Notes under the pieces: model-generated | Told to the model about the DNA's origin: nothing | Databases searched by the model: none | What the model saw: only the letters and a program-made list of their open reading frames with translations | In this document: positions 1 to 64,000 of the stretch, in pieces | How the letters are laid out: every line of letters starts with the position of its first letter | Position numbering within the stretch: the first letter of the stretch is position 1 | Program-made: the position numbers and the translations under genes | NCBI GenBank assembly: GCA_043781255.1 | Contig: JAYWBQ010000028.1 | Coordinates: forward strand, 16,702 to 80,701 | DNA from: Minisyncoccota bacterium | Lineage (GTDB): Bacteria > Patescibacteriota > Minisyncoccia > Phycocordibacterales > UBA5272 | Direction: 5' to 3' | DNA length: 64,000 bases

Positions 1-176
1 TGAAATCTTTGAATGGCGATACGCTGTTAGCTCAGACCCAACAGCAGGACTCGCAGTTCTTGGCTCACAAGGGGATATCTGGGACGCACAAGAAGACATG
101 CTGATGGATACAATAGGGGGATTTATTGGTGTAGCACTTTATTTCTTTTTCGGGAGAACAAAAACTTTATCCTAAT
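1..176 (+). CDS. 3' fragment of a hypothetical hydrophobic protein; CDS enters from upstream of the window
   Basis: In-frame ORF running to the TAA at 174-176 (...MLMDTIGGFIGVALYFFFGRTKTLS*). No start within the window. Confidence 0.3.
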
Positions 177-863
177 TTATAGAAATTCCTGTGGTGCATC
201 TGTTGCGAAAAAATATTTTTCACCACCGGCTTCAAACATTAGCGTCTTTGCATGAAGCATGATACGAGGGGAGTCATAGGTGCTACCGTACGCCTTGTCA
301 CCAACAATTGGATGAGAAATATATGACATGTGTGCACGTAGCTGATGTGTGCGACCAGTTTTTGGTGTAAGTTCTACAAGAGTTGTTCTGTCAGCTTCAT
401 TTCTTGTTATTACTTTCACGTCAGTCACTGCGTCTCGCAGTTCTCCTCGCGGATTAGGTGGGTTAACTTGCTGCCTGTAGTCTTTCTTATTTCGTCCAAG
501 AGATGCATTAATTCTAAACTCTTCTTGTTTAACGACCCCACCAACAATAGCTATATATGTTTTTTTAGTAATGTGATTTCTAAATTGTGCCTTTAGTTCA
601 TTAAACGTTTTTTCATTTTTTGCTATTACCATTACACCTGAGGTATCACGGTCTAGTTTGTGGACAATGCCACCGAGATTAATTGTCCTTTTGTCTTGAA
701 GTGTGATTGGATTATCAATGATAAAAATTTCTGGCACATGCGTCATCAAAAAATCAATAAGTGTCTCTTCTAAAGAATGGTCAAAAGGATGGACCACGAA
801 CCCAGAAGGTTTATTAATAACTAAAATATTTGTATCCTCGAATATAACAGGGATAGGTTGCAT
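177..863 (-). CDS. RluA-family 23S rRNA/tRNA pseudouridine synthase
   Basis: 228-aa ORF with the HKLDRDTSGVMVIAKN catalytic Asp motif (HRLDxxTSG) typical of the RluA/RluD family. Confidence 0.85.
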   Translation of the reverse strand: MQPIPVIFEDTNILVINKPSGFVVHPFDHSLEETLIDFLMTHVPEIFIIDNPITLQDKRTINLGGIVHKLDRDTSGVMVIAKNEKTFNELKAQFRNHITKKTYIAIVGGVVKQEEFRINASLGRNKKDYRQQVNPPNPRGELRDAVTDVKVITRNEADRTTLVELTPKTGRTHQLRAHMSYISHPIVGDKAYGSTYDSPRIMLHAKTLMFEAGGEKYFFATDAPQEFL

Positions 864-1004
864 ATTAATCTACTCTAGCATGTAGAAAGAAGTTGGTCAC
901 GAAGTTACTTTTGCACAAGAAGAGTGGGTTTCAGAACTTTTAAAATCTTGTTCTTCCCTCAAAATCTCAATTAAGATGTTAGAAAAAGTTACCCTACAAA
1001 AGAA

Positions 1005-1595
1005 TTAAACTAATTTATCCTTAATTTTGTTTATTAGGGAAGTCATCTCTTGATTATCTCTTAGGTCAACTTGTGTAATATCAACATCTAAAAAGTTTTT
1101 ATTCATTAAAAAATTTTTGATATTATCCGCAGTTGTCTGTAAGACCTCTTTATTAAGATAAGTATTTTCTAAACTTAAACCTAAATTCCGTTCTTTTGCT
1201 CTTTTCAAGATGACTTCTATATCTCCAGTTAAGTTTAGATATAAGTCTGGTTTTGGAATGAAAGTATTAATTATACTACACGTATTTTTGAACTCAGGAC
1301 ATTCTTCTTCTTTTAACAGAAATTTTGAGTAGATCTCTGTCATTTCAAAGCATGTATCAACAAAAATAAGTTCACTAATAGAATCTTGAGCTTTCTCCAT
1401 TTGATGGTATCTGAGATTAAGAAAACCAATACATTTTTCAAAATTAGAAGCACTACTTTCTCTTTCTTTTGAAATAGAAGAAATTTGATCAAATTTCTCT
1501 TCATAAAAAGGATACTCTAAATTTTCATATATAGATTTTCCTAATGTTGACTTACCAGATCCAGGTATTCCTAATAGACAAATAATTTTTTTCAT
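1005..1595 (-). CDS. P-loop NTPase, deoxynucleoside/nucleoside kinase-like
   Basis: N-terminal Walker A GIPGSGKST. Size (196 aa) and downstream DTCF/ERN-like segments resemble dNK-family kinases. No search done. Confidence 0.5.
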   Translation of the reverse strand: MKKIICLLGIPGSGKSTLGKSIYENLEYPFYEEKFDQISSISKERESSASNFEKCIGFLNLRYHQMEKAQDSISELIFVDTCFEMTEIYSKFLLKEEECPEFKNTCSIINTFIPKPDLYLNLTGDIEVILKRAKERNLGLSLENTYLNKEVLQTTADNIKNFLMNKNFLDVDITQVDLRDNQEMTSLINKIKDKLV

Positions 1596-1601
1596 ACCTG
1601 T

Positions 1602-2345
1602 TTAAAATTTTACTTCTAATAACTCATCATCTGAAAAACTAAATACTTCACCCGTTTTTAACATTTGTGTGGAATGATAATCTTCTTTAATTCCCCCCTC
1701 TGCAATATGCTTAACTATCCGCCCTATCCACCCATGTGTTGATATAAAAACACTATCATTCTTAGTCCATTTTCTAAGTCTTCTTAAGTATGTTAAAAAT
1801 CTTTTAGCTCTAAAGTAAGTATCCTCAGCATTTTCAGTTTTTGATTTTCCTTCATACCACTGCTCAACGTAAAAATCCAAAACTCCCATAAATCCAACTT
1901 TTTCTATTAGGATTTTGTATTCCTCAGAGCTCAGTAAGGTAGTATCAAATTCTACTTCCTTCAAGTACTCACTTTGGATAATTTCAAGATGATTACCAGT
2001 TTTTTCTTCTATGACATTTAGAACTTCTTGAGCTGTCTCAACACAGCGTAAATATGGAGAAGAAATAATAAGTTTTACTTTTTCTAAAACTTCAGTAGAA
2101 AGTTTCTCAACACTTCCCCTAACTTCAACCTTACCGTTTTCAGAAAGTGGTAAGTTTAAAGATTTTGGAACATCAATTGCATTTAGAAAGTCATCAAAAG
2201 GCATTCTATTTGTACCGTAAGTTTCCGGGTCTACTCCAGGACTAGTAACCGGCTTTCCATGTCTAACAAAATGAACATTTTTTATTGATTCTGCAGGAAA
2301 ATTTTCTTGAGTGACATTTAAACTATCTGGATTAGTAGGTTCCAT
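1602..2345 (-). CDS. Histidine phosphatase family protein (phosphoglycerate mutase-like)
   Basis: FVRHGK (RHG catalytic motif) near the N-terminus and a second conserved His in ISTHGW. Confidence 0.6.
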   Translation of the reverse strand: MEPTNPDSLNVTQENFPAESIKNVHFVRHGKPVTSPGVDPETYGTNRMPFDDFLNAIDVPKSLNLPLSENGKVEVRGSVEKLSTEVLEKVKLIISSPYLRCVETAQEVLNVIEEKTGNHLEIIQSEYLKEVEFDTTLLSSEEYKILIEKVGFMGVLDFYVEQWYEGKSKTENAEDTYFRAKRFLTYLRRLRKWTKNDSVFISTHGWIGRIVKHIAEGGIKEDYHSTQMLKTGEVFSFSDDELLEVKF

Positions 2346-2603
2346 AATTCAAAGTATAACATTTACTTAATTAACTAAGCTAGAATACGCAAATTACACC
2401 TAATGAAATAAAAATAGAGACTAATGATTTAGTTTAATTTGACAACCTTTTCCATAAAATGTAACAATGAATATACGGAGTAAGGTCATTTACTTCTGTG
2501 CATTCCCGTAAAGATTGTTTACTAACATGTTGAGTGTTAGTTGTCCTGATTTCCCAAAAGCATAGCTGTACCAGTTGCGGTCATAGAAAGTCCAAAAACT
2601 TCT

Positions 2604-3101
2604 ATGTCTACATCTATCTTAGATGAATTCTTCCTGTGTGATGTTTCTGTAGATCAAAAATCAATAAAGTATTCAATAGACAGAAATAGTACTTATCTAC
2701 TGTCTAGAGAGTTGTTCCTACACTCAAAATCACATGTTGAGTGGTTTTCCGCATTCCCTGATGTATCACTGCACGCTGATTACTCACAGAAGGTTAGAGG
2801 GTCACTTTTCACAGGTATTGTTAAAACACTTTTTCCGGAGGAAAAATTAAGTATTGTATCTGCACATTACCTTTTCCCTTGTCAAACTCTAGCGGAGGAA
2901 CGGAGTGAGTTTTACAAGTGGAAAAGTAGTGTGATAGGTGAAGACATACCAGCCCGTCCTGTTAAAGGGCGGGTATGGTTACACATAGCACGCGGGAAGT
3001 GCGTAAGCGGTACCCAACGGGTACCGAGCAACGCGTATCAACGTTCTGGGTTACTAGTAACACCCAGAGAACGTTGCATGTTGCAACAACACTCCATATG
3101 A
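2604..3101 (+). CDS. Hypothetical protein on the element. The C-terminal part overlaps the inverted-repeat block and may not be coding.
   Basis: 165-aa ORF. Its last ~50 codons run through GC-rich palindromes (2940-3095), so the true product is probably shorter, or the ORF is spurious. Confidence 0.25.
   Translation: MSTSILDEFFLCDVSVDQKSIKYSIDRNSTYLLSRELFLHSKSHVEWFSAFPDVSLHADYSQKVRGSLFTGIVKTLFPEEKLSIVSAHYLFPCQTLAEERSEFYKWKSSVIGEDIPARPVKGRVWLHIARGKCVSGTQRVPSNAYQRSGLLVTPRERCMLQQHSI
2950..3096. repeat. Cluster of inverted repeats; candidate replication origin or recombination site of the element
   Basis: Three inverted repeats: GGTACCCAACGGGTACC (3009-3025), CAACGTTCTGGGTT-ACTAGT-AACACCCAGAGAACGTTG (3039-3076) and TGTTGCAACA (~3078-3087). 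They are GC-rich in an AT-rich element and sit immediately upstream of the putative Rep start at 3098. Confidence 0.45.
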
Positions 3102-4171
3102 TAGACACAATTAAATTCTTTGTGTCTATTCCTGATGTTCAAGTTCTTAATAGAATAAAGAGCATTTCTGAACAAATAAAAAGAGAAGACCTAAAAACAG
3201 GAAAGATAAGATTTGTATTCCACACAACTGAAATAAAAGTAGGTTCTTATAATAAATCAATCAATATAAGGATAACAGACAATCTTTACAACCAAGGATT
3301 ATTCATAGAGCTCTCAATTCCAAAATATGCAAAAGGAAACAATATAGAAATGCTCCTACCCAGAGAGCTCCCACAAATAATAGAAAAATTATCCCAAGAC
3401 ATAACCACCCAACTAGATACCCCACTACCTCATTTTTCTACTTGGGAAATATTTAGATTAGACATTTGTTATAACTGGATATTTAAAACTAAACAAGAAA
3501 CAGAAACAGTAAGGGGTTTTCTTCAAAGAATAGATTATCCAAGAAAGAAGAAAATCCTGTACCCAACATCCGTCATGTTTTTAGGTACTGCTTATCTTAT
3601 TAGATTCTACTTAAAATATCCTGAGTACTTAGTTCATGACTACAAAGATTTACAAGATGAAGACAAAACAAGTGATAGAACATTTAATCTTTTATTCTTT
3701 GCAGAAAGAATTGTTAGATTTGAAGTTGAGTTTAAGAAAAAACATCTTAAAGGGGTTTTTAGATATGACAAAGTATTCATTGTACATATACAAGATGATG
3801 AAAAAATAGAGGAGGAACTCAAGCACTACCTCAATGACAAAGTATTCAAATATGTAACTCTTAAGAATACAACAGATATCAAAGTAGAAGAACTGCTTTA
3901 CAGTAACTTCACAAAAACAAAAGCTACACGTCTTTATCAATTCTACAATGATTTCTATTTAAGTAATGGAGCTATAAAAAATAGAATGCTTAGCGGTGGT
4001 TTAAACAGAAGCACTATTTGGAGGTATAAAACAGATCTTAAAAGTGTTGGTATTGGTTTTGACGTGGTAAGTACTTCTGGCGTCAGTTTACTTGAACAGT
4101 TAGTAATTCCATCTCCAAATTCAAAGTTTGATTTAATTGGTTTTCCTGAAAAAGAAAATGGACATTGTTAA
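3098..4171 (+). CDS. Possible rolling-circle replication initiator (Rep_trans-like); otherwise a hypothetical protein
   Basis: The ORF track starts it at 2975, but codons 1-41 lie in the IR block. The Met at 3098 (MIDTIKFF...) is the more plausible start. The segment KKHLKGVFRYDKVF resembles the Rep_trans R-x-Y-D-K nucleophile region. Weak, unverified. Confidence 0.35.
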   Translation: MIDTIKFFVSIPDVQVLNRIKSISEQIKREDLKTGKIRFVFHTTEIKVGSYNKSINIRITDNLYNQGLFIELSIPKYAKGNNIEMLLPRELPQIIEKLSQDITTQLDTPLPHFSTWEIFRLDICYNWIFKTKQETETVRGFLQRIDYPRKKKILYPTSVMFLGTAYLIRFYLKYPEYLVHDYKDLQDEDKTSDRTFNLLFFAERIVRFEVEFKKKHLKGVFRYDKVFIVHIQDDEKIEEELKHYLNDKVFKYVTLKNTTDIKVEELLYSNFTKTKATRLYQFYNDFYLSNGAIKNRMLSGGLNRSTIWRYKTDLKSVGIGFDVVSTSGVSLLEQLVIPSPNSKFDLIGFPEKENGHC

Positions 4172-4328
4172 AACTTCACAAGAAGAAGTTTTACCTGAAG
4201 AAACCCTACAAACGTTAGAGGCTTTAGGTGAGGTGCTGCTTAGAATTAGGAGAAGGATGTTATCTGAGGGGTTTGACGTGGTAGATGGAAAAGTTGTTAA
4301 AAAGAGTATAATAGACAAAAATGACTGA
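4137..4328 (+). CDS. Small protein translationally coupled to the recombinase; candidate recombination directionality factor or regulator
   Basis: Of the 63 codons, a start at MDIVKT (4158) is likely. Its stop TGA (4326-4328) overlaps the recombinase ATG (4321) in an ATGACTGA arrangement. Confidence 0.3.
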   Translation: MVFLKKKMDIVKTSQEEVLPEETLQTLEALGEVLLRIRRRMLSEGFDVVDGKVVKKSIIDKND

Positions 4329-5991
4329 AGAAGAACTACAAATCTGGAAGGATATTGAGAAAGGTAAGTACTGCAATTACTATTTGATTTACAATAGAAA
4401 AAGTACTGATGAACAAGATAATCAGAAAACTTCTCTTAGACATCAAAAAGAAGAAAATCTTAAATTTGCTCAAAAGAATAATTTACCTATTGCCCCCATT
4501 ACAACACCTACATTTTTTAATAATGGTGTAATATCAGAAAAACATTCTGCATATAAACAAGATGATGATATGGTTTTAAATGATGACGGAACTGTTCAAC
4601 TTAGCGTTGGAAGACCAAAGTTTTTTAAACTGTCACAGTTGTTAAATAAGAAATTATTTAAAGGTGTTATTTTCTTATGTCTTGACAGAGCTAGTAGAAA
4701 TGCGTCTGATAATTTAATCATCAAAAAACTTCAAAAGAATGGTGTAGATATACTCTTTGCTCTTGCTACTTATGATAAGACTAGTGCGGGGAAATTACAC
4801 CAAGATATTGATGGGATGTTTGCGGAACATAAATCAAGAGACACTGCTGAAAAAGTCACAAATACTGGAAAGAAGAATAGAAATGGTGGTGTCTGCACTT
4901 ATAAAGCACCTGTTGGTTATTTAAATCTAGGAACAATGGATAACAAACCATTTGACCCAGTACGTGCTCCATTTATTGTAAAATTTTTTGAACTAGCAGA
5001 TACTGGATGGTCACTTGCGGATATAGCTAGATTTTCTATTGAACAAGGTTTTACAATGCCTCCAATTCGGAAAAGAAGGAGTACTCATCAACTACTTTTA
5101 GATGAAGAAGAAGATGAAGCATCAACTCAACCCAAAGTATGCAACCTTGCTAGATATACCACTATACAAAAGATACTACGCAGTCCTTTTTATACAGGTG
5201 CTGTCCAAAACAAAGAACTTGGGTGGATACCTAGTACAAGTCATAAAGCTCTCATAACAAAAGAAATGTTTGATAGAGTACAAGAAAAACTTACTAAGAA
5301 GAACAGGAGTAAAAAGTATAATGAACCTCTTCCTAATCCATTTAGAGCACAATTCACCTGTGACGGTTGTAGACGCTCCTATACCCCATATTTTAAGAAA
5401 GGACACCTATATTTAGGGTCTAGGTGTGTAGTTGGGTGTTCTAACTCAAACAAGAACTTTAACGTTGATTTTATTACCAAGAACATAAGTAAGGTTGTCA
5501 GTAGTCTTTCTTTCTCTAAGGAGGAAATTGGAGTTATAGATAGTAGGGTTAAAAACTATTTAGAAGTCTTAGAAAAAGACCAAAATAGTAAGGATGAGGA
5601 AAATAAAAATAAGAAGAATAAACTTAGTGAAGATTTAGCATACTTAATAGCAAATAAACTCACCCTTTTAAAGAATGGTGTTTATACTCCTGAAAGTTTG
5701 GTGGTAGAAGAAAAAAAACTGGAAACAGCTATCAGTAACATTTCTAACCTTGAGCATGTTTCAGTAGAAGAAATACAAAAAACAGTACAAAATGTTTATA
5801 AACTTTCAGAACTTCTAAAAGACTTTATTCCTCAATGGGAATTTGCTAATTCTCATGAAAAACAAGATTTACTTAAAATAATGTTTTCAGAACTTTCTAT
5901 TTCTGAGAAAAACCTTAATTATAAGGTTACAAATGGACTTGTTCCCATTCAATCAAGATTTTTCTCTCTTTGTGCCCAGGAAAGGACTTGA
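4321..5991 (+). CDS. Large serine recombinase (resolvase domain, recombinase domain, zinc ribbon, coiled coil)
   Basis: N-terminal YLIYNRKSTDEQ (the Y-x-R-x-S-T-x-x-Q catalytic serine motif). The central region has the large-serine-recombinase layout. Cys cluster CDGCRRS...GSRCVVGC. C-terminal coiled-coil-like segment. The last 19 nt overlap tRNA-Leu. Confidence 0.9.
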   Translation: MTEEELQIWKDIEKGKYCNYYLIYNRKSTDEQDNQKTSLRHQKEENLKFAQKNNLPIAPITTPTFFNNGVISEKHSAYKQDDDMVLNDDGTVQLSVGRPKFFKLSQLLNKKLFKGVIFLCLDRASRNASDNLIIKKLQKNGVDILFALATYDKTSAGKLHQDIDGMFAEHKSRDTAEKVTNTGKKNRNGGVCTYKAPVGYLNLGTMDNKPFDPVRAPFIVKFFELADTGWSLADIARFSIEQGFTMPPIRKRRSTHQLLLDEEEDEASTQPKVCNLARYTTIQKILRSPFYTGAVQNKELGWIPSTSHKALITKEMFDRVQEKLTKKNRSKKYNEPLPNPFRAQFTCDGCRRSYTPYFKKGHLYLGSRCVVGCSNSNKNFNVDFITKNISKVVSSLSFSKEEIGVIDSRVKNYLEVLEKDQNSKDEENKNKKNKLSEDLAYLIANKLTLLKNGVYTPESLVVEEKKLETAISNISNLEHVSVEEIQKTVQNVYKLSELLKDFIPQWEFANSHEKQDLLKIMFSELSISEKNLNYKVTNGLVPIQSRFFSLCAQERT

Positions 5992-6054
5992 ACCTTCACG
6001 CCTTGCGGCATCAGTTCCTAAGACTGATGTGTCTACCAATTTCACCACCTGGGC
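5973..6054 (-). tRNA. tRNA-Leu (anticodon TAG)
   Basis: Hand-folded. Acceptor stem GCCCAGG/CCTGGGC. D-arm GTGAAATTGGTAGACAC. Anticodon loop CTTAGGA. Long variable arm TGCCGCAAGGCGTG. T-arm AAGGTTCAAGTCCTT. Confidence 0.85.
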
Positions 6055-6199
6055 ATTTTTTGAACTTACTCTTTTGTAAGTATTTTCCATTTCCTCTACA
6101 GTAGAAAGATTATAACGTATTTATACTAAATTTGCGAATTTAAGTTTTAATAAAACCAAAGCACAATTTTTACTAATCTTTAGTGGTATACTTAAGAAA

Positions 6200-6805
6200 A
6201 TGAACCCTCAAGATGTAACTATACAAACATATCAGGATAATTTTGAGCTCTACAAAGAAAAGACACCGAGGGTACTATTTGGTGAATTTCTTACACGGAT
6301 GGATTCTTTTATAAATGTGCTTCCTCTACATGGAAAAATATTTGAACTAGGCTCTCTAGAGGGAAGAGATGCACGGTATTTGCGAGACAAGGGTTTCACT
6401 GTCACCTGTACAGATGTCATTCCACAAGCGCTTCAGTCACTAGAAGTAGATGGATTTACAACGTACTTCTATGACCTGAGAGATGAGCCAAAAGAAGAAT
6501 GGAGTAACTTATTTGATGGCATTATTGCAAAAGCCGTCTACCTTCATATGTCGCAGGAAATATTTGAAAAATCTCTCGCTTATATGGGTACGATTTTAAA
6601 AGTGGGAGGTATATTTTGTTTGACTTTTAAGCTGGGGGTTGGTGAGGAAATAGAAACAAGGAAGCTGGGAGGTGAGAGATATTTTAAGTATTACACACAA
6701 AAAGAGCTGGAAGCTATCGTAAAAAAATATCAGTGCTATGAGCTCGTCGATACAGTAACAATAGAAGATAAAAAGTGGATCCAGATTCTTCTGAGGAAGA
6801 AATAA
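6200..6805 (+). CDS. Class I SAM-dependent methyltransferase
   Basis: Motif I-like FELGSLEGRDARYL and the size (201 aa) are typical of small-molecule MTases. Confidence 0.65.
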   Translation: MNPQDVTIQTYQDNFELYKEKTPRVLFGEFLTRMDSFINVLPLHGKIFELGSLEGRDARYLRDKGFTVTCTDVIPQALQSLEVDGFTTYFYDLRDEPKEEWSNLFDGIIAKAVYLHMSQEIFEKSLAYMGTILKVGGIFCLTFKLGVGEEIETRKLGGERYFKYYTQKELEAIVKKYQCYELVDTVTIEDKKWIQILLRKK

Positions 6806-6885
6806 AAATAAAAACCCCAGCAAACGACTGTGCGCTTGGAGGGGTTTTGCTTGTAACATTGCGCTACAAGGTTGGAGCGTTTCGA

Positions 6886-7728
6886 TTAGGCTGATGCCAT
6901 CTCGCGTTGCTCGAAGTCAACTTGGTCAACTTGGAACATCGACGAAACGTCGATACCACTCACGGGGACCTTTACGTCATCGTCATCACCAAATTCTGCC
7001 TTATGCTCTTCGTCGACCATTTTCATGGTGATGACGGCATCCATGGGCTGATCAAATGAATCTCGTGTCATTTTCATGAAGTTTTTCTGTACGTTTCGTG
7101 CTTTTGCTTTGGTAATCAACTCTTTCAAGTTGTGCTGCAAAAATGCAAGCATGCCATCCTGAACTTCCCCGATTTTCCCTCGCGTGAAGTTTGCCTTCAC
7201 GTGTTTCTGCAGAAGCCAGGTATGAGGGATGAAAATTCGCTCATGTGCGCCATCCCGGAGGAATGGTTCTTGAATAACCAAGATGTCTTGTGCAGGCTTG
7301 TCCCCATTTTTAGGGAACCAGCGAAGTGTGACAATAAAGTCGTTGGTGACGAACTGGTCATCAGAGTTTCGGCCGAAGACATGGTAGCTACCATGGGTGC
7401 CAATAACCATCTCTTTAAGACGATTTTGCTCCTGTTCAGCAAGAATTTTCTTTGTCTCGGCTTTTGCCTTTGCGGCTAGTGCCTGCTTTTGCTCTTGGTG
7501 AGCTTCTGCACGGTCTTGGTTTCGGTCAAAGTTCGGGATCATACCTTTCACTTCCTTTACCGGCTTGGCCGCTTGTACAGCCGCCTCTTTGGCAGCTTTT
7601 TTGTCAGCGAGAGTCGTTTTCTTTATCTGCTTAGTCATCGAGTACTCCAGTTGATGCCTGTTAGGGCTATAACAATTTAAAAGGACATGACCATGTAAAA
7701 GTACAGGGTCAAGATATATTATACACAA
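6886..7728 (-). CDS. Hypothetical protein with a Lys/Ala-rich N-terminal tail (possible nucleic-acid binding)
   Basis: Likely true start at 7638 (MTKQIKK...), which has a GGAG 8 nt upstream. The tail ADKKAAKEAAVQAAKPVKEVKG is histone-H1-like low complexity. The globular part matches no family I recognise. GC is higher than in neighbouring genes. Confidence 0.5.
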   Translation of the reverse strand: MCIIYLDPVLLHGHVLLNCYSPNRHQLEYSMTKQIKKTTLADKKAAKEAAVQAAKPVKEVKGMIPNFDRNQDRAEAHQEQKQALAAKAKAETKKILAEQEQNRLKEMVIGTHGSYHVFGRNSDDQFVTNDFIVTLRWFPKNGDKPAQDILVIQEPFLRDGAHERIFIPHTWLLQKHVKANFTRGKIGEVQDGMLAFLQHNLKELITKAKARNVQKNFMKMTRDSFDQPMDAVITMKMVDEEHKAEFGDDDDVKVPVSGIDVSSMFQVDQVDFEQREMASA

Positions 7729-7739
7729 AATATAGATTT

Positions 7740-7812
7740 TGTCAATAAATATATTGACATTTAATATAAAATATTATATATTATAAAAATCTGGTGTCAT
7801 TAAAAATACCAG
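7740..7812. promoter_or_regulatory. Divergent promoter region with a palindromic operator-like site and a second hairpin
   Basis: TGTCAATA-aata-TATTGACA is a perfect 8-bp inverted repeat (7740-7759) that overlaps a TTGACA -35-like hexamer and is followed by A/T-rich -10 candidates. A second inverted repeat CTGGT-n12-ACCAG lies at 7790-7812. AGGAG at 7858-7862 precedes the ATG at 7871. Confidence 0.35.
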
Positions 7813-7870
7813 ACGAAAGTTTCTCTTTAGTTCACTGTCCTTTTACATTTTATTTTTAGGAGTTATTCAA

Positions 7871-8770
7871 ATGACAAAAAGTGTCCCTCACACTCTGGAA
7901 GACCAAATCGGGGTAGCGAACCTTCTTTCGCTGGCTACTAAGGTGGCCCTTCAACTGAAGCCAGAGACTAAGTTCTCAGCCTTCGCAGCTGAAGGACATG
8001 GTGCATGCCTGCTTCTTGACGGCACTATCTTCGGGTATATCGCACACGCAAATGGCGACAAGGCAATGGTGCTTAAAACTGGACACCAAGACCTTGAGGT
8101 GAACGATTTTGTTCATCTTCAGGAAGTTGGCTATTATGCATTCTCTGGTGAGGGGTACTATCCCTCTAGCGTTCGTGATCCAAGGATTGAGAATAAACGC
8201 GTAGCGATGTTTGATATCTTGCTTTCTGTAATCGCTGCTGAAGGCGGCCATGAGGCTGTGCTTCAAGCAATTAAAATGCGAAATGGCAAAAAAGATGAGG
8301 TGAGGCGTATTGTGAAAGATATGAAAAGTGGGGTGCTTCCGAGTAACCTGCTTGACATGTTTAGTGATATGAAGAAAGCGAAAGCTCTTGGAATCATTGT
8401 TAACAATTCGCCTCTGGTTTTTTATCGAGCATATCAAAGGATGCAGGTAAAAGATGTGTGGAAGCATGTACTTGTTATTCGCTTGGGGCTCGCGCCACAC
8501 GGTGTTGAGGGGTTTGATATTGGGACATTTGTCCCTTTGGCCAATCTCTTCATCGAGCACAGTAACAAACATGTTGCTCAAATGGTGAAAGTTCTGGTGG
8601 AGAGTATCTCGCCAAAAGATCTGGATGAGGTTAAACGCCTTACTCATGATCTTGCGGTTACGGAAGGCCGTATTCTGGAAGCAGAAGCAGAAGACTCGGC
8701 ACCTTTACTACCTGAAATTATTTTTAAGGAAGTGGGTGCTGGAGAGTCTGACAGTCAGATTCTTCATTGA
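7871..8770 (+). CDS. Hypothetical protein
   Basis: 299-aa ORF with a canonical SD (AGGAG, 8-nt spacing) and a downstream hairpin terminator (8786-8815). No recognisable motif. GC is higher than in neighbours. Confidence 0.6.
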   Translation: MTKSVPHTLEDQIGVANLLSLATKVALQLKPETKFSAFAAEGHGACLLLDGTIFGYIAHANGDKAMVLKTGHQDLEVNDFVHLQEVGYYAFSGEGYYPSSVRDPRIENKRVAMFDILLSVIAAEGGHEAVLQAIKMRNGKKDEVRRIVKDMKSGVLPSNLLDMFSDMKKAKALGIIVNNSPLVFYRAYQRMQVKDVWKHVLVIRLGLAPHGVEGFDIGTFVPLANLFIEHSNKHVAQMVKVLVESISPKDLDEVKRLTHDLAVTEGRILEAEAEDSAPLLPEIIFKEVGAGESDSQILH

Positions 8771-8836
8771 GTTCATACATGTACACATGAGGTGAACAAA
8801 AGGCGAACGCAAGCGTTCGCCTTTTCTTTTTATGGT

Positions 8837-9241
8837 TTAATTATCTTCGAGCTCCTCCTTTCGATGTTGTATCATTGCTTGGTAGTCGTCGTTTGCTTTC
8901 TTTTCTTTTCGTAAAAGTTCATCAACATGAAGACGGTTTTTCTCTCCGAAGTCAATCTCTACTTCAAAGAAAGGAATTACTTTAACAGGAAGCCTTTTCA
9001 TCACAAAGTGACGAAGTTCACTACGCATACGCTTGGCAAAGTTGATGGCCGCATCTTCTTTATTTTCTGGAAGTACGGTAATAAAAATAGTTCCATGTTT
9101 CATATCTCGCGATACCTCGGTGCGAGTGACGGTTATCATAGAAGCGCCTGAACTTTCACGTTGAAAAAAGTCTTGGGTGATACCGAGGACTTGCTGCTCG
9201 ACTTGGAGCTGGCGTTGTGATTTTGGGATGTTGGCGTCCAT
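8837..9241 (-). CDS. rbfA: Ribosome-binding factor A
   Basis: 134 aa, lying immediately downstream of infB in the conserved infB-rbfA order. RbfA-like core (TVTRTEVSRDMKHGTIFITV...). Confidence 0.7.
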   Translation of the reverse strand: MDANIPKSQRQLQVEQQVLGITQDFFQRESSGASMITVTRTEVSRDMKHGTIFITVLPENKEDAAINFAKRMRSELRHFVMKRLPVKVIPFFEVEIDFGEKNRLHVDELLRKEKKANDDYQAMIQHRKEELEDN

Positions 9242-9321
9242 ATGAAGATAGTTAGTAGTTGATAGTGTTAAGATTTTTTTGAATTTTTGCTATAAGCTAT
9301 TAACCATGAGCCATTAGCTGA

Positions 9322-10884
9322 TTATATTCGGAGTTTCTCCACAGTGATTGCTTCGATCATGTCTCCTGGAACCATTTCGACTTTACTTTCAATCATAAGA
9401 CCACATTCTATTCCTTCCATGACAGTATTTGTTTTTATCTTTTGTGATTGAAGTTCGACAATTCTCCCACGTCCTAGCTCGACTCCTCGACGAACAACGC
9501 GAACGAGTCTGTCATTTTCTATCTTACCAGTCTCGACACGTCCCCCGATCACATGCTTTTCTTTTTGTGAACTAAATGTGCGGAGAATTTTTAGTGTTCC
9601 GAGTATTGTTTCTTTTTCTTCAAACGGAAGACGAGCTTCGACGATAGTATCGAACCATTCTGATAGTTTGTAAATAATGTCAAAAATCTCTGGGGTGATT
9701 TTAAAACGGTCTGCTTGGTCACGTGCTTTTGCTTCCATCTTCACGGTAAAGCCAATGATCACTGTCTTCTCATCGGAGGATGCGAGCATGATGTCACCTT
9801 CAGAGATATTCCCCACACCCTCTGCGATTATTTTTATTTTAATAGCATCTGTCTCACGTTTCTTTACTTCACGTTTTACAGCATCTAATGTTCCAAGAGA
9901 GTCAGCTTTAATAACAACAGGGATGACTACTTTTGCATTGCGATAGATACGAGGATCCATGACTATTTTTATTTTAGCTTGTCTGGTTTCTTGTGCAAGC
10001 TTTTCCATTTCTTTTTTATCTGGAGAAGAAATGAAGATAGCTCCAGATGCTGGTATCTCGTCAAACCCTGTCACCATGACGGGTTGTCCTGCATGAGGAT
10101 TCTTTATTGCCTTACCTGCAAAGTTTTCAACAATACGAATAGGGGACAGTGCAGTCCCTGCCAAGACTGAGCCACTTGCACTCAGCGTACCGTCTTTAAT
10201 AACGAGTGTTGCAGAGATACCACGCTTTGCATCTACAAAACTTTCAAGAACGTGACCAGTTGCCTCGGTATCTAATTCTGCAGTGAGCTCATTCATATCA
10301 ACAAGAAGAAGGAGTGTTTCAAGAAGAAGGTCGATACCAGTTCCTGTTTTTGCAGAAATTTCTACACAAGGGACTTCACCTCCGTAGCCTTCGATGTAAA
10401 TTGCATTTTCAACAAGAGAGTTTTTTGTTTTCTGGATGTCTGCACCTGGTTTATCTATTTTGTTAATAGCAACAACATACGGAAGTTTTCGGGCTTCGAT
10501 TGTTTTCCATGCTTCAAGAGTTTGTGTCTTCACACCATCTTCTGCTGAGACAATAAGGATAGCAATATCTGCAATCTCAACACCGCGCTCACGCATACCT
10601 TGAAATGCTGCATGCCCTGGTGTGTCTAAAAAGGTGATTGGTTTTACTTTTCCGTCTGCTTGCTTGTGTTCGACTTCATACGCTGAAATACGCTGTGTAA
10701 TACCTCCTGCTTCACCGTCAACAATATTTGATTTTCGAATGTAATCAAGAAGAGAAGATTTTCCATGGTCGACATGACCAAGTACCGCAATAATTGGTTG
10801 ACGAGGGGATAAAGCTAAAGTTGCTTTTGGTATAAGCTTTTTTGACATAATGATAGTGGCAATTATACCACAGAATGCCAACAA
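9322..10884 (-). CDS. infB: Translation initiation factor IF-2 (compact form)
   Basis: G-domain motifs GHVDHGKSSLLD, DTPGH and NKIDK. IF-2 beta-barrel domains. C-terminal GGRVETGKI-like region. Confidence 0.9.
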   Translation of the reverse strand: MLAFCGIIATIIMSKKLIPKATLALSPRQPIIAVLGHVDHGKSSLLDYIRKSNIVDGEAGGITQRISAYEVEHKQADGKVKPITFLDTPGHAAFQGMRERGVEIADIAILIVSAEDGVKTQTLEAWKTIEARKLPYVVAINKIDKPGADIQKTKNSLVENAIYIEGYGGEVPCVEISAKTGTGIDLLLETLLLLVDMNELTAELDTEATGHVLESFVDAKRGISATLVIKDGTLSASGSVLAGTALSPIRIVENFAGKAIKNPHAGQPVMVTGFDEIPASGAIFISSPDKKEMEKLAQETRQAKIKIVMDPRIYRNAKVVIPVVIKADSLGTLDAVKREVKKRETDAIKIKIIAEGVGNISEGDIMLASSDEKTVIIGFTVKMEAKARDQADRFKITPEIFDIIYKLSEWFDTIVEARLPFEEKETILGTLKILRTFSSQKEKHVIGGRVETGKIENDRLVRVVRRGVELGRGRIVELQSQKIKTNTVMEGIECGLMIESKVEMVPGDMIEAITVEKLRI

Positions 10885-10985
10885 AGGATAGCTCTTAGAC
10901 TATAGAGGTTAGACTGTATCTTTTAGATACATGAGTATGCGAAGCTATTTGAGTTGAACTTTAACTACAGTCTAAAGGCCAAGAT

Positions 10986-11483
10986 CTACTGGCTATTCTT
11001 CTGGTGTGCTGCGCGAGCATCGTCGATGACAGCGAGTTCTTCTTCTGTTAGTTCGTACGTGCTTTCATAGTTTTCAAGTGGCTTTGCAAAAGTGCTCATA
11101 CGTTCATGGGAATGAAGTGATGTAAGAACAACACCATTTCCTTTTTCATTGATAAGTGCGATGGAGAAGCTTTGATTAGAGCCGTTAGTGTCGAATGCTT
11201 TGTAGCGGATAGTTTGCGCATTACGAAGTGAATGAGAAACTTTCTCTTCAAGGAGTTCTGCATGCTTAGTAAGGAGGTTGTTTTGTTTTTCGATTGTTTC
11301 GGCATTTTTGATACAGGATCGTATGATCTCTTCAAGAGATGCTCCGTTGTTACCTCTCGTTAAGACGACAATTTTATGATCAAGGTAAAGAGCGTAACAA
11401 ATGACAACAAAGAGTGACATCGCAAGGAGTATTGTTGGTGTGATTGGGAGAGCGGAGATGGAAGAGAAGAGAGTTGAGAGCAT
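10986..11483 (-). CDS. DUF4446-like membrane-anchored protein
   Basis: N-terminal TM helix, then RYKAFDTNGSNQSFSIALINEKGNGVVLTS, which resembles the DUF4446 consensus. From memory; unverified. Confidence 0.5.
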   Translation of the reverse strand: MLSTLFSSISALPITPTILLAMSLFVVICYALYLDHKIVVLTRGNNGASLEEIIRSCIKNAETIEKQNNLLTKHAELLEEKVSHSLRNAQTIRYKAFDTNGSNQSFSIALINEKGNGVVLTSLHSHERMSTFAKPLENYESTYELTEEELAVIDDARAAHQKNSQ

Positions 11484-11638
11484 AGAGAGTATTACAGAGA
11501 TTGTAGCATGATGAACATAAAAAGGTGTTACTAGAAAAGTGAGATGATATAAAGTAAAAGTAGTATTATCGAAGGTTAGGTATTACAATTTATGTAGCCA
11601 GTACTTTTTCTTTTGTATCTATATGGTAGAGTATTTGT

Positions 11639-12952
11639 ATGATGAAATTATTTTTCACAAAAAATAAAAATAAAAGAGTGTATTTGGATAATGCGGGGGC
11701 GACAGAGATAGGAGGGCGGCCAACGGCCGCCCTTCTAGAAGCACTCAGTATCTATGGCAACCCATCAGGCATCCATAAAGAAGGCGCAGATGCAGGAATT
11801 CTTCTTGATAAAGCACGTGCCATGTGTGGAACCGTGTTAAATGCGCACGCTTACGAAATATACTTCATGTCTTCTGGGACAGAGTCATGTGACCTTGCTG
11901 TTTTTGGAACATATTTTGGATTTGTTGATAGCCAAGAGCTGCTAGTTAATAGTCAAAATCCTCCCCATATCATTACTTCTTCTATCGAGCATCCTGCAGT
12001 CCTCGAGCCAATTAAACAACTCGAGCGTGACGGCAAAGTACGAGTGACGTATCTCCCTGTGTATGAAGATGGTATTGTAAGAGTGAAAGATGTACGTGTG
12101 GCATTGTGCGAAGAAACAATACTCGTAAGTGTGATGTATGCAAATAACGAGATAGGCACCATTCAACCATTAAAAGAAATGGGTCGTGTGATAGACGAAT
12201 GGAAAAGAGATAATGGTAAGACTTTCACTTCGTATCCTTACTTTCATGCTGATGCTTGCCAAGCTGCTAATTATTGTAATCTCGATGTACTTCGTCTTAA
12301 GTGTCACTTGATGACGGTTAATAGTAGCAAGGTGTATGGTCCAAAAGGCTCCGCACTGTTATATAAACGAGAGGGAATAAAAATTTCCCCAGTAACTCTC
12401 GGTGGTGGACAAGAGCGAGGATTACGTAGCGGGACAGAAGCTGTGCCTCTACATTATGCATTTGGTGTAGCTCTTCTAGAAGCTAAAGAGCTACAAGAAA
12501 AAGAAAGCGCGCGCTTGCGCGCGCTTCGTGATGAGACGGTAAAACTTCTTACAAAAGAAATCCCCTCAATTATTTTCTACGGCGCTTTCGATGTTAGTAA
12601 CAAGGAAGTCAAAAGAAGTAAGAAGCAAGAAAATAATATGGAAAGTTTACAACCTACAGCATACAGCCCACAACCTGCCCTCCGCTTGCCGAATAATATT
12701 AATTGTAGAGTTCCAGGAATCTCAAGTGAAGAAATGATACTTCGCCTCGATGCAAAAGGCTTCGCAGTCTCACATAAGTCTGCGTGTGCATCAAGGGAGA
12801 CAGAAGGGAGTTATGTCGTAATGTCACTCGGTGCTACAGAATTAGAGGCACAAGAAAATATTCGCATCTCACTCGGCCGTTCAACATCCAAGGGAGATTT
12901 AGATAGACTGGTGGAAGCAATGAAAGATATTTCTACAAAATATACTAAATAG
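11639..12952 (+). CDS. Cysteine desulfurase (class V aminotransferase, IscS/NifS-like)
   Basis: YLDNAGAT N-terminus. PLP-lysine region SSKVYGPKG. C-terminal active-site Cys loop (SHKSACASRETEGSYV). Confidence 0.8.
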   Translation: MMKLFFTKNKNKRVYLDNAGATEIGGRPTAALLEALSIYGNPSGIHKEGADAGILLDKARAMCGTVLNAHAYEIYFMSSGTESCDLAVFGTYFGFVDSQELLVNSQNPPHIITSSIEHPAVLEPIKQLERDGKVRVTYLPVYEDGIVRVKDVRVALCEETILVSVMYANNEIGTIQPLKEMGRVIDEWKRDNGKTFTSYPYFHADACQAANYCNLDVLRLKCHLMTVNSSKVYGPKGSALLYKREGIKISPVTLGGGQERGLRSGTEAVPLHYAFGVALLEAKELQEKESARLRALRDETVKLLTKEIPSIIFYGAFDVSNKEVKRSKKQENNMESLQPTAYSPQPALRLPNNINCRVPGISSEEMILRLDAKGFAVSHKSACASRETEGSYVVMSLGATELEAQENIRISLGRSTSKGDLDRLVEAMKDISTKYTK

Positions 12953-12998
12953 GTTGTATACTTTGGATATCATTAATTTATAAACTTACAATAAAAAT

Positions 12999-13565
12999 AT
13001 GCAACCATACGTAGCAAAAGATTTTTCACACTTACTTGGAACTCCTGGTATGAGTGACACACTTCTCACTAATCACTTCACGCTTTACCAAGGGTATGTT
13101 ACCAATACCAACAAATTAATGGATATGATGAAGGATAAAGAGTCAGGAACACCTGACTATGCAGAACTTCATCGCCGCTTCGGATGGGAATGGAATGGAA
13201 TGAGACTACATGAGCTTTACTTTGGAAACATCGCAAAACATCCTGTGCCATTAAGTGAAAGAACTCTCAAACAAAAAATTGAAAGCACGTGGGGAACATA
13301 CGAAAATTGGGAAAAAGAATTCCGCGGAATAGCAGCAATTCGGGGTGTAGGTTGGGTGCTCCTTACTCATGACAAAAGAGATGGAAAGTTAATTAACGTA
13401 TGGATAGGGGAACACGATTGGGGGCATCTTGCAGGTCTTACTCCGTTACTTGTTATGGATGTGTGGGAGCATGCGTTCATGCTTGATTATGGCATCAAAC
13501 GTGCAGATTATATTAATGTGTTCATGTCTATTGTTGATTGGCATGCTGTAGAAGAAAGAATATAA
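12999..13565 (+). CDS. Fe/Mn-family superoxide dismutase-like protein
   Basis: C-terminal DVWEHAFMLDYGIKRADYINVF matches the D-x-W-E-H-A-Y-Y...R-x-x-Y region. The N-terminal ligand region is divergent (see findings). Confidence 0.7.
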   Translation: MQPYVAKDFSHLLGTPGMSDTLLTNHFTLYQGYVTNTNKLMDMMKDKESGTPDYAELHRRFGWEWNGMRLHELYFGNIAKHPVPLSERTLKQKIESTWGTYENWEKEFRGIAAIRGVGWVLLTHDKRDGKLINVWIGEHDWGHLAGLTPLLVMDVWEHAFMLDYGIKRADYINVFMSIVDWHAVEERI

Positions 13566-13972
13566 ATAAATTGCATCTTTAATTCGAAAATACAAATACT
13601 TTAAGGTTCACCCTATGGTGAGGACAAGACAGAAGAAGTTTTGGGGATGAGATCACTGTTGGTGAGAAATTAGGAATTATTTCAGGTAAAATTATATATC
13701 AAAAAGAAATTTTGTCAAGTTGACTTCAGTAATTAATTTTGGCATTGTATATATACTACCGAAGATGTAAGAATAGTCTGCTTATCCACCACAACTTAAC
13801 TCTATAATCCTGCTACACTGTAAGAGAAGATATACGTAAGATTTTTTGTGTATTTAAGAATTATATTTGAATTATCAGTATTTAATTAGTTACGATTTAT
13901 TTTTATCTACGAAATAGTGTCTCAAGAGATCATCGTAGATAAATTACTTGGGCTAAAAGTTATATTTACCAT

Positions 13973-16672
13973 ATGCCTCCAGCATTTAATAATTTCACCA
14001 CTAAAGCAAAAGAAGTAATCAGGCGTGCTCATGAGCTCGCTATTGAACGTGGACAAAACCAAGTTTCACCACTGCACTTAATGGGCGCACTTCTTACACA
14101 AGAAGAGTCCCTTGTGCATGCCATTTTAGAAAAACTCGAGATTGATGTCATCCACCTCACAGATACGATTGTGGATGCCATAGAAGTTCCGGGAGCATCA
14201 GCTACGATGAGTCCGTCATACCAGATGTACCTCACTCCTGAACTAGCAAATACCCTTGAAATGTCGATGAAAGTCGCACAGTCTTTTAATGATGAATTCG
14301 TTTCAACAGAACATCTGTTCCTTTCACTTCTTGAAACGACAGGTCAAGTGCGTGAAGTCCTTGCACGTTTTAGAATTGACAAGGACGCGGCATACCATGT
14401 GCTCGAAGAACTTCGTACACAAAATATTACCGAAGCTCAAGGTCCAAAGAAAAATAAAGCACTCGTTAAGTACACTCGTAACTTCACTGATCTTGCTCGT
14501 GCTGATAAGCTCGATCCTGTGATTGGACGAGATACTGAGATTATGCGTCTCATGCAGATTCTTTCTCGACGTACAAAAAACAATCCGATACTTATTGGAG
14601 AAGCAGGAACAGGAAAGACCGCAGTCGTAGAAGGTCTTGCTATTCGTATGGCAAAAGGGGATGTACCTGAAAGTTTAAAAGGAAAGGAGCTCGTATCACT
14701 CGATCTCGGGATGCTTATTGCAGGAACAAAATTTAGAGGTGAATTTGAAGAGCGATTAAAAGCGATAATGAAAGAAATTGAACGGTCAGAAGGGGGTATT
14801 ATTCTCTTTATCGATGAGATACACACCATAGTAGGAGCAGGAGCTACAGAAGGGTCGGCGGATGCTGCAAACCTCCTTAAGCCTGCGCTTTCTCGTGGAG
14901 AACTTCGTGCAATAGGTGCAACGACTCTCAAAGAGTACCAAAAGCATATTGAAAAAGATCCAGCACTCGCACGACGTTTCCAGCCAGTGTTTGTTGAGGA
15001 GCCGTCAGAAGCTGATGCTTTGGCTATTTTACGAGGCCTTAAAGAAAAATATGAGCTTTTTCACGGTGTGCGTATCACTGATGACGCACTTGTCTCTGCC
15101 GTGAACCTTTCAACGAGATACATCACGTCACGATTCCTTCCTGATAAGGCGATTGACTTGATTGACGAGGCAGCATCTTCTCTTCGTATCGCTCTTGAGA
15201 ACAAGCCTCCTGTGTTGGATGAGGCACATCGTCGTATCATGCGACTTGAGATTGAAAAAGAAGCTCTTTCGAAAGAACTTATTTTAGATAGTGAGCGAGA
15301 AGATGTTGGGTCAACCAAGAAACGTATTGCAATAATTGACGAAGAAATAGCGAACGTGAAAGAGAAAACTCGCGAGCTGGAGCTGAAGTGGAAAAATGAA
15401 AAGAAGACGCTTGGTGAGATAGGAGAAATTAAAAAATCTCTTGAGGCACTTCGTACTGAAGCAGAGAATGCTGAGCTTCGTGCGGATCTCACACGTGTAG
15501 CTGAGATTCGTTACGGTCAGATACCAGAGCTTACTCGTGAGCTCCATGACTCTATCGAGAAATTAAAGAAACTTCAGAAGACCCGACGAATTTTGAAAGA
15601 AGAAGTTACTGAGGAGGATATTGCATCTGTTGTTGCGAGATGGACTGGTATTCCTGTGGTACGAATGCTTGAAGAAGAGGAAGAGAAACTCTCACGAATG
15701 GAAGAAGAACTCGGCAAGCGTGTGATTAGTCAGAAGGAAGCGATTAGTAAAATAAGTGGTGCTGTGAGAAGGAGTCGTGCGGGGATCAATGACCCAGGAC
15801 GACCAATCGGATCATTCATGTTCCTTGGTCCAACAGGAGTTGGAAAAACTGAGCTTACAAAAGCACTCGCAGAATTTATGTTTAATGACGAGAAAGCTCT
15901 CATAAAAGTAGACATGAGTGAGTACATGGAAAAACATAGTACGAGTAAACTAATCGGAAGTCCTCCAGGATACGTGGGTTATGACGAGTCAGGTCAACTC
16001 ACCGAAGCAGTCCGACATCGACCGTACGCTGTGATACTTTTTGATGAAGTTGAAAAGGCTCATCCTGAAGTGTTTAATATTCTTCTTCAAGTTTTAGATG
16101 AAGGAAGACTCACTGATAGTAAAGGACGAGTGGTAAACTTTAAAAATACAATCATCATCATGACATCCAACATCGGCAGTCAGTACATTCAGAAGATGGA
16201 GCAGATTGGATTTTCAAATATGGTTGCAGGAGCTGAATACACACAAGTGAAAGAACGTGTTACAGAGGCTGTTAAAGAGTTTTTTAAACCAGAATTTTTG
16301 AATCGTCTCGATGAGACAGTTATTTTTGATGTATTGTCTAAAGAAGAAATCAAGCAAATAGTCGGTCTTCAGATCGCATCTCTTGCAAAGCGACTTCTTG
16401 AAAAAGAAATCACTCTCGAAGTAACCCCAAACGCAGTCACTTACATCGGAGAGAAATCCTATGATCCGCATTATGGAGCACGACCAATTAAGCGTTATAT
16501 GCAGACACATATCTTGAACCAGATTGCATCACTTATGCTTTCTAAGAAGTTTACAAAAAGTGGTATCGCCTATGTGACACTTGATAAGAAAGGGGAGCTC
16601 ACCGTAGAAGCGCGTCGCCCAGCTAAGATACTGAGTCCACTTCAAAAAGAAGAAGTTGTAGGGAAAAAGTAA
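13973..16672 (+). CDS. clpB: ATP-dependent chaperone ClpB
   Basis: Clp N domain. Walker A motifs [15 protein letters not shown] and [15 protein letters not shown]. Long coiled-coil middle domain. Total length 899 aa. Confidence 0.9.
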
Positions 16673-16734
16673 TTGGAAAGACTTTTGATGTGTAGAGGGG
16701 TAGAGAGAAGTAAGATAAGAATTGTATAAAAAAA

Positions 16735-16766
16735 GAAGCGCAGGCCACAGGCCTGCGCTTCTTTTT
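16735..16766. terminator. Rho-independent terminator after clpB
   Basis: GAAGCGCAGGCC-aca-GGCCTGCGCTTC perfect 12-bp stem, followed by TTTTT. Confidence 0.7.
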
Positions 16767-16883
16767 GCTTTACTTTCTTATTTTTGGTAGAATGTGGTTC
16801 GCTGTCACGTGCATGTGTAGGATAGACCAGAGGCCTTGAAGCCGTCCTTGAAATATGGTCCTTGTACGTGATGGCGACCATAT

Positions 16884-16966
16884 GCGTCGGTGGTGGAGTG
16901 GTCAATCACAACAGACTGTAAATCTGTCGCCTCCGGGCTTCGCTGGTTCAAATCCAGCCCGACGCA
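16884..16966 (+). tRNA. tRNA-Tyr (anticodon GTA)
   Basis: Hand-folded. Acceptor stem GCGTCGG/CCGACGC. Anticodon stem-loop ACAGA-CTGTAAA-TCTGT. Long variable arm. T-arm GCTGG-TTCAAAT-CCAGC. A TAGAAT -10-like element lies ~85 nt upstream. Confidence 0.85.
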
Positions 16967-16972
16967 CTGAAT

Positions 16973-17000
16973 TCAAAAAGCACCTTCAGGTGCTTTTTGT
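16973..17000 (+). terminator. Hairpin terminator after tRNA-Tyr
   Basis: AAAAAGCACC-ttca-GGTGCTTTTT perfect stem with a T-run. Confidence 0.55.
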
Positions 17001-17326
17001 GCGCAGGGCAGGATTTGAACTGCTGATTAGTAAATCACACGGGGGGGGTGATAGTCGCAACCTGCATACTCCAGGAGTTATTCTGCTGAATGACGAGCAG
17101 GTGTAGGTCTCGAGTATAGTAATGTGATACCATCCCTAACAAACCATTCAACATATTTGCCTTAATTTACCTCATAAAAAATAGTGTTTTTGTGCAGACA
17201 GTGTGTAAAGGTTAATTAGAAATGGTATGAGAGGCGAGTTTAGTCCGACACATAAAATTAAAAACACCTACTTGAAAGTATTTTTAATTAAAATTATTTT
17301 TTGGAGATAGATGATACGATGGAGTT

Positions 17327-17800
17327 ATGAGTGTCATAACATTAAAAAATAAAATTCATCTGGTTTTTGAGGTTAGTATTTTACTAAAAGGCTTGCATGC
17401 GATATTGGAAATTGTAGGAGGAGTTTTAATATTCTTTATCACTAAAGCGTATGTTATTAGTACAGTACTTTCTATCACACAGGAAGAATTAAGTGAAGAT
17501 TCAAAAGATTTTATTACTCATTATCTTATTATAATGAGTAATAATTTTTCGATTAGCTCACAGCATTTTATTGCTTTTTATTTACTTAGTCATGGAGTTA
17601 TAAAATTGTTCTTAGTTATTAATCTTTTTAAGAAAAAGTTGTGGGCATACCCTCTATCTATTTTAGTTTTTAGTTTATTTATTCTCTATCAACTTTACAG
17701 ATTTAGTAGTACTCATTCTGTTTGGCTACTTCTTTTGACTCTCTTTGATATTATAATTATTTGGCTAACACTTCGTGAGTATCAGTATATTCAAAAGTAA
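17327..17800 (+). CDS. Hypothetical multi-pass membrane protein
   Basis: 157 aa with 4 predicted hydrophobic helices. Confidence 0.5.
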   Translation: MSVITLKNKIHLVFEVSILLKGLHAILEIVGGVLIFFITKAYVISTVLSITQEELSEDSKDFITHYLIIMSNNFSISSQHFIAFYLLSHGVIKLFLVINLFKKKLWAYPLSILVFSLFILYQLYRFSSTHSVWLLLLTLFDIIIIWLTLREYQYIQK

Positions 17801-17862
17801 AAGTTGTGCAGTATTTCTCACCAGTAAAGATTAATTAAAGTAATCGATGGTATACTCATCAT

Positions 17863-18876
17863 ATGAAATTTCGTGGAATCGATACATTTAGACAACCCTG
17901 GGTACTTGGGGTTATTTTTTTTAGTGCATTTTGTGGATCATTGCTTACATGGGGTTTGGTGACTTTTATGTCAAATCAGTCTTCAGTAAGTTTTGGTGCA
18001 ATTAGAATAAGTGAGGCATCAAAGCCACTGATTCATCCTTTACTTGCATACAATACTCCAGAAATGCAAACAGTTAGTCCTCTCGAAGAGGCTCTTAAGT
18101 TAATTGTTTCTACTTCTATCAAAAATAAGCAACTTACAACAGCCTCAGTGTATTATCGAGATTTGAATACTGGTCGTTGGTTTGGTATTAATCAAGACCA
18201 AAAATTTGTCCCGGCAAGTTTGTTTAAAGTTCCTCTTATGATTGCTTATTTAAAAGATGCAGAAAAAAATCCAAATTTATTATCAACAAAAGTTGTTAAT
18301 GATCTTGTAAGTGATGAAAATGTAAATGAAACAATCAAGGCGCTACAGTCAGTCAAGCAAGGTGAAAGATATACCGTTGATGAGCTTCTACACTATATGA
18401 TTGATTCTTCAGATAACAATGCTACGGTATTACTTTTTAAAAATGTTAACCAAGACACTTTAAAAAAAGTTTTTTCAGATTTGGATATACAAATACCAAC
18501 CACGGGTATAAATACAGATTTTATCTCAGTAGATAATTATAGTTTTCTTTTTAGAGTGCTCTATAATGCAACATATCTAAGTCATGAGATGTCTGAAAAA
18601 GGTTTGGAGATGTTGAGTAAAATAGATTTTGAAGATGGACTCCGCACTAGTAGTATTCCTAAAAGCATTACTATTGCAGATAAATTTGGTGAGTATTATC
18701 TAATTGAAAATGGCAAGGTTGGTGAACATCAGTTGCATGATTGTGGTATTGTGTATCACCCTAAACACCCATACCTTCTTTGTGTGATGACAAAAGGTGA
18801 AAAAATTGAAGACCTTGAAAAACTAATACAAGACATATCAAAAATGGCGTACAGGTATGTAAATAACATGAAGTAA
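17863..18876 (+). CDS. Class A beta-lactamase-like serine hydrolase, membrane-anchored
   Basis: SxxK (PASLFK), SDN (IDSSDNNAT) and a KTG-equivalent (DKFGE) in class-A order. N-terminal TM segment. Confidence 0.6.
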   Translation: MKFRGIDTFRQPWVLGVIFFSAFCGSLLTWGLVTFMSNQSSVSFGAIRISEASKPLIHPLLAYNTPEMQTVSPLEEALKLIVSTSIKNKQLTTASVYYRDLNTGRWFGINQDQKFVPASLFKVPLMIAYLKDAEKNPNLLSTKVVNDLVSDENVNETIKALQSVKQGERYTVDELLHYMIDSSDNNATVLLFKNVNQDTLKKVFSDLDIQIPTTGINTDFISVDNYSFLFRVLYNATYLSHEMSEKGLEMLSKIDFEDGLRTSSIPKSITIADKFGEYYLIENGKVGEHQLHDCGIVYHPKHPYLLCVMTKGEKIEDLEKLIQDISKMAYRYVNNMK

Positions 18877-19064
18877 AAGATACAAAACTTCAGGTTATAT
18901 TTTTTTGAAAATTTTTTTACAGGTAGTTCTTATCTTGGGTTTTTTAAAACAATGATTGATTCTTGGTTAAAAGACATGTTCTTGTTTGTGTTTACCTTCT
19001 TAGGTCTCACAGAGTGGTAGTGGTATACTCTAAAAGGGTAGATAAACTTTCACAGGAGTAATTC

Positions 19065-19262
19065 ATGCTTACATCTCAACCGACACCTGATCCTTTTTTT
19101 TTGGTAAATCTTTTTTTCGAAAAGCCCCCGTACAAATACAACTCTATGTTATTTACTGGAGTACTTTTTGCGAGACCTATGGCAATGGGACTTGTGATGA
19201 TGATGCCTTTTTTCCCCGCGCTTGATTTGCGTACACCTCTTAGTACAAAGACTTTGGCGTAA
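19065..19262 (+). CDS. Small Pro/Met-rich hypothetical protein (65 aa)
   Basis: AGGAG 9 nt upstream of the ATG. A hairpin terminator ATTCCGG-n18-CCGGAAT plus T-run lies at ~19270-19312. Unusual composition; could still be spurious. Confidence 0.3.
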   Translation: MLTSQPTPDPFFLVNLFFEKPPYKYNSMLFTGVLFARPMAMGLVMMMPFFPALDLRTPLSTKTLA

Positions 19263-19343
19263 AAAATCTAAAGATTCCGGTCTAACCTAACAGTTATGCC
19301 GGAATCTTTTTGCTTGTGATATAAAAATGATAGTATATATAGT

Positions 19344-19889
19344 ATGACAAAATCAGTTATTTTAGCAGGTGGATGTTTCTGGTGTGTTGAGCATGATCTT
19401 CGTGCGGCTCCTGGTGTTAGTTTGGTAACGTCAGGATACGTGGGTAGTGATGCTGGATTACAGGTGCCGTCTTATGAGTATCATCAAGGGTATAAAGAGG
19501 CTGTACATGTAGAGTATGATGAAGAAAAAACTAGTTATAAAAAAATACTACAATTTTTTATTGACCACATAGATCCAACAGATGAAGGTGGTCAGTTTGC
19601 TGATCGAGGAGATAGTTACAAAGCTGTAATATATTATAAAGATGAAGAAGAACGACTTATTTCACTGTTTGTGATTAAAGAACTTAACGAGAGTCATGTC
19701 TATAATGGTCCTTCGAAGATAGAAGTACTCCCTCAGGCTTACTTTTATGAAGCAGAAGAGTGCCATCAGAATTATGCAGACAAAAATCCTCTTCGTTATG
19801 ATCTGTATAAAAAAACTTCTGGACGTGAAGCATTTATTAATCGAACATGTGCGATGAGAGAGGAAAAGAAAATTTCTTGGAAAGAATAA
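19344..19889 (+). CDS. msrA: Peptide methionine sulfoxide reductase MsrA
   Basis: AGGCFWCVE (GCFWC active-site motif) near the N-terminus; 181 aa. Confidence 0.85.
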   Translation: MTKSVILAGGCFWCVEHDLRAAPGVSLVTSGYVGSDAGLQVPSYEYHQGYKEAVHVEYDEEKTSYKKILQFFIDHIDPTDEGGQFADRGDSYKAVIYYKDEEERLISLFVIKELNESHVYNGPSKIEVLPQAYFYEAEECHQNYADKNPLRYDLYKKTSGREAFINRTCAMREEKKISWKE

Positions 19890-19910
19890 GGTTCATAAAG
19901 TTCATAACGT

Positions 19911-20537
19911 GTGTTACATAAACAAAAGATAGAGATGAAGAAATACATTATTGGTATCGATGAAGTAGGGCGTGGGCCGATAGCTGGACCTGTCGTAGTC
20001 TGTGCCTGTGCAATTATCTCTGGAGTAGATATTATTAAGTATTTTCCAAGGCAGGAATTACAGGATAGTAAAAAGCTTACAGGAAAACGTCGTCAAGAAA
20101 TTTTAGAAAAAATTACTGATCATACAAAATCACAAGAAATAATTTTTGGTATCGGAGAAATGAGCGCTGTTGTGATTGATGAAATTGGCATAAGTGTTGC
20201 AATTAAAGGAGCAATCTTGCAAGCACTGATTTCACTTCATCAACAAAGTGTCCCCAAAGAATCATTCATCTTTTTGGATGGCTCCCTGTATGCACCAGAA
20301 ATCTACCAACAGGAAACAATCATCAAAGGTGATGAAAAAATCCCTGAGATATCGCTTGCATCAATCTATGCAAAAGAATATCGAGATACTAAAATGAAAG
20401 AGTATGCAAAGCAACTTCCGCACTATTCATTTGAAAAGCATGTTGGATACGGAACGTCTGCTCATTACAAAGCTATGAAGAAGCACGGTCTCTGCGAACT
20501 TCATAGAAGAAGTTTTCTTACAAAATTTCTTTCGTAA
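19911..20537 (+). CDS. rnhB: Ribonuclease HII
   Basis: IGIDEVGRGPIAGPVVVCA catalytic motif. Likely start at MKKYIIG. Confidence 0.85.
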   Translation: MLHKQKIEMKKYIIGIDEVGRGPIAGPVVVCACAIISGVDIIKYFPRQELQDSKKLTGKRRQEILEKITDHTKSQEIIFGIGEMSAVVIDEIGISVAIKGAILQALISLHQQSVPKESFIFLDGSLYAPEIYQQETIIKGDEKIPEISLASIYAKEYRDTKMKEYAKQLPHYSFEKHVGYGTSAHYKAMKKHGLCELHRRSFLTKFLS

Positions 20538-20628
20538 AAATATAGAGCATTTTCCTTGTGTAAGATTTAAGGATTTTAATGAGAATATTTTAGTAGCTCT
20601 TTTCTAAGAAGGGGGTATACTTACATAT

Positions 20629-21012
20629 ATGTCTAGTATATTTTCAAAAATTATTTCAGGAGAGGTTCCTGGTTATAAGATTTATGAAGATGACTATGTG
20701 TGTGCTATTTTAGATATTAATCCAATTCAAAAAGGTCACACACTTGTTATACCTAAACAAGAAGTAGATCAACTTTTTGAACTTGATGAAGTGTATTTTG
20801 ATAAAATGATGCATCGGGTTCGATATCTGGCACAAGTTATAAAGGCGCAAACTAATTGTAAGCGCGTGTGTGTTTTCGTGGAGGGTTATGGTGTTCCTCA
20901 TGTGCATGTACATCTTGTACCAACGAATACGCCCGCTGATTTTGATAAAGAGCTTGTGTATGAAGCATCTGTGGAAGAATTAAAGGAAATGCAGGCAAAG
21001 TTACAATCCTAA
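20629..21012 (+). CDS. HIT-family (histidine triad) protein
   Basis: HVHVHLVP histidine-triad motif. Confidence 0.85.
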   Translation: MSSIFSKIISGEVPGYKIYEDDYVCAILDINPIQKGHTLVIPKQEVDQLFELDEVYFDKMMHRVRYLAQVIKAQTNCKRVCVFVEGYGVPHVHVHLVPTNTPADFDKELVYEASVEELKEMQAKLQS

Positions 21013-21015
21013 TTT

Positions 21016-21369
21016 ATGAAGTATCTTGCCATACGAACAATTGCTGTTCTCATCACAAGTTATCTTACTAAAGTTGGAGTACCACTTGTATTCACCACTG
21101 TCGCATTTACGCTTAGCACAACATGGACAGCACTGATAGTCGCACTTGTCCTTGCGGTGATTAACCATACAATCAAACCATTGTTCATGATTATTTCGAT
21201 TCCGATTAATCTTGTAACACTTGGCTTGTTTTCGTTTGTGATTAATGGTCTCATGATTTTATTGGCAGATAAAATAGTGCCAGAATTTGCAATCCCATCG
21301 TTCTTAATGGCAATTTATTTTGCAGTCGTCCTTTCTGTCGTGAACTGGATTTTACATAGCTTTGAATAG
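21016..21369 (+). CDS. Small 3-4 TM membrane protein (phage-holin-4-like superfamily possible)
   Basis: 117 aa, strongly hydrophobic. Confidence 0.4.
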   Translation: MKYLAIRTIAVLITSYLTKVGVPLVFTTVAFTLSTTWTALIVALVLAVINHTIKPLFMIISIPINLVTLGLFSFVINGLMILLADKIVPEFAIPSFLMAIYFAVVLSVVNWILHSFE

Positions 21370-21782
21370 AAATTGGTATTTTACTTCGTTTTCTTTCTTG
21401 AATCTCTCTTGGAGTCACATTCCCCATCAGCTTGCTGCGGAAAGTTTTTGTTTTGACTTTCATGCCTTGTCAGCTTGCTGCAAGATCATTCATTCTTGGT
21501 GTAGTTTCTTGCTTTCAGTGGAGTCCGACGTTGAAAAGTTAATTTAACTAAACTGGTTTCCCTAATAATGCCAAATCCAATTAACCTCTTCCCTAAGTCA
21601 TCTCTGACTTAGGGAAGTCATGTCTTTTACCAGAATGAGGGAATCCAAATTTATTCCCTGGAATGTTCCAAGAACCAATTTTACTCATTCGTCCGTTTTG
21701 CGAGGGTAACAATACGTGGGAAGCGTTTAATTAGAAATGGTATAACGCTCATCTCGAGCGTTATTTTGCTATCAACTTATTA

Positions 21783-22268
21783 TTATAAAGGTCTATTGTG
21801 GTCAATTTTTTCATCAACGACTTCTATCTCATCTTGCATTTCGTCAATGTTTTCTTGAATATCCTCTACATCTTCTGCAATATCTTCCATATCCTCTTGA
21901 ATTTCCTCCACGTCGTGTGAGATCTCTTCCACGTCTTCTGCTATACCTTCCACATCTTCTTGCATCTCCTCAACATTTTCTTGAATATCCCCTACATCTT
22001 CCGCGATTTCATCAATTTCTTTTTCAACGCTTGCAAGAGCTCGTCCTTGGTAATTCACACTTATCTGAATGAATATTGAAAGATAAATAGCCTCGAGAGA
22101 CACAATCGTCGTAAGAACAAGAAGTACTCGTTCAAAATTAACGCCAAGCAAGATAATCACAAATGCTCCTGCAAAAAGGAGTGTATGGATGACAACTGAA
22201 CTGATTGACCCAATACCACGAGTTACCGAAAGTGCAAGAGCTTCAGCCTTATTTAAAGGGGTTTTCAT
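21783..22268 (-). CDS. DUF1003-like membrane protein with a C-terminal acidic heptad-repeat tail
   Basis: N-terminal GSISSVVIHTLLFAGAFVIILLGVNFERVLL...SLEAIYLSIFIQISVNYQ matches the DUF1003 pattern. The C-terminus has nine 7-residue repeats (IAEDVED/IQENVEE/MQEDVEG...). Confidence 0.55.
   Translation of the reverse strand: MKTPLNKAEALALSVTRGIGSISSVVIHTLLFAGAFVIILLGVNFERVLLVLTTIVSLEAIYLSIFIQISVNYQGRALASVEKEIDEIAEDVGDIQENVEEMQEDVEGIAEDVEEISHDVEEIQEDMEDIAEDVEDIQENIDEMQDEIEVVDEKIDHNRPL
21825..22015. repeat. Tandem 21-bp repeats (about 9 copies) encoding the acidic heptad repeats
   Basis: Periodic gatatcttc/gacgtcttc/catatcctc... units visible in the plus-strand sequence. Confidence 0.6.
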
Positions 22269-22307
22269 AGTATTCCCACTATATCATGAAAGTGGTAGAA
22301 TAGAGGA

Positions 22308-23459
22308 ATGGTAGTAACAATAATATTTATCGTAGCTCTTTTGGTTATCGTGATTATAGCTTCTGGTGTTCGTTTTGTTTACTTACTAGCATTACCTCAT
22401 ACAAATATACAATTAAATATGAAATCAAAAGCACTCGATCTTTTCCTGTACTTAGGAATAGCAATCTCACTTATAGTAAGCGTTACAAATTTACTACAAA
22501 TAATTTTTGCAGCAGTTGATAGAAAGTTCGTTGATATTTTAAGTGCTACACAATATTTCGATAGTACACAGGCTGATGTTCGTTTTGCAATCGCATCACT
22601 TGTGGTCATGTTTCCAATTTATGTCGGACTTTCTTGGTATGTATCTACTAACATCAAGAAGTATTTGTTTAAGCAAGATATTTCTGTTCGTAAGATTATG
22701 ATTTACTGTACACTTTTTGTGGCAGTACTAACTCTTATTGGAACTCTCGTTTCTAGTATCTATACGTATCTAGGAGGAGAAATTTCTATTCGATTTCTAC
22801 TTAAGGCTCTTGCTGTGTTTGTGGTCGCTTTCGTACTCTTTGGGTATTACTATTACACACTTAAACGAGATTATGCAAAGTCAACAATATTTCCAGCTGT
22901 TATCACAGCTATAACTTCTGTCTGTGTTATTGCTTCGGTGGTATGGAGTGTTTCTATTATTGGTACTCCAACAGAAATGCGTGCGAAGAAAATTGATAGT
23001 ACTCGTCTTTCTGATATTTCTAGAATTCAACAAGAAGTATTTAACCGTGTGCAGTCAACGGATAAGCTACCGCTTGCACTTTCTGAACTTAATAATGCCT
23101 TCCAAGGGTATAAAGTTCCCACAGATCCCCTTACTCATGTTGCCTATGGGTATAAAGTTATTCAGCAGCCAACAGTAAAGATTAATTACACAACAAACAG
23201 AAAAGATCTTACATCTCCGGCTATTTTTGAGCTTTGCTCAATATTTGATACGACTCGTGCAATCGATGCTCGTGGCCAGGCTGTAGTAAGTAAGGGTGAC
23301 ATCCCGAGTCAGGTAGTAGGTAATGTTATTGGCACTGACTCACTTTACTCTGTGCAGAACTATTACTACGAAGGTGATCAATCACCATTTTGGAATCATG
23401 GGACTGGAGAAACATGTTTCAAACGAATTATTTCATCTGATATGTATTATGGACGATAA
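22308..23459 (+). CDS. Hypothetical polytopic membrane protein with a C-terminal soluble domain
   Basis: 383 aa. About 6 N-terminal TM helices, then a ~150-aa hydrophilic C-terminal region. Confidence 0.5.
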   Translation: MVVTIIFIVALLVIVIIASGVRFVYLLALPHTNIQLNMKSKALDLFLYLGIAISLIVSVTNLLQIIFAAVDRKFVDILSATQYFDSTQADVRFAIASLVVMFPIYVGLSWYVSTNIKKYLFKQDISVRKIMIYCTLFVAVLTLIGTLVSSIYTYLGGEISIRFLLKALAVFVVAFVLFGYYYYTLKRDYAKSTIFPAVITAITSVCVIASVVWSVSIIGTPTEMRAKKIDSTRLSDISRIQQEVFNRVQSTDKLPLALSELNNAFQGYKVPTDPLTHVAYGYKVIQQPTVKINYTTNRKDLTSPAIFELCSIFDTTRAIDARGQAVVSKGDIPSQVVGNVIGTDSLYSVQNYYYEGDQSPFWNHGTGETCFKRIISSDMYYGR

Positions 23460-23470
23460 CGAAGTTGGTT

Positions 23471-23507
23471 TTATTTACGAATAATACCCCGTGGCATTAG
23501 CCCAAGG
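23471..23507 (+). repeat. Hairpin-repeat family, degenerate type-A copy
   Basis: TTATTTACGAATAA palindrome + TACCCCGTGGCATTAGCCCAAGG. Confidence 0.4.
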
Positions 23508-23612
23508 ATGTTCATTGAAATAAAAAGACCCCCAGAATACGTAGCCGTTCAAGGATTAATCCCAGTACCACTTAATGTATATCCTTCACATGCTTAGAGC
23601 AAGGACAATTAG

Positions 23613-24059
23613 TTAAACATATTTTGTAACTGAATAGGAGATATTTATTTGGATACCGCAATCAAAATCTCCACAGGAACTCAGTTTGCTTGCTGTAGTA
23701 TGGACCCAAGCTTCAAAGGCTGGAAGTTTAGATCGTATAAGTGCGTCCATGTATCCGGCATGTAGAAGAAGGTAACCTTTCCGAGAATGTAATTTGTTGT
23801 CATTCCTTGTTGTCCAGATGCCAAAAGAACCGCAACCACCTTTTTCACCCTTCCTTCTGTTCGTCCAAGGATTTTGATGGGTAAATAGTGCCATTTGAGA
23901 AGATAGCACTTCCATAACATGTGCGTAATAACCAGACTGATAGCTTTCATCTGTATCCTTATCTTTAGGCCAATGAGATTTTGCCCTTACTGTGAAGTTA
24001 ATTTTAACTTCAGGACTGTAGCGAGTCGTCAGTTGTTTTGCAGTCATCAAGACCTCCAT
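23613..24059 (-). CDS. Hypothetical protein (orphan)
   Basis: 148-aa ORF between the repeat hairpin at 23471-23507 and the duplicated topA 3' end. No recognisable motif. Confidence 0.45.
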   Translation of the reverse strand: MEVLMTAKQLTTRYSPEVKINFTVRAKSHWPKDKDTDESYQSGYYAHVMEVLSSQMALFTHQNPWTNRRKGEKGGCGSFGIWTTRNDNKLHSRKGYLLLHAGYMDALIRSKLPAFEAWVHTTASKLSSCGDFDCGIQINISYSVTKYV

Positions 24060-24222
24060 TTGTAGGGAAAAATGATCTAATTAATTTATATACTACTATA
24101 ACACTTTTGTCAAGTAAGTTTAGGTTTTGTATTTTCCTGTAGTCTAGAGATTTTTTATCCAACTTATGCGGGTTATGATTCGGCCCCCACTTTACAGGTA
24201 CGTTTCGCGGGGCACGTACATT

Positions 24223-26427
24223 TTATTTCTCTAATTTATGTGGATTATGATTCGGGCAGGTTTTGTCTGAACAGCGTTCAGGGATAGTCTTTGTCCCGGT
24301 CATCATGAGTTCACCGCACTCTGTTCCATCAGCTTTTTTATAGGCACACCGATTGCCTGTTGGTCGTGTTTTGATGATGTGTTTGCAATCAGGGTAGTTA
24401 GAACATGAAAAGAAAATTCCAAAACGACCTTTACGTTCTTCCATATAACCGTCTTTACATTTATTACAATGTACCCCAGTTGAGTTTGCTTTTCGCATCT
24501 CCTCATCTTGCTCGATGTACTTACACTTTGGATAATTATCACATGCAATAAATCTACCATACTTTCCTTCTCGTTCTATGAGTTCACCTTTCTCGCATTT
24601 TGGACATTTCTTGCCAAGTTTCTTTGGACCTTCCATGACTTCACCATCCATTTTTCGTGCACCCATACATTCAGGATAGCGGATACATGAATAGAATTTT
24701 CCATTTTTCGCAAGTTTGATAACCATGTTAGCATCACAGAGTGGGCATTGCATCCCCTCAGGGGCATCACCCATACTTGTCGCTTTCTCAAGATCATCTT
24801 TTGATTTTACATCTTTGATGAATGGTCCGTAGAAATCTTTGAGCGTTTTTAAGTATGTTGCTTTACCTTCTGAAATGAGGTCGAGTTTGTCCTCCATATC
24901 TGCAGTGAACGTGTCACTGATGTACTGTGCAAAATGTTCTTCAAGGAATGAAATAACTACTTCACCTGTATCAGTTGGGTGAAGTGCTTTGTTTATTTTA
25001 TCGACATAACCACGGGCTTCAATCGTAGAAAGAATAGACGCGTAGGTGGAAGGGCGGCCAATACCACGCTTTTCGAGTTCTTTAATGAGTCCAGCTTCTG
25101 TGTAGCGATGAGGAGGTTCAGTTTCTTTTTGGATGGATTGAAGTGTTGTTAAAGTAAGTGAATTACCTTTTGAAATATCTGGCAGGATAACATCATCACC
25201 TCGTGAAGCAGGGTCAACAGCGAGCCATCCAGGAGAAAGAAGAATGGAGCCATTTACGGTAAAATTGGGGATGGACTTTGTTGTAATGTTTGCAGTCACT
25301 TTACTTCGCTTGATCTTGGCATCCACCATTTGGCTTGCAACAGTGCGTTCCCAAATGAGAGAATAGAGCCGCTTTTCGTCGTCTGTAGTTCCTCCACTTC
25401 GTATTGTTGCGTTGGTTGGGCGTACTGCTTCATGAGCTTCCTGAGCATTTTTACTTTTAGTTTTGTACTTTCTAATTTCGATTTTATCTTTACCATAATT
25501 TTTTTCAATTACACTCGTTATCTCAGTAACCGCCTGATCAGAAAGAGTGGTGCTATCGGTACGCATGTAGGTGATAAGACCTTTTTCATAAAGTTTTTGT
25601 GCGATGCCCATGGTACGTGACGGTGCGTATCCTAAACGTGATGAAGCTGCTTGTTGAAGTGTGGAAGTGGTAAAAGGTGCTTTTGGTGAACGGGACGCTT
25701 CGGTACTTTCAACATCGAGAACTTCCCAAGTGCCATTTTTCCCTTCTTTAACAATTCTTTCTGCTTCTTCTTTGTTGTTTGGCTGTATTTCACACTCCAT
25801 TAAGAGGGGATAGGTTTTACTCTCTGCCATTTTACCTACTGTTTTAAATTCTCCTGCGATAACAAAGTAGGTAACAGGAATAAATGCACGAATCTCACGT
25901 TCGCGTTCCATGATAATACGAAGCGCAGGGGACTGCACTCGTCCAGCAGAAAGTCCGTAACGAACTTTTTTCCAAATAACTCCTGAGAGGTCATACCCCA
26001 CAAGACGATCAAGCACACGACGAGCTTCTTGTGCTTCTTTCATTTTCATATCGATCTCACGAGGGTGTTTGAGTGCTTCTTTGATGGCACTTTCAGTGAT
26101 TTCGTGAAAAGTGACACGCTTAGCACCATCTAATTGACACGCATCTTTAACATGCCATGCGATAGCTTCTCCTTCACGGTCGGGGTCGGTTGCGAGGATG
26201 ACCTCATTAGATCTTTTGGCGAGAGCTTTGATATCTGCTATCACTTTCTCTTTTCCTGGAGTGACTTCATAGTGAGGAATAAATCCTCCTTCGATGTCCA
26301 CTGCTTTTTTATTACTCTTTGGCAAGTCTCTAACATGACCAACAGAAGCACGTACTTCGTACGCACCATCTAAGTATTTTGCAATTGTTTTTGCCTTTGA
26401 AGGACTTTCTACGATTAAGAGTTTCAT
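24223..26427 (-). CDS. topA: DNA topoisomerase I
   Basis: Toprim N-terminus (IVESPSKAKTI). Type IA core. C-terminal repeated CxxC...CxxC zinc ribbons. Confidence 0.92.
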   Translation of the reverse strand: MKLLIVESPSKAKTIAKYLDGAYEVRASVGHVRDLPKSNKKAVDIEGGFIPHYEVTPGKEKVIADIKALAKRSNEVILATDPDREGEAIAWHVKDACQLDGAKRVTFHEITESAIKEALKHPREIDMKMKEAQEARRVLDRLVGYDLSGVIWKKVRYGLSAGRVQSPALRIIMEREREIRAFIPVTYFVIAGEFKTVGKMAESKTYPLLMECEIQPNNKEEAERIVKEGKNGTWEVLDVESTEASRSPKAPFTTSTLQQAASSRLGYAPSRTMGIAQKLYEKGLITYMRTDSTTLSDQAVTEITSVIEKNYGKDKIEIRKYKTKSKNAQEAHEAVRPTNATIRSGGTTDDEKRLYSLIWERTVASQMVDAKIKRSKVTANITTKSIPNFTVNGSILLSPGWLAVDPASRGDDVILPDISKGNSLTLTTLQSIQKETEPPHRYTEAGLIKELEKRGIGRPSTYASILSTIEARGYVDKINKALHPTDTGEVVISFLEEHFAQYISDTFTADMEDKLDLISEGKATYLKTLKDFYGPFIKDVKSKDDLEKATSMGDAPEGMQCPLCDANMVIKLAKNGKFYSCIRYPECMGARKMDGEVMEGPKKLGKKCPKCEKGELIEREGKYGRFIACDNYPKCKYIEQDEEMRKANSTGVHCNKCKDGYMEERKGRFGIFFSCSNYPDCKHIIKTRPTGNRCAYKKADGTECGELMMTGTKTIPERCSDKTCPNHNPHKLEK

Positions 26428-26590
26428 GAGGACAGTAGCTAGTGACTAGTTGTTAGTGTTTAGTAAACTAGATATAGCACAGTAATTTGTAACATGAGAT
26501 TCAGTATACATTATTTTTTATGCTTAGCATTATATTGTATTGTTGTTGCGCACTAGTCGCTAACAACTAGTAACTGATAACTGTTTCACT

Positions 26591-27521
26591 CTACACTATT
26601 CGTCTCACTTCACCAAATGTTTCTTCAATAGCACCAGTAAGTTCAAGAGAAGAGAATCCAGAAATAAAATCTTCAAATGATAAGTGTGTTGTAGAAAAAA
26701 GTGAGTCTTTGTCAATTGGTTCTCGAAGGTTTTCAATAATTATTTTTTCATTACGGGTATATTTTTTAAGTATGGTCTCGGATATGTCGGCACTATCTAC
26801 TTCTTGTTTTGAAATGTGAAGAAGTGCATAGAGGTCATCTGATGAAGTTATAGAATACGCTCCCTCACGGATAAGCATATTCGTACCAAAGGCAGTTGGA
26901 GAAAATATATCACCAGGAATTGCCCCAATATCACGACCGAGCTCTATTGCTTGGCGAGCGGTGATGAGTGTGCCTGACTTTACTTCTGCTTCAATAAATA
27001 GTACAGCATCTGACAGTGCCGCCATGACGCGGTTACGCATAGGAAATGTCCAGGGCGCAGCGATAGTCTCATTTGGAAGTTCAGAAAGAAGTGTTCCTCC
27101 TTTTTCTAAAATTTCTTTGGCGAGATGTCTATGAGCGCTCGGATAGAGAACTTTTTCGTCAAGACCACTTCCTGGAATGGCAATTGTTATGAGATTATTT
27201 TTAAGGGCATGGTGATGTGCGAGACTATCTATCCCAAGAGCAAGGCCAGATACAATAACAACGTCCTCACCCTTTAATGATGCAAGCAACATTTCAAGTA
27301 CCTGTCTTCCGTATGCTGTATTTTTTCGTGAGCCAACTTATTGTAAGAATACGAGGGGTTGCTCTACCATAAAGATCGATAGTGACTTCAGGGAGCTTCC
27401 CTTGTATATGGATGACTTCTGGAATTTGATGAAGTTCAAGAAGACGTGAAAGAAGAGGGTGAGCAGCAAAATCTTTTTTAAGGATAGTAACAATTTCGTT
27501 AGTCATGATAAAAGGATACAA
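26591..27521 (-). pseudogene. dprA: DNA processing protein DprA/Smf, interrupted by a +1 frameshift. ORFs 27294..27521 and 26591..27292 together encode one protein.
   Basis: The upstream ORF ends ...TPRILTI-SWLTKK*. The downstream frame reads (stop)VGSRKNTAYGRQVLEMLLASLKGEDVVIVSGLALGIDSLAHH, which is the DprA IVGSRk...SGlAxGID core. One extra base near 27336-27342 would restore RILTIVGSRKNTAYG. Confidence 0.6.
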
Positions 27522-27618
27522 AAATATAGCACTATATCACAAGGGATAGGAAAAACTTTTAGCAAAATAAAAAGCAGTGATATGTTACTATCGCTGCTTT
27601 TAGAAAGTGTGCATTCTC

Positions 27619-28758
27619 TTAAAAACAAACTAGCCCACCAAATTTTTTTGAAGAGGGTAGAAGTTCTGCTGTAGGTAAAGCTTCCACTTTAAGGCCATGT
27701 TTTTCTGTGCTTACCTCATCCCAACGGTCGTAAAGATATTTCCACGAAGTCTCGTCAAGTCTCATGGGTTTTTTCCAAAGAAAGTAGAAAATCTTTTTAT
27801 CGAATCTGATCTTCTCGGGGTCAAGTGCATACTTCACTCGATTTTTCATGTTAAGAACATAAAGAGGTGGGTATACAGAAGATACAAGTGCCGTTCTTCC
27901 TGGTGGAATGACGACGCACGAGGACTCAGTAATAAAGAAAGTGTGAAGTTCCCTATTATCTGTTTCATGGAATAAAAAGTACTTCCTGGGGTCGTTCTCT
28001 ACCTCTATATAAAGCTGTTTATCACCAAGTGGTTGTACGACAAAATCTTCGGGTAAAGGCATTGTCGGAGGTTTCCCTACTTTTAATGACGTGTAGATGA
28101 TAACGTGACCTTCCTTTGGAATTTTTGGTACTGTTATAGTATTCATGGGAGCGTGAGTGCTGCTTGAATATTTTTTTGAGTCATCATAGTTTGTGTGTGT
28201 ATTACCATAGAAAGCATTCGCACCCCATCCTAAGATGACGGCTGCAAGCATGACTCTGAATCCAACTCTTTGGAACAAGAGCTCTTCTTTACCTTTTTCT
28301 ACACCGATAAACCAGCAAAGTATGTTGTTAAAAACACGACTAGCTGTTGCTGTAAAGAAACTAGTTTCAACATTTACTCGGTACTGAGGAAGTCGCTGGT
28401 CTTGAAAATGGTCCACAGATACATTTCGTTCCTCTACACCATAGAAACTTCTTGGTTTTTTCAACGACCAGAGAAGATAAATTCCAAAGTAGTGAAGTAT
28501 TGGAAGAAGCGATGGTGTAAAGCAGTACCCATCTTCCCAGTATAACCCTGTAGCTTTTCCATTAAATACAAGTTCAGCCCTCTCAGCAGGTTCAATGATG
28601 TGAAAGAAATGGAGTATTACTCCAAAACCAAAAAGTGCCATCAAGTGAATAGTGTAGAGATTGCTGCCAAAGTACTGGAAGTAAAAAAACTCATAGGGAA
28701 CAGTGAGCAAAAGACAAAGTAAAAACCCTTGCCATTTTGTGATAAAGAATGAACTCAT
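27619..28758 (-). CDS. Hypothetical membrane protein
   Basis: 379 aa with several hydrophobic helices. No recognised motif. Confidence 0.5.
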   Translation of the reverse strand: MSSFFITKWQGFLLCLLLTVPYEFFYFQYFGSNLYTIHLMALFGFGVILHFFHIIEPAERAELVFNGKATGLYWEDGYCFTPSLLPILHYFGIYLLWSLKKPRSFYGVEERNVSVDHFQDQRLPQYRVNVETSFFTATASRVFNNILCWFIGVEKGKEELLFQRVGFRVMLAAVILGWGANAFYGNTHTNYDDSKKYSSSTHAPMNTITVPKIPKEGHVIIYTSLKVGKPPTMPLPEDFVVQPLGDKQLYIEVENDPRKYFLFHETDNRELHTFFITESSCVVIPPGRTALVSSVYPPLYVLNMKNRVKYALDPEKIRFDKKIFYFLWKKPMRLDETSWKYLYDRWDEVSTEKHGLKVEALPTAELLPSSKKFGGLVCF

Positions 28759-29106
28759 AATGTCTCCTTTTGTGAGAATGAGATTAATGAAAAAGAACGT
28801 TTATGTTATCCTAGTATATTAATGTTTAAAATACAAGTGTTTGGAGATGCCTGCGGGAATGTCTTCGGCAAGTAAATTTTTGTCGTCACAAAAATTTCTC
28901 GCTTTGGCCTCCCGGCATCATTTACTAATCGTCTAACGCAAGTCAAGCAGTTGGGATCGCCCCTCCCTGCTTGCTTGAGTACAAGTATCGTTTATCGTTG
29001 GTCGGAACGCACTATTTTTATATTCACTTTGTTCATTAAAAATAGGTGCCTACGGTCCCTGAATGTAAGTCAAACAGTAGGGAAGAAAACTTTTTGAAAC
29101 ATAGCT

Positions 29107-29179
29107 GTGTCCCCAGTAGGGATCGAACCTACGACCTGCGGATTAAGAGTCCGATGCTCTACCAGCTGAGCTATAGGGA
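29107..29179 (-). tRNA. tRNA-Lys (anticodon CTT)
   Basis: Hand-folded. Acceptor stem GTCCCTA/TGGGGAC. D-arm GCTCAGCTGGTAGAGC. Anticodon loop CTCTTAA. T-arm GTAGG-TTCGATC-CCTAC. Confidence 0.85.
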
Positions 29180-29250
29180 CATTGACACACAAAACATATT
29201 ATACCACAATATAAAGAATAATTCTAGCTCAAATATGCTACAATTTATGT

Positions 29251-30408
29251 ATGAATACGAAAAAAACTTTACGTATATTTCTTGGTGCTACTCTTTTTAG
29301 TGTGAGTGCTGTATTTTCGCCTATATTTGCTGCAACAACTTTTGACAAAGCTGTGTGGATTCCATACTGGCGAAAGACAGAAGGTGCGAGCACAACACTT
29401 CCAAATTTAAATAAATTGACTCAGATCAGTCCTTTTGCTTTTGAATTACAGTCAAACGGCACAATAAAAAATGCGCTTAAGTTCGAAGATGAGCCATGGA
29501 CTACACTCATTACAGAAGCAAAGAAAAAGAAAGTAAAAGTGTATCCAAGTATTCTTTCATACCCTCATAACGAGAACGAAAAGTACGCATTCTATCTTCT
29601 TTTGGCACAACGAAACAGAAGACTGGCCCACGAAAAAGAAATTCTAGCACTTGTTAAAAAATATAATGTTGATGGGATCGATATCGACTATGAGGCAAAA
29701 ACTGCAGAGACGAGGGTCTACTTTTCTGCTTTCTTAACTGAACTTGCAACGTTACTTCATAATAATAAAAAACAACTGATCTGTACCGTGGAAGCTCGTA
29801 CGCCACCAGAAAGTAGGTATGCTACCACATCACAAATTGTGCTTTCAAAAGTTGAATATTCAAATGATTACAAAGTTATAGGTAAAGTGTGTGATCAGGT
29901 GCGTATCATGGCGTATGATCAGGCAGGGGATGATATGCAACTGGTCAATCAAAATACTGCCTTAGGAACTAGTTATAAACCTGTAGCGGATATTAATTGG
30001 GTAGAAAAAATCGCAACCCTTGCACTTCGTGACATTCCTGCAAAGAAACTTATTCTTGGTATTCCAACGTATGGTTATAAGTACGAAATAATTCCAGCGA
30101 CCGCAACAAGTAGTCAAAAATACGCACGTCTAGGCTCAATGAATTTTAATTATGCTGATGAACTAGCAAAGAGTCTTCGTATTACACCAACACGAAATAG
30201 CGCAGGAGAAATAAGCTTTACGTATGCAACCTCAACAGATATAAATGGCAACCAGTTAGGAAGTTTGAAGCAGTATCTTGTATGGTATTCAGACGCTACA
30301 GCTATCGCTGACAAAATCCGTATTGCAAAGTTATATAAATTAGGAGGAGTCGTTATCTTTAAGGTAGATGGAGGGAATGATCCGAATCTTTGGAATGTAT
30401 TGAAGTAG
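29251..30408 (+). CDS. Secreted glycoside hydrolase family 18 (chitinase-like) protein
   Basis: Signal peptide. DGIDIDYE matches the GH18 DGxDxDWE catalytic motif. Confidence 0.75.
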   Translation: MNTKKTLRIFLGATLFSVSAVFSPIFAATTFDKAVWIPYWRKTEGASTTLPNLNKLTQISPFAFELQSNGTIKNALKFEDEPWTTLITEAKKKKVKVYPSILSYPHNENEKYAFYLLLAQRNRRLAHEKEILALVKKYNVDGIDIDYEAKTAETRVYFSAFLTELATLLHNNKKQLICTVEARTPPESRYATTSQIVLSKVEYSNDYKVIGKVCDQVRIMAYDQAGDDMQLVNQNTALGTSYKPVADINWVEKIATLALRDIPAKKLILGIPTYGYKYEIIPATATSSQKYARLGSMNFNYADELAKSLRITPTRNSAGEISFTYATSTDINGNQLGSLKQYLVWYSDATAIADKIRIAKLYKLGGVVIFKVDGGNDPNLWNVLK

Positions 30409-30526
30409 GAGTTGGGAGCCAGTTTCTAGTACTTGGAAGTGTTGAGGTATGTATAAGATGAGGAGGTGAAGGATTTCCTCCTTATGTTCACTAGCCACTA
30501 GCCACTAGCCACTATATACTATCCCT

Positions 30527-31282
30527 ATGGAATTTACTTTAAAACTCGATCGCTTCGAAGGGCCTTATACAAAACTCCTCGAACTCATCGAGTCACGAAA
30601 ACTTTCTGTCACGGAAATTGCTCTTGTTGAGATTACTGATGACTATATTGCGTACATAAAAACCATGGACCAGAAAAATAGTATCGATATTTCACAGTTC
30701 ATTGTTGTGGCATCGACCTTAATGCTTATGAAAGCAAAGTCACTTCTTCCGGGAGTCGTCTACACCGAAGAGGAAGAGAAGCAGGTTAATGATCTTGAAC
30801 ATAAACTTGAATTGTATACACTTTTAGCTCGAGGCTCATATCTTATAGAAAGTATTTATGGGAAAAATGTTCTCTACTCTCGTCCACATATTCAATCAAA
30901 AGATTTCCACGTTTTTGTTCCAGATGAGCGAGTTACTCCAGCTTTTTTGCAGTCAATTATTTCTCTTACACTTGTGTCATTTGTTACTCCAAAAGCTCTC
31001 GTGAAAGTAGCTGTTGAGCAAGCGCTTCGCATTGAAAACGTTATTGAAAATCTTCTCAAGCGTGTACAAAATGCACAGTCAGTAAGCTTGCAAAGCATGA
31101 CTCAAAATGAAGGAACAAAAGAAGAACAGAAGAAGTCACTCATTGTTAATTTTATTGCACTTTTAGAACTTCTTCGAATAGGCACACTTTATGCAGAGCA
31201 ACATAGTGATGGTGGTGAAATAACTATTCTTACACTTCCCTCATCTTCTTTTCTTACCCCACAAGAACCTGTGGTACACTGA
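30527..31282 (+). CDS. scpA: Segregation and condensation protein A
   Basis: N-terminal FEGPYTKLLELIESRKLSVTEIALVEITDDYIAYI is a ScpA signature. It is followed by scpB. Confidence 0.8.
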   Translation: MEFTLKLDRFEGPYTKLLELIESRKLSVTEIALVEITDDYIAYIKTMDQKNSIDISQFIVVASTLMLMKAKSLLPGVVYTEEEEKQVNDLEHKLELYTLLARGSYLIESIYGKNVLYSRPHIQSKDFHVFVPDERVTPAFLQSIISLTLVSFVTPKALVKVAVEQALRIENVIENLLKRVQNAQSVSLQSMTQNEGTKEEQKKSLIVNFIALLELLRIGTLYAEQHSDGGEITILTLPSSSFLTPQEPVVH

Positions 31283-31291
31283 TTAATATAT

Positions 31292-31798
31292 ATGCTCGAA
31301 AAAGTTATCACACTTCTCTTTCTCTCTGGCGATGTTGTTCCTGTAAAAAAACTTGCAGATTTTTTAAATATTCGGCCAGAGGAATTGATAGAAAATGCCC
31401 CATACCTAAAAACTAAATTAGAAGAAGTAGGTCTTACACTTTTGGTGAGTAATGAAGGCTTTTCAATTGTTTCTACCGTAGCACAATCCGCACTTGTGGA
31501 AAGTTGGAGAAAAGAAGAACAAAAAGGCGACCTTACCCCAGCAACGCTGCAAGTGCTCACGTTAGTTGCATACTTAGGGTACCCAACCCGTGAACAAATA
31601 TCATACATTCGCGGGGTTCAATCATTACAATCAATCAGAACTCTCACGGTGAGAGGTTTGATAAATCGCGTAGGAGAAATATGCTCACTCACTGCTGATG
31701 CACTCAAACATCTAGGTGTGACAAGTGTTGAGCAGCTCCCAGAGTATGCAAGTATGCACAAAGATTTATTGGATAAGCTGCAAGCTCGTGAACTATAA
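31292..31798 (+). CDS. scpB: Segregation and condensation protein B
   Basis: Two winged-helix repeats (LLFLSGDVVPVKKLADFL...; LTPATLQVLTLVAYLGYPTREQISYIRGV). Confidence 0.8.
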   Translation: MLEKVITLLFLSGDVVPVKKLADFLNIRPEELIENAPYLKTKLEEVGLTLLVSNEGFSIVSTVAQSALVESWRKEEQKGDLTPATLQVLTLVAYLGYPTREQISYIRGVQSLQSIRTLTVRGLINRVGEICSLTADALKHLGVTSVEQLPEYASMHKDLLDKLQAREL

Positions 31799-31806
31799 GT
31801 ACGTGT

Positions 31807-32751
31807 ATGTTGCTTAATCCTAAAAAAGTAGAAGTTGATATTTTTGTTATATACAGTCTTTCAGTTTGTATTATTATAGTAGTTTCTATTCTTGCACTTG
31901 TAAAGAAACATGTAGCGCCTCCTCGGGTACAGCCTCAGAAAGAAACAATGTCTGTAATAAGTCAAACAATTTTATTTAACAAACATGCTTTTGATCATGT
32001 AAAAATTGAAGGTAGAGCGTATGTTGTATATGATATTCTTAGTAAAGAAACTATTGCTTCAAAAAATGAAACTACCAAGCTACCTCTCGCTAGTATTACA
32101 AAAGTCATGATGGCAATCAGTGCAACACTTCATAAAGAAAAAAATGAAAAAGTAACAGTTAGTCCAAAAAGTATTGAAGATGGATATGATCTTGGTCTTA
32201 AAGATAAACAAATCTGGGAACTCTCTGAGCTTTTAAAATATACCCTTGTCTTTTCTTCAAATGATGGAGCAGAAATAGTGGCTGATAGTTTTGGTGGAAA
32301 AGATATTTTTGTAACACAAATGAACGCTGATGCAAAAAATCTTGGTCTTAATATTTTATTCACTGATCCTGCAGGTAGAGATATTGGTGGAAAATTTGGG
32401 GGATTAGGAACAGTAACTGAAGTTGCAAAACTTTTTTCTGTTGCACGAAAAAATATTCCAGAGATTATGGATGCAACTACAAAAAAACGAGAAACCGTTA
32501 TCGTAAATGGGGGTAAGATGAGAGGTATTCCAAACACCAACCAAGCAATCGAATCTCTTTCAGGGGCAGAGGCTTCAAAAACTGGTTACACTGACATGGC
32601 TGGAGGAAATTTGGGAGTAATTGTTGATATTAGTATTGGTCGCCCGGTAGTCATTGTTGTACTAGGTTCAACCAAAGAAGGGAGATTTAAAGACATGAGT
32701 ATTTTATACAAAACATTACGAGAAAGTATTCTACATACAGATATACAATAG
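31807..32751 (+). CDS. D-alanyl-D-alanine carboxypeptidase (S11, PBP5-like)
   Basis: SxxK (ASITK), SxN (SSNDG) and KTG (KTGYT) in order. N-terminal TM anchor. Confidence 0.8.
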   Translation: MLLNPKKVEVDIFVIYSLSVCIIIVVSILALVKKHVAPPRVQPQKETMSVISQTILFNKHAFDHVKIEGRAYVVYDILSKETIASKNETTKLPLASITKVMMAISATLHKEKNEKVTVSPKSIEDGYDLGLKDKQIWELSELLKYTLVFSSNDGAEIVADSFGGKDIFVTQMNADAKNLGLNILFTDPAGRDIGGKFGGLGTVTEVAKLFSVARKNIPEIMDATTKKRETVIVNGGKMRGIPNTNQAIESLSGAEASKTGYTDMAGGNLGVIVDISIGRPVVIVVLGSTKEGRFKDMSILYKTLRESILHTDIQ

Positions 32752-32802
32752 TATAGAAATATTCAGAGTATTTCTAGCGTTTCCTGTGATATAATTTAAG
32801 CT

Positions 32803-33873
32803 ATGTTAGCACTTGATCCTTTTAAGGTATTGTTTCCTGCTGTTATTTCGTTCTTAATTGGTATTGTCATCGCCCCAATTATTGGAGGTTTTTTAGTACG
32901 TCACAAACTTTGGAAAAAAAAGAATGTGAAAATGACAATAGATGGAAAAGAAGCAACCATCACTGCCTCGCTCCATAACGACGAAAAAGCACCCATTCCA
33001 AGAATGGGTGGACTTGTCGTTGTCATTTCAGTATTCGCAACAGCGCTTATTTTGTGGCTAATTTCTAAAATATACCCAACTATTTTTACTGAGAAACTAG
33101 ATTTTATTTCCCGTAATCAAACATGGCTTCCACTTTTTGCGATGCTCGTAGGTGCTCTCGTGGGTGCACTCGATGATCTTTTAGTTGTCGAAGCGTTTGG
33201 TGGAAAACTTAACTCATACATCGGAGGTGGGTTATCTTTTCCTGTCAGACTATTTGCAGTTTCATCGTTAGGATTATTTGCAGGGTGGTGGTTTTATGCA
33301 AAGTTAGGGATTGACTACGTGTACATTCCTTTCTATGGAGATTTTCATCTTGGTGGATTTACTTTTATTTTATTTTTTGTCTTAGTGACACTTGCAACTT
33401 TTTCTACGGGGGTAATCGACGGAGTGGACGGTCTTTCTGGCGGTGTCATGTCAGCTGTCTTTACGGCGTATGGAATGATAGCTTATGTCCATGGGCAAGT
33501 TAATATCGCAGCACTTTGCTTTGTTATTGTTGGAGGAATTATGGCGTTCTTGTGGTTTAATATTCCGCCTGCACTTTTTTATCTCACAGAAACAGGAATG
33601 CTGGCTCTTTCTTTAGGGCTTTCTGTTATTGCCTTTTTAACAAATGCTGTTGTCTATCTACCTATTATTGCGCTCCCACTCATGATGACGACACTCTCAG
33701 TAATTTTACAACTCGTATGGAAGAAATTTTTTAAGCGAAAGTTATTTTTGGTTGCACCACTTCATCATCATTTTCAGGCCAAGGGTTGGCCGGCATACAA
33801 AGTAGTAATGCGTTACTGGATTGTTTCGTATATGTGCGCGATGCTTGGGGTTGTAATAGCTCTTATTAGTTAA
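32803..33873 (+). CDS. mraY: Phospho-N-acetylmuramoyl-pentapeptide transferase
   Basis: Polytopic membrane protein with DDLL and HHHFQ motifs. Lies in the mraY-ftsW-murG order. Confidence 0.8.
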   Translation: MLALDPFKVLFPAVISFLIGIVIAPIIGGFLVRHKLWKKKNVKMTIDGKEATITASLHNDEKAPIPRMGGLVVVISVFATALILWLISKIYPTIFTEKLDFISRNQTWLPLFAMLVGALVGALDDLLVVEAFGGKLNSYIGGGLSFPVRLFAVSSLGLFAGWWFYAKLGIDYVYIPFYGDFHLGGFTFILFFVLVTLATFSTGVIDGVDGLSGGVMSAVFTAYGMIAYVHGQVNIAALCFVIVGGIMAFLWFNIPPALFYLTETGMLALSLGLSVIAFLTNAVVYLPIIALPLMMTTLSVILQLVWKKFFKRKLFLVAPLHHHFQAKGWPAYKVVMRYWIVSYMCAMLGVVIALIS

Positions 33874-33879
33874 CAGTAT

Positions 33880-34980
33880 ATGTTCCAACGAGTTGACAAA
33901 CCACTCCTTATTACTATTCTCATTCTTCTTATTAGTGGACTGGTTATTTTCGGTTCGGCTGCTCTTGGTGTACTTGCGAGTAATGAAGTAAAGTTTTTCT
34001 CAATTATTAAGACACAGTTAATCTATGCATTATTAGGTGGAGGAATCGCACTTTGCCTAGGTAGTTTTATCCCGTATCAATCGTACAAAAAGTACGCATA
34101 TCCATTATTTTTTTTCGCATGCATAGCGAGTATTTGTGTCTTTGTTCCAGGACTATCACGCTATCACGGTGGGGCACATAGATGGATTGATGTAGGTTCT
34201 TTTTCATTACAGCCGAGTGAAGCCCTTAAATTTGCTTTTGTTGTCGTCGTTGCGTATTGGTGTACAAAGTACAGAAATTTTTTTAAAAATTGGAAGTACG
34301 GGTTTTTAGCCTACCTGGTTGGCTTAGGCTTTGTCAGTGTTATATTGCTTGCTCAGCCTGATTTTGGTACTTACTTGGTAGTTGCGGGAGCCTCTTTTAT
34401 TACATATTTTGTTGGCGGAGCACGAAAACGTCATATTCAATATCTGATACTCTGCGGGGTTGCTGGCTTTCTCTTGCTTATCCTTTTTAGACCGTACATG
34501 CTCGAACGAGTAAAGACATTTTTTAATAACACTCATGATCCACGAGGTTCTTCATGGCAACTAAACCAATCTCTCATTGCTCTTGGCGGTGGTGGTTTAA
34601 CAGGACGAGGATTAGGCCAAAGTGTACAGAAATTTAACTATCTTCCTGAACCAATTGGAGATTCTATTTTTGCTGTTTTAGGTGAAGAATTAGGGTTTAT
34701 AGGATCGATGTATCTCATCGTGCTATATGGTATAGTTAGTATGCGTGGGTATGTTATTGCAAAGGTTGCAGGAGATCAGTTTGGACGATTATTGGCAACA
34801 GGGATTGTCTCTATCATTCTCATTCAAGCGGCTCTTAATATCGCGTCCATGCTTGGAATTTTGCCACTAACGGGTGTTCCACTTCCACTTGTGTCTCATG
34901 GAGGGACGGCATTTCTTGCAGCTTTATTTGAGTTTGGGGTCTTGCTTAATATATCAAAGTCAACCACTAATTATCTATGA
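33880..34980 (+). CDS. ftsW: SEDS-family peptidoglycan glycosyltransferase FtsW/RodA
   Basis: About 10 TM helices. QPDFGT motif. Gene order. Confidence 0.8.
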   Translation: MFQRVDKPLLITILILLISGLVIFGSAALGVLASNEVKFFSIIKTQLIYALLGGGIALCLGSFIPYQSYKKYAYPLFFFACIASICVFVPGLSRYHGGAHRWIDVGSFSLQPSEALKFAFVVVVAYWCTKYRNFFKNWKYGFLAYLVGLGFVSVILLAQPDFGTYLVVAGASFITYFVGGARKRHIQYLILCGVAGFLLLILFRPYMLERVKTFFNNTHDPRGSSWQLNQSLIALGGGGLTGRGLGQSVQKFNYLPEPIGDSIFAVLGEELGFIGSMYLIVLYGIVSMRGYVIAKVAGDQFGRLLATGIVSIILIQAALNIASMLGILPLTGVPLPLVSHGGTAFLAALFEFGVLLNISKSTTNYL

Positions 34981-36083
34981 AAATTGTTATTACAGGAGCA
35001 GGGGGAGGACACTTTTATCCACTTATCGCAGTTGCAGAGCGTATTCGAAAAGAAATTTTTATTCAGAAGCTTATTCAGCCTGAACTCTATTTTTTATCTG
35101 ACAAACCATATGACGAAGAAGCTCTTTTTAATCTTGATTGTAAGTTTATAGAAATCCCAGCAGGGAAGTTGCGTCTTTACCCGTCCTTTCAAAATATTAC
35201 CGATCTTTTTATAACCATGCAAGGATGTCTTATTGCACTTTTTAAGTTGTATTCTCTGTATCCTGATGTTATCTTTGCAAAAGGGGGATACGCCAGTTTC
35301 CCAACACTCCTAGCTGCGAGGATATTATCGATCCCAGTTATTATTCATGAGAGTGATACTGTCCCAGGCCGCACAACAAAATGGGCAGGACAATTTGCTT
35401 CTCGTGTCGCACTTTCATATCCTGAAGCCTCTTTGTTTTACCCACAGGATAAAGTTGCGTTAACGGGTCAACCGATTCGTGACATACTGCTTCCACCTCA
35501 CGATTTTGAAAAAAAATATGTAAAGAAAGATCGTCCTGTAATACTTATCTTTGGAGGATCTCAAGGAAGCCAAGTTATTAATACTGCTATACTTGAGGCA
35601 CTCCCTAGGCTCCTTAACTCATATGATGTTGTCCATCAAACCGGAATAGAAAATCTAAAAGAAGTAGAAGAAGTTGCGAAACATCTTCTTGTTAATCATG
35701 AATTTAAGAATCACTATTTTGTTAATGGTTTTTTAGACGCAGCTTTATTTTATCCAAAAGTAGACATGGTTGTGACTCGTGCTGGGTCTTCTATGTTTGA
35801 AATGGTGTTATGGAGACTCCCAATGGTTGTTATTCCCATACCAGAGTCAATTAGTCGAGATCAAAAAAGTAATGCATACGCCATGGCTTCTCATGGAGTG
35901 GCAATGGTTCTTGAGGAAAATAATCTTGGTCCAAATGTACTCATTTCAACTATCTCAAGGATATTGGATAATGAAGATGAGTATAATCATATGATTAAAA
36001 ATGCCCATATCTTTGAAAATTCACGAAATGCTGCATCAACTATTGCACGAGAAATTGTTCGTATTTGTCTGAGTCATTTATAA
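34977..36083 (+). CDS. murG: UDP-N-acetylglucosamine--N-acetylmuramyl-(pentapeptide) pyrophosphoryl-undecaprenol N-acetylglucosamine transferase
   Basis: N-terminal ITGAGGGHFYPLIAVAE (GGTGGH-type motif). GT28 layout. Confidence 0.85.
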   Translation: MKIVITGAGGGHFYPLIAVAERIRKEIFIQKLIQPELYFLSDKPYDEEALFNLDCKFIEIPAGKLRLYPSFQNITDLFITMQGCLIALFKLYSLYPDVIFAKGGYASFPTLLAARILSIPVIIHESDTVPGRTTKWAGQFASRVALSYPEASLFYPQDKVALTGQPIRDILLPPHDFEKKYVKKDRPVILIFGGSQGSQVINTAILEALPRLLNSYDVVHQTGIENLKEVEEVAKHLLVNHEFKNHYFVNGFLDAALFYPKVDMVVTRAGSSMFEMVLWRLPMVVIPIPESISRDQKSNAYAMASHGVAMVLEENNLGPNVLISTISRILDNEDEYNHMIKNAHIFENSRNAASTIAREIVRICLSHL

Positions 36084-37414
36084 TAAATATCACTATCATG
36101 GAAAAACCTGTCATTACACGTCTTGCCCCTAGTCCTACCGGACTACTTCATTTAGGTACCTATCGTACTGCTGTTTTTGCATATTTATATGCAAAAAAAA
36201 ATGGTGGCAAGTTTATTGTGAGAATTGAAGATACTGACAAAGCAAGAAGTAAGAACGAGTATAAAGAAAATATCCTTGCAAGTTTGAAATGGCTCTCACT
36301 ACCGTACGATGCTTTATATATTCAAAGTGAAAATATTCTTTCGCACACAAAGCACCTCGAAAGACTTATTGATACAGGGGCTGCATATATTTCAAAAGAG
36401 GAAGCAAAAGATGGGAGTGGCGTTATGCGTGAACTTGTGCGTCTTAAAAATAAAGGTGAAGTAGTTATTTTCAATGACATTATTCGCGGAAGTATTGAAA
36501 CAAATACAACTGATTTGGGTGATTTTGTGATTGCAAAATCTATCACGGAACCACTTTTTCACCTTGCGGTAGTTATTGATGACCATGAAGAAGGCGTGAC
36601 ACACGTTATACGAGGTGAAGATCATATTGCAAACACACCACGACAAATTCTTATTTCTCGAGCTCTTGGATTCCCATCACCAAAGTATGCTCACCTTCCA
36701 CTTGTACTTGCAGAAGACAGAACAAAACTCTCAAAACGAAAAGGGGCACTTCCAGCAACAGCATATAAAGATATTGGGTATTTACCAGAAGCATTACTTA
36801 ACTTCATGGCATTTATTGGATGGAACCCAGGAGGGGAGAGGGAAATTTACTCCCTTGAAGAACTTATTTCACTTTTTGAACTTGAAAAAATACATAAAGG
36901 AGGAGCTGTTTTTAATAAAGAGAAACTCGCATGGATGAATAAAGAATATATGCGAATGCAACAAGAAGTAGATCAACTAGCTTCAGTGAAAAAATATTTA
37001 CAAGGATACGATGAGATTCTTCTTAAAAAACTTCTTCCAACTATTATTGATAGAATTTCTGCATACGGTGAACTTGTAGCAATTGAAGCTTCTGAGTTTA
37101 GTTTTTTTAAAAAATACCCAGAAATAAATATAGAAAAAATTGTTTGGAAAGATAGTGAAAAGAGCGAAGCAAAAATGCATCTCGAAAAAGTTATGGAACT
37201 TTTGGATGGAGTTGATTTCTCTACATCGTCAGCAATCAAAGAAAAAATTATGCCGTATGCAGAGGTGCATGGTAAAGGTAATGTATTGTGGCCACTCCGA
37301 ATGTCATTATCAGGCCAAGAAAAATCGATAGACCCGTTTACTATTTGCTATGTACTTGGATATAAAGAAGTCATGAGTCGTTTAAAACTTGTTTGTAGCG
37401 CCCTTGATTCATAA
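36065..37414 (+). CDS. gltX: Glutamyl-tRNA synthetase
   Basis: HIGH-type motif (PSPTGLLHLGT). KMSKS-type KLSKRKG. Likely start at MEKPVITR (36098). Confidence 0.9.
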   Translation: MSESFIINITIMEKPVITRLAPSPTGLLHLGTYRTAVFAYLYAKKNGGKFIVRIEDTDKARSKNEYKENILASLKWLSLPYDALYIQSENILSHTKHLERLIDTGAAYISKEEAKDGSGVMRELVRLKNKGEVVIFNDIIRGSIETNTTDLGDFVIAKSITEPLFHLAVVIDDHEEGVTHVIRGEDHIANTPRQILISRALGFPSPKYAHLPLVLAEDRTKLSKRKGALPATAYKDIGYLPEALLNFMAFIGWNPGGEREIYSLEELISLFELEKIHKGGAVFNKEKLAWMNKEYMRMQQEVDQLASVKKYLQGYDEILLKKLLPTIIDRISAYGELVAIEASEFSFFKKYPEINIEKIVWKDSEKSEAKMHLEKVMELLDGVDFSTSSAIKEKIMPYAEVHGKGNVLWPLRMSLSGQEKSIDPFTICYVLGYKEVMSRLKLVCSALDS

Positions 37415-38720
37415 CACTCATAGTATGCTACCTACTCGCTCTTTTATTTCTATATTTCTAGTTAGCTCACTTTTACTCTTCTGTTCACCTTCTTTTCTGA
37501 CTCATACAGTCGCTCAAACAGCAGAGCAGTTAAAAGGTAATCTTGATACCCTGTCATTACAAATTAAAGCACTTGATGATGAAATTAAAGCGTTCAACTC
37601 AAAAATTAGCAAAACCCAAGGAGAGGCAAAAACCTTAAAAGAAGCTCTTACTAAACTAGAACTTCGACGCACAGGACTTTCAAAAGATATTTCCTATACA
37701 AAACTTCGGATTAATCAGGCTGAGCAAAATATTAGTTTTACGCAAGGAAAAATTAAAAATACAGAATCAACGCTTGATAAAACTAAAAGTGAGCTTGGAC
37801 TCTCTTTGCGGTTACTTGTCCATAATGAACAGTCTCTCCCATATTTTGTAAGTGCTCTTGCAAAGGGTGCTCACATCTCTGATGCGCTTGACATCACAAA
37901 ACGTGGAGAGGAGTTTACCACTGCTGTTAATCAAAAAACCCGTGCACTTGTTGATACTAAAACAACACTCTCAATTCAAAAAGCTTCATACGAACAACAC
38001 AAAAATGTTCTTCTCACACTTAATCAAACATTAACTGACCAAAAGATTCTAGTTGATCAAACATCAAAGGATAAGAGTTCTCTTCTTTCTGAAACAAAAG
38101 ATAAAGAGTCGACATATCAAAAGCTACTTGCTGAGAGGAAAAAAAAGAAAGGTGAGTTGGAAGTGGAAATGCTTGATGTTGAAGCAAAACTCCAAACAAT
38201 CGTGGACTCAAGTAAAATTCCTAAATATGGAAAGGGGATTCTTCAATATCCACTTGATAATGTTATCATCACTCAGTACTTTGGTAACACACCATTTTCA
38301 AGTAAAAACCCTCAAGTCTATAATGGTTCTGGGCATAATGGGGTCGATTTTGGTACAAAGATAGGTACGCCAATTTTATCTGCGGCAGCTGGCAGAGTGC
38401 TCGGTACCGGAGATACTGATGCATCATGTAATGGTGTGTCTTATGGTAAATGGGTTCTCATTAGACACGGCAATGGACTCACATCGCTCTATGCACATCT
38501 TTCTGTTATCCAAGCAAAAGTCGGAGATGTCGTTACCTCACGACAAAAAATTGGGCTCTCAGGAAATACCGGGTATAGTACTGGTCCACACTTACACTTT
38601 ACCGTGTATGCTTCTGATGCAGTTCAAATAACAAAGTATGTTAGTAAAGTATGTGGGACAAATATGACTATGCCAATTGCTCCACGTGCAGGGTATCTCA
38701 ATCCACTATCTTATTTGTAA
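37389..38720 (+). CDS. M23-family peptidoglycan endopeptidase with an N-terminal coiled coil (EnvC-like)
   Basis: Signal or TM segment, then a long coiled coil. C-terminal GHNGVDFGTKIGTPILSAAAGRV...GPHLHF carries the M23 HxxxD and HxH motifs. Confidence 0.8.
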   Translation: MFVAPLIHNTHSMLPTRSFISIFLVSSLLLFCSPSFLTHTVAQTAEQLKGNLDTLSLQIKALDDEIKAFNSKISKTQGEAKTLKEALTKLELRRTGLSKDISYTKLRINQAEQNISFTQGKIKNTESTLDKTKSELGLSLRLLVHNEQSLPYFVSALAKGAHISDALDITKRGEEFTTAVNQKTRALVDTKTTLSIQKASYEQHKNVLLTLNQTLTDQKILVDQTSKDKSSLLSETKDKESTYQKLLAERKKKKGELEVEMLDVEAKLQTIVDSSKIPKYGKGILQYPLDNVIITQYFGNTPFSSKNPQVYNGSGHNGVDFGTKIGTPILSAAAGRVLGTGDTDASCNGVSYGKWVLIRHGNGLTSLYAHLSVIQAKVGDVVTSRQKIGLSGNTGYSTGPHLHFTVYASDAVQITKYVSKVCGTNMTMPIAPRAGYLNPLSYL

Positions 38721-38753
38721 TCTTTCTTATTACTACATATACTGTTTACATAT

Positions 38754-38861
38754 ATGCTTACCTTCACTATCCCCGCACTCATACTCCTAATGATCTTGGC
38801 GTTTCTTGTCGGAGCTCTCATTGGTGGGGTTATTATTTATAGAAAGTCTACGGGAAAATAA
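38754..38861 (+). CDS. Small single-TM peptide (35 aa), copy 1 of a tandem pair; not in the ORF track
   Basis: MLTFTIPALILLMILAFLVGALIGGVIIYRKSTGK. Hydrophobic core with a basic C-terminus. The first 11 codons match copy 2 with mostly synonymous differences. Confidence 0.45.
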   Translation: MLTFTIPALILLMILAFLVGALIGGVIIYRKSTGK

Positions 38862-38873
38862 TTCATCTAAATT

Positions 38874-38975
38874 ATGCTAACATTCACTATTCCAGCCTTT
38901 ATTCTCTTGTTATTTATGTGTGCTTTAGTTGGTGCAACATTTGGAATTTGGGTTGTTCTTATAAAGTGGAGGTAG
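38874..38975 (+). CDS. Small single-TM peptide (33 aa), copy 2 of the tandem pair; not in the ORF track
   Basis: MLTFTIPAFILLLFMCALVGATFGIWVVLIKWR. It starts 13 nt after the stop of copy 1. Confidence 0.45.
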   Translation: MLTFTIPAFILLLFMCALVGATFGIWVVLIKWR

Positions 38976-39079
38976 ATAATTTTTGGTAAAGGTGAAAGGG
39001 TGAGGGGAGAAGTCCCCTATTTAAACTAGGGTTAGTTTTTAAATGTTAATTTAAGAGTTACGAGGGTTAGTATTTCTTT

Positions 39080-39116
39080 TTATTCGCGAATAATACCCTG
39101 TGGCGTCAGCCCAGGG
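39080..39116 (+). repeat. Hairpin-repeat family, type-A copy
   Basis: TTATTCGCGAATAA perfect palindrome + TACC + CCCTG-TGGCGTCAGCC-CAGGG hairpin. Confidence 0.6.
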
Positions 39117-39334
39117 ATGTAGCGAGTTCTGCATCCAGTTCTCCTTCGTTATGATACGATACAGGTATGTCTGCAAAACAGAATTACAAAAGGGGTAATC
39201 ACTGTGTATACCTGTGCGATTATCACATAGTGCTTCCGACCAAATTCAGACACTCATGTATCACAGAAGACCTGTGGTCGTACTTGTATGGGAAACTTCT
39301 GGAGATTACAAAACATTATCCGAATTCGTGAATA

Positions 39335-39362
39335 CTACCTCCATAGCGTCAGTCCAAGGTAG
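39335..39362 (+). repeat. Hairpin-repeat family, degenerate copy
   Basis: CTACCT-CCATAGCGTCAGTCCA-AGGTAG. The loop is related to TGGCGTCAGCC and the outer stem is compensated. Confidence 0.4.
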
Positions 39363-40057
39363 TTCATTGGTCAGTATGGTAAATACGGTACATTGTGGAA
39401 CAAGTTTGCTGTAAAGTTACTATTATTATAAAAATTTAAAAATGCAAAGGTTTTTAAAGTCTTGTAATGGCTAAAATAGCTTACCAGATAACTACGGTGA
39501 AGATGTGGGTTATTTAGGATACTTATGTCGTAAAAGATATATTGTGCGACATTAACTTATAATAACAAAAGCCCCCTCAACCTTATATATACAAAGGATT
39601 TTTCCCTTTGTCTTTTACTATTGATTATTACTAAATTTTTTAACAGCACTTACTGCCCTATCCATCCGTAGGTAACCATCAAGTCATCCTATTTCCTTTG
39701 TTACTATTTAAAAGCAAGTTAAGTCTTGGTTAATGTCATACATAGAAATATACTCTTACCAGATTAAGTCATTTTTACTGTAGTTCGATCTTAGATAGAC
39801 TACTGCTCGCACATAGCATGTCTCGCTTACTCTTTATAGATCTAAGTAAACACTGGATAACTATAAATCCCAAGTTACGATAGGCTCTAAGGTTAATTTT
39901 AGAGGATACTACCTACATCACTAGAATTATATATAAGACTACGATTACTTGGAATATATACCAAATCAGTAAAAAGTCTCTGATGTTACTGTAAAGATTA
40001 ACCATTAGTAAGATAAATTATTCCTACTATTTTTTATTCAATTGTTTTTATCTTTTT

Positions 40058-40093
40058 TAGTCCACACAAATCCTCCGTGGCGTCAGCCCGGAG
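40058..40093 (+). repeat. Hairpin-repeat family, type-B copy
   Basis: TAGTCCACACAAATC + CTCCG-TGGCGTCAGCC-CGGAG. Confidence 0.6.
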
Positions 40094-40235
40094 TTCTTTA
40101 GTTTATAATTATTATTTTATTATTTCTGTGGCTAAGACTACTTTTTCCTTGCTATTTTTTTTGAAAAAATATTTTAAGCTATAGTGAATGCTTTATATGT
40201 CTGCGTTTCCTCACCTTCCATTATAAAAGTAAAAT

Positions 40236-40263
40236 GGGTATGTATCCTTACAATACATACCCA
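40236..40263 (-). terminator. Hairpin terminator downstream of proS
   Basis: GGGTATGTAT-n8-ATACATACCC inverted repeat, followed on the minus strand by a T-rich run. Confidence 0.5.
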
Positions 40264-40331
40264 TTTAAACTATTAGATATAGCAAAATGTTTAGATAGAT
40301 AACTATAGAAAAGTGATACTGTCTTCTATGG

Positions 40332-41585
40332 CTAGCAAGCTTTTGTAAACATGTGAATGCACTGATCTACGGAAACAACATCAGAAGTTGTTCCTGTACG
40401 TTCCTTCACTTCAACTCCTCCTAAGGTGAGAGACTTGTCACTCACAACAACCCGCATAGGAATACCAATGAGATCACTATCAGCAAACTTTTCCCCTGCC
40501 TGTAACTCACGATCATCAAAGAGTACTTCTACATGGTTGTCAGTTAGTTGCTTGTATAAATACTCTGCTTGCTTGTAAGCTTCTCCATTTTTATCTTTTC
40601 CAAGCACGATAAGATGTATTGAGTATGGTGCAATAGATGCTGGCCATACGAGACCATTTTCATCAGATAATGTTTCAGCAATTACTCCCATAATACGACT
40701 GACCCCAATGCCATAACATCCCATAACGCCCCGCTTCCCTTCACCTTCCTTATCAATAAAAGAAAAATCAAAAGCTTCTTGGTAACGAGTGCCTAAGTCA
40801 AAGACATTCCCAACCTCGGAGGCCTTTCCTAATTTAAGTGGACCAGATCCATCTGGAGACTCATCTCCTTCTTCTAATTCTGTGATTTCTTTGTTGATGC
40901 AATAATTAGATTTTTCTGAATACAAAATATCATCTTCACCAGCATTGGTAAGCACCATGAATTCATATGATATTTTTTTTGAAAAACTGCCACCACTTGC
41001 CTCCGTTACTTTTGTCACAAGTCCAATCTCAGAATAAATCTCAAGGTACTTCTTCTTTGCTTGCTCATAAAATGTATCAAATGCATCTTGGTTTTCATGA
41101 ATTGTATACATGTCTTTCATAAGAAATTCTCGACCACGCATAATGCCTGCTTTTGCTCGAAGTTCATCTCTAAATTTCCAGTGAATTTGATATCCAATGA
41201 ATGGAAGATTTTTATATGATCGGATATATTCTTTAATAATTGGCGTCACAACCTCTTCTTCACTTTGTCCGATTGCATATTCTCGTTCAGTCCTGCTTTG
41301 AATTTTGAAGAGAACTTCAACAGAATCCCATGCACCAGTTGTTTTCCATAGTTCTGCCGGATGAAGCATCGACATAGTCATTTCTTGAGCGCCAAGCTCA
41401 TTCATTTTAAGCCTAACTATATCCTCAATTTTTCTAAGCACACGAAGACCTAGTGGAAGAAATGTGTAGGACCCCGCCATTGTTTTATGAACAAAACCAG
41501 CACGAATAAGTAGCTGTGCATTTTTACTTGTTTCATCTGCAGGTAGATCTTTAGTCGTCTTCGTAAATAATTGTGATTGTCGCAT
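40332..41585 (-). CDS. proS: Prolyl-tRNA synthetase (bacterial-like N-terminus, no INS editing domain)
   Basis: MRQSQLFTKTTKDLPADETSKNAQLLIRAGF matches the ProRS N-terminal consensus. Class II motifs present. 417 aa is too short to hold an INS domain. Confidence 0.85.
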   Translation of the reverse strand: MRQSQLFTKTTKDLPADETSKNAQLLIRAGFVHKTMAGSYTFLPLGLRVLRKIEDIVRLKMNELGAQEMTMSMLHPAELWKTTGAWDSVEVLFKIQSRTEREYAIGQSEEEVVTPIIKEYIRSYKNLPFIGYQIHWKFRDELRAKAGIMRGREFLMKDMYTIHENQDAFDTFYEQAKKKYLEIYSEIGLVTKVTEASGGSFSKKISYEFMVLTNAGEDDILYSEKSNYCINKEITELEEGDESPDGSGPLKLGKASEVGNVFDLGTRYQEAFDFSFIDKEGEGKRGVMGCYGIGVSRIMGVIAETLSDENGLVWPASIAPYSIHLIVLGKDKNGEAYKQAEYLYKQLTDNHVEVLFDDRELQAGEKFADSDLIGIPMRVVVSDKSLTLGGVEVKERTGTTSDVVSVDQCIHMFTKAC

Positions 41586-41600
41586 ATTCGTAAAATTATT

Positions 41601-42731
41601 TTAAACTCTAATGTCATTAATGGTTACAATGATAAGAAGTAACATAAGGCTTACAAAACCAATAACATTAACCCAAGAATAATATCCATAAGGTATCTTT
41701 TTTCGAGTCACGGTTTCGATAATCACCACTACCATTCTTCCACCGTCAAGTGCCGGGAGTGGAAGAATATTAAATATTGCAAGGTTAATAGAAAGAACAG
41801 CAACAAGCGTAAGGACTGCGCTGATTCCGTATTCACTAGTTTCCCCTACTATTCTCGCGATTCCAACTGGACCAGAAAGTGAAGAGAGAACATTATTACC
41901 TTTAAATATAGAACTAACAACACTGCTGAGGCCATCAATTGTTAACCTGGTAATGGTAAGAGTTTTGCCATATCCAAGACTAATAGCTTCTGCAAATGTT
42001 GTTTTTATTGTGCCAACTTGTTCAATAGAGATACCAAGAGCTTTTTTATCAGGTACGATGCCATAGACTGCGGCTACTGTTGTTGATTTTTCTTGCCCAT
42101 CGGGGGATCTATACGAAATTATAAAAGGAGTATTTTGGTGAGCTCCAATAAAAGCAATAAGTGACGTAGCTGTTGTAAGTTGTGCTTTTTGATTCGCACT
42201 TGTGAGAGCGAGAATTGTAGAACCAGGTACAACTCCCGCCTTATACGCTGGACTTTCTTTTGAAACTTCTGCAACAATAAGTGAACTCTCCTTGATACGA
42301 GATCCATATATTTCATCGTTCGCACTCACAGTAACTGTGCCATACGAAATACCGATAAAAATAAAAAGTGCCAAAAGCATATTCATAGTAACTCCAGCAA
42401 TGAGTACAAGCAGCTGCGTCCACCATGGACGATTACCAAAGGCACGAGGATGATGCTTTGCTCCGCCTTTCTCTTTGTCTTCGTCACTGCCATTTTCACC
42501 CCAAATTGAAACATATCCACCAAGAGGAAGTGCATTAATGGCATATGTCGTCTCACCATATTTTTTGGCAAATACTCGTGGAGGGAAGCCGAAAGCAAAT
42601 TCATCGACTCGCATCCCAGTTAGCTTGGCAACAATAAAGTGTCCGAATTCGTGAACGATAACGAGCACTAATAAAATAATAATAAACAGTGCTAAGGCAG
42701 ATATAGACATAATGACCTTAGTGTACCACAT
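41601..42731 (-). CDS. rseP: RIP metalloprotease RseP (M50 site-2 protease)
   Basis: HEFGHFIVAK (HExxH) in TM1. PDZ-like central region. C-terminal LDGG motif. Confidence 0.85.
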   Translation of the reverse strand: MWYTKVIMSISALALFIIILLVLVIVHEFGHFIVAKLTGMRVDEFAFGFPPRVFAKKYGETTYAINALPLGGYVSIWGENGSDEDKEKGGAKHHPRAFGNRPWWTQLLVLIAGVTMNMLLALFIFIGISYGTVTVSANDEIYGSRIKESSLIVAEVSKESPAYKAGVVPGSTILALTSANQKAQLTTATSLIAFIGAHQNTPFIISYRSPDGQEKSTTVAAVYGIVPDKKALGISIEQVGTIKTTFAEAISLGYGKTLTITRLTIDGLSSVVSSIFKGNNVLSSLSGPVGIARIVGETSEYGISAVLTLVAVLSINLAIFNILPLPALDGGRMVVVIIETVTRKKIPYGYYSWVNVIGFVSLMLLLIIVTINDIRV

Positions 42732-42823
42732 AGAACAGACTGAAGCAGGTACACTCTAGACTTTAGCTTTTTAATTCAAATGTATACAAAAAATGGTATC
42801 TTTGGAAATCAGTTTTTGTACTT

Positions 42824-42860
42824 TAGTCCACACAAATCCTCCGTGGCGTTAGTCCGGGAG
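42824..42860 (+). repeat. Hairpin-repeat family, type-B copy
   Basis: TAGTCCACACAAATC + CTCCG-TGGCGTTAGTC-CGGGAG. Confidence 0.55.
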
Positions 42861-42942
42861 ATGGAGTGAGTTCATGTTTTGTAATCAAAACATGTTGAAT
42901 GGCGAAGCTCTTCAACTAAAGCAATCCAAAGGATTGCGATCT

Positions 42943-42965
42943 AATCCTCTGTGGCGTCAGTCTAG
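42943..42965 (+). repeat. Hairpin-repeat family, degenerate type-B copy
   Basis: AATCCTCTG-TGGCGTCAGTC-TAG. Confidence 0.4.
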
Positions 42966-43008
42966 TATTCTTTAGTTATGGGCTACAGGCTAATTGCTAC
43001 AGTCTGTA

Positions 43009-43563
43009 TTATTCCCCCATTACTTCCTTTTCTTTTTTATTAAAAAGTTCTTCAAGTTCTTGGTTTGCATTGTCAACTATTTTTTGCATTTCGTCACGAT
43101 ATCTTTTTTGATCATCTTCGCCGTATGCTCCATCTTTTGCTTCAGTGTCGATTACTTTGTTTGTTTCTTCTCGCAGTGCACGTATGCGTACTCGTGCGTC
43201 TTCTAGACGATCTTTAAGAAGCTTTACAAGCTTTTGACGAGTCTCTGTTGTGAGACTTGGGAAGTGTACACGGAGTCCTTCACCATCAGAAGAAACAGAG
43301 AGCCCAAGGTCTGCGTCATTGATCGCCTTTTCCATTTGACTAATAATAGACTTATCCCACGGAGAAACACGAATGGTTCTTGGGTCTTCGATGGTAATAC
43401 CTGCGGCATGAGCGAGAGCTGTACGAGTTCCATACATATCGATGTGTACAAGATCAAGTACTTGTGGAGTTGCACGTCCGGTCTGAATAGATCGGTACTC
43501 AGCTTTTAACCATTCTGTAATGGTATTTTTTTGTGCTGTAACTTGTGAAAAATCGTATGCCAT
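43009..43563 (-). CDS. frr: Ribosome recycling factor
   Basis: 184 aa with the RRF consensus throughout (RVHFPSLTTETRQKLVKLLKDRLEDARVRIR...). Confidence 0.9.
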   Translation of the reverse strand: MAYDFSQVTAQKNTITEWLKAEYRSIQTGRATPQVLDLVHIDMYGTRTALAHAAGITIEDPRTIRVSPWDKSIISQMEKAINDADLGLSVSSDGEGLRVHFPSLTTETRQKLVKLLKDRLEDARVRIRALREETNKVIDTEAKDGAYGEDDQKRYRDEMQKIVDNANQELEELFNKKEKEVMGE

Positions 43564-43596
43564 ATAAAAGTAATTAAGTGTATGTAGTGTAGCTCA

Positions 43597-44391
43597 CTAT
43601 TTCATTTGTGGCAATAAGAGCGAAAGATACTCTAGGAGAGCTTTACCTGAAGCGGATGGGTCAGATGCAAAAGAAGCTATAGCTATCGTTTCAGTAATGT
43701 GATTATTTTGAAGAGAATCACCCCTTCTTTTTTTTTGTGAAAGAAGTTCAGCGAGATTAAGAATAAATTGTCGAACGGCTTCTCTGTCTTTACGATCCTC
43801 TTCATCTTTTTTTTCAAGAAGTTTTACTATGTAGGGTAATTTTATTCTCATTGTAGGATTCGTACTTAAAAATAATTCTGCATCTTTGTGTATATTTAAA
43901 TTTTCTTTTTCTTCATGTAGTAGGACTCTAGAAATAACTGTGTCAATCAAGTGAGATTTGTTACTTGTAATAAGAATAAAGCGAGTATTACTTGGAGGCT
44001 CTTCTAGAATTTTAAGTAAAGCATTTTGTGCAGGGATACCTGCTGTATGAAAAGAAATGATCCCGACCCTCTCATCATTGTAAGAAGTTTTTGCCCAAGA
44101 GATTATCTCACGCGCTGTCTCTATGTTTAATACTGTTTGGTTGAAGTATCTGTGTATAGGAGAAAGTCCTTTGAGTTCATTCCAAAGATCAGTACTTACT
44201 ACTATTCGATCATTTGTTGTTACAAGGATCGCATGATGTGTTGGGAGAGAAGAAAGTAGCATAGTTTTGTATTCCAAGTATAACATTTTGACAATATTGT
44301 GGAGGAGATGACAGATATTAAAGAAAAACTTTCTGAGACTAGAAAGAAAAAAATACCAGAGTCGCTTGCGACTCTGGTATTTGCCCACCAC
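43597..44391 (-). CDS. holB: DNA polymerase III delta-prime subunit-like clamp-loader protein
   Basis: NALLKILEEPP motif and SRV box (TVISRVL). Likely start at the internal Met (MLYLEYK...). Confidence 0.6.
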   Translation of the reverse strand: MVGKYQSRKRLWYFFLSSLRKFFFNICHLLHNIVKMLYLEYKTMLLSSLPTHHAILVTTNDRIVVSTDLWNELKGLSPIHRYFNQTVLNIETAREIISWAKTSYNDERVGIISFHTAGIPAQNALLKILEEPPSNTRFILITSNKSHLIDTVISRVLLHEEKENLNIHKDAELFLSTNPTMRIKLPYIVKLLEKKDEEDRKDREAVRQFILNLAELLSQKKRRGDSLQNNHITETIAIASFASDPSASGKALLEYLSLLLPQMK

Positions 44392-44397
44392 ACCTGC

Positions 44398-44970
44398 TCA
44401 CTTAAGGGGTAGTCTATCTGGCATTCCAGATCTTTTACAAACCTCTTGTAAAAACATTCTGCCATCTCTGGTCACGAAAAAACAAAGCGTTTCTTCAACG
44501 GCACGGTTATCAGCGAGGGTTGCATACGGTGCGTTTTTGTAAACGGGGTTACCATTTGTCATTAACAAGTGCTGAAGGCGATTTACTGTTAGTAATCCAA
44601 GCTGATTTTCTATAGCCCAAGAAGCAATAGCGCTGTCTCTTTCGCTTGAATAGTCATTCCAACCGTGCGATTTTTCTTTTGCTTTTCTCAAGGCGCTCTC
44701 AAGAAAAGATAATCCAACAGGCATCATTGACCACACAGCAAATGTTGCCGCAACTTTGGCAGTTCGAATCGTTAAACCTTGGGGTATAGAAGTTAAGAGT
44801 GCAATGAGTCGTGTTGTCCAACCACACGCGTACTCATTTTCATACCCCATGTATTCTTTCCAAAACGTAACCACTGCCAGCTCAAGAGGTCGGTCAAAAC
44901 GTGCATCAAAGTGTGGTAAAAACCAGTCGTCGGTAATTTTAACTTTAGTAGCATCCATAAGTATCTCCAA
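44398..44970 (-). CDS. Hypothetical protein
   Basis: 190-aa ORF between holB and mreB. No motif recognised. GC is somewhat higher than in flanking genes. Confidence 0.5.
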   Translation of the reverse strand: MEILMDATKVKITDDWFLPHFDARFDRPLELAVVTFWKEYMGYENEYACGWTTRLIALLTSIPQGLTIRTAKVAATFAVWSMMPVGLSFLESALRKAKEKSHGWNDYSSERDSAIASWAIENQLGLLTVNRLQHLLMTNGNPVYKNAPYATLADNRAVEETLCFFVTRDGRMFLQEVCKRSGMPDRLPLK

Positions 44971-45034
44971 AATAAAGAGCCCAGTTACTCTGAAAAAACT
45001 CTAACACTAATAGTTGTCTACTGCAAACCTATCT

Positions 45035-46048
45035 TTATTTCTTGGCGAAAATACTTCTCTTGTACGTATCTAAGTGTTCAAGTGCAATACCTGTACCTTT
45101 AGCCACACAATAGAAAGCATCAGGTGCCAGCACAGCTTTTACTCCCGTGCGACGTTCTACAAGGTCTGGGAAATGTCGAAGCATGGAAGATCCTCCGCTC
45201 ATGATGATGCCGTTGTCGATGATATCTGACGCGAGTTCTGGTGGAGTTTCTTGGAGCACATCTCGAATTGCTTTTATCATAAGTTTAAGTTCTTTATCAA
45301 TTGCTTTTACAATTTCATTCGTTCGTATCTCAACGGTACGTGGAAGCCCTGCAATAAAGTCCCGTCCTTTTACTTTAAGAACAAGTTCGTCTTCAATTGG
45401 AAGAGCGGACCCAATTTTTATTTTAATGTCTTCTGCAGTCTGGTCTCCGATAGCGAGATTGTAAGTTTTCTTTACATAATCAATGATGGCTTGATCAATT
45501 TTATTTCCTGCGCACTTCACTGAAGTACTACAAACAATACCACCAAGCGAAATAACGGCGACATCTGTTGTCCCTCCTCCAATATCCACAATCATTCTTC
45601 CTTGTGCTTCGTGAATTGGAATACCAGCTCCAATTGCAGCCAAAATCGGCTCCTTTACCACGTACGCATTCCGGGCCCCCGCTTTAAGGGCTGCTTCTAT
45701 TACTGCACGGCGTTCCGTCGAAGTCACTCCTGCAGGGACCGAGACCATCACATCAGGTTTGAAAAGATTAAACCCGCCAAGTGCCTTATGGATGTAATAT
45801 CGGAGCATCGCTTCTGTAACTCTGTAATCAGCAATAACTCCATCACGCATAGGGCGGTAGGCAGTGATTGAGTCAGGAGTTTTACCAATCATATCTTTAG
45901 CCTCACTCCCAACTGCTAGAATCTTTGTACCAGTCTCAGAAATAGCAACAACAGAGGGCTCAACGAGCACAACTCCTTTTCCAGGAACATAGACAAGTGT
46001 GTTTGCTGTGCCTAAGTCAATACCTAATTTCTTAAAAAAGAATCCCAT
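45035..46048 (-). CDS. mreB: Rod shape-determining protein MreB
   Basis: Actin-fold motifs (GIDLGTANTLVYV; DIGGGTTDVAVIS). Confidence 0.9.
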   Translation of the reverse strand: MGFFFKKLGIDLGTANTLVYVPGKGVVLVEPSVVAISETGTKILAVGSEAKDMIGKTPDSITAYRPMRDGVIADYRVTEAMLRYYIHKALGGFNLFKPDVMVSVPAGVTSTERRAVIEAALKAGARNAYVVKEPILAAIGAGIPIHEAQGRMIVDIGGGTTDVAVISLGGIVCSTSVKCAGNKIDQAIIDYVKKTYNLAIGDQTAEDIKIKIGSALPIEDELVLKVKGRDFIAGLPRTVEIRTNEIVKAIDKELKLMIKAIRDVLQETPPELASDIIDNGIIMSGGSSMLRHFPDLVERRTGVKAVLAPDAFYCVAKGTGIALEHLDTYKRSIFAKK

Positions 46049-46087
46049 AATTTTCTTAAGTATATCATATTTTTATGTTGTCGCAGA

Positions 46088-48022
46088 ATGCTTATTTACC
46101 TTATTTTAAAAGGATTTTTAGGGTATTTTATGTACTTTCTGATATACTTTATGGTAACCATGTATCTCCTTACTGTATCCCCTTTGGTTAATGGAATCCC
46201 ATATGAGGAGTTAACTTACTTTTCTAAAATTGAAACAGCCCCGGGAGACTTAGTGGAAATAACTATTCGCAAACGAATCTGTCGGGCACTCGTCTTATCT
46301 GTTGTTAATGCCGAAGAAGAAAAACAATCACTCAAGAATGCATCATTTGTTACAAAGAAAATTTCTAAAGTTTTGATTAAAGGTTTTCTTCATCCACGTC
46401 TTTGGTCGGCACTTGCTTTTGCATCGTCATGTGTTCTTCGTAATGTCGGGACACTTATCTATGATTTACTTTCTGAAAAAAGTTTTGATGATCTTACATT
46501 ACTTACTGTGTCCGAAGAAGCGAAAGGATTTGAAGTTTTACTTCTTGAGCAAAATTATTCAAATCGAATGCTAAGGTTTAAAACAACAATACGAGAAATG
46601 TTTTCAAAGAAGAAATCTCTTGTTATTTTTTTTCCGACAATTACTGATCTTGAACATGCAAAAGATATTTTAGCAAAAGGAATTGAGGATTATGTCATTA
46701 CCTTCCATGGAAGCTTAACTGATAAACAGTATGCACAATCAGAGTACACATTAAAGGTAAGTAATCACCCACTTGTAATTCTTACCACACCATCACTTCT
46801 ACCGTGGGTGCGGACTGACCTTGGGTTAGTTGTTATTGAGCGTGAACATAGTCACTATTACTACACGTATGGTGAACAAGGGTATGATATGCGTTTTGTT
46901 ATTGAGCTTTTAGCAAAAGCATCTGCAATCCCCTGCTTGTTAGGATCTCATATGCTCTCGCTCCGTGCTCATATGAAGTATCTAACAAAAGACGCAACAG
47001 AAATTATCCCCCTCTTGTTTAGAAATGATGCAAATGTAACTATTATACCAATGATAGAAGACAATAGGACAAGTAGTCCATATCTTTCACGACAGGCACT
47101 TGAAATTCTTCATCAATGTAAAGTACAAAAACATGGACACTATTTTTTGTATGCACATCGTAAGGGTATGTATCCTACTACTGTATGTTCTGACTGTGGT
47201 GAATTATTTACATGTACTAGGTGCAACCGTCCATATGTGCTTCATAAAATTGCAGGTAAGCGAACCTATGTCTGCCACGGATGTGAATCAATTATTCAAA
47301 TTGATGAAGAGACCTCACTGTCATGCCGGCATTGTGGTGGATGGAGAATGGCAACACTTGGCATTGCAACTGGTGGTATTGAGGAAGTATTGTCTCGTCT
47401 CGGACTCCCTATTTTTGTTATCGATGGAGAACGAACACCCACAAAAGCTAAAGTTAAAAAAGTGTGCAAAGAGTGGCAAGATTCACCGTATGGAATACTT
47501 ATTGGAACTGAAATGGCTCACAACATAGTAAATAGCTGTGATGGAATAATTATTCTCTCACTTGATTCACTTTTTTCTTTACCAGAATATAGAACAGATG
47601 AAAAGATACTTTCGCTTGTAACTGAAATGGCAGAAAAGTTATCTCGTGGTATTCAAACTGATGCGCCACTTATTCTTCAAACGAGATTAAAAAATAGCCC
47701 CGTCATTAAGCATTTAACCTCTTCCTCATTCAGAGAGGTATACCAGATACTTTTGAAAGAACGAGAAGCATTTTTACTGCCACCATACTATACAGTTATT
47801 AGAGCGTCATATGACAACTTATCAGATGATCTTAGAAAAAGATTTGAGCACGAACTTGAACCATATACAGTTATATGGTTTGAACAAGGTCGTGGGGTGA
47901 CACTTCTTTTTGTGCATATTAAAGAGTCAGAGTGGATGAACAACAGTGACGTACGAGAAAAAGTGAAGCGAGTGGTGTATGATGCACACCCTGTAGTTAA
48001 TCCTCTTCACTTCTTCATCTAA
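46088..48022 (+). CDS. PriA-like primosomal protein with degenerate helicase motifs
   Basis: Central Cys4 zinc-binding insert (CSDCGELFTCTRCNRP...CHGCES...CRHCGG) and PriA-like domain order. The expected Walker A (GxGKT) is absent and DEEH is replaced by EREH. Confidence 0.55.
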   Translation: MLIYLILKGFLGYFMYFLIYFMVTMYLLTVSPLVNGIPYEELTYFSKIETAPGDLVEITIRKRICRALVLSVVNAEEEKQSLKNASFVTKKISKVLIKGFLHPRLWSALAFASSCVLRNVGTLIYDLLSEKSFDDLTLLTVSEEAKGFEVLLLEQNYSNRMLRFKTTIREMFSKKKSLVIFFPTITDLEHAKDILAKGIEDYVITFHGSLTDKQYAQSEYTLKVSNHPLVILTTPSLLPWVRTDLGLVVIEREHSHYYYTYGEQGYDMRFVIELLAKASAIPCLLGSHMLSLRAHMKYLTKDATEIIPLLFRNDANVTIIPMIEDNRTSSPYLSRQALEILHQCKVQKHGHYFLYAHRKGMYPTTVCSDCGELFTCTRCNRPYVLHKIAGKRTYVCHGCESIIQIDEETSLSCRHCGGWRMATLGIATGGIEEVLSRLGLPIFVIDGERTPTKAKVKKVCKEWQDSPYGILIGTEMAHNIVNSCDGIIILSLDSLFSLPEYRTDEKILSLVTEMAEKLSRGIQTDAPLILQTRLKNSPVIKHLTSSSFREVYQILLKEREAFLLPPYYTVIRASYDNLSDDLRKRFEHELEPYTVIWFEQGRGVTLLFVHIKESEWMNNSDVREKVKRVVYDAHPVVNPLHFFI

Positions 48023-48135
48023 GGTAACATAGACCTCTCTGGTTTTATTTTGGTCCCAGACTTGAACTTTAGTTCAACCAGGAAAACAAACACAGGCTCT
48101 GTCAAGAGCTCTGTTTTTATGGTAGTATTATTTTT

Positions 48136-48681
48136 ATGAAAGTGAAAGATACTATCATTCAAATTAATGATGATGAACATAGTCCACTTCGTGCACATGC
48201 GCGATCTATTACGAAAGACGAGTTTAGCTCTGTCTATCTTCGGGACGTCATCTCTTCTATGAAGCAAGCGCTTGCTTCTGAGAGTGATGGTGTTGCAATA
48301 GCGGCTCCGCAGATAGCGATCCCACTTCGTTTATTTGTGGTTGCCCTATCATCATATGAAGAGAGCGTTAAACATAAGCCCCTTGTTTTTATTAACCCAA
48401 AGATAGTCAAAAAATCTAAGAAGACAGTTATTATGCAAGAGGGATGCCTTTCCGTGAGGTGGATTTATGGTAAGACAAAACGTTCAATTGCATGTACAAT
48501 TGAAGCGTATGACGAGGATGGAAAGAAATTTAGTTATGGTGGTCAAGGATTGTTAGCTCACATTTTTCAGCACGAAACAGATCATTTAAATGGAGTATTG
48601 TTTGTTGACCACGGATTTGATTTTGAGGAGTATACAGAGGAGGAAATTAGAAAAGCTGAAAAAGAAATGGAGAAAAAATAA
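48136..48681 (+). CDS. def: Peptide deformylase
   Basis: EGCLSV and HETDHLNG (HExxH) motifs. Confidence 0.85.
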   Translation: MKVKDTIIQINDDEHSPLRAHARSITKDEFSSVYLRDVISSMKQALASESDGVAIAAPQIAIPLRLFVVALSSYEESVKHKPLVFINPKIVKKSKKTVIMQEGCLSVRWIYGKTKRSIACTIEAYDEDGKKFSYGGQGLLAHIFQHETDHLNGVLFVDHGFDFEEYTEEEIRKAEKEMEKK

Positions 48682-48706
48682 GTTTTAATTTGATATACTT
48701 TAAAGT

Positions 48707-49582
48707 ATGAACAAAAATATACCGTATATATTTTTTGGTACCGGCGTACTCGCGGAGAGTGTCCTTGCATCACTCTATCGTGCTGGCTATGTGCCAGAAA
48801 TTGTTGTGACAAAACCTGATAGTAGACAAGGTCGTCATATGGAACTCACATCACCTACTATTAAAATTTGGGCAGAGATGAAAGGAATAAAAGTTCTCCA
48901 ACCCGAGAAATTAGACTTTGAATTAAGCGACAGTCTACAGCCTACTAGCTACAATCTATTTATTGTTGCTTCCTATGGTAAGATGATTCCAGAAGCTATT
49001 CTTAATCTGCCGGTTCACGGAGTTCTTAATGTGCATCCCTCTCTCCTTCCTCTCTACCGTGGAGCATCCCCTATCGAATCAGTACTCCTTGATGGTCACA
49101 TGACAACTGGTGTAAGTATCATGAAGTTAGATAAAAATATGGATCATGGACCAATTCTCGCACAATCAGCTTTTATGATTAACCCCGAATCAAATGCAGG
49201 TACTCTTGAAGTAGAGTGCGGACAATTAGGTGGCGAACTCCTCACACAAGTAATTCCTCACTACCTCGAGGGCACTCTTATCCCAAAAGAACAGGACCAC
49301 ACTAAAGCTACAATTTGTAAGAAGATTACAAAAGACCTTGGACTTATTCACTTACATGATGACATTGATATTGTACGAAGAAAGTTCCGTGCCTTCACTC
49401 CGTGGCCTTCACTTTATTTTTTTATTGAACACGCTGGACGTGATATTCGAGTAAAAATAAATCAAGTTGATTGTATTTCGGAAAAAGAATCACGCTTAGC
49501 AGAAGATTATATTATGAGTGTGACTCCTGAAGGGAAAAAACAGATGGACTGGGAAAGTTTTAAACGTGGTTATTTAAGTTAA
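48707..49582 (+). CDS. fmt: Methionyl-tRNA formyltransferase
   Basis: NVHPSLLPLYRGASPI formyltransferase motif. def-fmt gene order. Confidence 0.85.
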   Translation: MNKNIPYIFFGTGVLAESVLASLYRAGYVPEIVVTKPDSRQGRHMELTSPTIKIWAEMKGIKVLQPEKLDFELSDSLQPTSYNLFIVASYGKMIPEAILNLPVHGVLNVHPSLLPLYRGASPIESVLLDGHMTTGVSIMKLDKNMDHGPILAQSAFMINPESNAGTLEVECGQLGGELLTQVIPHYLEGTLIPKEQDHTKATICKKITKDLGLIHLHDDIDIVRRKFRAFTPWPSLYFFIEHAGRDIRVKINQVDCISEKESRLAEDYIMSVTPEGKKQMDWESFKRGYLS

Positions 49583-49618
49583 GTGTTTGGCTACTGGCTA
49601 AAGTCTACGGTCTGCCAG

Positions 49619-50320
49619 CTATCTCACTTCCACTTTTTGGATAATCACGTCTTCAATTGGGCGATCTGCAACTCCTGTTTTTACGTTTTGTATTGCTAGT
49701 GCGACTTCAAGTCCTTTTGTTACATGGCCGAAAACTGTATAAGCAGGAGATGGTGGAGTATACCCATCAGCTCCAGTCACAATGAAGAACTGTGACCCAT
49801 TAGTATTTTTTCCAGAGTTAGCCATAGAGACGGTCCCTTGAGGGTATTTTTCATTCCCGATATTTTCGTCATTGAACATATATCCTGGCCCGCCTGTCCC
49901 CCACATTGCCTCATTTGCTTTATCTTTAGAGAGCGGGTCCCCTGTCTGAATCATAAAGTTTTTGATAACACGATGGAAGCGTACCCCATCATAAAACTTT
50001 TCTGCTGATAACTTACCGAAGTTAGCAACTGTTATTGGTTTATTTTTATCAAACGTAATTTCGATCACTCCTTTGTTTGTTGTAATAGTCGCACTCGTAT
50101 ATATTTTTTCTTCCATAGTTTTTGTTGTTGTGGCTTCTGGTTTAGAGGCAGGTGTTGGGGTGGTTGGTAATGGTTTTGGCTTTTCTAGTATACTTAGTTC
50201 TTTAGAAGGAGGTGTTTTCAACTGCTCTACCCCCATCGGTTGAAGAAAATATGCAAGCCCTCCTAAGAAAATAATAAGCACCGCGATAACGCTGTAGGTA
50301 ACTTTTGTTTCACTATCCAT
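49619..50320 (-). CDS. Cyclophilin-type peptidyl-prolyl cis-trans isomerase, membrane-anchored
   Basis: FHRVIKNFMIQTGDP and GTGGPGY cyclophilin motifs. N-terminal TM segment plus a Pro/Thr-rich linker. Confidence 0.8.
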   Translation of the reverse strand: MDSETKVTYSVIAVLIIFLGGLAYFLQPMGVEQLKTPPSKELSILEKPKPLPTTPTPASKPEATTTKTMEEKIYTSATITTNKGVIEITFDKNKPITVANFGKLSAEKFYDGVRFHRVIKNFMIQTGDPLSKDKANEAMWGTGGPGYMFNDENIGNEKYPQGTVSMANSGKNTNGSQFFIVTGADGYTPPSPAYTVFGHVTKGLEVALAIQNVKTGVADRPIEDVIIQKVEVR

Positions 50321-50334
50321 ATTTATTCTCGTAA

Positions 50335-50697
50335 TTAAACTAATTTTTTAAATAATGATTTTACTTTATGAGCACTTCTTCGCATGATTGAACGCTCTTT
50401 ATCTTTGTGTGTCGCAAGTTCACGTGTCAGCATATCTTTGAGTACGTCAACAGCTTTATACAAGTCATCTTGAGTTGTTTGAAGTGTTGTTTCTTTCCCC
50501 TTGATATGAAGATTTGCTTCTGCTTGGAATACTTGACCGTGTACATGGTGATTTGTTGTCTTTGAAAGTTCGACAACTAGCTTTGCGCTCGCATCATCAT
50601 GTGGTACCAATTTTTCTAATGACTTCATTTTTTCAAGTGTATAGTCACGAATCGCTTCAGTAATCTCCATATGAACACCAGTAAGTATTGTATGCAT
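50335..50697 (-). CDS. hpf: Ribosome hibernation promoting factor / RaiA family protein
   Basis: N-terminus MHTILTGVHMEITEAIRDYTLEKMKSLEKL matches the HPF/YfiA consensus; 120 aa. Confidence 0.7.
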   Translation of the reverse strand: MHTILTGVHMEITEAIRDYTLEKMKSLEKLVPHDDASAKLVVELSKTTNHHVHGQVFQAEANLHIKGKETTLQTTQDDLYKAVDVLKDMLTRELATHKDKERSIMRRSAHKVKSLFKKLV

Positions 50698-50894
50698 ATA
50701 TGTGTGAATTGGTTACTCAGTAATACTTTCAGTATATAGTAAATATACAAATATGATAGTAATTACTATGCTATATTTTCTGGTACGTAGCTGTGAAGAT
50801 ACTGTGTGAAGTATTATAAAAATTATACACAGGTTTCCTTGATTATTTCATAAAAATAGTAAGTATCCTTGATATACTAAAAATACATAAAAAT

Positions 50895-51560
50895 ATGACA
50901 AAGCACCATTTTTCAATCAAAGAAGTTTTTACGTTTGGATACAATAAATTAGTGCAGCATGCATGGTTCGTGTTCCTTACTGGTATTATTAGTAGTATCA
51001 TTGTTTCCGCTACTATTCCTAACCCACTCCTAGTATTTATAGTAGGCACTATGGTTGGACTATCACTTGTTTCAATATCACTTATGATTGTTAGAAATCA
51101 TAGCTTTTCTTTTTCAGATTTAACTACCCCACTTCTGTCATATAAGCGAGTGTTAAAGTTTTTTGCCCTTACATCATTCTATATGCTTCCTGTGTTATTT
51201 CTTTCATTAACTGGTGCAATTATAGTTTTCGGTGCTGCAAATGGTAGTACGTCGGTAACTATTTTTGGCTTAATTCTTACCATGATTTTCTTTGTCATTA
51301 GTGTTTTTATTACTGTGCGTCTTAAATTTTTTCCATATATTGTTATAGAACATGAATATTCTTCTGTGAAAGATTTAATTCTCATGAGTTACAAGCTAAC
51401 TCAAAATAATTTCTGGAAACTTCTTTTATTCATTCTTGCTGCAGCTGTGCTTAATACTCTGGGAGCCTTGTTCTTTTTAGTTGGACTTGTTGTCACAGTT
51501 CCAATTACTGCATTTGCTTCTGCGCATCTTTATGATAAATTTAAAAGTCATTCTGCGTAG
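50895..51560 (+). CDS. Hypothetical polytopic membrane protein
   Basis: 221 aa with 5-6 hydrophobic helices. Confidence 0.5.
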   Translation: MTKHHFSIKEVFTFGYNKLVQHAWFVFLTGIISSIIVSATIPNPLLVFIVGTMVGLSLVSISLMIVRNHSFSFSDLTTPLLSYKRVLKFFALTSFYMLPVLFLSLTGAIIVFGAANGSTSVTIFGLILTMIFFVISVFITVRLKFFPYIVIEHEYSSVKDLILMSYKLTQNNFWKLLLFILAAAVLNTLGALFFLVGLVVTVPITAFASAHLYDKFKSHSA

Positions 51561-51810
51561 TTATTAAATTATGTATTCAAAGTAATATCAAAAAGATTGC
51601 TTATAAAGCATTTTTTATCATGTCAAAAAGTGTAGCAGATTTATGACTTTTGGAACTAAAAAAGCTATTTGGTATAGAGATTTCCCCAATTAATTTCAAG
51701 AGTAATATACACTACTTCAGTAAGATTTCTAAAGATTCAACGTCATAAATAGTGTAATCAGAGTTAGATACATAGCACTGATACAAAATTACCAATAATC
51801 ACATATTTCT

Positions 51811-52059
51811 ATGGGAATAATTTTATGGATCGTATTTGGAGCATTAGTAGGTTGGATTGCATCAATGATTATGAATACCAATGGCCAGCAAGGGGTAATT
51901 CTTAATATCATTGTTGGTATTGTTGGTGCAGTGATTGGGGGTTGGATTATGAGTTATTTTGGTAAGGCTGATGTTAATGGATTCAATCTCTACAGCTTTG
52001 TCGTAGCCTTAATTGGGGCGTGCGTGTTGATTGCTCTAGTTAAAATGGTAAGGAATTAA
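51811..52059 (+). CDS. GlsB/YeaQ/YmgE-family small membrane protein
   Basis: 82 aa. Gly-zipper TM helices (GALVGWIASMIM...GAVIGGWIMSYFG). Confidence 0.7.
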   Translation: MGIILWIVFGALVGWIASMIMNTNGQQGVILNIIVGIVGAVIGGWIMSYFGKADVNGFNLYSFVVALIGACVLIALVKMVRN

Positions 52060-52142
52060 GCTGTTACGTTCTAAAATATATTATAAAGATATTATGAAGA
52101 TACACGGTTTCGCGAGGCGTTACATATAAAAAATAAAAAAAA

Positions 52143-52589
52143 ATGGCTGACCCAATTAAAATCATAAAGAGTGATCACAGAATGGTTGAGAAACTATTTA
52201 AGGGATACGAACAACTAAGTGGTGGTGCGCTCAGGGCCAAACAAAAAATTGCAGAGGATATTTGTGTTGCTTTAACATTGCACGCAGAAATGGAAGAGAC
52301 CATAATGTATCCAAAGCAAGAGGAAAAGTTTAATAATGAGGGAGATAAAATGGTAGAAGAGGCGTACGCAGAACATGAAGTAATAAAAGGGCTCATAGCC
52401 GCATTAGAAGAGATGGACCCTGATGATCCTCAATTTGATGCGAAACTAAAAGTTCTTCAAGAGGTCGTTTCTCATCACGTTAAAGAAGAGGAACAGGAAC
52501 TACTTCCAAAAACTGAAAAGGAATTTTCGGAAGAGGAACTCTCTGAAATGGGAAATGAGATGGGAGCATTCAAGGCAGAAAATAACTAA
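52143..52589 (+). CDS. Hemerythrin-like (HHE cation-binding) domain protein
   Basis: Repeated H-x3-E / H-x2-EE-x3-P motifs (SDHRMVEKLF; LHAEMEETIMYP; HHVKEEEQELLP). Confidence 0.6.
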   Translation: MADPIKIIKSDHRMVEKLFKGYEQLSGGALRAKQKIAEDICVALTLHAEMEETIMYPKQEEKFNNEGDKMVEEAYAEHEVIKGLIAALEEMDPDDPQFDAKLKVLQEVVSHHVKEEEQELLPKTEKEFSEEELSEMGNEMGAFKAENN

Positions 52590-52840
52590 TTTGAATGAAG
52601 AAAATACCTCAATATAAAAAGAAAGCTACCGAAATCGGGTAGTTTTCGACGCCCGTATAATTAAAACGGGATTTTTGACAACCACTACTGTGGTCGTCAA
52701 CCAAAAATCCATTTGCTCCAAGCTTTGAGAAAACCTTCAGTGGTAATGAACAGACCTATCAAAACCTTCTTTGTCTACGACATAAAACGTACCCACCATT
52801 TCCCAAATGAAAATCCCCTTTTAAGGGATGTTTTCATTTA

Positions 52841-52858
52841 GCTCCGTGGGTAGGGATC
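52841..52858. repeat. Copy 1 of the tRNA-Asn 3'-end sequence (GCTCCGTGGGTAGGGATC)
   Basis: 18/18 identity to the tRNA-Asn 3' end at 53906-53923. Confidence 0.6.
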
Positions 52859-53140
52859 TTTCCCGAGAGTATTCGGGACTGTGGATTCCTGCAGATTGAG
52901 TACAATCTAAGAAATCTCGTAGCCTTCGGTTCGATCTCGGTACAAACGGCTGTTAAAAGTAAAAATCCCACACAAAGTGGAACTTTTACTTTTAATGCTC
53001 GCTTGGCAATCTGACTTCTGAACTTTTAATTGGTCCAAAGCTGTCGGTGATCCAGAGATAACAGCCAGAGAAGTTAACTACTTGTTATCACTTTGTTTAA
53101 TTAGTTTTAGAAAATAATCGTTAGTATCGTAAGTAGTATA

Positions 53141-53180
53141 AAAATGAAAACCACCGAAGCGCACGGTGGCTTTCGGTGGG
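53141..53180 (-). terminator. Rho-independent terminator of the GC-rich orphan gene
   Basis: Minus-strand RNA CCACCG-UGCGCUU-CGGUGG followed by UUUUCAUUUUU, immediately 3' of the stop at 53198. Confidence 0.6.
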
Positions 53181-53197
53181 GCTGTGAAGTGGTTCGT

Positions 53198-53581
53198 CTA
53201 CGCGTCAGCATAGCGCTTGAAGAACTCTGCACGTGTCGTGACAGGCTTCACGACTTCAGCAGATTCCAGACTGAACAGGAAAAGAGCAAAGTCATGATTC
53301 GGGAAGCCGAGCTCGTTCCAGTAGGTGGCGGCTTCCGGTGACTTTTCACGAAGTGCTTCGATCGCCATGGTCTGAAGCACGATGTAGCCGGGATAGTCCG
53401 GAACGTCGAACCCAGAAATGACATCACGCATCCCATCACCTTTTTGAGGAGTGCCGTCGTGCGAAAAGAGACAAGGAACTTCGACCTCAATCCACTGCTC
53501 ACGGATTGAGAGTGGTGCACCACCCTTTGGAACAGCGGTGAAGCGAATGACACCGAGATCTTCCAGTTTAATCTGTAACAT
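53198..53581 (-). CDS. Hypothetical protein; high-GC orphan gene inside the tRNA-Asn repeat region
   Basis: 127-aa ORF, noticeably more GC-rich than the rest of the window. It has its own terminator and lies between repeat copies 1 and 2. No motif recognised. Confidence 0.5.
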   Translation of the reverse strand: MLQIKLEDLGVIRFTAVPKGGAPLSIREQWIEVEVPCLFSHDGTPQKGDGMRDVISGFDVPDYPGYIVLQTMAIEALREKSPEAATYWNELGFPNHDFALFLFSLESAEVVKPVTTRAEFFKRYADA

Positions 53582-53708
53582 GAGAACTCCTTGGTTTGGT
53601 TATAGAAACACCTAAATACTACACTTTTGAAAATCATAAAGCAAGAACTAGTTCTGAACCCTAACTAGGTAAATGAAAAATACCTTATCTAAAAGGTATT
53701 TTTTAAAG

Positions 53709-53725
53709 GCTCCGTGGGTAGGGAT
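53709..53725. repeat. Copy 2 of the tRNA-Asn 3'-end sequence
   Basis: GCTCCGTGGGTAGGGAT, 17/17 identity to the tRNA 3' end. Confidence 0.6.
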
Positions 53726-53906
53726 ATCTCCCACAAGTAAACTTTTGCCGTCACAAAAGTTTCTCGCGGGCCACTCCTCGTCGTTTCGCTTGCTAGCGAA
53801 ACATACTCCGGACTTTCGACCCCTAACAAAAGCCAAGCAGTTGGCTTTTTCCCGCGGAGCACTAAAATCAAAGGCCGCCATTTCTGGCGACCTAAGATTT
53901 TATGGG

Positions 53907-53978
53907 CTCCGTGGGTAGGGATCGAACCTACGACCAATTCGTTAACAGCGAACTGCTCTACCGCTGAGCTACCACGGA
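53907..53978 (-). tRNA. tRNA-Asn (anticodon GTT)
   Basis: Hand-folded. Acceptor stem TCCGTGG/CCACGGA. Anticodon stem-loop GTTCG-CTGTTAA-CGAAT. T-arm GTAGG-TTCGATC-CCTAC. Confidence 0.85.
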
Positions 53979-54173
53979 ATATAAGTAGAACTGAAACTTT
54001 ATTATTTAAGAATTACTTCTTGAACATAGATACAATCATACAAGAAAAACAGGCTTTCTGCAAGATGAAATTTTGTGAATAATGAGTATAGATAATAATA
54101 TTTATTACAATAGATTCTTGATTCTAGGAAGTATCTTTTAGATGCCTCTATTAGAAAATAGTGACTCTTTGTA

Positions 54174-56639
54174 TTATTTTTCTGAAAGCAACTTTTTAAG
54201 TGGAGTTTTTGTAAGAGAATATGCAATGTAATATGAGAAGGTAGATGTCACCACTAAAATACCGATGGTAATATACAGTGGAGTAATTGCAAAAGTGAAA
54301 AGCTTAAAAGAAAAAAGATAGGTATTAAGAATGAAAGCAACGCCATGCGCCACAAGATACGAGATAAACGTTGCAATAAGAATAAGAACTGCTGTCTCAG
54401 CAACAAAAAGGAATGTAATAGTCATTCTCGTTAGGCCGTAGACTCGAAGCACAAGTACATCCCCTTTTCTTTCGTAGAGTGATTGACCCGTCATAACAAG
54501 GACCAGCATAAGACCAAGGAGGATACTCGGTATACCAATTATTTTTACAACTAGAATAATTGAAGTTAGTAATGTATTTATGGTTTCTAAGATTGTGCTT
54601 GTACCAAGTGGAATTATATTTGGATATAGGTTACCTATCTTTGTTTCAATTTCTTCCACAGTTTCTTTATTTACATCTACTGTTCCAAAATAGGATGCTG
54701 GGAATGTAGCTAAAACATCTGGTGAGAATACCATATAAAAATAAGGAGTACCTCTAGCCTTGTCTGCTTCATGAATGCTCGTGACTTTTGCTGTAATAAT
54801 AATACCTTGAACAAAGACGGACACCATATCTCCGACTTCAACACCCCCTGCTTCCTTAGCAAATGACTTTTCAAAAGAAACTGACTGCTTGCTACTATCT
54901 GCCCCATGCCACACACCCGAAGAAACTATTTCACCATCAATAAGAGTGTCTCGGTATGTCATATTTAATTCTCTGGTCACTTCTCTGTCTTTTGACATTG
55001 TAATATCTCTATCGTTAATAGTTAACAATCTTCCACGGATAATTGGATACTCCTTAAACGTTGATCCAGCTATCTCTTTTACTTTTGGTAATTGCGAAGT
55101 AGTGATGTCAACAAGATATAGAGCTGGGGTAGATTTTGAAATAGTCCCGTGCAAGTTGTACATAATATTCTGTTCAACAGCAGAAACAATAAATACTCCA
55201 GCAAGTGCTGTCATAATAGACGCAGAAGTTATCATGGTTTCAATTCCTCGCCATTTTAAAAATGAAATAATACTTGAAAACATAAATGAAAAGTATCTTC
55301 GATTATTATAGAGATATGTCACGACACCGTACGAGATAAGCATAAAAAAAGAAAATAGCAGGATAAGACCAAGTACACCATAGAGAGTAAGTTGTATATC
55401 TTTGGATATACCGTAAAGCAATATTCCTAAAAAAAGTGGTATAGGGCTATAGGTAAGTATATTTGTAATTATTTTTTTATTTGTGGTGGTGGATATATTA
55501 GAAAGTAATTGTTTTGGGTTAATATATTTAAGTGAATTAAAAAATGGAATAGAAGAAATTATAATTAGTATGAAGCCACTACAACCACCAAGAATAACAA
55601 TAGGAATAATTGCAGTACTTGGAATAATTCCTTCAATGTAAAGAGAAAGAGTGGGTAAAAACATCGTAGTACCAAATGCTCCTAAAAAAGTACCGAGTGC
55701 TCCCGCAGTGATCCCTAGTGTGCCTAGAATAATCGAATATATACATTGTATTTGTAGTGTGGTAGCCCCAAATGTCTTTAGAAGGGCTATAGTTTTTTTG
55801 AAGCGAGCAAGGATATATGTTAAGTTGGCTCCAATATTTACTGCGACTAAGAATAATGCAATAGCGAGGATAATCCCTGCAAAATCTTGAACTGAAGAAA
55901 GGCCTTCTACTAAGTTGTTCGGACCATCTCTCGCATCATCAAATCGTAGTTTATTATCTTTTGCAAATGTTTTGATGCTATCGATAGTTTCTTTCGTTAA
56001 AGGTAGTATTTCATTTTCTTTAATGGAAATTTTATATGAGACTCTACTTTGACTGAGATTAATTCCTGATGTTAGGATATCATCTTGTGACATTATTACG
56101 GTTGGGCTAAACGAAACCCCAAGAGATACCTTATCCGGCTCTTTAAGAAGTACACCTGCTACTTTATAAGAACTCGTACCAATAAAAACGTTATCACCCA
56201 GAGAAATACCTAGTTTTTTTAGGAACGGTCTTTCTGCGTAGATTATATTATGACCAACAAGAAAAGGAACATTATCTTCTACGGAGATTTTTCCATACAA
56301 CGGAAAGTCTTTTCCTACAAAACGGATATTCGTAGATATGGTAGAAGACCCAGTAGTATTTCGAAAAACTGCTTGCACATCATACTCAGCAGTGAGAATA
56401 TAATCTTTTTTTATAAGACCAGCAAATAGCTCGTTAGCAGTGTCTATTTTGTTGGAACTTTTAAGTACAATATCACCACCTAGTAAGGTTTTACCTTGTG
56501 TAGTAAAAAAGGATGACAAACTTTTCGATAATGATAGAATTGCTCCAAAAAGGAAAGCCCCCACAAGAAGGCTAAAAAACGTTAAAAGAAGGTACTTATA
56601 TGAGCGAATAAAAATAATCTTAACAAAATAATATATCAT
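54174..56639 (-). CDS. ABC transporter permease, FtsX/MacB-like with two permease modules
   Basis: 821 aa with two FtsX-like 4-TM modules separated by large extracytoplasmic domains. Overlaps the ATPase gene upstream. Confidence 0.8.
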   Translation of the reverse strand: MIYYFVKIIFIRSYKYLLLTFFSLLVGAFLFGAILSLSKSLSSFFTTQGKTLLGGDIVLKSSNKIDTANELFAGLIKKDYILTAEYDVQAVFRNTTGSSTISTNIRFVGKDFPLYGKISVEDNVPFLVGHNIIYAERPFLKKLGISLGDNVFIGTSSYKVAGVLLKEPDKVSLGVSFSPTVIMSQDDILTSGINLSQSRVSYKISIKENEILPLTKETIDSIKTFAKDNKLRFDDARDGPNNLVEGLSSVQDFAGIILAIALFLVAVNIGANLTYILARFKKTIALLKTFGATTLQIQCIYSIILGTLGITAGALGTFLGAFGTTMFLPTLSLYIEGIIPSTAIIPIVILGGCSGFILIIISSIPFFNSLKYINPKQLLSNISTTTNKKIITNILTYSPIPLFLGILLYGISKDIQLTLYGVLGLILLFSFFMLISYGVVTYLYNNRRYFSFMFSSIISFLKWRGIETMITSASIMTALAGVFIVSAVEQNIMYNLHGTISKSTPALYLVDITTSQLPKVKEIAGSTFKEYPIIRGRLLTINDRDITMSKDREVTRELNMTYRDTLIDGEIVSSGVWHGADSSKQSVSFEKSFAKEAGGVEVGDMVSVFVQGIIITAKVTSIHEADKARGTPYFYMVFSPDVLATFPASYFGTVDVNKETVEEIETKIGNLYPNIIPLGTSTILETINTLLTSIILVVKIIGIPSILLGLMLVLVMTGQSLYERKGDVLVLRVYGLTRMTITFLFVAETAVLILIATFISYLVAHGVAFILNTYLFSFKLFTFAITPLYITIGILVVTSTFSYYIAYSLTKTPLKKLLSEK

Positions 56640-57307
56640 TGCTCGTGTTGTAGTAAATGTATCATTCCATCTTTTATTTCATAAATATCGTCCATCTGCC
56701 TTGCAATATTCATATCGTGCGTAATGATAACAAATGTCTTTTTGTTTTCTTTTATTGTTCTTAAAAAAAGATCTAAGATTTTTTTCCCGTTTACTGCATC
56801 TAAATTACCAGTAGGTTCATCTGCAAAAATAATTTCACTTCCAGAAGCTAGTGCTCGTGCTATTGCCACTCGTTGCTGTTCCCCTCCTGATAATGTAGCT
56901 GGTAGATTATTCTTTCTATGCGTGAGATTAATCTCTTTAAAAAGCATGTCTACTTTTTCTGTGTTTACTTCATTTCTAATTGAAAGTGGTAGCATTACGT
57001 TTTCATATGCAGTGAAAAATTGCACTAATTCAAAAGCTTGAAAAATGATACTAATCTTTTTATTTCTAAACAATGCTAATTCTTGTTCATTAAGAGATGC
57101 AATGTCTACCTCGTCTATGAGCACCTCTCCTGTTGAAGGTTTATCTAACCCAGAGAGAATCGATAATAATGTTGATTTACCAGACCCTGAAGGACCTATG
57201 ATGGCAACACGCTTCCCAGTTTCTATGGTAAAACTGACATCCTTGAGAATAGTTACTTTACTATCTCCATCGAGAAATGTTTTTGATATATTCTTAACTG
57301 TGATCAT
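56636..57307 (-). CDS. ABC transporter ATP-binding protein (LolD/MacB-type)
   Basis: Walker A GPSGSGKST. Signature LSGGEQQRVAIARAL. Walker B IIFADEPT. Confidence 0.9.
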   Translation of the reverse strand: MITVKNISKTFLDGDSKVTILKDVSFTIETGKRVAIIGPSGSGKSTLLSILSGLDKPSTGEVLIDEVDIASLNEQELALFRNKKISIIFQAFELVQFFTAYENVMLPLSIRNEVNTEKVDMLFKEINLTHRKNNLPATLSGGEQQRVAIARALASGSEIIFADEPTGNLDAVNGKKILDLFLRTIKENKKTFVIITHDMNIARQMDDIYEIKDGMIHLLQHEQ

Positions 57308-57347
57308 CTTTATATAATAACATGCACGTTAATGTATACTAGTAACC

Positions 57348-58049
57348 ATGAAATCCAAAGTAATAATTATAATAATGTTAATACTTTTTCTAAGTATTAG
57401 TTATTTCCTGTATACAAAAGAACAAAAAAAGACTCCACTCAAAAATCAGCTGGCTAAAGGAAGTTTGATAGCAACGTCAACTCATAACGAAGTATTCACT
57501 ATTATTGCATTTGGCGATTCACTCACCGCAGGGTATGGGGTGCCTCTTGAAGAAAGTTATCCAAGTCTTCTAGAAAAAGAATTACAAAAAAGAAATAAGA
57601 ATATTGTTGTTGTGAATATGGGGATATCTGGAGAAACGACCACAGGTGGATTAGATAGAGTTGATTTTATCTTATCTCAAAAACCATCTCTTATTCTCTT
57701 AGGACTTGGGGCAAACGATATGTTGCGATCATCATCACCAATAATAGCAAAAGAGAATCTTCGAAAAATGTTACAGCGCATTACTACTAATAATGTTAAA
57801 GTAATTCTTCTCGGGATGAAGTCCGTTGCAAGTAATGGCAAGACATACAACGATGAATTTGATGTAATCTATACAACACTAGCAAAAGAATTTAATGTAC
57901 CTCTAGTACCTTTCTTTTTAGAAGGTGTCACACGTAATCCTTCCTTAAATATAAATGATGGTATCCATCCAAATAAAACTGGGTATGAGAAAATAGTAGA
58001 GGAGAATATTCTACCTGTTCTTTTACCATTAGTTGCTAATTATAAATAG
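57348..58049 (+). CDS. SGNH/GDSL hydrolase (TesA-like arylesterase/lipase)
   Basis: GDSL block (AFGDSLTAGYG). GxND block (GANDM). DxxH block (DGIHPN). Confidence 0.8.
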   Translation: MKSKVIIIIMLILFLSISYFLYTKEQKKTPLKNQLAKGSLIATSTHNEVFTIIAFGDSLTAGYGVPLEESYPSLLEKELQKRNKNIVVVNMGISGETTTGGLDRVDFILSQKPSLILLGLGANDMLRSSSPIIAKENLRKMLQRITTNNVKVILLGMKSVASNGKTYNDEFDVIYTTLAKEFNVPLVPFFLEGVTRNPSLNINDGIHPNKTGYEKIVEENILPVLLPLVANYK

Positions 58050-58084
58050 GAATACATTAATTTTAATTCTACAATATATCACAC

Positions 58085-58807
58085 ATGAATGAACCCTCAT
58101 CCACACTTCATCACTCCGAGTTCCATAAGCATATATCTAGGTCAAAATTAAATTGGTTACGCGCTGCTGTGCTTGGATCAAATGACGGCATTGTATCTGT
58201 TGCCTCTGTTGTAGTGGGTGTTGCGGGTGCAACTCAGGATACAAAAATAATTCTCACTGCAGGAATCGCAGCTCTCGTTGCGGGGGCGCTTTCCATGGCA
58301 GTCGGTGAGTATGTTTCGGTTAGTACCCAACGTGATACCGAGCAAGCCCTTTTACAAAAAGAAGAACAAGAATTAGTTGTACATCCTGAAATAGAACTTG
58401 AAGAACTTATTTCTATTTATGAAGCGAAAGGACTATCGAGAGTGACAGCAGAACTTGTCGGAAAGGAATTAACTCAACACGATGCACTTTGTGAACATGC
58501 TGAAACTGAACTTGGTATTAATCCACACAATCTTACTAACCCATGGTATGCAGCATATGCTTCTGGTCTCGCATTTCTTTGTGGAGCTGTCATCCCAATG
58601 CTCTCTATTATGTTGACACCGTCAAGGTACGCAATTGCAGCAACTTTTTTTTCAGTGATCATTGCACTTACTATTACAGGCGCATTAAGTGCTCATGTTG
58701 GAGGTTCACGAAAAAGAACTGCAATTATGCGTGTAATAGTCGGAGGTCTAATTGCGATGGTGGTTACCTACGTTGCTGGAAAACTTTTTGGAGTAGTTGG
58801 AATCTAA
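58085..58807 (+). CDS. VIT1/CCC1-family iron/manganese transporter
   Basis: LRAAVLGSNDGIVSVASVVVGVAGA motif. 5-TM layout. Confidence 0.75.
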   Translation: MNEPSSTLHHSEFHKHISRSKLNWLRAAVLGSNDGIVSVASVVVGVAGATQDTKIILTAGIAALVAGALSMAVGEYVSVSTQRDTEQALLQKEEQELVVHPEIELEELISIYEAKGLSRVTAELVGKELTQHDALCEHAETELGINPHNLTNPWYAAYASGLAFLCGAVIPMLSIMLTPSRYAIAATFFSVIIALTITGALSAHVGGSRKRTAIMRVIVGGLIAMVVTYVAGKLFGVVGI

Positions 58808-58852
58808 TGTTAAATTATCCTTGTGCTATATCTTAAATAGATCTAGAATGAA

Positions 58853-59686
58853 TTGATGAATAAAAAAACAATAACTTATGGAAGTGTTTTACTAGCTTTC
58901 ATTATGATTATTGTATATGCATACTTTAAACTTTCATTTTTAAAACTTGAGACATACACAGCAACAGTCGGTACATCTACGCCATTAGCAACAGTAGTGC
59001 CGAACGTTCCGAGGTACCAATATGTTGAGGTGGTTGATGGATGTGATTATGCGTTTGTGGGTGATTGTGTAAATATGCGAACTGGTCCTGGAACTGAATT
59101 TCCTGTGGCTGTTAAATTACGAACTGGAGTAGTTTTAAAAGTTGCAGAAATTGTAATAAAGGATGGCAAGTCTTGGTATAAAATTTTGTTTAGCCACAAG
59201 CTTCTCTATCCGGAGCGAGTAAAAGGTGATTGGTATGTATCAGCTGATTACGTAAAACTATTTTCAAATGAAGGTGATTATAATTTAGAAAAAGGCCAGG
59301 TTGCAACAACTACTAAACATATACTAGTTGATGTATCAGAGCAAAAACTATATGCCTATGATGGTGACGTGCTTTTTATGGAAGCTGTAGTCTCAACTGG
59401 ACTAGAACTCACACCGACTACCCGCGGCACATTTTCAGTTTTTAAAATGACGCCAAGTAGATTTATGCAAGGACCAATTCCAGAAGTCAGTGACCAGGTG
59501 TATGATCTTCCGGGAGTGCCATGGAATCTCTATTTTACAGCAGGAGGAGTTGTGATACATGGCGCCTACTGGCATAACCATTTTGGCACTCCATGGAGTC
59601 ACGGTTGCGTCAATCTAACCCCAGCGAATGCAAAAAAACTGTACAATTGGGCTGAAATTGGAATGAAGGTTGTTGTGCAGAATTAA
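58853..59686 (+). CDS. L,D-transpeptidase (YkuD domain) with an N-terminal anchor
   Basis: SHGCVNL catalytic His-Gly-Cys motif. Confidence 0.8.
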   Translation: MMNKKTITYGSVLLAFIMIIVYAYFKLSFLKLETYTATVGTSTPLATVVPNVPRYQYVEVVDGCDYAFVGDCVNMRTGPGTEFPVAVKLRTGVVLKVAEIVIKDGKSWYKILFSHKLLYPERVKGDWYVSADYVKLFSNEGDYNLEKGQVATTTKHILVDVSEQKLYAYDGDVLFMEAVVSTGLELTPTTRGTFSVFKMTPSRFMQGPIPEVSDQVYDLPGVPWNLYFTAGGVVIHGAYWHNHFGTPWSHGCVNLTPANAKKLYNWAEIGMKVVVQN

Positions 59687-59740
59687 AAATGAAATGCATA
59701 CCATTATTATTGGCATTTCTGGGAAATACTTGCAAATGAT

Positions 59741-60307
59741 TTGCATAACTGTCATAGTGAATATATGATACCTGTCATTCCTGTTCACTCGCCTATTCCA
59801 GTTGTGCCCTTTTACTCTCAATTTACTGATATCCATAGTTCTTCATGGCAAAAAGTTGGTTGCGGGATAACAAGTCTTGCAATGGTAATTGACTATTACA
59901 GTGAGGAAACTATTTCAGTGGACGCATTACTGAAGCAAGGTGTAGCAAGCGGTGCGTATAATAAAACATATGGCTGGATACATAAAGATCTGATAACACT
60001 TTCAAAAGAATATGGACTAGAAGGAAATAGTTATGATGTATCGTCACTTGGGAAAAATACTTCTTTGGTGAAGTTAGAAAGTTTTTTATCTGAAGGTCCA
60101 GTGATTGCTTCTGTTCATTATAAGTTTGATCCAAAAAGTAAAATTCCACATCTTGTTGTACTCGATGGAATACGAGATGGTTTTGTTTACTATAATGATC
60201 CAGCAGGAAAATTTGGTCAAAAAAAGATTTCTATTACAGATTTTCAAAAAGCCTGGAAAAAGAAATTTATTGTTATCCGACCACTGGAGAGCAACTTCCA
60301 TGTCTAG
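59741..60307 (+). CDS. Papain-like cysteine peptidase, C39-like domain protein
   Basis: WQKVGCGITSLAMVIDYY (C39-type catalytic Cys context), with downstream His (HLVVLDG) and Asp candidates. Confidence 0.5.
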   Translation: MHNCHSEYMIPVIPVHSPIPVVPFYSQFTDIHSSSWQKVGCGITSLAMVIDYYSEETISVDALLKQGVASGAYNKTYGWIHKDLITLSKEYGLEGNSYDVSSLGKNTSLVKLESFLSEGPVIASVHYKFDPKSKIPHLVVLDGIRDGFVYYNDPAGKFGQKKISITDFQKAWKKKFIVIRPLESNFHV

Positions 60308-60332
60308 TCTACGAGCTGAGTAAATGAACCTC

Positions 60333-60368
60333 CCCGGGCTGACGCCACGGGGTATTATTCGCGAATAA
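60333..60368 (-). repeat. Hairpin-repeat family, type-A copy in inverse orientation
   Basis: The reverse complement reads TTATTCGCGAATAA + TACC + CCCG-TGGCGTCAGCC-CGGGG. Confidence 0.6.
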
Positions 60369-60475
60369 AAAATAGTTTTTTGTAAGAAATTAGAGACCAG
60401 AACGTCACAATAGATGAGCCTCGTGATATTGCAAGTAATTATACAAATGTTTCTTAATTAATACTCATAAATACT

Positions 60476-60988
60476 ATGAAGAATACAACTATAGGTGTCT
60501 TTACAACTCATGTAACCGCTGAAAAAGGTTTGCAAGAACTCCGTAATTCTGGAGTCAGTGAAGGTGATCTATCATATCTTTATACTGATGACGAAGGAAG
60601 TGTGAAAGATGGTCAAAATGGCCAGAAGATTGCAACTGCAGCTAGCGTGGGTGTTGCGACGGGAGCTGTTATTGGTGGAATTGCTGGTTTAGTTATCGCA
60701 AATGGGATTATACCAGGATTTGGAGCACTTGTAGTTGCGGGACCTCTCGCTGAAGCTCTTGGAATTGCAGGAGCTACTGCCTTAGCAGGTGCAGGAACAG
60801 CAGCTATTGCAGGTGGTCTTATTGGAGCACTTACTCACCTAGGAGTGAGCGCTGATGATGCACATCTTTATGAAGAGCATGTTCGTAAAGGCGGGGTTCT
60901 AGTTATAGCGCGTGATCAAGATAAAAGTACTAGTGCAATTTTTGAAAGAAATGGTGCAACTAATGTAAAAGAATATCCCGTAAGTTAG
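60476..60988 (+). CDS. General stress protein 17M-like (YflT domain) with a glycine-zipper segment
   Basis: N-terminus IGVFTTHVTAEKGLQELRNSGVSEGDLSYLY and C-terminus LYEEHVRKGGVLVIAR resemble the YflT family. Central Gly/Ala-rich hydrophobic stretch. Confidence 0.5.
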   Translation: MKNTTIGVFTTHVTAEKGLQELRNSGVSEGDLSYLYTDDEGSVKDGQNGQKIATAASVGVATGAVIGGIAGLVIANGIIPGFGALVVAGPLAEALGIAGATALAGAGTAAIAGGLIGALTHLGVSADDAHLYEEHVRKGGVLVIARDQDKSTSAIFERNGATNVKEYPVS

Positions 60989-61219
60989 TAAAACTACTTT
61001 TTATACTAAAAATACCTCAAAATCCTCTTTGAGGTATTTTAGTATGCATTATTTACATAATAAGGATTGACGGATTGTTTTCTTTTTATGAAATAAACTA
61101 TTTCCAAATAATAACTTTCCACTTGTTTTCATCTTCGTGAAGACAAGGAGTCAGTGTTATAGATTTAGATGGACGTCTTTACGAGAATGACACAGGAAAC
61201 TGGTTAATTGGAGATGGTG

Positions 61220-63919
61220 TTACTTTCTTATTCGTTCTTTAGGATGTTTACGGAAGAGACGTAAAATTGAAAATGCTGCAAATAATATAACATACTGGAG
61301 TGAAGAAGATGTAGGCTGAAAAGGACTAGATTGGCCTGCTTCAGCTTCATTTTCTGCGTAGGCTGTTTCTATAAAATTGCTTCTAATAAGTGATTCGAGG
61401 GTTACTTTTTTTATTTGAGAGCTTACTCTTATTTGAGGAACTATAAGAGAAGTGATGACTGCTGTAGGTTTGATGGCACTTTGAATATCATTTCTCTTTG
61501 GCAGATAGTTAATAATTCCATTATTTCCAAAAAAAATATTTTGAGAGTGGGTTCCGAGAACTTCACTTGATAGAGTGTATACGCCTCTATTTGCTTGCGA
61601 TTCAAATGAAAGAGAATACGTTAGTGTAACTTCTTCATCTGCAAGTAAACTTCCGATATCCCAGGATTCTTTTTTAATTTTTTTACCATTCTCGTCAATA
61701 AGAAAGTCATTAAATATGACAGAAGGTATCTCTGTTTGAGTTGGGTTCTTGATAAGAATCGTCTGCTCTACAACGGTCCCCTCTGTTGTCACTATTGTAG
61801 AAGTAGACACCCGAACTACGATTATGGAATGTAGTGTGTCTGTTTGTGGTTTTTCTTGAACAACTAAAGGAATTTTTTGAGGAGAAATGGCGAGAATAGT
61901 AATTTCAGGTGGAATATATTGATATCCAACACCGGATGCTATAGTTCTTACTGTTGTTGTTATGGTTGTGGTATCGATATTATCTTGTGTATTATTATCC
62001 TTCTCATCTCCTTGTACCGTTACAGTATTGGTAATAGGTATTCCAGGTGTGCTTTCTTTAATTTTAGCATGAAAAGTTATTTCTTTAGATTCTTCTGGTC
62101 CCAGATTGCCAATAGAAAAGACAAGTTTACTGTGAGTATCTTCACTATATGAGGTGTTCGAATTAATGATATCAAGATGGTTGGTATCATAAGATGATGT
62201 CACTACAACATTTGAGGCATTACTATCGCCTTTATTAATAACGGTAACTCTGTAAAGAAGTTCTGTGTCGTTTGCGATTATAGACTCCGCTGAAACTTGT
62301 TCTCCGACCCAAAGATCTGGTCGCCCAAATGCAATGTTTCCAGTAAAATCTCCAAAAATGGTAATAATAGCAAGTACCCAGTTATGTCCTATAATATGTG
62401 TATTTGCGATATTAATTATATTTGCTGAAGCATATGCATCTCCTGTTGTGATCTGTGAGGTGTTAGTGTCCGTTGTTATATTTTTACCACTATCAGCAAG
62501 TACTTCGACATTGTTAGTAAGTAAAGCAGTACTCGAACTTAAAAACGTACCATTATGATTAGACCCCATCGACAGATTATCTTGTAATTGAAGTATACGA
62601 GTAGACCCTTCATCAATAAAATTCATAGGAGTCTTTATACCAACTAAGTTACCAAGCCAAGTACCAGTTACTTTAAGAAGTAGTAACAGTGAATTGCCTC
62701 CAAGAAGTGTGGAATTCGTATTATTGTACAGGTTTAAGGATGAGTTTGTACTTCCTGTTTGAGTAAAACCGGTAGAGCTTCCAACTGTGTTCTCGCCAGC
62801 ATTTGCTCCTATGTTAAGATTATTCGTTATTGTGGCATTTGTTTGGATGGTGGCATTTCCAAAATCTGATAAAGGACTACTGCTATTTGGTGAAGAGAAA
62901 AAGTTAGAGAGCGATGGGAAAATAATATCTCCATTAAAGTTACCGAAGGAATTAAGTGAGAGTAGTAAATAATGTGAATCCACTAAAGTCGTGTTGGCTA
63001 TGTTTACAAGATTAAGGCCCGCATAGACATTCCCAGTATCGATGATAGCTGCGTCCACTGTAGTAATTTCATTACTTCCTGATGTTGCAATAAGAGAAAC
63101 TGTAGTATCTACAGTTGATTCAGCTGTTATTTTGGCAGTAATAGAATCAATACCATTACAACTAAGAAGTGTACAAGGTGTACTCGTCGCCCCTTTATTG
63201 AGACGTATATCTAGATCTCCATTTTGAGGAGTAAATAAATTCTCAAGAATAATTGACCCCGTTGAGTTAATTAAGTTTGTATTAGTTATATTAAGAATAT
63301 TTGCTAACGCAACTGAAGATCCTGTGGAAATAGTTGTTGTTCCTGAGGGAAGGTCCCCTGTGTTTTCATGCGAAATAACTTCTTCTATTAATGCTGTTGA
63401 TGACGCTACTTCTGTTGATGACGCACGGACTTCTTCTTGTGAAGTGGTTGAACCTTCAAAACTTGAACTTGCATTTGAAAATAATACTATAGAAGGCGCT
63501 GTAGAAGTTCCCGTTGATTCAATTGTAGAAGTTCCTGTTGATTCAATTTTTGGCTCTTCTGGCGTAGGTGGTGTACTTGTCGTAGTGATTACTTCTGCTT
63601 TAGGAGTAGATCCTGTGATTGTTTCTTCTAAAGGTATCGCTGGGGTAGATATTTCTGTAGATATTTCTTGAGAGGAGGTGCCTAGGGTTTCTATAATTTC
63701 TTTTTTTTCGTTACTTATGGTTTGCTCAACTAGTCCTACCGGTTCTGATTCACTTGCATAGGAAGTCAATGTGAGTAAAGGTCCACATTGAAGTATAACA
63801 ATCATTCCTATTGAAATATATGATTTTTTTGCACAGTACTTTTTTGTAGTCATAGTCTTTGTGGTATGAATGTTAGTGCGTGTGTAGCTAGTACCTAATT
63901 CTGTACTCTTAGGAGACAT
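61220..63919 (-). CDS. Large Thr/Ser-rich cell-surface protein with a DUF11-like repeat domain and a C-terminal anchor
   Basis: Signal peptide at the internal Met (MTTKKY...SYA). Low-complexity T/S-rich repeats. VTVINKGDSNASNVVVTSSYD is typical of the DUF11 'conserved repeat domain'. C-terminal hydrophobic segment plus RKHPKERIRK. Confidence 0.6.
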   Translation of the reverse strand: MSPKSTELGTSYTRTNIHTTKTMTTKKYCAKKSYISIGMIVILQCGPLLTLTSYASESEPVGLVEQTISNEKKEIIETLGTSSQEISTEISTPAIPLEETITGSTPKAEVITTTSTPPTPEEPKIESTGTSTIESTGTSTAPSIVLFSNASSSFEGSTTSQEEVRASSTEVASSTALIEEVISHENTGDLPSGTTTISTGSSVALANILNITNTNLINSTGSIILENLFTPQNGDLDIRLNKGATSTPCTLLSCNGIDSITAKITAESTVDTTVSLIATSGSNEITTVDAAIIDTGNVYAGLNLVNIANTTLVDSHYLLLSLNSFGNFNGDIIFPSLSNFFSSPNSSSPLSDFGNATIQTNATITNNLNIGANAGENTVGSSTGFTQTGSTNSSLNLYNNTNSTLLGGNSLLLLLKVTGTWLGNLVGIKTPMNFIDEGSTRILQLQDNLSMGSNHNGTFLSSSTALLTNNVEVLADSGKNITTDTNTSQITTGDAYASANIINIANTHIIGHNWVLAIITIFGDFTGNIAFGRPDLWVGEQVSAESIIANDTELLYRVTVINKGDSNASNVVVTSSYDTNHLDIINSNTSYSEDTHSKLVFSIGNLGPEESKEITFHAKIKESTPGIPITNTVTVQGDEKDNNTQDNIDTTTITTTVRTIASGVGYQYIPPEITILAISPQKIPLVVQEKPQTDTLHSIIVVRVSTSTIVTTEGTVVEQTILIKNPTQTEIPSVIFNDFLIDENGKKIKKESWDIGSLLADEEVTLTYSLSFESQANRGVYTLSSEVLGTHSQNIFFGNNGIINYLPKRNDIQSAIKPTAVITSLIVPQIRVSSQIKKVTLESLIRSNFIETAYAENEAEAGQSSPFQPTSSSLQYVILFAAFSILRLFRKHPKERIRK

Positions 63920-64000
63920 CGATAGAATTACATATGATAATTAGAATCAATGTCTTCTAAGAATACAGGGTGATTAAACCCTTTATTCTTATACCAAACT

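What the first reader, a model, noticed from the sequence alone, without database searches (positions are those of the whole stretch)
2346..6054. Compact (~3.6 kb) integrative replicon at tRNA-Leu: serine recombinase overlapping the tRNA, a coupled small ORF, a Rep-like protein and an IR-rich origin candidate
The element has the architecture of a minimal integrative plasmid-like element that can excise and replicate.

- **Recombinase.** The 556-aa large serine recombinase (catalytic YNRKSTDEQ) terminates 19 nt inside the 3' end of tRNA-Leu(TAG). This is typical of attB capture.
- **Coupled small ORF.** Immediately upstream is a translationally coupled 56-63-aa ORF. It is a candidate recombination directionality factor.
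- **Rep-like protein.** A 357-398-aa protein has an R-Y-D-K segment reminiscent of Rep_trans rolling-circle initiators.
- **Origin candidate.** A dense block of GC-rich inverted repeats (2950-3096) lies in an otherwise AT-rich region.
- **Promoter-like site.** At the left edge, a sequence (TTGACA, 17 nt, TGnTAACAA) at ~2444-2480 points into the element.

Elements of this kind are poorly described in reduced-genome lineages.
Basis: partly seen in the sequence, partly recalled or inferred. Interest (0 to 1): 0.6.

Follow-up and report, generated by a model that had tools for sequence, protein, structure and literature searches.

The report
Small self-replicating integrative element in tRNA-Leu
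A 5.06-kb mobile element sits in the 3' end of a tRNA-Leu gene of a Patescibacteria (CPR) genome, carrying a rolling-circle replication gene, a conserved origin hairpin and a serine integrase whose gene is split by integration; it belongs to a widespread family I found no description of, in a group with few known mobile elements.

Summary
Its reading, an integrative replicon, holds in kind, but the element is larger than it thought.

- **Recombinase.** The 556-aa large serine recombinase (LSR) ends 20 nt inside tRNA-Leu(tag).
- **Family.** Twenty-one relatives show Rep, then LSR, then a convergent tRNA. Twelve tRNA species are used, the cargo varies and LSR modules are swapped.
- **Empty sites.** Two more distant relatives have the tRNA 10-19 nt from RluA. 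The window has 5.1 kb there.
- **Boundaries.** The left end is at 925, not 2346. attL is 909-924 and attR is 5970-5985. The element is 5,061 bp and includes a deoxynucleoside-kinase-like gene and a histidine phosphatase gene as cargo.
- **Split integrase gene.** Read across 5985|925, the LSR frame gains a 27-residue tail that matches the native C-terminus of full-length homologues. The gene therefore spans attP.
- **Origin.** A hairpin with invariant GTAACACC precedes Rep in all 26 loci, and its stem covaries.
- **Corrections.** The R-Y-D-K segment is not conserved, and the called 165-aa ORF shows no coding signature.

Excision, nicking and replication are inferred, not shown. I rate it a new variant of a known kind.

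The parts
909..924 (.). attL core: decayed copy of the displaced tRNA-Leu 3' end (TTTTGCACAAGAAGAG)
   Evidence: It aligns with the attR core at 5970-5985. The better-preserved copies in relatives are L043 TTGTGCCCAAGAAGGG and L046 TTGTGCACAAGGAGAG. Within the window alone the match is not above chance.
925..1008 (+). P' arm of attP plus the detached 3' end of the recombinase gene (tail WVSELLKSCSSLKISIKMLEKVTLQKN*); right inverted-repeat arm AAAATCTTG at 942-950
   Evidence: The open frame continues from 5985 in the window, L043, L046 and L021. An ungapped BLASTP alignment to the C-terminus of full-length homologue P0173 crosses the junction. This is the only left-side stretch conserved between relatives.
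1005..1595 (-). Cargo: deoxynucleoside/nucleotide kinase-like protein (196 aa)
   Evidence: PF01712 E 1.9e-8 and AAA_28; phrog_761 E 6e-17. It lies between attL and the conserved core and sits in the low-GC tract. Relatives carry other genes at this position.
1602..2345 (-). Cargo: histidine phosphatase superfamily protein (247 aa)
   Evidence: PF00300 E 1.3e-9. Same positional argument as for the kinase.
2396..2438 (+). Remnant of the 3' end of an HTH_3 regulator gene that is intact in relatives
   Evidence: It aligns with the 3' end of the 74-aa HTH_3 genes of L043 and L046, up to their stop codon.
2439..2468 (+). Promoter-like site TTGACA-18-(TG)tAACAAT reading into leader, rep, small ORF and recombinase
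   Evidence: Consensus scan, 10 of 12 matches with an extended -10. The block is invariant in L043, L046 and L021 while the flanks vary.
2604..3101 (+). Called 165-aa ORF; probably not a selected protein, so treated as leader/origin DNA
   Evidence: Substitutions against three relatives are spread evenly over codon positions (22/22/22, 23/30/31, 10/12/13). Rep gives 29/32/85. No family hit. Only 19 homologue clusters, with the best conservation over the hairpin region. Against this, the frame stays open in several relatives.
2945..3026 (.). GC-rich hairpins (about 2945-2978 and 3008-3026): candidate single-strand origin or Rep-binding region
   Evidence: ssDNA fold z = -5.1. Stems covary in relatives: GGTACCCAACGGGTACC, GGTGCCCACTGGGCACC, CGACACCCAACAGGTGTCG, CGATACCCAAAGGGTATCG.
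3039..3087 (+). Candidate double-strand origin: hairpin 3039-3076 with invariant GTAACACC (3057-3064), then palindrome GTTGCA-TGT-TGCAAC (3073-3087), 10 nt before the rep ATG
   Evidence: Present in all 26 loci. Every copy folds as a DNA hairpin, -7.7 to -14.4 kcal/mol. Stem positions 1-5 outside the invariant core pair in 19-22 of 22 distinct sequences, with 2-4 pair types each.
3098..4171 (+). Rep: gene II / Phage_CRI-family rolling-circle initiator (357 aa)
4158..4328 (+). Small ORF (56 aa) overlapping both neighbours; function unknown (candidate directionality factor or regulator)
   Evidence: Conserved in L043, L046 and L048. Third-position excess 3/2/17 and 12/5/23. No family hits. Absent from the more distant family members, where the recombinase match begins within about 10-45 nt of the end of Rep.
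4321..5991 (+). Large serine recombinase, integrated (truncated) form, 556 aa; last codon and stop come from the tRNA T-loop
   Evidence: PF00239 and PF07508; phrog_95 E 1.6e-52; motifs at residues 24, 121, 347 and 369; third-position excess 109/80/195.
5954..5985 (.). P arm of attP, including left inverted-repeat arm CAAGATTTT (5954-5962) and attR core TTGTGCCCAGGAAAGG (5970-5985), which supplies the last 13-14 nt of the tRNA
   Evidence: Joining 5954-5985 to 925-950 gives a 58-bp site with 9-bp perfect terminal inverted repeats, centred at about 5982-5983. The mimic is adapted to other tRNA-Leu genes in L021 and L048.
5972..6054 (-). tRNA-Leu(tag), the integration target; its 3' end is rebuilt by the element
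   Evidence: ARAGORN and Rfam 58.6 bits. The acceptor stem GCCCAGG/CCTGGGC pairs perfectly. The same tRNA lies 10-19 nt from RluA in L056 and L057.

Best explanation
Window 925-5985 is an integrated copy of a small integrative rolling-circle replicon. It belongs to a family spread across Patescibacteria.

**Integration (inferred).** The large serine recombinase joins a roughly 58-bp attP to the 3' end of tRNA-Leu(tag). The attP lies inside the 3' end of the recombinase's own gene. Its P arm copies the last 13-14 nt of the tRNA, so the tRNA stays intact. The displaced original end remains at attL (909-924). Integration also separates the last 27 codons of the recombinase gene (now at 925-1008) from the rest. 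The integrated gene ends with one codon and a stop taken from the tRNA T-loop.

**Replication (inferred).** A conserved promoter (2439-2468) drives leader, rep, small ORF and recombinase. After excision the full-length recombinase gene is restored. Rep would nick the conserved hairpin origin (3039-3076, invariant GTAACACC) and start rolling-circle replication. The GC-rich hairpins upstream are candidates for lagging-strand initiation or Rep binding.

**Cargo.** The stretch between attL and the promoter is a variable slot. Here it holds a deoxynucleoside-kinase-like gene and a histidine phosphatase gene.

**Shown:** gene identities, Rep fold, family architecture, target diversity, empty sites in relatives, origin covariation and the split recombinase reading frame.
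**Inferred:** excision, nicking, replication, the role of the small ORF and the route of cell-to-cell transfer.
For: - **Rep.** PF05144 above its cut-off and phrog_702. Predicted fold closest to Rep_trans rolling-circle initiators. Nearest annotated relatives are the Rep of a 3.5-kb cyanobacterial plasmid and inovirus Reps.
- **Recombinase.** Resolvase and Recombinase domains with the catalytic motif intact.
- **Family.** All 21 loci tabulated with a nearby tRNA show Rep, recombinase and a convergent tRNA. The recombinase ORF runs into the tRNA in 18 of the 21, and 12 tRNA species are used.
- **Module swap.** L045 has a Rep 89% identical to the window's but a different 519-aa recombinase, at tRNA-Val.
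- **Retargeting.** Close relatives sit at other tRNA-Leu genes with the tRNA mimic adapted to match.
- **Cargo.** It differs between copies.
- **Empty sites.** L056 and L057 have tRNA-Leu(tag) 10-19 nt upstream of RluA in the window's orientation. Five other relatives have this tRNA without Rep or recombinase.
- **Left end.** A conserved left-end segment, low GC across about 900-6000, and the recombinase frame continuing across 5985|925 into a tail that matches full-length homologues.
- **Origin.** The hairpin is conserved and covaries in 26 loci, and the block is more structured than chance.
- **Selection.** Rep, the small ORF and the recombinase all show third-position substitution excess.
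Against: - **No circular form.** No circular contig or attP junction was found. Small contigs carrying Rep are chromosome fragments with no terminal overlap.
- **No same-species empty site.** Every contig carrying the identical flanking phosphatase also carries the element. It may be fixed in this population.
- **Signs of decay.** The window's attL core is decayed: 11 of 16 positions match attR, against 14 of 16 in L043. The host terminator seen in relatives is missing. The HTH regulator present in the closest relatives is reduced to a stub. This copy may be immobile.
- **Palindromes are ambiguous.** The covarying palindrome could equally be a binding site for a dimeric protein on duplex DNA rather than an extruded hairpin.
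- **Weaker hits.** TIGR01629 (rep_II_X) scores below its cut-off, 20.7 against 29. The Zn-ribbon domain PF13408 is not detected in this recombinase.
- **No transfer machinery.** None is encoded.
Confidence: 0.78

Rival explanations
1. It is a decayed filamentous-phage (inovirus-like) prophage, or a satellite that relies on a filamentous helper phage for packaging and export. Only the replication and integration modules are kept.
For: Rep belongs to the gene II family used by inoviruses, and the nearest phage hits are filamentous phages. The Ralstonia inoviruses phiRSM1/3 integrate through a serine recombinase into a 13-nt 3' end of tRNA-Ser (PMC3816273). A rolling-circle plasmid acting as an inovirus satellite has been reported (bioRxiv 10.1101/2023.11.28.569023, title and abstract listed).
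Against: None of the loci inspected carries a Zot/pI-like ATPase, coat protein or ssDNA-binding gene. The slot next to the core holds defence or metabolic genes on the opposite strand. No relative was found in 2.9 million IMG/VR viral contigs. The compact layout is conserved across deep divergence (Rep 40-50% identity), which is not what random decay gives. A satellite lifestyle cannot be excluded.
Confidence: 0.1
2. It is an integrative mobilizable element. The Rep-fold protein acts mainly as a relaxase at an origin of transfer (as MOBT relaxases do in Firmicutes). The hairpin is then an oriT rather than a replication origin.
For: The Rep_trans fold is shared with MOBT relaxases, according to the titles and abstracts of PMC6499999 and PMC9371924 listed. 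Firmicute elements of this kind combine such proteins with serine integrases (PMC5704250, title and abstract listed). Full-length homologues of this recombinase sit next to TrwB/VirD4-type coupling proteins in other elements.
Against: No coupling protein or type IV secretion gene was seen in any of the 26 Rep-bearing loci. The closest sequence families are replication initiators of phages and small plasmids. The position of the hairpin just upstream of rep is typical of rolling-circle plasmid origins (established knowledge, not tested here).
Confidence: 0.08
3. This copy is a fixed, no longer mobile relic. Rep and the recombinase persist for a host-level role or simply have not yet decayed.
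For: The element is present in every contig sharing the identical flank. The attL core has decayed, and the host terminator and the HTH regulator are lost. A clearly decayed sister copy exists in L021, where Rep residues 1-175 are fused to recombinase residues 448-556.
Against: Rep, the small ORF and the recombinase are intact and under purifying selection. The detached recombinase tail is still an open frame. The promoter and origin are intact. This rival concerns present activity only and is compatible with the best explanation for origin and mechanism.
Confidence: 0.25

Closest known systems
phiRSM1/phiRSM3 filamentous phages of Ralstonia solanacearum (PMC3816273)
   Same: They carry a gene II-type Rep (the nearest phage-type hits to this Rep are Ralstonia inovirus prophages, 22.5% identity). 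A self-encoded serine recombinase integrates them. The attP/attB core is the last 13 nt of a tRNA in reverse orientation, as here (13-14 nt of tRNA-Leu).
   Different: phiRSM uses a small resolvase/invertase-type recombinase, not a large serine recombinase. Its attP lies between genes, not inside the recombinase gene. It carries the full inovirus structural and assembly module, which is absent here.
Actinomycete integrative and conjugative elements (pSAM2 type), including Mycobacterium elements with serine recombinases at tRNA-Leu (PMC3218068, PMC2440964)
   Same: They integrate in tRNA genes, excise, and replicate by rolling circle through a self-encoded Rep before transfer. Some use serine recombinases targeting tRNA-Leu. 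PMC3218068 calls serine-recombinase integration into tRNA genes rare.
   Different: They are 9-24 kb in size (my recollection, not checked here). Their Rep is of the RepSA (phiX174/pC194-like) type. They encode an FtsK-like transfer protein. They occur in Actinobacteria. No transfer gene is present here.
Small rolling-circle plasmids with gene II / Rep_trans-fold initiators (e.g. pRIV7116.02 of Rivularia, 3.5 kb; pT181 family)
   Same: The Rep is homologous (26% identity, E 1e-18 to pRIV7116.02). The fold matches 4cij and 4cwc. The size is similar and a hairpin origin lies next to rep.
   Different: Those plasmids have no integrase and are not known to integrate.
Integrative mobilizable elements of Firmicutes with serine integrases and Rep_trans-related MOBT relaxases (PMC5704250, PMC5357655)
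   Same: They are compact integrated elements that combine a serine integrase with a Rep-fold DNA-processing protein and a small cargo.
   Different: They depend on helper conjugative elements. Their Rep-like protein is a relaxase. They mostly target protein-coding genes. No conjugation genes were seen near this family.
SSV-type integrases of archaeal fuselloviruses (own knowledge, not checked here)
   Same: The integrase gene contains attP, so integration into a tRNA gene splits the integrase gene.
   Different: Those are tyrosine recombinases of archaeal viruses and the gene is cut into two large parts. Here a serine recombinase loses only its last 27 residues.
Tycheposons of Prochlorococcus (own knowledge, not checked here)
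   Same: They are small cargo-carrying elements in streamlined genomes that integrate at tRNA genes and leave arrays of partial tRNA copies.
   Different: They use mostly tyrosine recombinases, different replication modules and a different host group.

Membership tests
Large serine recombinase (serine integrase) | N-terminal resolvase-type catalytic domain with a serine nucleophile | tested here: met
   PF00239 E 2.3e-13. YNRKSTDEQ at residues 24-32 and LDRASRN at 121. An insertion separates the serine motif from the rest of the domain (the Pfam match covers residues 86-187 only).
Large serine recombinase (serine integrase) | Recombinase domain (PF07508) following the catalytic domain | tested here: met
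   PF07508 E 2.9e-12, residues 214-326. phrog_95 'integrase' E 1.6e-52.
Large serine recombinase (serine integrase) | Zinc-ribbon domain (PF13408) with an embedded coiled coil | tested here: inconclusive
   No PF13408 hit at E <= 0.1. Cysteine pairs CDGC (347) and CVVGC (369) are in the expected place. The alternative recombinase of L008 and L045 does hit PF13408. The coiled coil was not tested.
Large serine recombinase (serine integrase) | attP and attB of about 40-60 bp with imperfect dyad symmetry and a short common core; no long direct repeats | tested here: inconclusive
   The reconstructed 58-bp attP has 9-bp perfect terminal inverted repeats. The attL and attR cores of 16 bp match only imperfectly (11 of 16 in the window). 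The crossover dinucleotide is not determined.
Gene II / Phage_CRI rolling-circle initiators (PF05144) | Sequence match to the family model above the curated threshold | tested here: met
   PF05144 at 41.8 bits against a cut-off of 21.7, covering model positions 1-219 of 232. phrog_702 E 1.5e-19. The narrower NCBIfam TIGR01629 is below its cut-off, 20.7 against 29.
Gene II / Phage_CRI rolling-circle initiators (PF05144) | Catalytic tyrosine and metal-binding residues | tested here: inconclusive
Invariant Y125, Y166, Y171, E71, D122, R207 and E209 in 15 sequences. None was mapped onto a known active site.
Gene II / Phage_CRI rolling-circle initiators (PF05144) | Cognate origin with a nick site next to rep | tested here: met
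   A conserved, covarying hairpin with invariant GTAACACC is found upstream of rep in 26 of 26 loci. The nick site itself cannot be tested with these tools.
Rep_trans (PF02486) initiators | Sequence match to PF02486 | tested here: not met
Inovirus (filamentous phage) prophage | Morphogenesis ATPase (pI/Zot), coat proteins and an ssDNA-binding protein downstream of rep | tested here: not met
   No such genes in the window element or in the relatives inspected. No relative in IMG/VR. A genuine inovirus prophage is shown for contrast.
Actinomycete integrative and conjugative elements | FtsK-like DNA translocase for transfer | tested here: not met
   None in the window element. L024 carries only a 110-aa protein with an FtsK gamma domain.
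Integrative mobilizable element | oriT with relaxase, and dependence on a helper conjugative system | not testable with these tools
   No conjugation genes lie near any Rep-bearing locus. Function as a relaxase cannot be ruled out from sequence.

The most novel reading that the evidence does not exclude
Patescibacteria carry a phylum-wide family of minimal integrative rolling-circle replicons that I found no description of. Their serine integrase gene spans attP, so integration and excision switch the enzyme between a truncated form and a full-length form with a C-terminal helix. That switch could be a built-in control of recombination direction. The family may also mobilise 150-170-nt miniature elements found at the same tRNA 3' ends. 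Together they would move defence and nucleotide-salvage genes between these reduced genomes.
Probability: 0.3. Interest if true: 0.75.

Novelty: new variant of a known kind. Interest (0 to 1): 0.6.

Why it matters
- **A gap in CPR biology.** Few mobile elements are described for Patescibacteria. A 2025 groundwater plasmid survey states that plasmids have rarely been studied in CPR bacteria (PMC12023590).
- **A possible genetic tool.** The family provides a native replicon (Rep plus a defined origin) and a site-specific integrase with predictable tRNA targets. Both are useful starting points for genetic tools in organisms that are hard to manipulate.
- **A route for gene flow.** The variable cargo includes nuclease-like DUF2726 proteins, a methyltransferase with a GmrSD/HNH nuclease, a peptidase and, here, nucleotide-salvage-type enzymes. 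This points to gene exchange in very small genomes.
- **A testable mechanism.** A serine integrase gene that is split by its own integration is a clear hypothesis about how recombination direction could be controlled.

Tried and rejected
- **Repeats within the window.** A search over 2200-6300 found no significant direct repeats at the ends. A seed search with the tRNA 3' end gave only chance-level matches. attL was recognised only through relatives.
- **Circular free forms.** Small Rep contigs are chromosome fragments (L007, 4025 nt; L048, 3382 nt). None of 12 short loci has a terminal overlap.
- **Viral contigs.** IMG/VR holds no relative of Rep.
- **PDB by sequence.** Only chance-level staphylococcal nuclease hits, E >= 0.04. 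The fold search was needed.
- **Rfam.** Nothing in the leader/origin region 2350-3150, and nothing meaningful in the mini-insert.
- **R-Y-D-K as catalytic motif.** Rejected because the column is variable.
- **The 165-aa ORF as a protein component.** Rejected as unsupported because it shows no codon-position signature. Its persistently open frame remains unexplained.
- **Contig breaks at the tRNA as evidence of polymorphism.** Considered but not used, because conserved tRNA sequence alone can break metagenome assemblies.
- **L049 as a simple empty site.** Rejected. Its tRNA is inverted relative to RluA and carries a mini-insert. L056 and L057 serve instead.
- **Literature.** Four searches found no description of this family.

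Full report
**1. The observation**

All reported features are present.
- ORF 4321-5991 (+) encodes a 556-aa protein with Resolvase (PF00239, E 2.3e-13) and Recombinase (PF07508, E 2.9e-12) domains. The motifs YNRKSTDEQ (residues 24-32) and LDRASRN (121) are intact.
- tRNA-Leu(tag) lies at 5972-6054 on the minus strand. The ORF, including its stop, overlaps the tRNA 3' end by 20 nt.
- A 56-aa ORF (ATG 4158; 63 aa from TTG 4137) overlaps both neighbours.
- The Rep-like ORF is best read from the ATG at 3098 (357 aa). That is where gene callers and all homologues start.
- The inverted-repeat block 2940-3100 folds as single-stranded DNA at -37.2 kcal/mol, against -20.8 +/- 3.2 for shuffles (z -5.1).
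- A promoter-like site, TTGACA-18-(TG)tAACAAT, lies at 2439-2468.

**2. The proteins**

- **Nearest annotated Rep relatives.** These are the Rep of the 3.5-kb Rivularia plasmid pRIV7116.02 (26% identity, E 1e-18) and Reps of filamentous phages and prophages (22.5%).
- **The R-Y-D-K clue.** The invariant residues include Y125, Y166, Y171, E71, D122, R207 and E209.
- **Selection.** Substitutions against relatives concentrate at third codon positions in Rep (29/32/85), the small ORF (3/2/17) and the recombinase (109/80/195). All three are under purifying selection.
- **The called 165-aa ORF (2604-3101).** It shows no such pattern (22/22/22, 23/30/31, 10/12/13), has no family hit, and is best conserved where it overlaps the hairpins. 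I treat it as leader/origin DNA. Its frame does stay open in several relatives, which I cannot explain.

**3. A family, not a single locus**

- Rep has 153 homologue clusters, all carrying PF05144 where annotated. One is labelled Patescibacteria by NCBI.
- A scan of one genome per species returned 22 loci in Patescibacteria genomes assembled from metagenomes, labelled Paceibacterota, 'Saccharibacteria' or Taylorbacteria.
- Across the window and its relatives, all 21 loci tabulated with a nearby tRNA show Rep, then a serine recombinase, then a convergent tRNA. The recombinase reading frame runs into the tRNA 3' end in 18 of the 21.
- Twelve tRNA species are used: Leu-tag, Leu-caa, Val-gac, Val-cac, Ile-gat, Gly-ccc, Gln-ctg, Ser-gga, Ser-tga, Ser-cga, Lys-ttt and Trp-cca.
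- L045 has a Rep 89% identical to the window's but a different 519-aa recombinase, at tRNA-Val(gac). L008 is the same type.
- Close relatives L021 and L048 sit at other tRNA-Leu genes, and the last 13-14 nt before the crossover are changed to match each tRNA.
- These patterns fit a modular mobile element, not a conserved core gene.

**4. True extent**

- In the closest relatives (L043/L044, Rep 85%; L046/L047, 75%) the conserved core is preceded by an HTH_3 gene and two DUF2726 genes.
- DNA comparison shows core homology with the window starting at about 2400. It also shows a separate conserved 70-85-nt segment at window 905-989, immediately right of RluA.
- That segment begins with a degenerate copy of the tRNA 3' end: window 909-924 TTTTGCACAAGAAGAG, L043 TTGTGCCCAAGAAGGG, and attR at 5970-5985 TTGTGCCCAGGAAAGG.
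- The kinase-like gene (1005-1595) and the histidine phosphatase gene (1602-2345) therefore lie inside the element. They occupy the slot that holds other cargo elsewhere: DUF2726 x2 with HTH; an EcoRI-like methyltransferase with a GmrSD/HNH nuclease; or Peptidase_S51.
- The low-GC tract from about 900 to 6000 agrees.
- The window keeps only the last 45 nt or so of the HTH gene, just before the promoter. The promoter is invariant in L043, L046 and L021.

**5. Empty sites**

- Loci anchored on RluA include L056 and L057, whose RluA is 59% and 54% identical to the window's. There tRNA-Leu(tag) lies 10-19 nt upstream of RluA on the same strand, with RbfA in the same neighbourhood. In the window the gap is 5.1 kb.
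- L049 (RluA 81%), L050 and L053-L055 carry this tRNA without Rep or recombinase.
- L052 has a 50%-identical recombinase and small ORF at the same tRNA.
- No empty site was seen in the window's own population.

**6. The recombinase gene spans attP**

- Reading the recombinase frame from 5985 directly into 925 gives WVSELLKSCSSLKISIKMLEKVTLQKN*. The same continuation is open in L043, L046 and L021, with stops at similar positions.
- Full-length homologues of 584-595 aa end in the same motif, for example ...GWLSELLKQREDITTSIRELELLL in P0173. BLASTP aligns the reconstructed sequence to P0173 without gaps across the junction.
- Integration thus replaces the last 27 residues with a single threonine and a stop taken from the tRNA T-loop.
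- This independently fixes the left boundary at 925 and the element length at 5,061 bp.
- Joining 5954-5985 to 925-950 gives a 58-bp attP with perfect 9-bp terminal inverted repeats (CAAGATTTT / AAAATCTTG), centred at about 5982-5983. Both arms change in parallel in L046.
- Any effect of the tail on recombination direction is speculation.

**7. Origin**

- In all 26 loci, a hairpin with invariant GTAACACC lies 8-30 nt before the rep ATG. It is followed by (A/T)ACGTTGCA-N3-TGCAAC.
- Each copy folds as DNA at -7.7 to -14.4 kcal/mol.
- The five stem positions outside the invariant core pair in 19-22 of 22 distinct sequences, with two to four pair types each. For example, CAACGTTC...GAACGTTG in the window becomes CAACATTC...GAATGTTG in L046.
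- In the window the hairpin is 3039-3076 and the second palindrome is 3073-3087.
- The GC-rich hairpins upstream (about 2945-2978 and 3008-3026) also covary. They are candidates for a single-strand origin or Rep binding.
- Covarying palindromes do not distinguish an extruded hairpin from a dimer-binding site. The nick site is unknown.

**8. Comparison with known systems**

- **phiRSM phages.** They pair a gene II-type Rep with a serine recombinase and a 13-nt tRNA 3'-end core (PMC3816273). They are complete inoviruses with a small recombinase.
- **Actinomycete integrative conjugative elements.** They integrate in tRNAs and replicate by rolling circle. Some Mycobacterium members use serine recombinases at tRNA-Leu. 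[quoted passage not shown]
- **This family.** No structural, assembly or transfer gene occurs in it, and IMG/VR holds no relative.
- **Literature.** Four searches found no description of the family. A 2025 survey states that CPR plasmids are little studied.

**9. Verdict**

The locus is an integrated member of a compact Rep-plus-serine-integrase replicon family of Patescibacteria. I rate it a new variant of a known kind.
- **Shown:** components, family architecture, boundaries, empty sites in relatives, origin covariation and the split integrase gene.
- **Inferred:** excision, nicking, replication, the role of the small ORF and the transfer route.
- **Caveat:** the decayed attL core, the lost regulator and apparent fixation leave open that this particular copy no longer moves.

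Noticed in passing
L049:7690-7860; also L050, L053-L055, L043:5480-5775, L046:5480-5806, L021:2566-2742, L024:650-830; stub at window 864-908: Units of 150-170 nt sit at the same tRNA 3' ends, one to three in tandem. Each has a 19-21-nt copy of the tRNA 3' end, a conserved GGTCAC...hairpin...GCGACC core, a sense-oriented tRNA T-arm/acceptor-like piece adapted to the local tRNA (Leu or Gln), and a terminator-like hairpin. They occur in genomes with and without Rep and recombinase. No Rfam family matches. They could be non-autonomous mini-elements or recombination footprints.
   Followed up: partly
L049, L050, L052-L055 compared with window, L043, L056, L057: tRNA-Leu(tag) is inverted relative to the conserved RbfA...RluA frame in one group of relatives but not in the other. 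The segment holding the tRNA and its insertions has flipped at least once.
   Followed up: partly
window 5972-6079 (ends of L002, L003, L004, L031-L038): In many independent assemblies, contigs end or start inside or at the edge of tRNA-Leu. This could reflect strain heterogeneity at the site, or only the usual assembly breaks at conserved tRNA sequence.
   Followed up: no
window 5934-5947 and the same position in L021, L046, L048: A second T-arm-like motif (A)TGGACTTGTTCC / AAAGGACTTG(A/T)(A/T)CC lies inside the recombinase coding sequence, about 25-40 nt upstream of the tRNA-mimic core. It is conserved in relatives. Its significance is unknown.
   Followed up: no
window 6886-7728 (-): An ORF with no family hit sits in a GC-rich patch (0.46-0.48). 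Its called length varies between strains that carry the identical neighbouring gene: 218, 250, 280 and 294 aa.
   Followed up: no
L028:10875-11453 (-): A second recombinase fragment, 40% identical to the C-terminal third of the window's enzyme, lies on the far side of an adjacent tRNA-Glu. Two elements may be back to back at neighbouring tRNAs.
   Followed up: no
L011 (JADGRH010000002.1): Rep and a recombinase match are present, but no tRNA is found within the 17-kb locus. This is a possible exception to tRNA targeting.
   Followed up: no
L131, L133: Full-length (587-588 aa) homologues of the recombinase sit next to TrwB/VirD4-type coupling proteins, RadC and ArdC-like genes. These are conjugative-element-like contexts without a Phage_CRI Rep.
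   Followed up: partly
window Rep residues about 296-316 (nt about 3983-4045): The conserved C-terminal segment GGLNRSTIWRYKTDLKSVGIG resembles a resolvase-type helix-turn-helix and is helical in the model. It is a possible DNA-binding module of Rep.
   Followed up: no

What the first reader, a model, noticed from the sequence alone, without database searches (positions are those of the whole stretch)
6886..8770. Divergently transcribed pair of unknown, higher-GC genes sharing a promoter region with an 8-bp perfect palindrome
The two ORFs (250-280 aa and 299 aa) match no family I can recognise.

- **Composition.** They are more GC-rich than flanking housekeeping genes.
- **Shared promoter region.** The AT-rich divergent region carries TGTCAATA-aata-TATTGACA, which overlaps a -35-like TTGACA. 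A second hairpin CTGGT-n12-ACCAG is also present.
- **N-terminal tail.** The minus-strand protein has an H1-like tail (KKAAKEAAVQAAKPVKEVK). It may bind nucleic acid and autoregulate via the palindrome.
- **Terminators.** The pair is bracketed by bidirectional terminators at 6815-6850 and 8786-8815.

A two-gene module with its own operator is a reasonable place to look for an uncharacterised accessory system.
Basis: partly seen in the sequence, partly recalled or inferred. Interest (0 to 1): 0.5.

Follow-up and report, generated by a model that had tools for sequence, protein, structure and literature searches.

The report
Back-to-back promoters driving two orphan genes
The "operator" palindrome is most simply two consensus promoter -35 boxes placed back to back, driving two real, fast-evolving, GC-rich genes of unknown function that occupy a variable slot next to rbfA in one clade of ultra-small (Patescibacteria) bacteria.

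Summary
Gene A (6886-7638, minus strand, 250 aa) and gene B (7871-8770, plus strand, 299 aa) are real and divergently transcribed. They match no Pfam, NCBIfam, PHROG, PADLOC or PDB entry, and they have the two highest GC3 values of 56 window ORFs.

The 8-bp palindrome is TTGACA read on both strands. Each copy sits at the right distance from a -10 box: TTGACA-16-TATAAT for A and TTGACA-17-TATATT for B. Distant relatives keep only the hexamers. Relatives in which A has no divergent partner lack the B-side half. An operator is therefore unnecessary, though not excluded. Both hairpins lie at the predicted 5' ends of the mRNAs.

The organism is a Paceibacteria-type CPR bacterium. Across about 30 related loci the backbone infB-rbfA-[gap]-rluA is conserved. 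The gap holds varying combinations of A-like, B-like and other orphan proteins. All are GC3-rich (0.42-0.82 against 0.22-0.44 for core genes), and most carry the same strong promoter type. A evolves more than 10 times faster than IF-2. Between close strains B shows 6 nonsynonymous and 0 synonymous changes.

A and B are adjacent in three lineages, but each also occurs without the other. Function remains unknown. My best inference is abundant, non-enzymatic proteins under relaxed or diversifying selection.

The parts
6886..7638 (-). Gene A, 250 aa, 28.5 kDa. Layout: Lys/Ala-rich basic tail (residues 1-31), predicted long helix (39-78), beta-rich core (about 83-138), helix (157-189), acidic C-terminal tail.
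   Evidence: ORF and translation. Homologues P0001-P0003 and P0021-P0024, L048 333-aa protein. Window vs L006 dN/dS = 0.16, so it is coding. Secondary structure comes from a low-confidence model with pLDDT 52.5.
7645..7648 (-). Shine-Dalgarno GGAG of gene A, 6 nt before the ATG.
   Evidence: Read from the sequence. GGAG is kept in all A-family leaders.
7656..7667 (-). Leader hairpin 2 (GCCy-loop-rGGC), just upstream of the SD of gene A.
   Evidence: It is the only element in the RNAalifold consensus. Three of its 4 pairs show compensatory changes among 7 leaders.
7688..7711 (-). Leader hairpin 1, at the predicted 5' end of the gene A mRNA (UGACCCUGUA-CUUU-UACAUGGUCA).
   Evidence: Energy -9.1 kcal/mol, z = -4.2 for the 26-nt piece. 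A 5'-proximal hairpin of different sequence is present in each A homologue. L006 keeps it through paired changes.
7718..7745 (-). Promoter of gene A: -35 TTGACA (7745-7740), 16-nt spacer, -10 TATAAT (7723-7718). It scores 12 of 12.
   Evidence: Promoter scan. It is one of only two perfect TTGACA-n15-18-TATAAT sites in the 64-kb window. It is conserved upstream of all A homologues, down to 30% protein identity.
7740..7759 (.). The palindrome TGTCAATA-AATA-TATTGACA, read as the two -35 hexamers back to back, 8 bp apart.
   Evidence: Arms are 16/16 identical in L006 and the spacer 2/4. In L048, L031 and L024 only TGTCAA...TTGACA is kept.
7754..7782 (+). Promoter of gene B: -35 TTGACA (7754-7759), 17-nt spacer, -10 TATATT (7777-7782). 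It scores 11 of 12.
   Evidence: Promoter scan. Equivalent strong promoters precede B homologues in L048 and L049.
7790..7813 (+). Hairpin at the predicted 5' end of the gene B mRNA.
   Evidence: Energy -9.3 kcal/mol, z = -4.6 for the 27-nt piece. It starts about 8 nt after the -10 box. 5'-proximal hairpins of other sequence occur in the B leaders of L048 and L049.
7858..7862 (+). Shine-Dalgarno AGGAG of gene B, 8 nt before the ATG.
   Evidence: Read from the sequence.
7871..8770 (+). Gene B, 299 aa, 32.9 kDa, pI 6.1, no hydrophobic segment.
   Evidence: ORF. An exhaustive phmmer search found 21 representative clusters with E <= 1e-3, 290-358 aa, 27-40% identity. The family alignment shows the motifs EN.R..LL.AI..GGH.AV, DI.SG.L..DP..MF and AP.G, and a C-terminal hydrophobic-hydrophobic-H/Q ending.
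6811..6848 (.). Terminator-like inverted repeat shared by the convergent methyltransferase gene (+) and gene A (-).
   Evidence: Arms of 16 nt, 81% complementary. On the minus strand the stem is followed by TTTTTATTTTTATTT.
8795..8828 (.). Terminator-like inverted repeat shared by the convergent gene B (+) and rbfA (-).
   Evidence: Twelve pairs plus a T-run in the scan. Arms of 16 nt, 94% complementary.

Best explanation
A and B are two separately transcribed, lineage-specific protein genes of a Paceibacteria-type (CPR/Patescibacteria) bacterium. They lie in a variable slot between rbfA and rluA.

**Shown or directly readable.**
- The palindrome consists of the two -35 hexamers of back-to-back sigma-70-type promoters. 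These give predicted transcription starts about 78 bp apart.
- Each mRNA begins with a stem-loop and has a 75-80 nt leader ending in a strong Shine-Dalgarno sequence.

**Inferred.**
- Both genes are expressed strongly and constitutively. The stem-loops act as 5' stabilisers. No dedicated operator is required.
- The proteins are cytoplasmic and non-enzymatic, because they have no signal peptide, no membrane segment and no invariant catalytic-type residues.
- They evolve very fast under relaxed or diversifying selection. Their raised GC3 is a property of this whole slot across the clade, not a mark of recent import.

What they bind or build is not known.
For: **Promoters.**
- They score 12/12 and 11/12 with correct spacing. 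Perfect-consensus sites number only 2 in 64 kb.
- A's promoter and leader are conserved in all A homologues, down to 30% protein identity.
- The B-side half of the palindrome is present only where a gene diverges from A.
- L048, L031 and L024 keep TGTCAA-n7-8-TTGACA without the 8-bp symmetry.
- In L049 an IS element sits exactly between the two hexamers, and B retains its own promoter.

**Leaders.** 5'-proximal hairpins occur in every leader, with differing sequences. Hairpin 2 shows compensatory changes.

**Taxon and synteny.**

**GC3.**
- A and B rank 1 and 2 of 56 window ORFs.
- Genes in this slot have GC3 of 0.42-0.82 in the related loci, against 0.22-0.44 for core genes.
- A prefers C-ending Phe, Asn and Asp codons (0.62-0.80 against 0.24-0.32).

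**Rates.**
- Window vs L012: IF-2 90% and RbfA 92% identical, but A only 35%.
- Window vs L004: dN/dS is 0.58 for A and 0.52 for B.
- Window vs L007: B has 6 nonsynonymous and 0 synonymous changes, against 5:19 in IF-2 plus DUF4446. Fisher p = 7.8e-4.

**No known family or fold.**. No phage or viral homologues.
Against: - No expression data exist. Promoter strength, transcription starts and abundance are all inferred from sequence.
- Whole leaders are not more structured than shuffled sequence (z = -0.6 and -0.9). The hairpin z-scores come from segments chosen after seeing the stems.
- The palindrome arms are 16/16 conserved in L006 while the spacer varies. A protein could also bind there.
- GC3 far above the core-gene level (up to 0.82) is more than translational selection usually produces. 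No ribosomal-protein genes were available as a reference.
- In-frame deletion alleles of B and a frameshift in A of L006 could mean decay rather than diversifying selection.
- Polymorphism counts are small and come from metagenome assemblies.
Confidence: 0.6

Rival explanations
1. This is an autoregulated two-gene accessory module. Protein A binds the 8-bp palindrome through its H1-like basic tail and controls both divergent promoters.
For: - The perfect palindrome straddles both -35 boxes.
- The arms are invariant while the spacer varies in L004 and L006.
- A has a basic N-terminal tail with net charge +6 over 31 residues.
- A<->B adjacency recurs in three lineages.
Against: - The symmetry is fully explained by two -35 hexamers.
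- The 8-bp arms are not kept in L048, L031 or L024.
- A homologues with the same promoter and leader lack the second arm when no gene diverges from them.
- An 8-bp inverted repeat arises by chance in 11.5% of shuffles.
- Neither protein has an HTH or histone-like domain.
- The tail is the least conserved part of A.
- A and B each occur without the other.
Confidence: 0.1
2. A horizontally acquired island. The pair was imported from a GC-richer donor, for example together with the neighbouring integrative element, and has not yet drifted to the host's base composition.
For: - GC and GC3 are well above the genome level.
- The slot attracts mobile DNA: a Rep plus serine-recombinase element at tRNA-Leu 1-4 kb away, and IS elements in L009 and L049.
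- Gene content of the slot differs between species.
Against: - The integrative element is low-GC (33%) and absent from relatives that carry A or B, so it is a separate event.
- A and B sit in the same place next to rbfA across relatives whose B is only 27-40% identical.
- They sit behind the clade's own promoter type.
- There are no homologues in the phage records or IMG/VR viral contigs, and no A relative in a pattern scan of the GTDB species representatives.
- GC3 enrichment persists in all lineages instead of decaying.
Confidence: 0.12
3. A conflict or interaction locus. The slot encodes proteins in an arms race, such as anti-phage factors or host-interaction factors of an episymbiont. Diversifying selection and frequent recombination would explain the fast evolution, and GC-biased gene conversion would explain the high GC3.
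For: - B shows 6 nonsynonymous and 0 synonymous changes between close strains, while its neighbours are dominated by synonymous changes.
- dN/dS is 0.5-0.6 at short distance.
- In-frame indel alleles exist.
- Families are swapped at one position between species.
- GC3 is elevated throughout the slot.
Against: - There are no hits to known defence families.
- No secretion signal or membrane segment is present.
- No nuclease, ATPase or toxin-like domains are detected.
- dN/dS falls to 0.16 at larger distance, which fits relaxed purifying selection equally well.
- The polymorphism sample is very small.
Confidence: 0.15
4. Spurious or decaying ORFs. The GC-rich stretch is not protein-coding, or the genes are pseudogenes on their way out.
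For: - Deletion alleles of B exist.
- A is frameshifted in L006.
- Structure models are of low confidence.
Against: - Full-length ORFs are kept across 27-40% identical homologues, with conserved motifs.
- dN/dS is below 1.
- SD sequences, promoters and terminators are all in place.
- The deletions in B are all in frame.
Confidence: 0.03

Closest known systems
Back-to-back divergent sigma-70 promoters (the classical 'divergent, non-overlapping' promoter arrangement; own knowledge)
   Same: There are two -35/-10 pairs on opposite strands sharing one AT-rich upstream region. Each promoter's upstream A/T tract is the other promoter's core.
   Different: - Many textbook divergent pairs, such as tetR/tetA or ilvY/ilvC, have a regulator gene on one side and operators overlapping the promoters. 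No regulator domain is detectable here.
- The symmetry does not extend beyond the hexamers in distant relatives.
5'-terminal stem-loop mRNA stabilisers, such as the E. coli ompA leader, the B. subtilis aprE leader and S-layer gene leaders (own knowledge)
   Same: A hairpin lies within a few nucleotides of the predicted 5' end of a long leader, ahead of a strong SD and behind a consensus promoter. The structure is kept while the sequence changes.
   Different: The transcription start and mRNA half-life are unmeasured. The proteins have no signal peptide, unlike OmpA, AprE or Sec-dependent S-layer proteins.
Histone H1-like or Hc1-type basic tails of nucleoid proteins (own knowledge)
   Same: There is a Lys/Ala-rich, probably disordered basic segment (KKAAKEAAVQAAKPVKEVK).
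   Different: - It is only about 30 residues, at the N-terminus of a 250-aa protein whose remainder is a novel globular domain plus an acidic tail.
- There is no family match.
- The tail varies freely among homologues.
Hypervariable chromosomal slots or plasticity zones flanked by conserved core genes (own knowledge)
   Same: Conserved flanks (infB-rbfA and rluA) enclose a species-specific gene set, IS elements and an integrative element.
   Different: The occupants are not typical island cargo. They are clade-restricted orphan families behind native strong promoters, with systematically raised GC3.

Membership tests
Sigma-70-type divergent promoter pair | -35 and -10 hexamers close to consensus with 16-18 nt spacing on each strand | tested here: met
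   TTGACA-16-TATAAT scores 12/12 on the minus strand. TTGACA-17-TATATT scores 11/12 on the plus strand.
Sigma-70-type divergent promoter pair | Elements conserved in orthologous loci and positioned upstream of the genes | tested here: met
   A's promoter is conserved in all A homologues. Back-to-back hexamers are present in L006, L031, L048 and L024.
Sigma-70-type divergent promoter pair | Mapped transcription start sites | not testable with these tools
   No transcriptome data are available. Starts near 7711 (-) and 7789-7790 (+) are inferred from the -10 positions.
Operator plus autoregulator module (transcription factor with palindromic operator) | One of the proteins carries a recognisable DNA-binding domain | tested here: not met
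   No HTH, RHH or histone-like hit in Pfam or NCBIfam for A or B. No PDB sequence match. The structure models are too poor to judge by fold.
Operator plus autoregulator module (transcription factor with palindromic operator) | Dyad symmetry conserved beyond what the promoter elements require | tested here: not met
   The 8-bp arms are kept only in the window, L004 and L006 subclade. L048, L031 and L024 keep only the hexamers.
Operator plus autoregulator module (transcription factor with palindromic operator) | Protein-DNA binding | not testable with these tools
   This needs an EMSA or footprint.
Known anti-phage defence systems (PADLOC) | Match to a defence-system protein model | tested here: not met
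   No hit for A or B. Only the neighbouring methyltransferase gives a weak mad2 hit.
Phage or mobile-element cargo | Homologues in phage or viral sequence, or inheritance together with the adjacent integrative element | tested here: not met
   No hits in 50,697 phage records or in IMG/VR. The Rep/recombinase element is absent from other loci that carry A or B.
Strictly co-inherited two-gene module (A with B) | The two families always occur together and adjacent | tested here: not met
   They are together in the window clade, L006 and L048. A occurs alone in L012-17, L015, L026 and L033. B occurs with c18 (L031) or c14 (L049) as its partner.
Gene A superfamily (A, c25, c28, c183, c159 slot proteins) | Significant profile-profile similarity over the globular domain | tested here: inconclusive
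   hhalign gives famA-c25 34% (E 4e-4), famA-c28 31%, c25-c183 79% and c25-c159 28%. Aligned regions are collinear but the alignments are shallow. Shared short motifs were seen. The L048 333-aa protein is a clear member at 99.3%.

The most novel reading that the evidence does not exclude
The rbfA-rluA gap of this Paceibacteria clade may be a dedicated 'expression island'. It would hold several orphan protein families: the A superfamily built from a repeatable domain of about 100 aa, plus B, c14 and c18. All sit behind consensus promoters with stabilised leaders. All are strongly GC3-enriched relative to their AT-rich genomes, and all evolve an order of magnitude faster than their neighbours.

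If so, this would be a previously undescribed clade-specific system under diversifying selection. Candidates are host-interaction factors or anti-phage factors of ultra-small episymbionts. The GC enrichment would then be maintained by recombination-driven biased gene conversion.
Probability: 0.2. Interest if true: 0.6.

Novelty: new variant of a known kind. Interest (0 to 1): 0.35.

Why it matters
The feature that prompted the finding, an operator-like palindrome, is an ordinary consequence of placing two consensus promoters back to back. That is a useful caution when scanning AT-rich genomes for regulatory dyads.

What remains of interest is the locus itself. CPR/Patescibacteria genomes are full of unannotated genes. 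Here a small set of orphan families combines every sequence hallmark of very high expression with extreme evolutionary rate and a persistent GC3 anomaly, at a fixed chromosomal address.

If metatranscriptomes or metaproteomes confirm abundance, these would be good candidates for the lineage-specific proteins that shape the biology of these ultra-small cells. They would also be a natural test case for what maintains local GC enrichment in a reduced, AT-rich genome.

Tried and rejected
**Family searches.** Pfam, NCBIfam, PHROGs and PADLOC on A, B and eight slot analogues gave nothing above threshold.

**Structure.**
- AlphaFold2 on A (7-sequence alignment) gave pLDDT 52.5. On B (3 sequences) it gave pLDDT 33.3.
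- PDB sequence-profile searches with the A and B family alignments gave nothing credible.

**RNA families.** Rfam on the pair and on the whole window found only tRNAs and sub-threshold noise.

**Collection scans.**
- The A profile found no relatives in GTDB genomes, IMG/VR or JGI metagenomes.
- The B profile found none in JGI metagenomes. Two B alignments were too divergent to derive search patterns.
- tblastn of A and B against phage records found no match.

**Literature.** One full-text search for highly expressed hypothetical proteins in Patescibacteria returned one irrelevant paper.

**Rejected readings.**
- *The 280-aa TTG start of A.* It lies upstream of the -10 box, and homologues start at MTKQ/MAKQ.
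- *A toxin-antitoxin pair.* The divergent orientation, the sizes and the absence of family hits all argue against it.
- *A link between the pair and the neighbouring Rep/serine-recombinase element.* The element has opposite GC and is absent from relatives.
- *A translational-selection test against ribosomal-protein genes.* None lie in the window.
Full report
**1. What is in the sequence**

The region holds two divergent ORFs.
- Gene A is 6886-7638 on the minus strand. It is 250 aa from an ATG that is preceded by GGAG.
- Gene B is 7871-8770 on the plus strand. It is 299 aa from an ATG that is preceded by AGGAG.
- The alternative 280-aa TTG start of A lies upstream of the predicted transcription start. 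It is not used by homologues, which all begin MTKQ/MAKQ.

The compositional claim holds.
- GC is 47.1% for A and 45.8% for B, against 37.6% for the 64-kb window. The intergenic region is 26.7%.
- At third codon positions A (0.524) and B (0.421) rank first and second of 56 ORFs (mean 0.287, sd 0.064).

The other described features are also present.
- The perfect 8-bp inverted repeat is TGTCAATA (7740-7747), AATA, TATTGACA (7752-7759).
- The CTGGT-n12-ACCAG hairpin is at 7791-7812.
- Two terminator-like inverted repeats lie at 6811-6848 and 8795-8828.

An 8-bp inverted repeat with a short loop arises in 11.5% of dinucleotide shuffles of this AT-rich spacer. The palindrome is therefore not remarkable by itself.

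**2. The palindrome is two -35 boxes**

The promoter scan gives two near-consensus sites.
- Minus strand: TTGACA (7745-7740), 16 nt, TATAAT (7723-7718), scoring 12/12.
- Plus strand: TTGACA (7754-7759), 17 nt, TATATT (7777-7782), scoring 11/12.

The palindrome arms are simply these two hexamers plus two flanking bases. Only two perfect TTGACA-n15-18-TATAAT sites exist in the 64-kb window, and A's is one of them.

Comparative data decide between 'promoter elements' and 'operator'.
- A's promoter and its 75-nt leader are conserved upstream of every A homologue, including those only 30% identical in protein. The B-side half (TGTCAATA) is present only where a gene diverges from A. Where the neighbour is a histidine-phosphatase gene (L012, L016, L017) it is absent.
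- In distant loci with a B homologue (L048, L031), and in L024, the two hexamers remain back to back 7-8 bp apart. The inner bases differ (TGTCAATA...ACTTGACA), so the 8-bp symmetry is lost.
- In L049 an IS element has inserted exactly between the two hexamers. B keeps its own TTGACA-17-TATAAT.

Within the window, L004 and L006 subclade the arms are 16/16 identical while the 4-nt spacer varies. The surrounding promoter DNA is itself 79-91% identical, so this adds little. An operator is not excluded, but nothing requires one.

**3. The hairpins are at the mRNA 5' ends**

With starts about 7 nt after each -10 box, A's transcript begins at about 7711 with the stem-loop 7688-7711. Each has an energy of about -9 kcal/mol.
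- Every A-family leader has a 5'-proximal hairpin of different sequence.
- L006 keeps the window's stem through paired substitutions.
- A second small hairpin (GCCy-loop-rGGC, 7656-7667) shows compensatory changes in 3 of its 4 pairs among seven leaders.
- B leaders in L048 and L049 also start with hairpins.

Whole leaders are not more stable than shuffles (z = -0.6 and -0.9). I therefore read these as local 5' stem-loops of the mRNA-stabiliser kind (own knowledge: ompA, aprE). I do not read them as a riboswitch-like element. Rfam has no match.

**4. Who carries it, and where**

IF-2 relatives place the window in Patescibacteria. The MAGs are labelled Paceibacterota, 'Saccharibacteria' or Nomurabacteria.

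Across about 30 loci the backbone is conserved: ClpB, SOD, aminotransferase, DUF4446, infB, rbfA, a gap, then rluA. The gap content varies.

The A family was extended with a profile. It comprises seven 90%-identity clusters plus A-like genes in L026, L033, L024 and L048.

For B, an exhaustive phmmer search of 1.84 billion representatives found 21 clusters of 290-358 aa at 27-40% identity. None has a Pfam domain. All four B-family homologues outside the window's close relatives whose context could be read (L006, L031, L048, L049) sit beside rbfA.

| Locus | Arrangement |
|---|---|
| L048 | c14(-), A-like 333 aa(-) <-> B(+), rbfA, infB |
| L049 | rluA, c14(-) <-> [IS] B(+), rbfA, infB |
| L031 | c18 ... 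<-> B, rbfA |
| L006 | methyltransferase, A <-> B |

A occurs without B in L012-17, L015, L026 and L033. Close relatives L009-11 (IF-2 93% identical) have neither. They carry IS30 fragments and an unrelated 331-aa protein instead. So the pair is recurrent but not obligatory.

**5. A property of the whole slot**

In the related loci the genes occupying the gap have GC3 of 0.42-0.82, against 0.22-0.44 for the flanking core genes. These are A, B, c14, c18, c25, c28, c24, the L009 331-aa protein and the L015 325-aa protein.

Most are preceded by the same promoter type, cTTGACAAAAt...TTTcGTGTATAAT, and by leaders of 75-110 nt.

Profile comparisons give weak but collinear similarity between A and c25, c28, c183 and c159 (hhalign probabilities 28-79%). 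There are also shared short motifs:
- a basic tail followed by K-G-x-x-P-x-F/Y;
- G..G.Y;
- ..HPLA..;
- Q..ML.FL / LR.YLR;
- endings in -SA or -AA.

These may be one hyper-diverged, domain-repeating superfamily, but that is not established. B is unrelated to all of them.

**6. Evolutionary rate**

| Comparison | Result |
|---|---|
| Window vs L012 | IF-2 90% identical, RbfA 92%, A 35% (dN 0.67 against 0.06) |
| Window vs L004 | dN/dS 0.58 (A) and 0.52 (B) |
| Window vs L006 | dN/dS 0.16 (A), so it is under constraint and coding |
| Window vs L007 (near-identical strains) | B 6 nonsynonymous : 0 synonymous; IF-2 plus DUF4446 5 : 19; Fisher p = 7.8e-4 |
| Window vs L001 | ClpB and rbfA 0 : 31 |

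B also exists as in-frame deletion alleles.
- One allele lacks 138 bp, removing the SD, the ATG and 28 codons. The junction creates a new ATG.
- L008 lacks a further 201 bp.

This is either diversifying selection or relaxed constraint. The sample is too small to say which.

**7. What the proteins look like**

- A has a basic tail (net +6 over 31 residues), a predicted long helix, a beta-rich core with the motif FIPHTWL, a helix carrying VQ..MLAFL, and an acidic tail (net -11) with a repeated M..VD.EH motif.
- B has conserved motifs but no invariant Cys, His, Asp or Ser pattern that would suggest catalysis.
- Neither has a hydrophobic segment.
- The structure models are unreliable (pLDDT 52.5 and 33.3), and the fold search found nothing.
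- There are no PDB, phage, viral or defence-system relatives.

**8. Explanation and its limits**

*Shown.* The gene structures, the promoter and terminator matches, the comparative behaviour of the palindrome, the synteny, the GC3 anomaly and the rate differences.

*Inferred.* Strong constitutive expression, stabilising 5' hairpins, and a cytoplasmic non-enzymatic role.

*Unknown.* What A and B do, and why the slot is GC3-rich.
- C-ending codon preference in A fits translational selection. Values up to 0.82 elsewhere in the slot seem too high for that alone.
- Recombination-driven biased gene conversion is an alternative (own knowledge).
- Repeated import is another alternative. It is disfavoured by the conserved address and the native promoters.

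**9. Verdict**

The operator/autoregulator interpretation is not supported. 'Uncharacterised genes worth a look' is fair, but as a clade-specific, fast-evolving, probably highly expressed locus, not as a mobile accessory system. Interest is moderate to low until expression or structure data exist.

Noticed in passing
window 2400-6054: A low-GC (~33%) integrative element lies next to tRNA-Leu. It carries a rolling-circle Rep of the G2P/Phage_CRI type (2975-4171), a 63-aa ORF (4137-4328) and a large serine recombinase (4321-5991). The recombinase's 3' end overlaps tRNA-Leu (5972-6054, minus strand). The element is absent from related loci L009 and L012.
   Followed up: partly
window 13570-13720 (minus strand): The only other perfect consensus promoter in the window (TTGACA-17-TATAAT, -35 at 13718) points towards the 3' end of the SOD gene. 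No ORF longer than 25 aa lies downstream and there is no Rfam match. It may drive a small or antisense RNA.
   Followed up: partly
L031 11150-11560: A GC-rich unit of about 400 nt runs from a promoter to a terminator hairpin. It is transcribed divergently from the B homologue, has no ORF and matches no Rfam family. It is a candidate structured RNA.
   Followed up: partly
L004, L005, L008 (equivalent to window 7818-7955 and 8111-8310): Strain variants of gene B carry in-frame deletions. One removes 138 bp (the SD, the start codon and 28 codons), and the junction creates a new ATG. L008 has a further 201-bp in-frame deletion.
   Followed up: partly
L009 12113-13068; L049 6938-7873: IS elements occupy the same slot. 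L009-11 carry IS30-like transposase fragments where A and B would be. In L049 an rve-family transposase is inserted exactly between the two back-to-back -35 boxes.
   Followed up: yes
C-termini of slot proteins (window A residues 246-250; B residues 297-299; L012, L015, L018-L033, L048, L049): Most A-like, c14, c18 and c25 proteins end in -SA or -AA, which resembles an ssrA-like degron. Almost all B-family proteins end in hydrophobic-hydrophobic-His/Gln. Conserved termini on otherwise hyper-divergent proteins suggest a shared recognition step such as proteolysis, sorting or assembly.
   Followed up: no
window 7773-7800 (minus strand): A second promoter-like site, ATGACA-16-TATAAT (11/12), lies upstream of A's main promoter and overlaps the hairpin of B's leader. 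It is conserved in L004 but not in L006.
   Followed up: no
L006 729-1470: Gene A of L006 is split by a frameshift in the Lys-rich tail into a 36-aa ORF and a 220-aa ORF. This is either an assembly error or an N-terminally truncated allele.
   Followed up: no
window 6200-6805 and homologues in L006, L009, L015: A 201-aa SAM-methyltransferase gene is the conserved neighbour on the far side of A, or of its replacement. It is 71-78% identical across loci and has ordinary GC3 (0.23-0.34). It gives a weak PADLOC mad2 hit with E = 9e-7.
   Followed up: partly

What the first reader, a model, noticed from the sequence alone, without database searches (positions are those of the whole stretch)
28869..29106. 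Homologous small hairpin-rich elements sit between the upstream gene and the tRNA at two different tRNAs (Lys and Asn)
A conserved 41-nt block is shared by the region upstream of tRNA-Lys and the element abutting tRNA-Asn. The pair comprises 28869-28954 on the Lys side (coordinates in this entry) and 53732-53844 on the Asn side.

- **Shared block.** CAAGTAAAtTTTTGtCGTCACAAAAaTTTCTCGCtttGGCC (28869-28909) against CAAGTAAAcTTTTGcCGTCACAAAAgTTTCTCGCgggcC (53732-53772), about 85% identity.
- **Shared motif.** Both also contain CAAGCAGTTGG, at 28944 and 53834.
- **Local hairpins.** Both embed the shared sequences in hairpins such as GTTTCGC-TTGCTA-GCGAAAC and CAAGCAG-n16-CTGCTTG.
- **Partial tRNA-end copy.** The Lys-side copy lies next to a partial copy of the tRNA-Lys 3' end (CAGTAGGGAAG at ~29078).

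This looks like a family of about 200-bp tRNA-targeting mini-elements (MITE or satellite-like) or a conserved ncRNA that is co-located with tRNAs.
Basis: seen in the sequence. Interest (0 to 1): 0.55.

Follow-up and report, generated by a model that had tools for sequence, protein, structure and literature searches.

The report
tRNA-end-targeting hairpin mini-elements in CPR bacteria
The shared 41-nt block is one hairpin of a roughly 190-nt structured mini-element found behind many different tRNA genes in ultra-small (CPR) bacteria; each copy carries an antisense copy of its own tRNA's 3' end, which suggests a retargetable, hairpin-based way of inserting DNA at tRNA genes.

Summary
**Observation.** It is real. 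The block occurs exactly twice in the window (28869-28902 and 53734-53767), with 0 expected by chance.

**What it is.** The block is hairpin P5 of a ~190-nt element family. I found 32 copies in candidate-phyla-radiation (CPR, Patescibacteria) contigs and none in viral or phage collections. No Rfam family matches.

**Anatomy, on the tRNA strand:**
- the tRNA;
- a terminator-like hairpin;
- two "R arms" antisense to tRNA positions 54-76, split by a conserved hairpin (hp4);
- a covarying core (P4 and P5);
- a direct copy ("D arm") of the tRNA 3' end.

**Arms and core.** The arms match whichever tRNA is adjacent: Asn, Ile, Arg, His, Ser, Cys, Lys, Leu, Pro, Glu, Gln or Tyr. The core is much more conserved than the arms.

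**The two window copies.**
- The Asn copy is intact (149.5 bits) and sits in a two-unit array bounded by three copies of the tRNA-Asn 3' end.
- The "Lys" copy is a degenerate relic (49.7 bits). Its 3' arm is tRNA-Cys-like, not tRNA-Lys.

**Best reading.** These are non-autonomous, single-strand-hairpin-dependent integrative cassettes aimed at tRNA 3' ends, resembling integron attC sites or IS200/IS605 ends. The recombinase is unknown, and the mechanism is inferred, not shown.

**Prior description.** I found none.

The parts
53903..53979 (-). tRNA-Asn(GTT), the target gene of the intact unit
   Evidence: ARAGORN; Rfam tRNA at 69.7 bits
53863..53902 (-). T1: terminator-like hairpin (GGTCGCCA-GAAA-TGGCGGCC followed by a T-run). 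It forms the apical part of the long hairpin
53851..53860 (-). R arm a (GCTCCGCGGG): antisense to the tRNA-Asn acceptor 3' strand, with one mismatch to the resident tRNA. It is a perfect complement of the L038 D-arm sequence CCCGCGGAGC
53828..53850 (-). hp4: a conserved branch hairpin whose four central loop bases are CTGC.
53815..53825 (-). R arm b (TAGGGGTCGAA): antisense to tRNA positions 54-64, that is the T-loop plus 4 nt of the T-stem 3' strand
53767..53814 (-). Core with hairpin P4 (53783-53802, loop CTAGCAAG) and its flanking conserved strands
53734..53766 (-). It is a 13-14-bp hairpin with loop GACG, a bulged A and a conserved G.U pair at its base
53708..53733 (-). Junction (TGGGAGAT) plus D arm D2, an 18-nt direct copy of the tRNA-Asn 3' end (53708-53725)
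52859..53704 (-). Segment B, the older distal unit. It holds the T2 hairpin (53676-53704), a decayed arm-b-like TTAGGGTTCAGAA (53652-53664), a 127-aa ORF (53198-53581), and the module GATTTCTTAGATTGTACTCAATCT (52893-52916), a close variant of which (GATTTCTTGGATTGTAATCAATCT) occurs in L021
52805..52858 (-). D3, the third copy of the tRNA-Asn 3' end (52841-52858), followed by terminator-like hairpin T3 (52805-52839)
28842..28987 (-). Degenerate relic unit downstream of tRNA-Lys. It holds P5 (28869-28901), a tRNA-Cys-like 3' arm (28842-28858), a disrupted hp4 (28939-28977), a remnant of arm b (28929-28936), and an inserted GATTAGTAAAT module (28908-28930)
29107..29180 (-). tRNA-Lys(CTT). It is a neighbour of the relic but not the cognate of the relic's 3' arm. 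A 9-nt copy of its 3' end lies at 29075-29083
16999..17020 (+). A related element type after tRNA-Tyr and its terminator: an unsplit antisense copy of the tRNA-Tyr 3' end (GTGCGCAGGGCAGGATTTGAAC), with a different core

Best explanation
The block is hairpin P5 of a family of small (~190 nt) protein-less integrative cassettes in CPR (Patescibacteria) bacteria that insert at the 3' end of tRNA genes.

**What each unit brings:**
- its own terminator-like hairpin;
- a two-part antisense copy of the target tRNA's last ~22 nt (the R arms), placed either side of a conserved hairpin (hp4);
- a conserved structured core (P4 and P5).

A direct copy of the tRNA 3' end (the D arm) lies on the unit's far side.

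**The hairpin (shown).** On the tRNA-sense strand, the tRNA 3' end, the terminator and the R arms form one long Y-shaped hairpin.

**The mechanism (inferred).**
- The element is handled as folded single-stranded DNA. The R arms either rebuild a duplex copy of the tRNA gene's 3' end or pair with it.
- This resembles integron attC sites, the CTX phage attP hairpin, or the guide-plus-hairpin ends of IS200/IS605 elements.
- A recombinase or transposase encoded elsewhere would carry out the strand exchange in the T-loop.
- Repeated insertion next to the tRNA would build the tandem arrays.

**Status of each step.**
- Shown: the architecture, the covariation, the match of arms to tRNAs, the arrays, and the differing occupancy between related genomes.
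- Inferred: the single-stranded DNA intermediate, the position of the crossover, and the enzyme.
For: **Restricted to CPR.** Every true hit of the block is in a CPR MAG or in a metagenome contig that has the complementary stem. There were none in IMG/VR or in phage records.

**Conserved core, changing arms.** A covariance model finds 32 copies. Copies sit 3' of tRNA-Asn, Ile, Arg, His, Ser, Cys, Lys, Leu, Pro, Glu, Gln and Tyr. The core is much more conserved than the arms.

**Arm geometry.**
- In 10 of the 12 units tabulated, arm b is an exact antisense copy of tRNA positions 54-64: 11 nt in nine units and 13 nt in L013.
- The other units carry 1-2 differences there.
- Arm a is antisense to positions 65-73 plus the trailer. 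It runs without a break into the right arm of the terminator.

**The long hairpin.** In all 13 cases tested, the stretch from T54 of the tRNA to the end of arm b folds into the same Y-shaped hairpin. Free energies are -50 to -80 kcal/mol and z-scores -9 to -19. With DNA parameters the Asn unit gives -61.6 kcal/mol and z -9.5.

**Covariation.** 94.9% of cells are paired against 76% in shuffles. 30 of 37 pairs show changes on both sides, and 0 of 500 shuffles reach the observed values. Slid controls give 38-52%.

**Which strand folds.** A conserved G.U pair at the base of P5 (24 G.U, 4 G-C) points to the tRNA-sense strand.

**D arms follow the resident tRNA.** D arms are 10-19 nt long. They begin at tRNA position 56-61 and end 1-3 nt after the discriminator base. 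Where the R arms deviate from the resident tRNA (window Asn, L036 Pro, L041 Glu), the D arm still equals the resident tRNA. This suggests the R arms travel with the element and the D arm derives from the target.

**Arrays and turnover.**
- Three tRNA-Asn end copies bound two units in the window.
- Arrays are also seen in L006, L010, L016 and L039.
- Orthologous tRNA-Leu and tRNA-Lys loci carry different units in related genomes.

**No independent expression, no local enzyme.**
- The unit has no promoter of its own and sits directly behind an intrinsic-terminator-like hairpin.
- None of the roughly 60 window ORFs scanned lies inside the Asn-A unit or the Lys relic. Only the 127-aa ORF lies inside segment B.
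- None of these ORFs is a tyrosine recombinase. The only recombinase is a large serine recombinase elsewhere in the window.
Against: - No recombinase or transposase has been linked to the elements.
- No filled-versus-empty pair of otherwise identical sites was recovered, so no junction has been observed being made.
- No circular or single-stranded intermediate can be seen with these tools.
- How the ~22-nt R arms get rewritten for a new tRNA is unexplained.
- Strong covariation fits an RNA as well as single-stranded DNA.
- G.U-over-A.C asymmetry rests largely on the conserved pair at the base of P5 and on the less reliably aligned closing helix. In the other helices it is 16 G.U against 10 A.C.
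- The window's cumulative GC skew puts the folding strand of the Asn and Lys units on the leading-strand template. An IS608-like preference for the lagging-strand template would predict the opposite, though this rests on only two units.
- The covariation counts come from an alignment fitted to the model.
Confidence: 0.55

Rival explanations
1. It is a structured non-coding RNA gene family. The unit would be made by read-through from the tRNA promoter. Its ends (R arms paired with the D arm) would form a mimic of the tRNA acceptor and T stems, so that tRNA-processing enzymes trim it. The conserved core would carry out an unknown RNA function. Association with tRNAs would then reflect shared transcription and processing rather than insertion.
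For: - The covariation is very strong.
- The Asn unit alone folds with z -9.1, and its 5' GCUCCGCGGG pairs with its 3' CCCACGGAGC.
- There is a conserved G.U pair.
- By analogy, from my own knowledge: the E. coli tyrT 178-bp repeats give rise to rtT RNA.
Against: - The unit lies behind a canonical terminator hairpin and has no promoter.
- The R arms match the upstream tRNA, its trailer and the terminator over 30-45 bp. That is far better than their match to the unit's own D arm; in L004, arm a pairs with only 5 nt of the D arm. A read-through transcript would therefore trap the tRNA 3' half in a hairpin of -50 to -80 kcal/mol.
- Arm b is antisense to the T-loop, whereas most D arms lack the T-loop.
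- The D arm does not co-vary with deviant R arms.
- No Rfam family matches.
Confidence: 0.2
2. It is an RNA-guided element. A transcript of the unit would act like a bridge or guide RNA, with arms a and b pairing with the tRNA gene and steering a trans-encoded recombinase to it.
For: - The two-part guide-like arms flank a hairpin that has a conserved loop.
- The arms are reprogrammed for at least 12 tRNA species on a conserved scaffold.
- A one-mismatch 'foreign' arm is tolerated in the window.
Against: - No recombinase gene is adjacent, no promoter is present, and no donor-side guide is recognisable.
- IS110-type elements encode their recombinase next to the RNA, which is not the case here.
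- Nothing distinguishes an RNA guide from a DNA guide.
Confidence: 0.1
3. They are decayed attachment-site remnants: what is left after deletion of ordinary integrase-carrying islands or prophages that had integrated into tRNA genes (CIME-like).
For: - Direct repeats of the tRNA 3' end are the classic scar of such islands.
- Segment B carries an ORF.
- A serine-recombinase plus rolling-circle replication-protein (Rep) element abuts tRNA-Leu in the same window.
Against: - The size is uniform at ~190 nt, and the same multi-helix core with compensatory changes recurs at 12 different tRNA species and in many genomes. Random deletion remnants would not share this.
- No integrase fragments lie inside the units (ORF lists).
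- The R arms have no role in a double-stranded attP remnant.
Confidence: 0.07
4. They are not mobile. Terminator palindromes would have been extended by replication template switching (quasipalindrome correction), producing antisense copies of the tRNA end locally.
For: Near-perfect, locus-specific palindromes run from the terminator into the tRNA 3' end. Types with an unsplit R arm exist.
Against: This does not explain:
- the R arm ending at tRNA position 54, as it does in the 13 units folded;
- hp4 inserted at positions 64/65;
- the shared core across tRNAs and across taxa;
- the D arms;
- the arrays.
Confidence: 0.03

Closest known systems
Integron gene cassettes with attC sites (folded bottom-strand hairpin recombined with attI by IntI)
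   Same: - An imperfect long hairpin acts on one strand.
- An inverted copy and a direct copy of the recombination core bracket each unit.
- An apical variable stem and an extrahelical feature are present.
- Cassettes stack in arrays next to a fixed entry site, and the cargo is variable.
   Different: - The 'core' is the 3' end of whichever tRNA gene is targeted, not GTTRRRY.
- The entry site is a tRNA gene, not an attI next to intI.
- No tyrosine recombinase was found in the window.
- The cargo is mostly a ~100-nt structured module.
CTX-phi attP(+) forked hairpin and other elements that exploit host Xer recombinases (IMEX)
   Same: Single-stranded DNA would fold to imitate the double-stranded chromosomal target. 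There is no dedicated integrase in the element. Tandem arrays form at the target.
   Different: The target is a tRNA 3' end rather than dif. The elements are ~190 nt and have no genes. The use of host recombinases is unproven.
IS200/IS605 ends and their non-autonomous derivatives (PATEs; REP/RAYT)
   Same: - Subterminal hairpins with conserved loops and a bulged base.
- Bases flanking the foot of P5 co-vary with the junction bases, as guide and cleavage site do in IS200/IS605.
- Strand-specific folding.
- Small multi-copy units without genes.
   Different: - The guide would be ~22 nt rather than 4.
- A 10-19-nt copy of the target is left behind.
- The only Y1 transposase trace in the window (39167-39331) is truncated and is flanked by a different hairpin family.
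tRNA-gene-integrating islands and prophages, and their integrase-less derivatives (CIMEs)
   Same: Insertion at the tRNA 3' end with a direct repeat of the tRNA end. Tandem accretion occurs at the same tRNA.
   Different: - No integrase.
- A uniform small size.
- A conserved folded core.
- An antisense copy of the target.
- The same scaffold is used for at least 12 tRNA species.
E. coli tyrT 178-bp tandem repeats / rtT RNA (from my own knowledge: Egan and Landy 1978; Rfam RF00391)
   Same: Tandem ~180-bp units lie downstream of a tRNA gene, and each carries a copy of the tRNA 3' end.
   Different: There is no sequence or Rfam similarity. The tyrT repeats are a single locus in enterobacteria, and I know of no antisense arms there.

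Membership tests
Integron attC cassette | Conserved core sites R' GTTRRRY and R'' RYYYAAC | tested here: not met
   The paired boxes are tRNA-derived and differ for each tRNA. No GTTRRRY-type constant core is present.
Integron attC cassette | Adjacent intI (tyrosine recombinase) and attI | tested here: not met
   No Phage_integrase-type domain was found in roughly 60 window ORFs.
Integron attC cassette | Single-strand hairpin with two paired boxes, an extrahelical feature and a variable apical stem; arrays of units | tested here: inconclusive
   A Y-shaped hairpin is present in 13 of 13 units, and arrays are present. This is analogous geometry only.
IS200/IS605 derivative (PATE / REP-RAYT) | Y1 HUH transposase acting in trans | tested here: inconclusive
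   The only trace is a truncated 54-aa ORF with a weak Y1_Tnp match (E 7.8e-4, 20 bits, below the cut-off). It is flanked by another hairpin family.
IS200/IS605 derivative (PATE / REP-RAYT) | Subterminal hairpins at both ends, with short guide bases pairing to the cleavage sites; no target duplication | tested here: inconclusive
   - Hairpins hp4 and P5 are supported.
- The flanks of P5 co-vary: TCGG/TCGA, CCGG/TCGG, GGCTG/TAGCC, CCCG/TGGG (read by eye).
- A 10-19-nt tRNA-end repeat is present.
MITE | Terminal inverted repeats at the two ends and a fixed short target-site duplication | tested here: not met
   The left end (trailer and terminator) and the right end (P5 plus TCGAAGA) are not inverted copies of each other. 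The repeat is 10-19 nt of tRNA.
tRNA-integrating island / CIME | Direct repeats of the tRNA 3' end flanking the insert | tested here: met
tRNA-integrating island / CIME | Integrase gene (island), or demonstrable descent from an integrase-bearing parent (CIME) | tested here: not met
   No ORF or integrase fragment lies in the units. No parent element was found.
IS110-type bridge RNA element | DEDD/serine recombinase gene next to the RNA; target and donor loops | tested here: not met
   No adjacent recombinase is present, and no Rfam hit was obtained.
Known RNA families (tRNA-like, tmRNA, rtT, T-box, ribozymes) | Match to an Rfam covariance model or to ARAGORN | tested here: not met
   Only the tRNAs themselves match. 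No other hit is credible, even at E up to 10: the best non-tRNA match overlapping a unit reaches 20.7 bits, below its family's 50-bit gathering score.

The most novel reading that the evidence does not exclude
The two antisense arms would be a programmable ~22-nt guide. By base-pairing with the sense strand of a tRNA gene (positions 54-76), they would place the element's hairpin end against the tRNA 3' end and the T-loop, and so direct a trans-acting enzyme there.

Under this reading the system is a nucleic-acid-guided, retargetable insertion system carried by a ~190-nt protein-less element. It would have colonised most tRNA genes of CPR bacteria, and it would be a new class alongside bridge-RNA and integron systems.
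Probability: 0.22. Interest if true: 0.9.

Novelty: new variant of a known kind. Interest (0 to 1): 0.74.

Why it matters
**Scale in small genomes.** CPR bacteria have very small, streamlined genomes. Even so, in the contigs examined, 14 of 26 tRNA genes have an exact 10-nt or longer copy or antisense copy of their own 3' end within about 1.2 kb downstream. All four tRNAs in this window have something unusual at or just past their 3' end.

**If the elements are mobile cassettes.** They would be a previously undescribed route of gene and RNA-module traffic in a major, poorly understood part of the bacterial tree.

**If the antisense arms select the target.** The system would show a simple way to redirect DNA insertion by changing about 22 nt. 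That would interest both mobile-element biology and genome engineering.

**Annotation.** The result also explains stray tRNA-end fragments and long palindromes that confuse annotation of CPR genomes.

Tried and rejected
**Database searches that found nothing**
- Rfam at gathering thresholds and at E up to 10 on both loci: only tRNAs.
- ARAGORN for tmRNA or tRNA-like genes: none.
- IMG/VR pattern scan and phage blastn: nothing.
- Eight literature searches returned results and found no description of such elements.

**Readings considered and rejected**
- *Leader or riboswitch of the downstream gene.* The downstream genes differ: a 379-aa protein of unknown function versus a terminator followed by another unit. 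The unit always tracks the upstream tRNA.
- *tRNA minihelix with an insertion in the T-loop.* In tRNAs with asymmetric T-loops, arm b is antisense to the loop, not sense (L020 TTCAAGT against ACTTGAA; L004 TTCGATT against AATCGAA).
- *Loop-loop pairing between hp4 (CUGC) and P4 (AGCA).* No covariation supports it (and by eye).

**Leads that did not pan out**
- *The serine recombinase plus Rep element at tRNA-Leu as the helper.* It has a different junction architecture. No copy of the tRNA-Leu end was found at its far side. Only one weak homologue turned up elsewhere.
- *Search for an empty site at tRNA-Asn.* I used exact-protein look-ups and homologues of the flanking hemerythrin. They returned only the same arrangement, truncated contigs, or rearranged relatives.
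- *Cargo test with the 127-aa ORF.* It is a conserved CPR protein found in varied, mostly tRNA-free contexts, so it gives little information.

Full report
**1. Checking the observation**

The window has four tRNAs: Leu 5972-6054(-), Tyr 16884-16967(+), Lys-CTT 29107-29180(-) and Asn-GTT 53903-53979(-). The motif CAAGCAGTTGG and the local hairpins are also there.

Both tRNAs are on the minus strand, so both elements lie downstream of the tRNAs. The three differences inside the block all keep a hairpin paired: one compensatory pair and one U-A to U.G change.

The last 18 nt of tRNA-Asn recur as direct copies at 53708-53725 and 52841-52858 (family D6).

**2. Anatomy of the intact (Asn) unit, read on the minus strand**

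| Part | Coordinates | Description |
|---|---|---|
| tRNA-Asn | 53903-53979 | target gene |
| T1 | 53863-53902 | terminator-like hairpin |
| arm a | 53851-53860 | GCTCCGCGGG, antisense to the acceptor 3' strand |
| hp4 | 53828-53850 | branch hairpin |
| arm b | 53815-53825 | TAGGGGTCGAA, antisense to the T-loop plus 4 nt of the T-stem |
| core with P4 | 53767-53814 | conserved structured core |
| junction | 53726-53733 | links P5 to the D arm |
| D2 | 53708-53725 | direct copy of the tRNA 3' end |
| T2 | 53676-53704 | second hairpin |

- The unit alone folds at -96.8 kcal/mol with z -9.1.
- With DNA parameters, the stretch from T54 of the tRNA to D2 folds at -61.6 kcal/mol with z -9.5. In that fold the R arms pair with the upstream tRNA end, not with D2.
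- Further from the tRNA lies an older unit, segment B (52859-53704). It has a decayed arm, a 127-aa ORF and other modules, and it ends in D3 and T3.

**3. The family**

- A degenerate pattern of the block gave 11 loci in species-representative genomes. All were CPR MAGs: Saccharibacteria, Nomurabacteria and Paceibacterota.
- In metagenomes it gave 31 loci. Those with complementary stem positions are true members. Those without are chance hits inside GC-rich ORFs.
- It gave none in IMG/VR.
- A covariance model built from 17 full-length copies found 32 copies at E below 1e-11 in the sequence held.
- The window's Asn unit scores 149.5 bits and the Lys-side copy 49.7 bits.
- Rfam has no matching family.

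**4. The arms are tailored to the neighbouring tRNA**

I tabulated 12 units that have an adjacent cognate tRNA (Asn, Ile, Arg, Tyr, His, Ser, Cys, Lys, two Leu, Pro, Glu). I read three more copies: one behind tRNA-Arg(tcg), one behind tRNA-Gln, and an orphan copy in L011 with no adjacent tRNA.

- Arm b is an exact antisense copy of tRNA positions 54-64 in 10 of the 12 tabulated units: 11 nt in nine units and 13 nt in L013. The remaining units carry 1-2 differences there.
- Arm a is antisense to positions 65-73 plus the trailer. It continues without a break into the right arm of the terminator hairpin.
- hp4 is inserted at positions 64/65.
- In all 13 cases folded, the stretch from T54 to the end of arm b forms the same Y-shaped hairpin: -50 to -80 kcal/mol and z -9 to -19.
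- The antisense nature is clear in tRNAs with asymmetric T-loops: L020 TTCAAGT against ACTTGAA, and L004 TTCGATT against AATCGAA.
- The D arm is a 10-19-nt direct copy of the tRNA. It begins at position 56-61 and ends 1-3 nt past the discriminator base.

Where the R arms deviate from the resident tRNA, the D arm still equals the resident tRNA. This holds for three units:
- window Asn, which has one mismatch and whose arm a is a perfect complement of the L038 D-arm sequence CCCGCGGAGC;
- L036 Pro;
- L041 Glu.

I take this to mean that the R arms travel with the element and the D arm comes from the target. This is an inference.

**5. Structure is under selection**

On 31 distinct copies:
- 94.9% of cells form standard pairs, against 76% in shuffles;
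- 30 of 37 pairs show changes on both sides;
- 0 of 500 shuffles reach the observed values;
- slid controls give 38-52%.

Loop bases are conserved: CTGC in hp4 (18 of 31), AGCA in P4 (20 of 31) and GACG in P5 (29 of 31).

A conserved G.U pair at the base of P5 (24 G.U, 4 G-C) would be an A.C mismatch on the other strand, so the tRNA-sense strand is the one that folds. In the remaining helices G.U and A.C are nearly balanced (16 against 10).

By eye, the bases just 5' and 3' of P5 also co-vary: TCGG/TCGA, CCGG/TCGG, GGCTG/TAGCC and CCCG/TGGG.

Caveat: the alignment was fitted to the model.

**6. The 'Lys' copy**

- Its 3' arm, TCCCGC-AGGCATC-T-CCA, has a T-stem 3' strand, an acceptor 3' strand, a U discriminator and CCA. 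That matches a tRNA-Cys type and not tRNA-Lys.
- It lacks arm a, has a disrupted hp4, and has an inserted module also seen in L021.
- Contig L016 is syntenic with this part of the window. There, tRNA-Lys(-) and the divergent tRNA-Cys(+) each carry their own intact unit, followed by the DprA region.
- The window copy is therefore a rearranged relic. A plausible origin is recombination between the two inverted units, which is an inference.

**7. Arrays and turnover**

- Among the 26 tRNAs scanned in the first loci and the window, 14 have an exact 10-nt or longer direct or antisense copy of their own 3' end within about 1.2 kb downstream. I estimate about 0.01 such matches per tRNA by chance.
- Other core types share the same grammar. 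Examples are 'GGGGTCGCGAA...GTGACC' and 'GAAAAACCGGT.TACGAAA...'. Some have an unsplit antisense arm, including the one after the window's tRNA-Tyr (16999-17020).
- Orthologous tRNA-Leu(tag) and tRNA-Lys loci in related genomes (window, L006, L016, L020, L039) carry different units and different numbers of units.

**8. Context**

- The window is ordinary CPR chromosome: topA, dprA, infB, clpB, ftsW, murG, gltX, mreB and others.
- No tyrosine recombinase or reverse transcriptase was found.
- The only recombinase is a large serine recombinase (4321-5991). It lies next to a rolling-circle replication protein (Rep, 2975-4171), and its gene overlaps the 3' end of tRNA-Leu. I found no evidence that it services the mini-elements.
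- The unit has no promoter of its own and sits behind a terminator-like hairpin.

**9. Mechanism (inference)**

A sense transcript reading through T1 would lock the tRNA 3' half into a hairpin of -50 to -80 kcal/mol. This, together with the lack of a promoter, makes a DNA-level role for the R arms more likely than an RNA role.

The geometry has four parts:
- a paired box over the T-arm that holds the junction;
- a second paired box over the acceptor strand;
- a branch between the two boxes;
- a variable apical stem.

This parallels integron attC sites and the CTX attP hairpin. The hairpins with co-varying flanks also recall IS200/IS605 ends.

I therefore propose single-strand, hairpin-dependent recombination with exchange in the T-loop, carried out by an enzyme encoded elsewhere. 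Still unexplained are how the arms are rewritten for a new tRNA and which enzyme acts.

**10. Novelty and limits**

I found no description in eight literature searches. No empty-site pair, no intermediate and no transcript data were obtainable with these tools.

I rate it a new variant of known hairpin-based or tRNA-targeting integrative systems. There is a real chance that it is a new, guide-directed class.

Noticed in passing
window 2604-5991: A low-GC (0.29-0.33) segment with three ORFs: a 165-aa ORF, a rolling-circle replication protein (PF05144 Phage_CRI/G2P, 2975-4171), and a 556-aa large serine recombinase (PF00239 plus PF07508; PHROG integrase, 4321-5991). The stop codon of the recombinase gene lies inside the 3' end of tRNA-Leu(tag). 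It looks like an integrated ssDNA-replicon-type element at a tRNA 3' end. No copy of the tRNA-Leu end was found at its far side.
   Followed up: partly
window 23469-23516, 39077-39120, 40053-40097, 42813-42857 (+), 60323-60372 (-), and about 39337-39362: A ~45-nt repeat family, TTTATTCGCGAATAATACCCCGTGGCGTCAGCCCGGGG. It has a small hairpin (CCCCG-U-GGC-GUCA-GCC-CGGGG) that keeps its pairing through compensatory changes. Two copies flank a 54-aa ORF (39167-39331) with a weak N-terminal match to the IS200-like Y1 transposase (E 7.8e-4, 20 bits). This looks like a REP/RAYT or IS200/IS605 relic.
   Followed up: partly
window 38720-40332: A 1.6-kb stretch with no ORF of 70 aa or more and no credible Rfam match. 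It contains the transposase relic and two of the hairpin repeats. The rest is unexplained.
   Followed up: partly
window 16999-17110: After tRNA-Tyr and its terminator there is an unsplit antisense copy of the tRNA-Tyr 3' end, followed by a GC-rich module (GATTAGTAAATCAC...). That module is also present in the Lys-side relic and in L021. No direct copy of the tRNA end was found, so this is probably a truncated unit of another core type.
   Followed up: partly
window 53198-53581 (-): A 127-aa ORF in a region of raised GC (0.46 for 53001-54000) inside segment B. It belongs to a conserved protein family with no Pfam domain. It has 54 homologues, mostly 60-90% identical; the few that are named are CPR (Moranbacteria, Kaiserbacteria). 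The homologues occur in varied contexts.
   Followed up: partly
L010 about 4420-4620 and 5010-5210: Inside the tRNA-Tyr array, a 590-nt tandem duplication contains a near-consensus sigma-70 promoter (TTGACA-17-TATAAT). It is followed by a small hairpin-rich transcript-like region beginning GGTGGCACGTCAGCC, which resembles the window's hairpin repeat.
   Followed up: no
L018 about 2150-2170 (-): In this one copy the P4 hairpin is present as its exact reverse complement (CTTGCTAG instead of CTAGCAAG). This suggests a DNA-level hairpin inversion.
   Followed up: no
window 21783-22268 (-): A 161-aa ORF built of eight 21-nt (7-aa) tandem repeats, coiled-coil-like.
   Followed up: no
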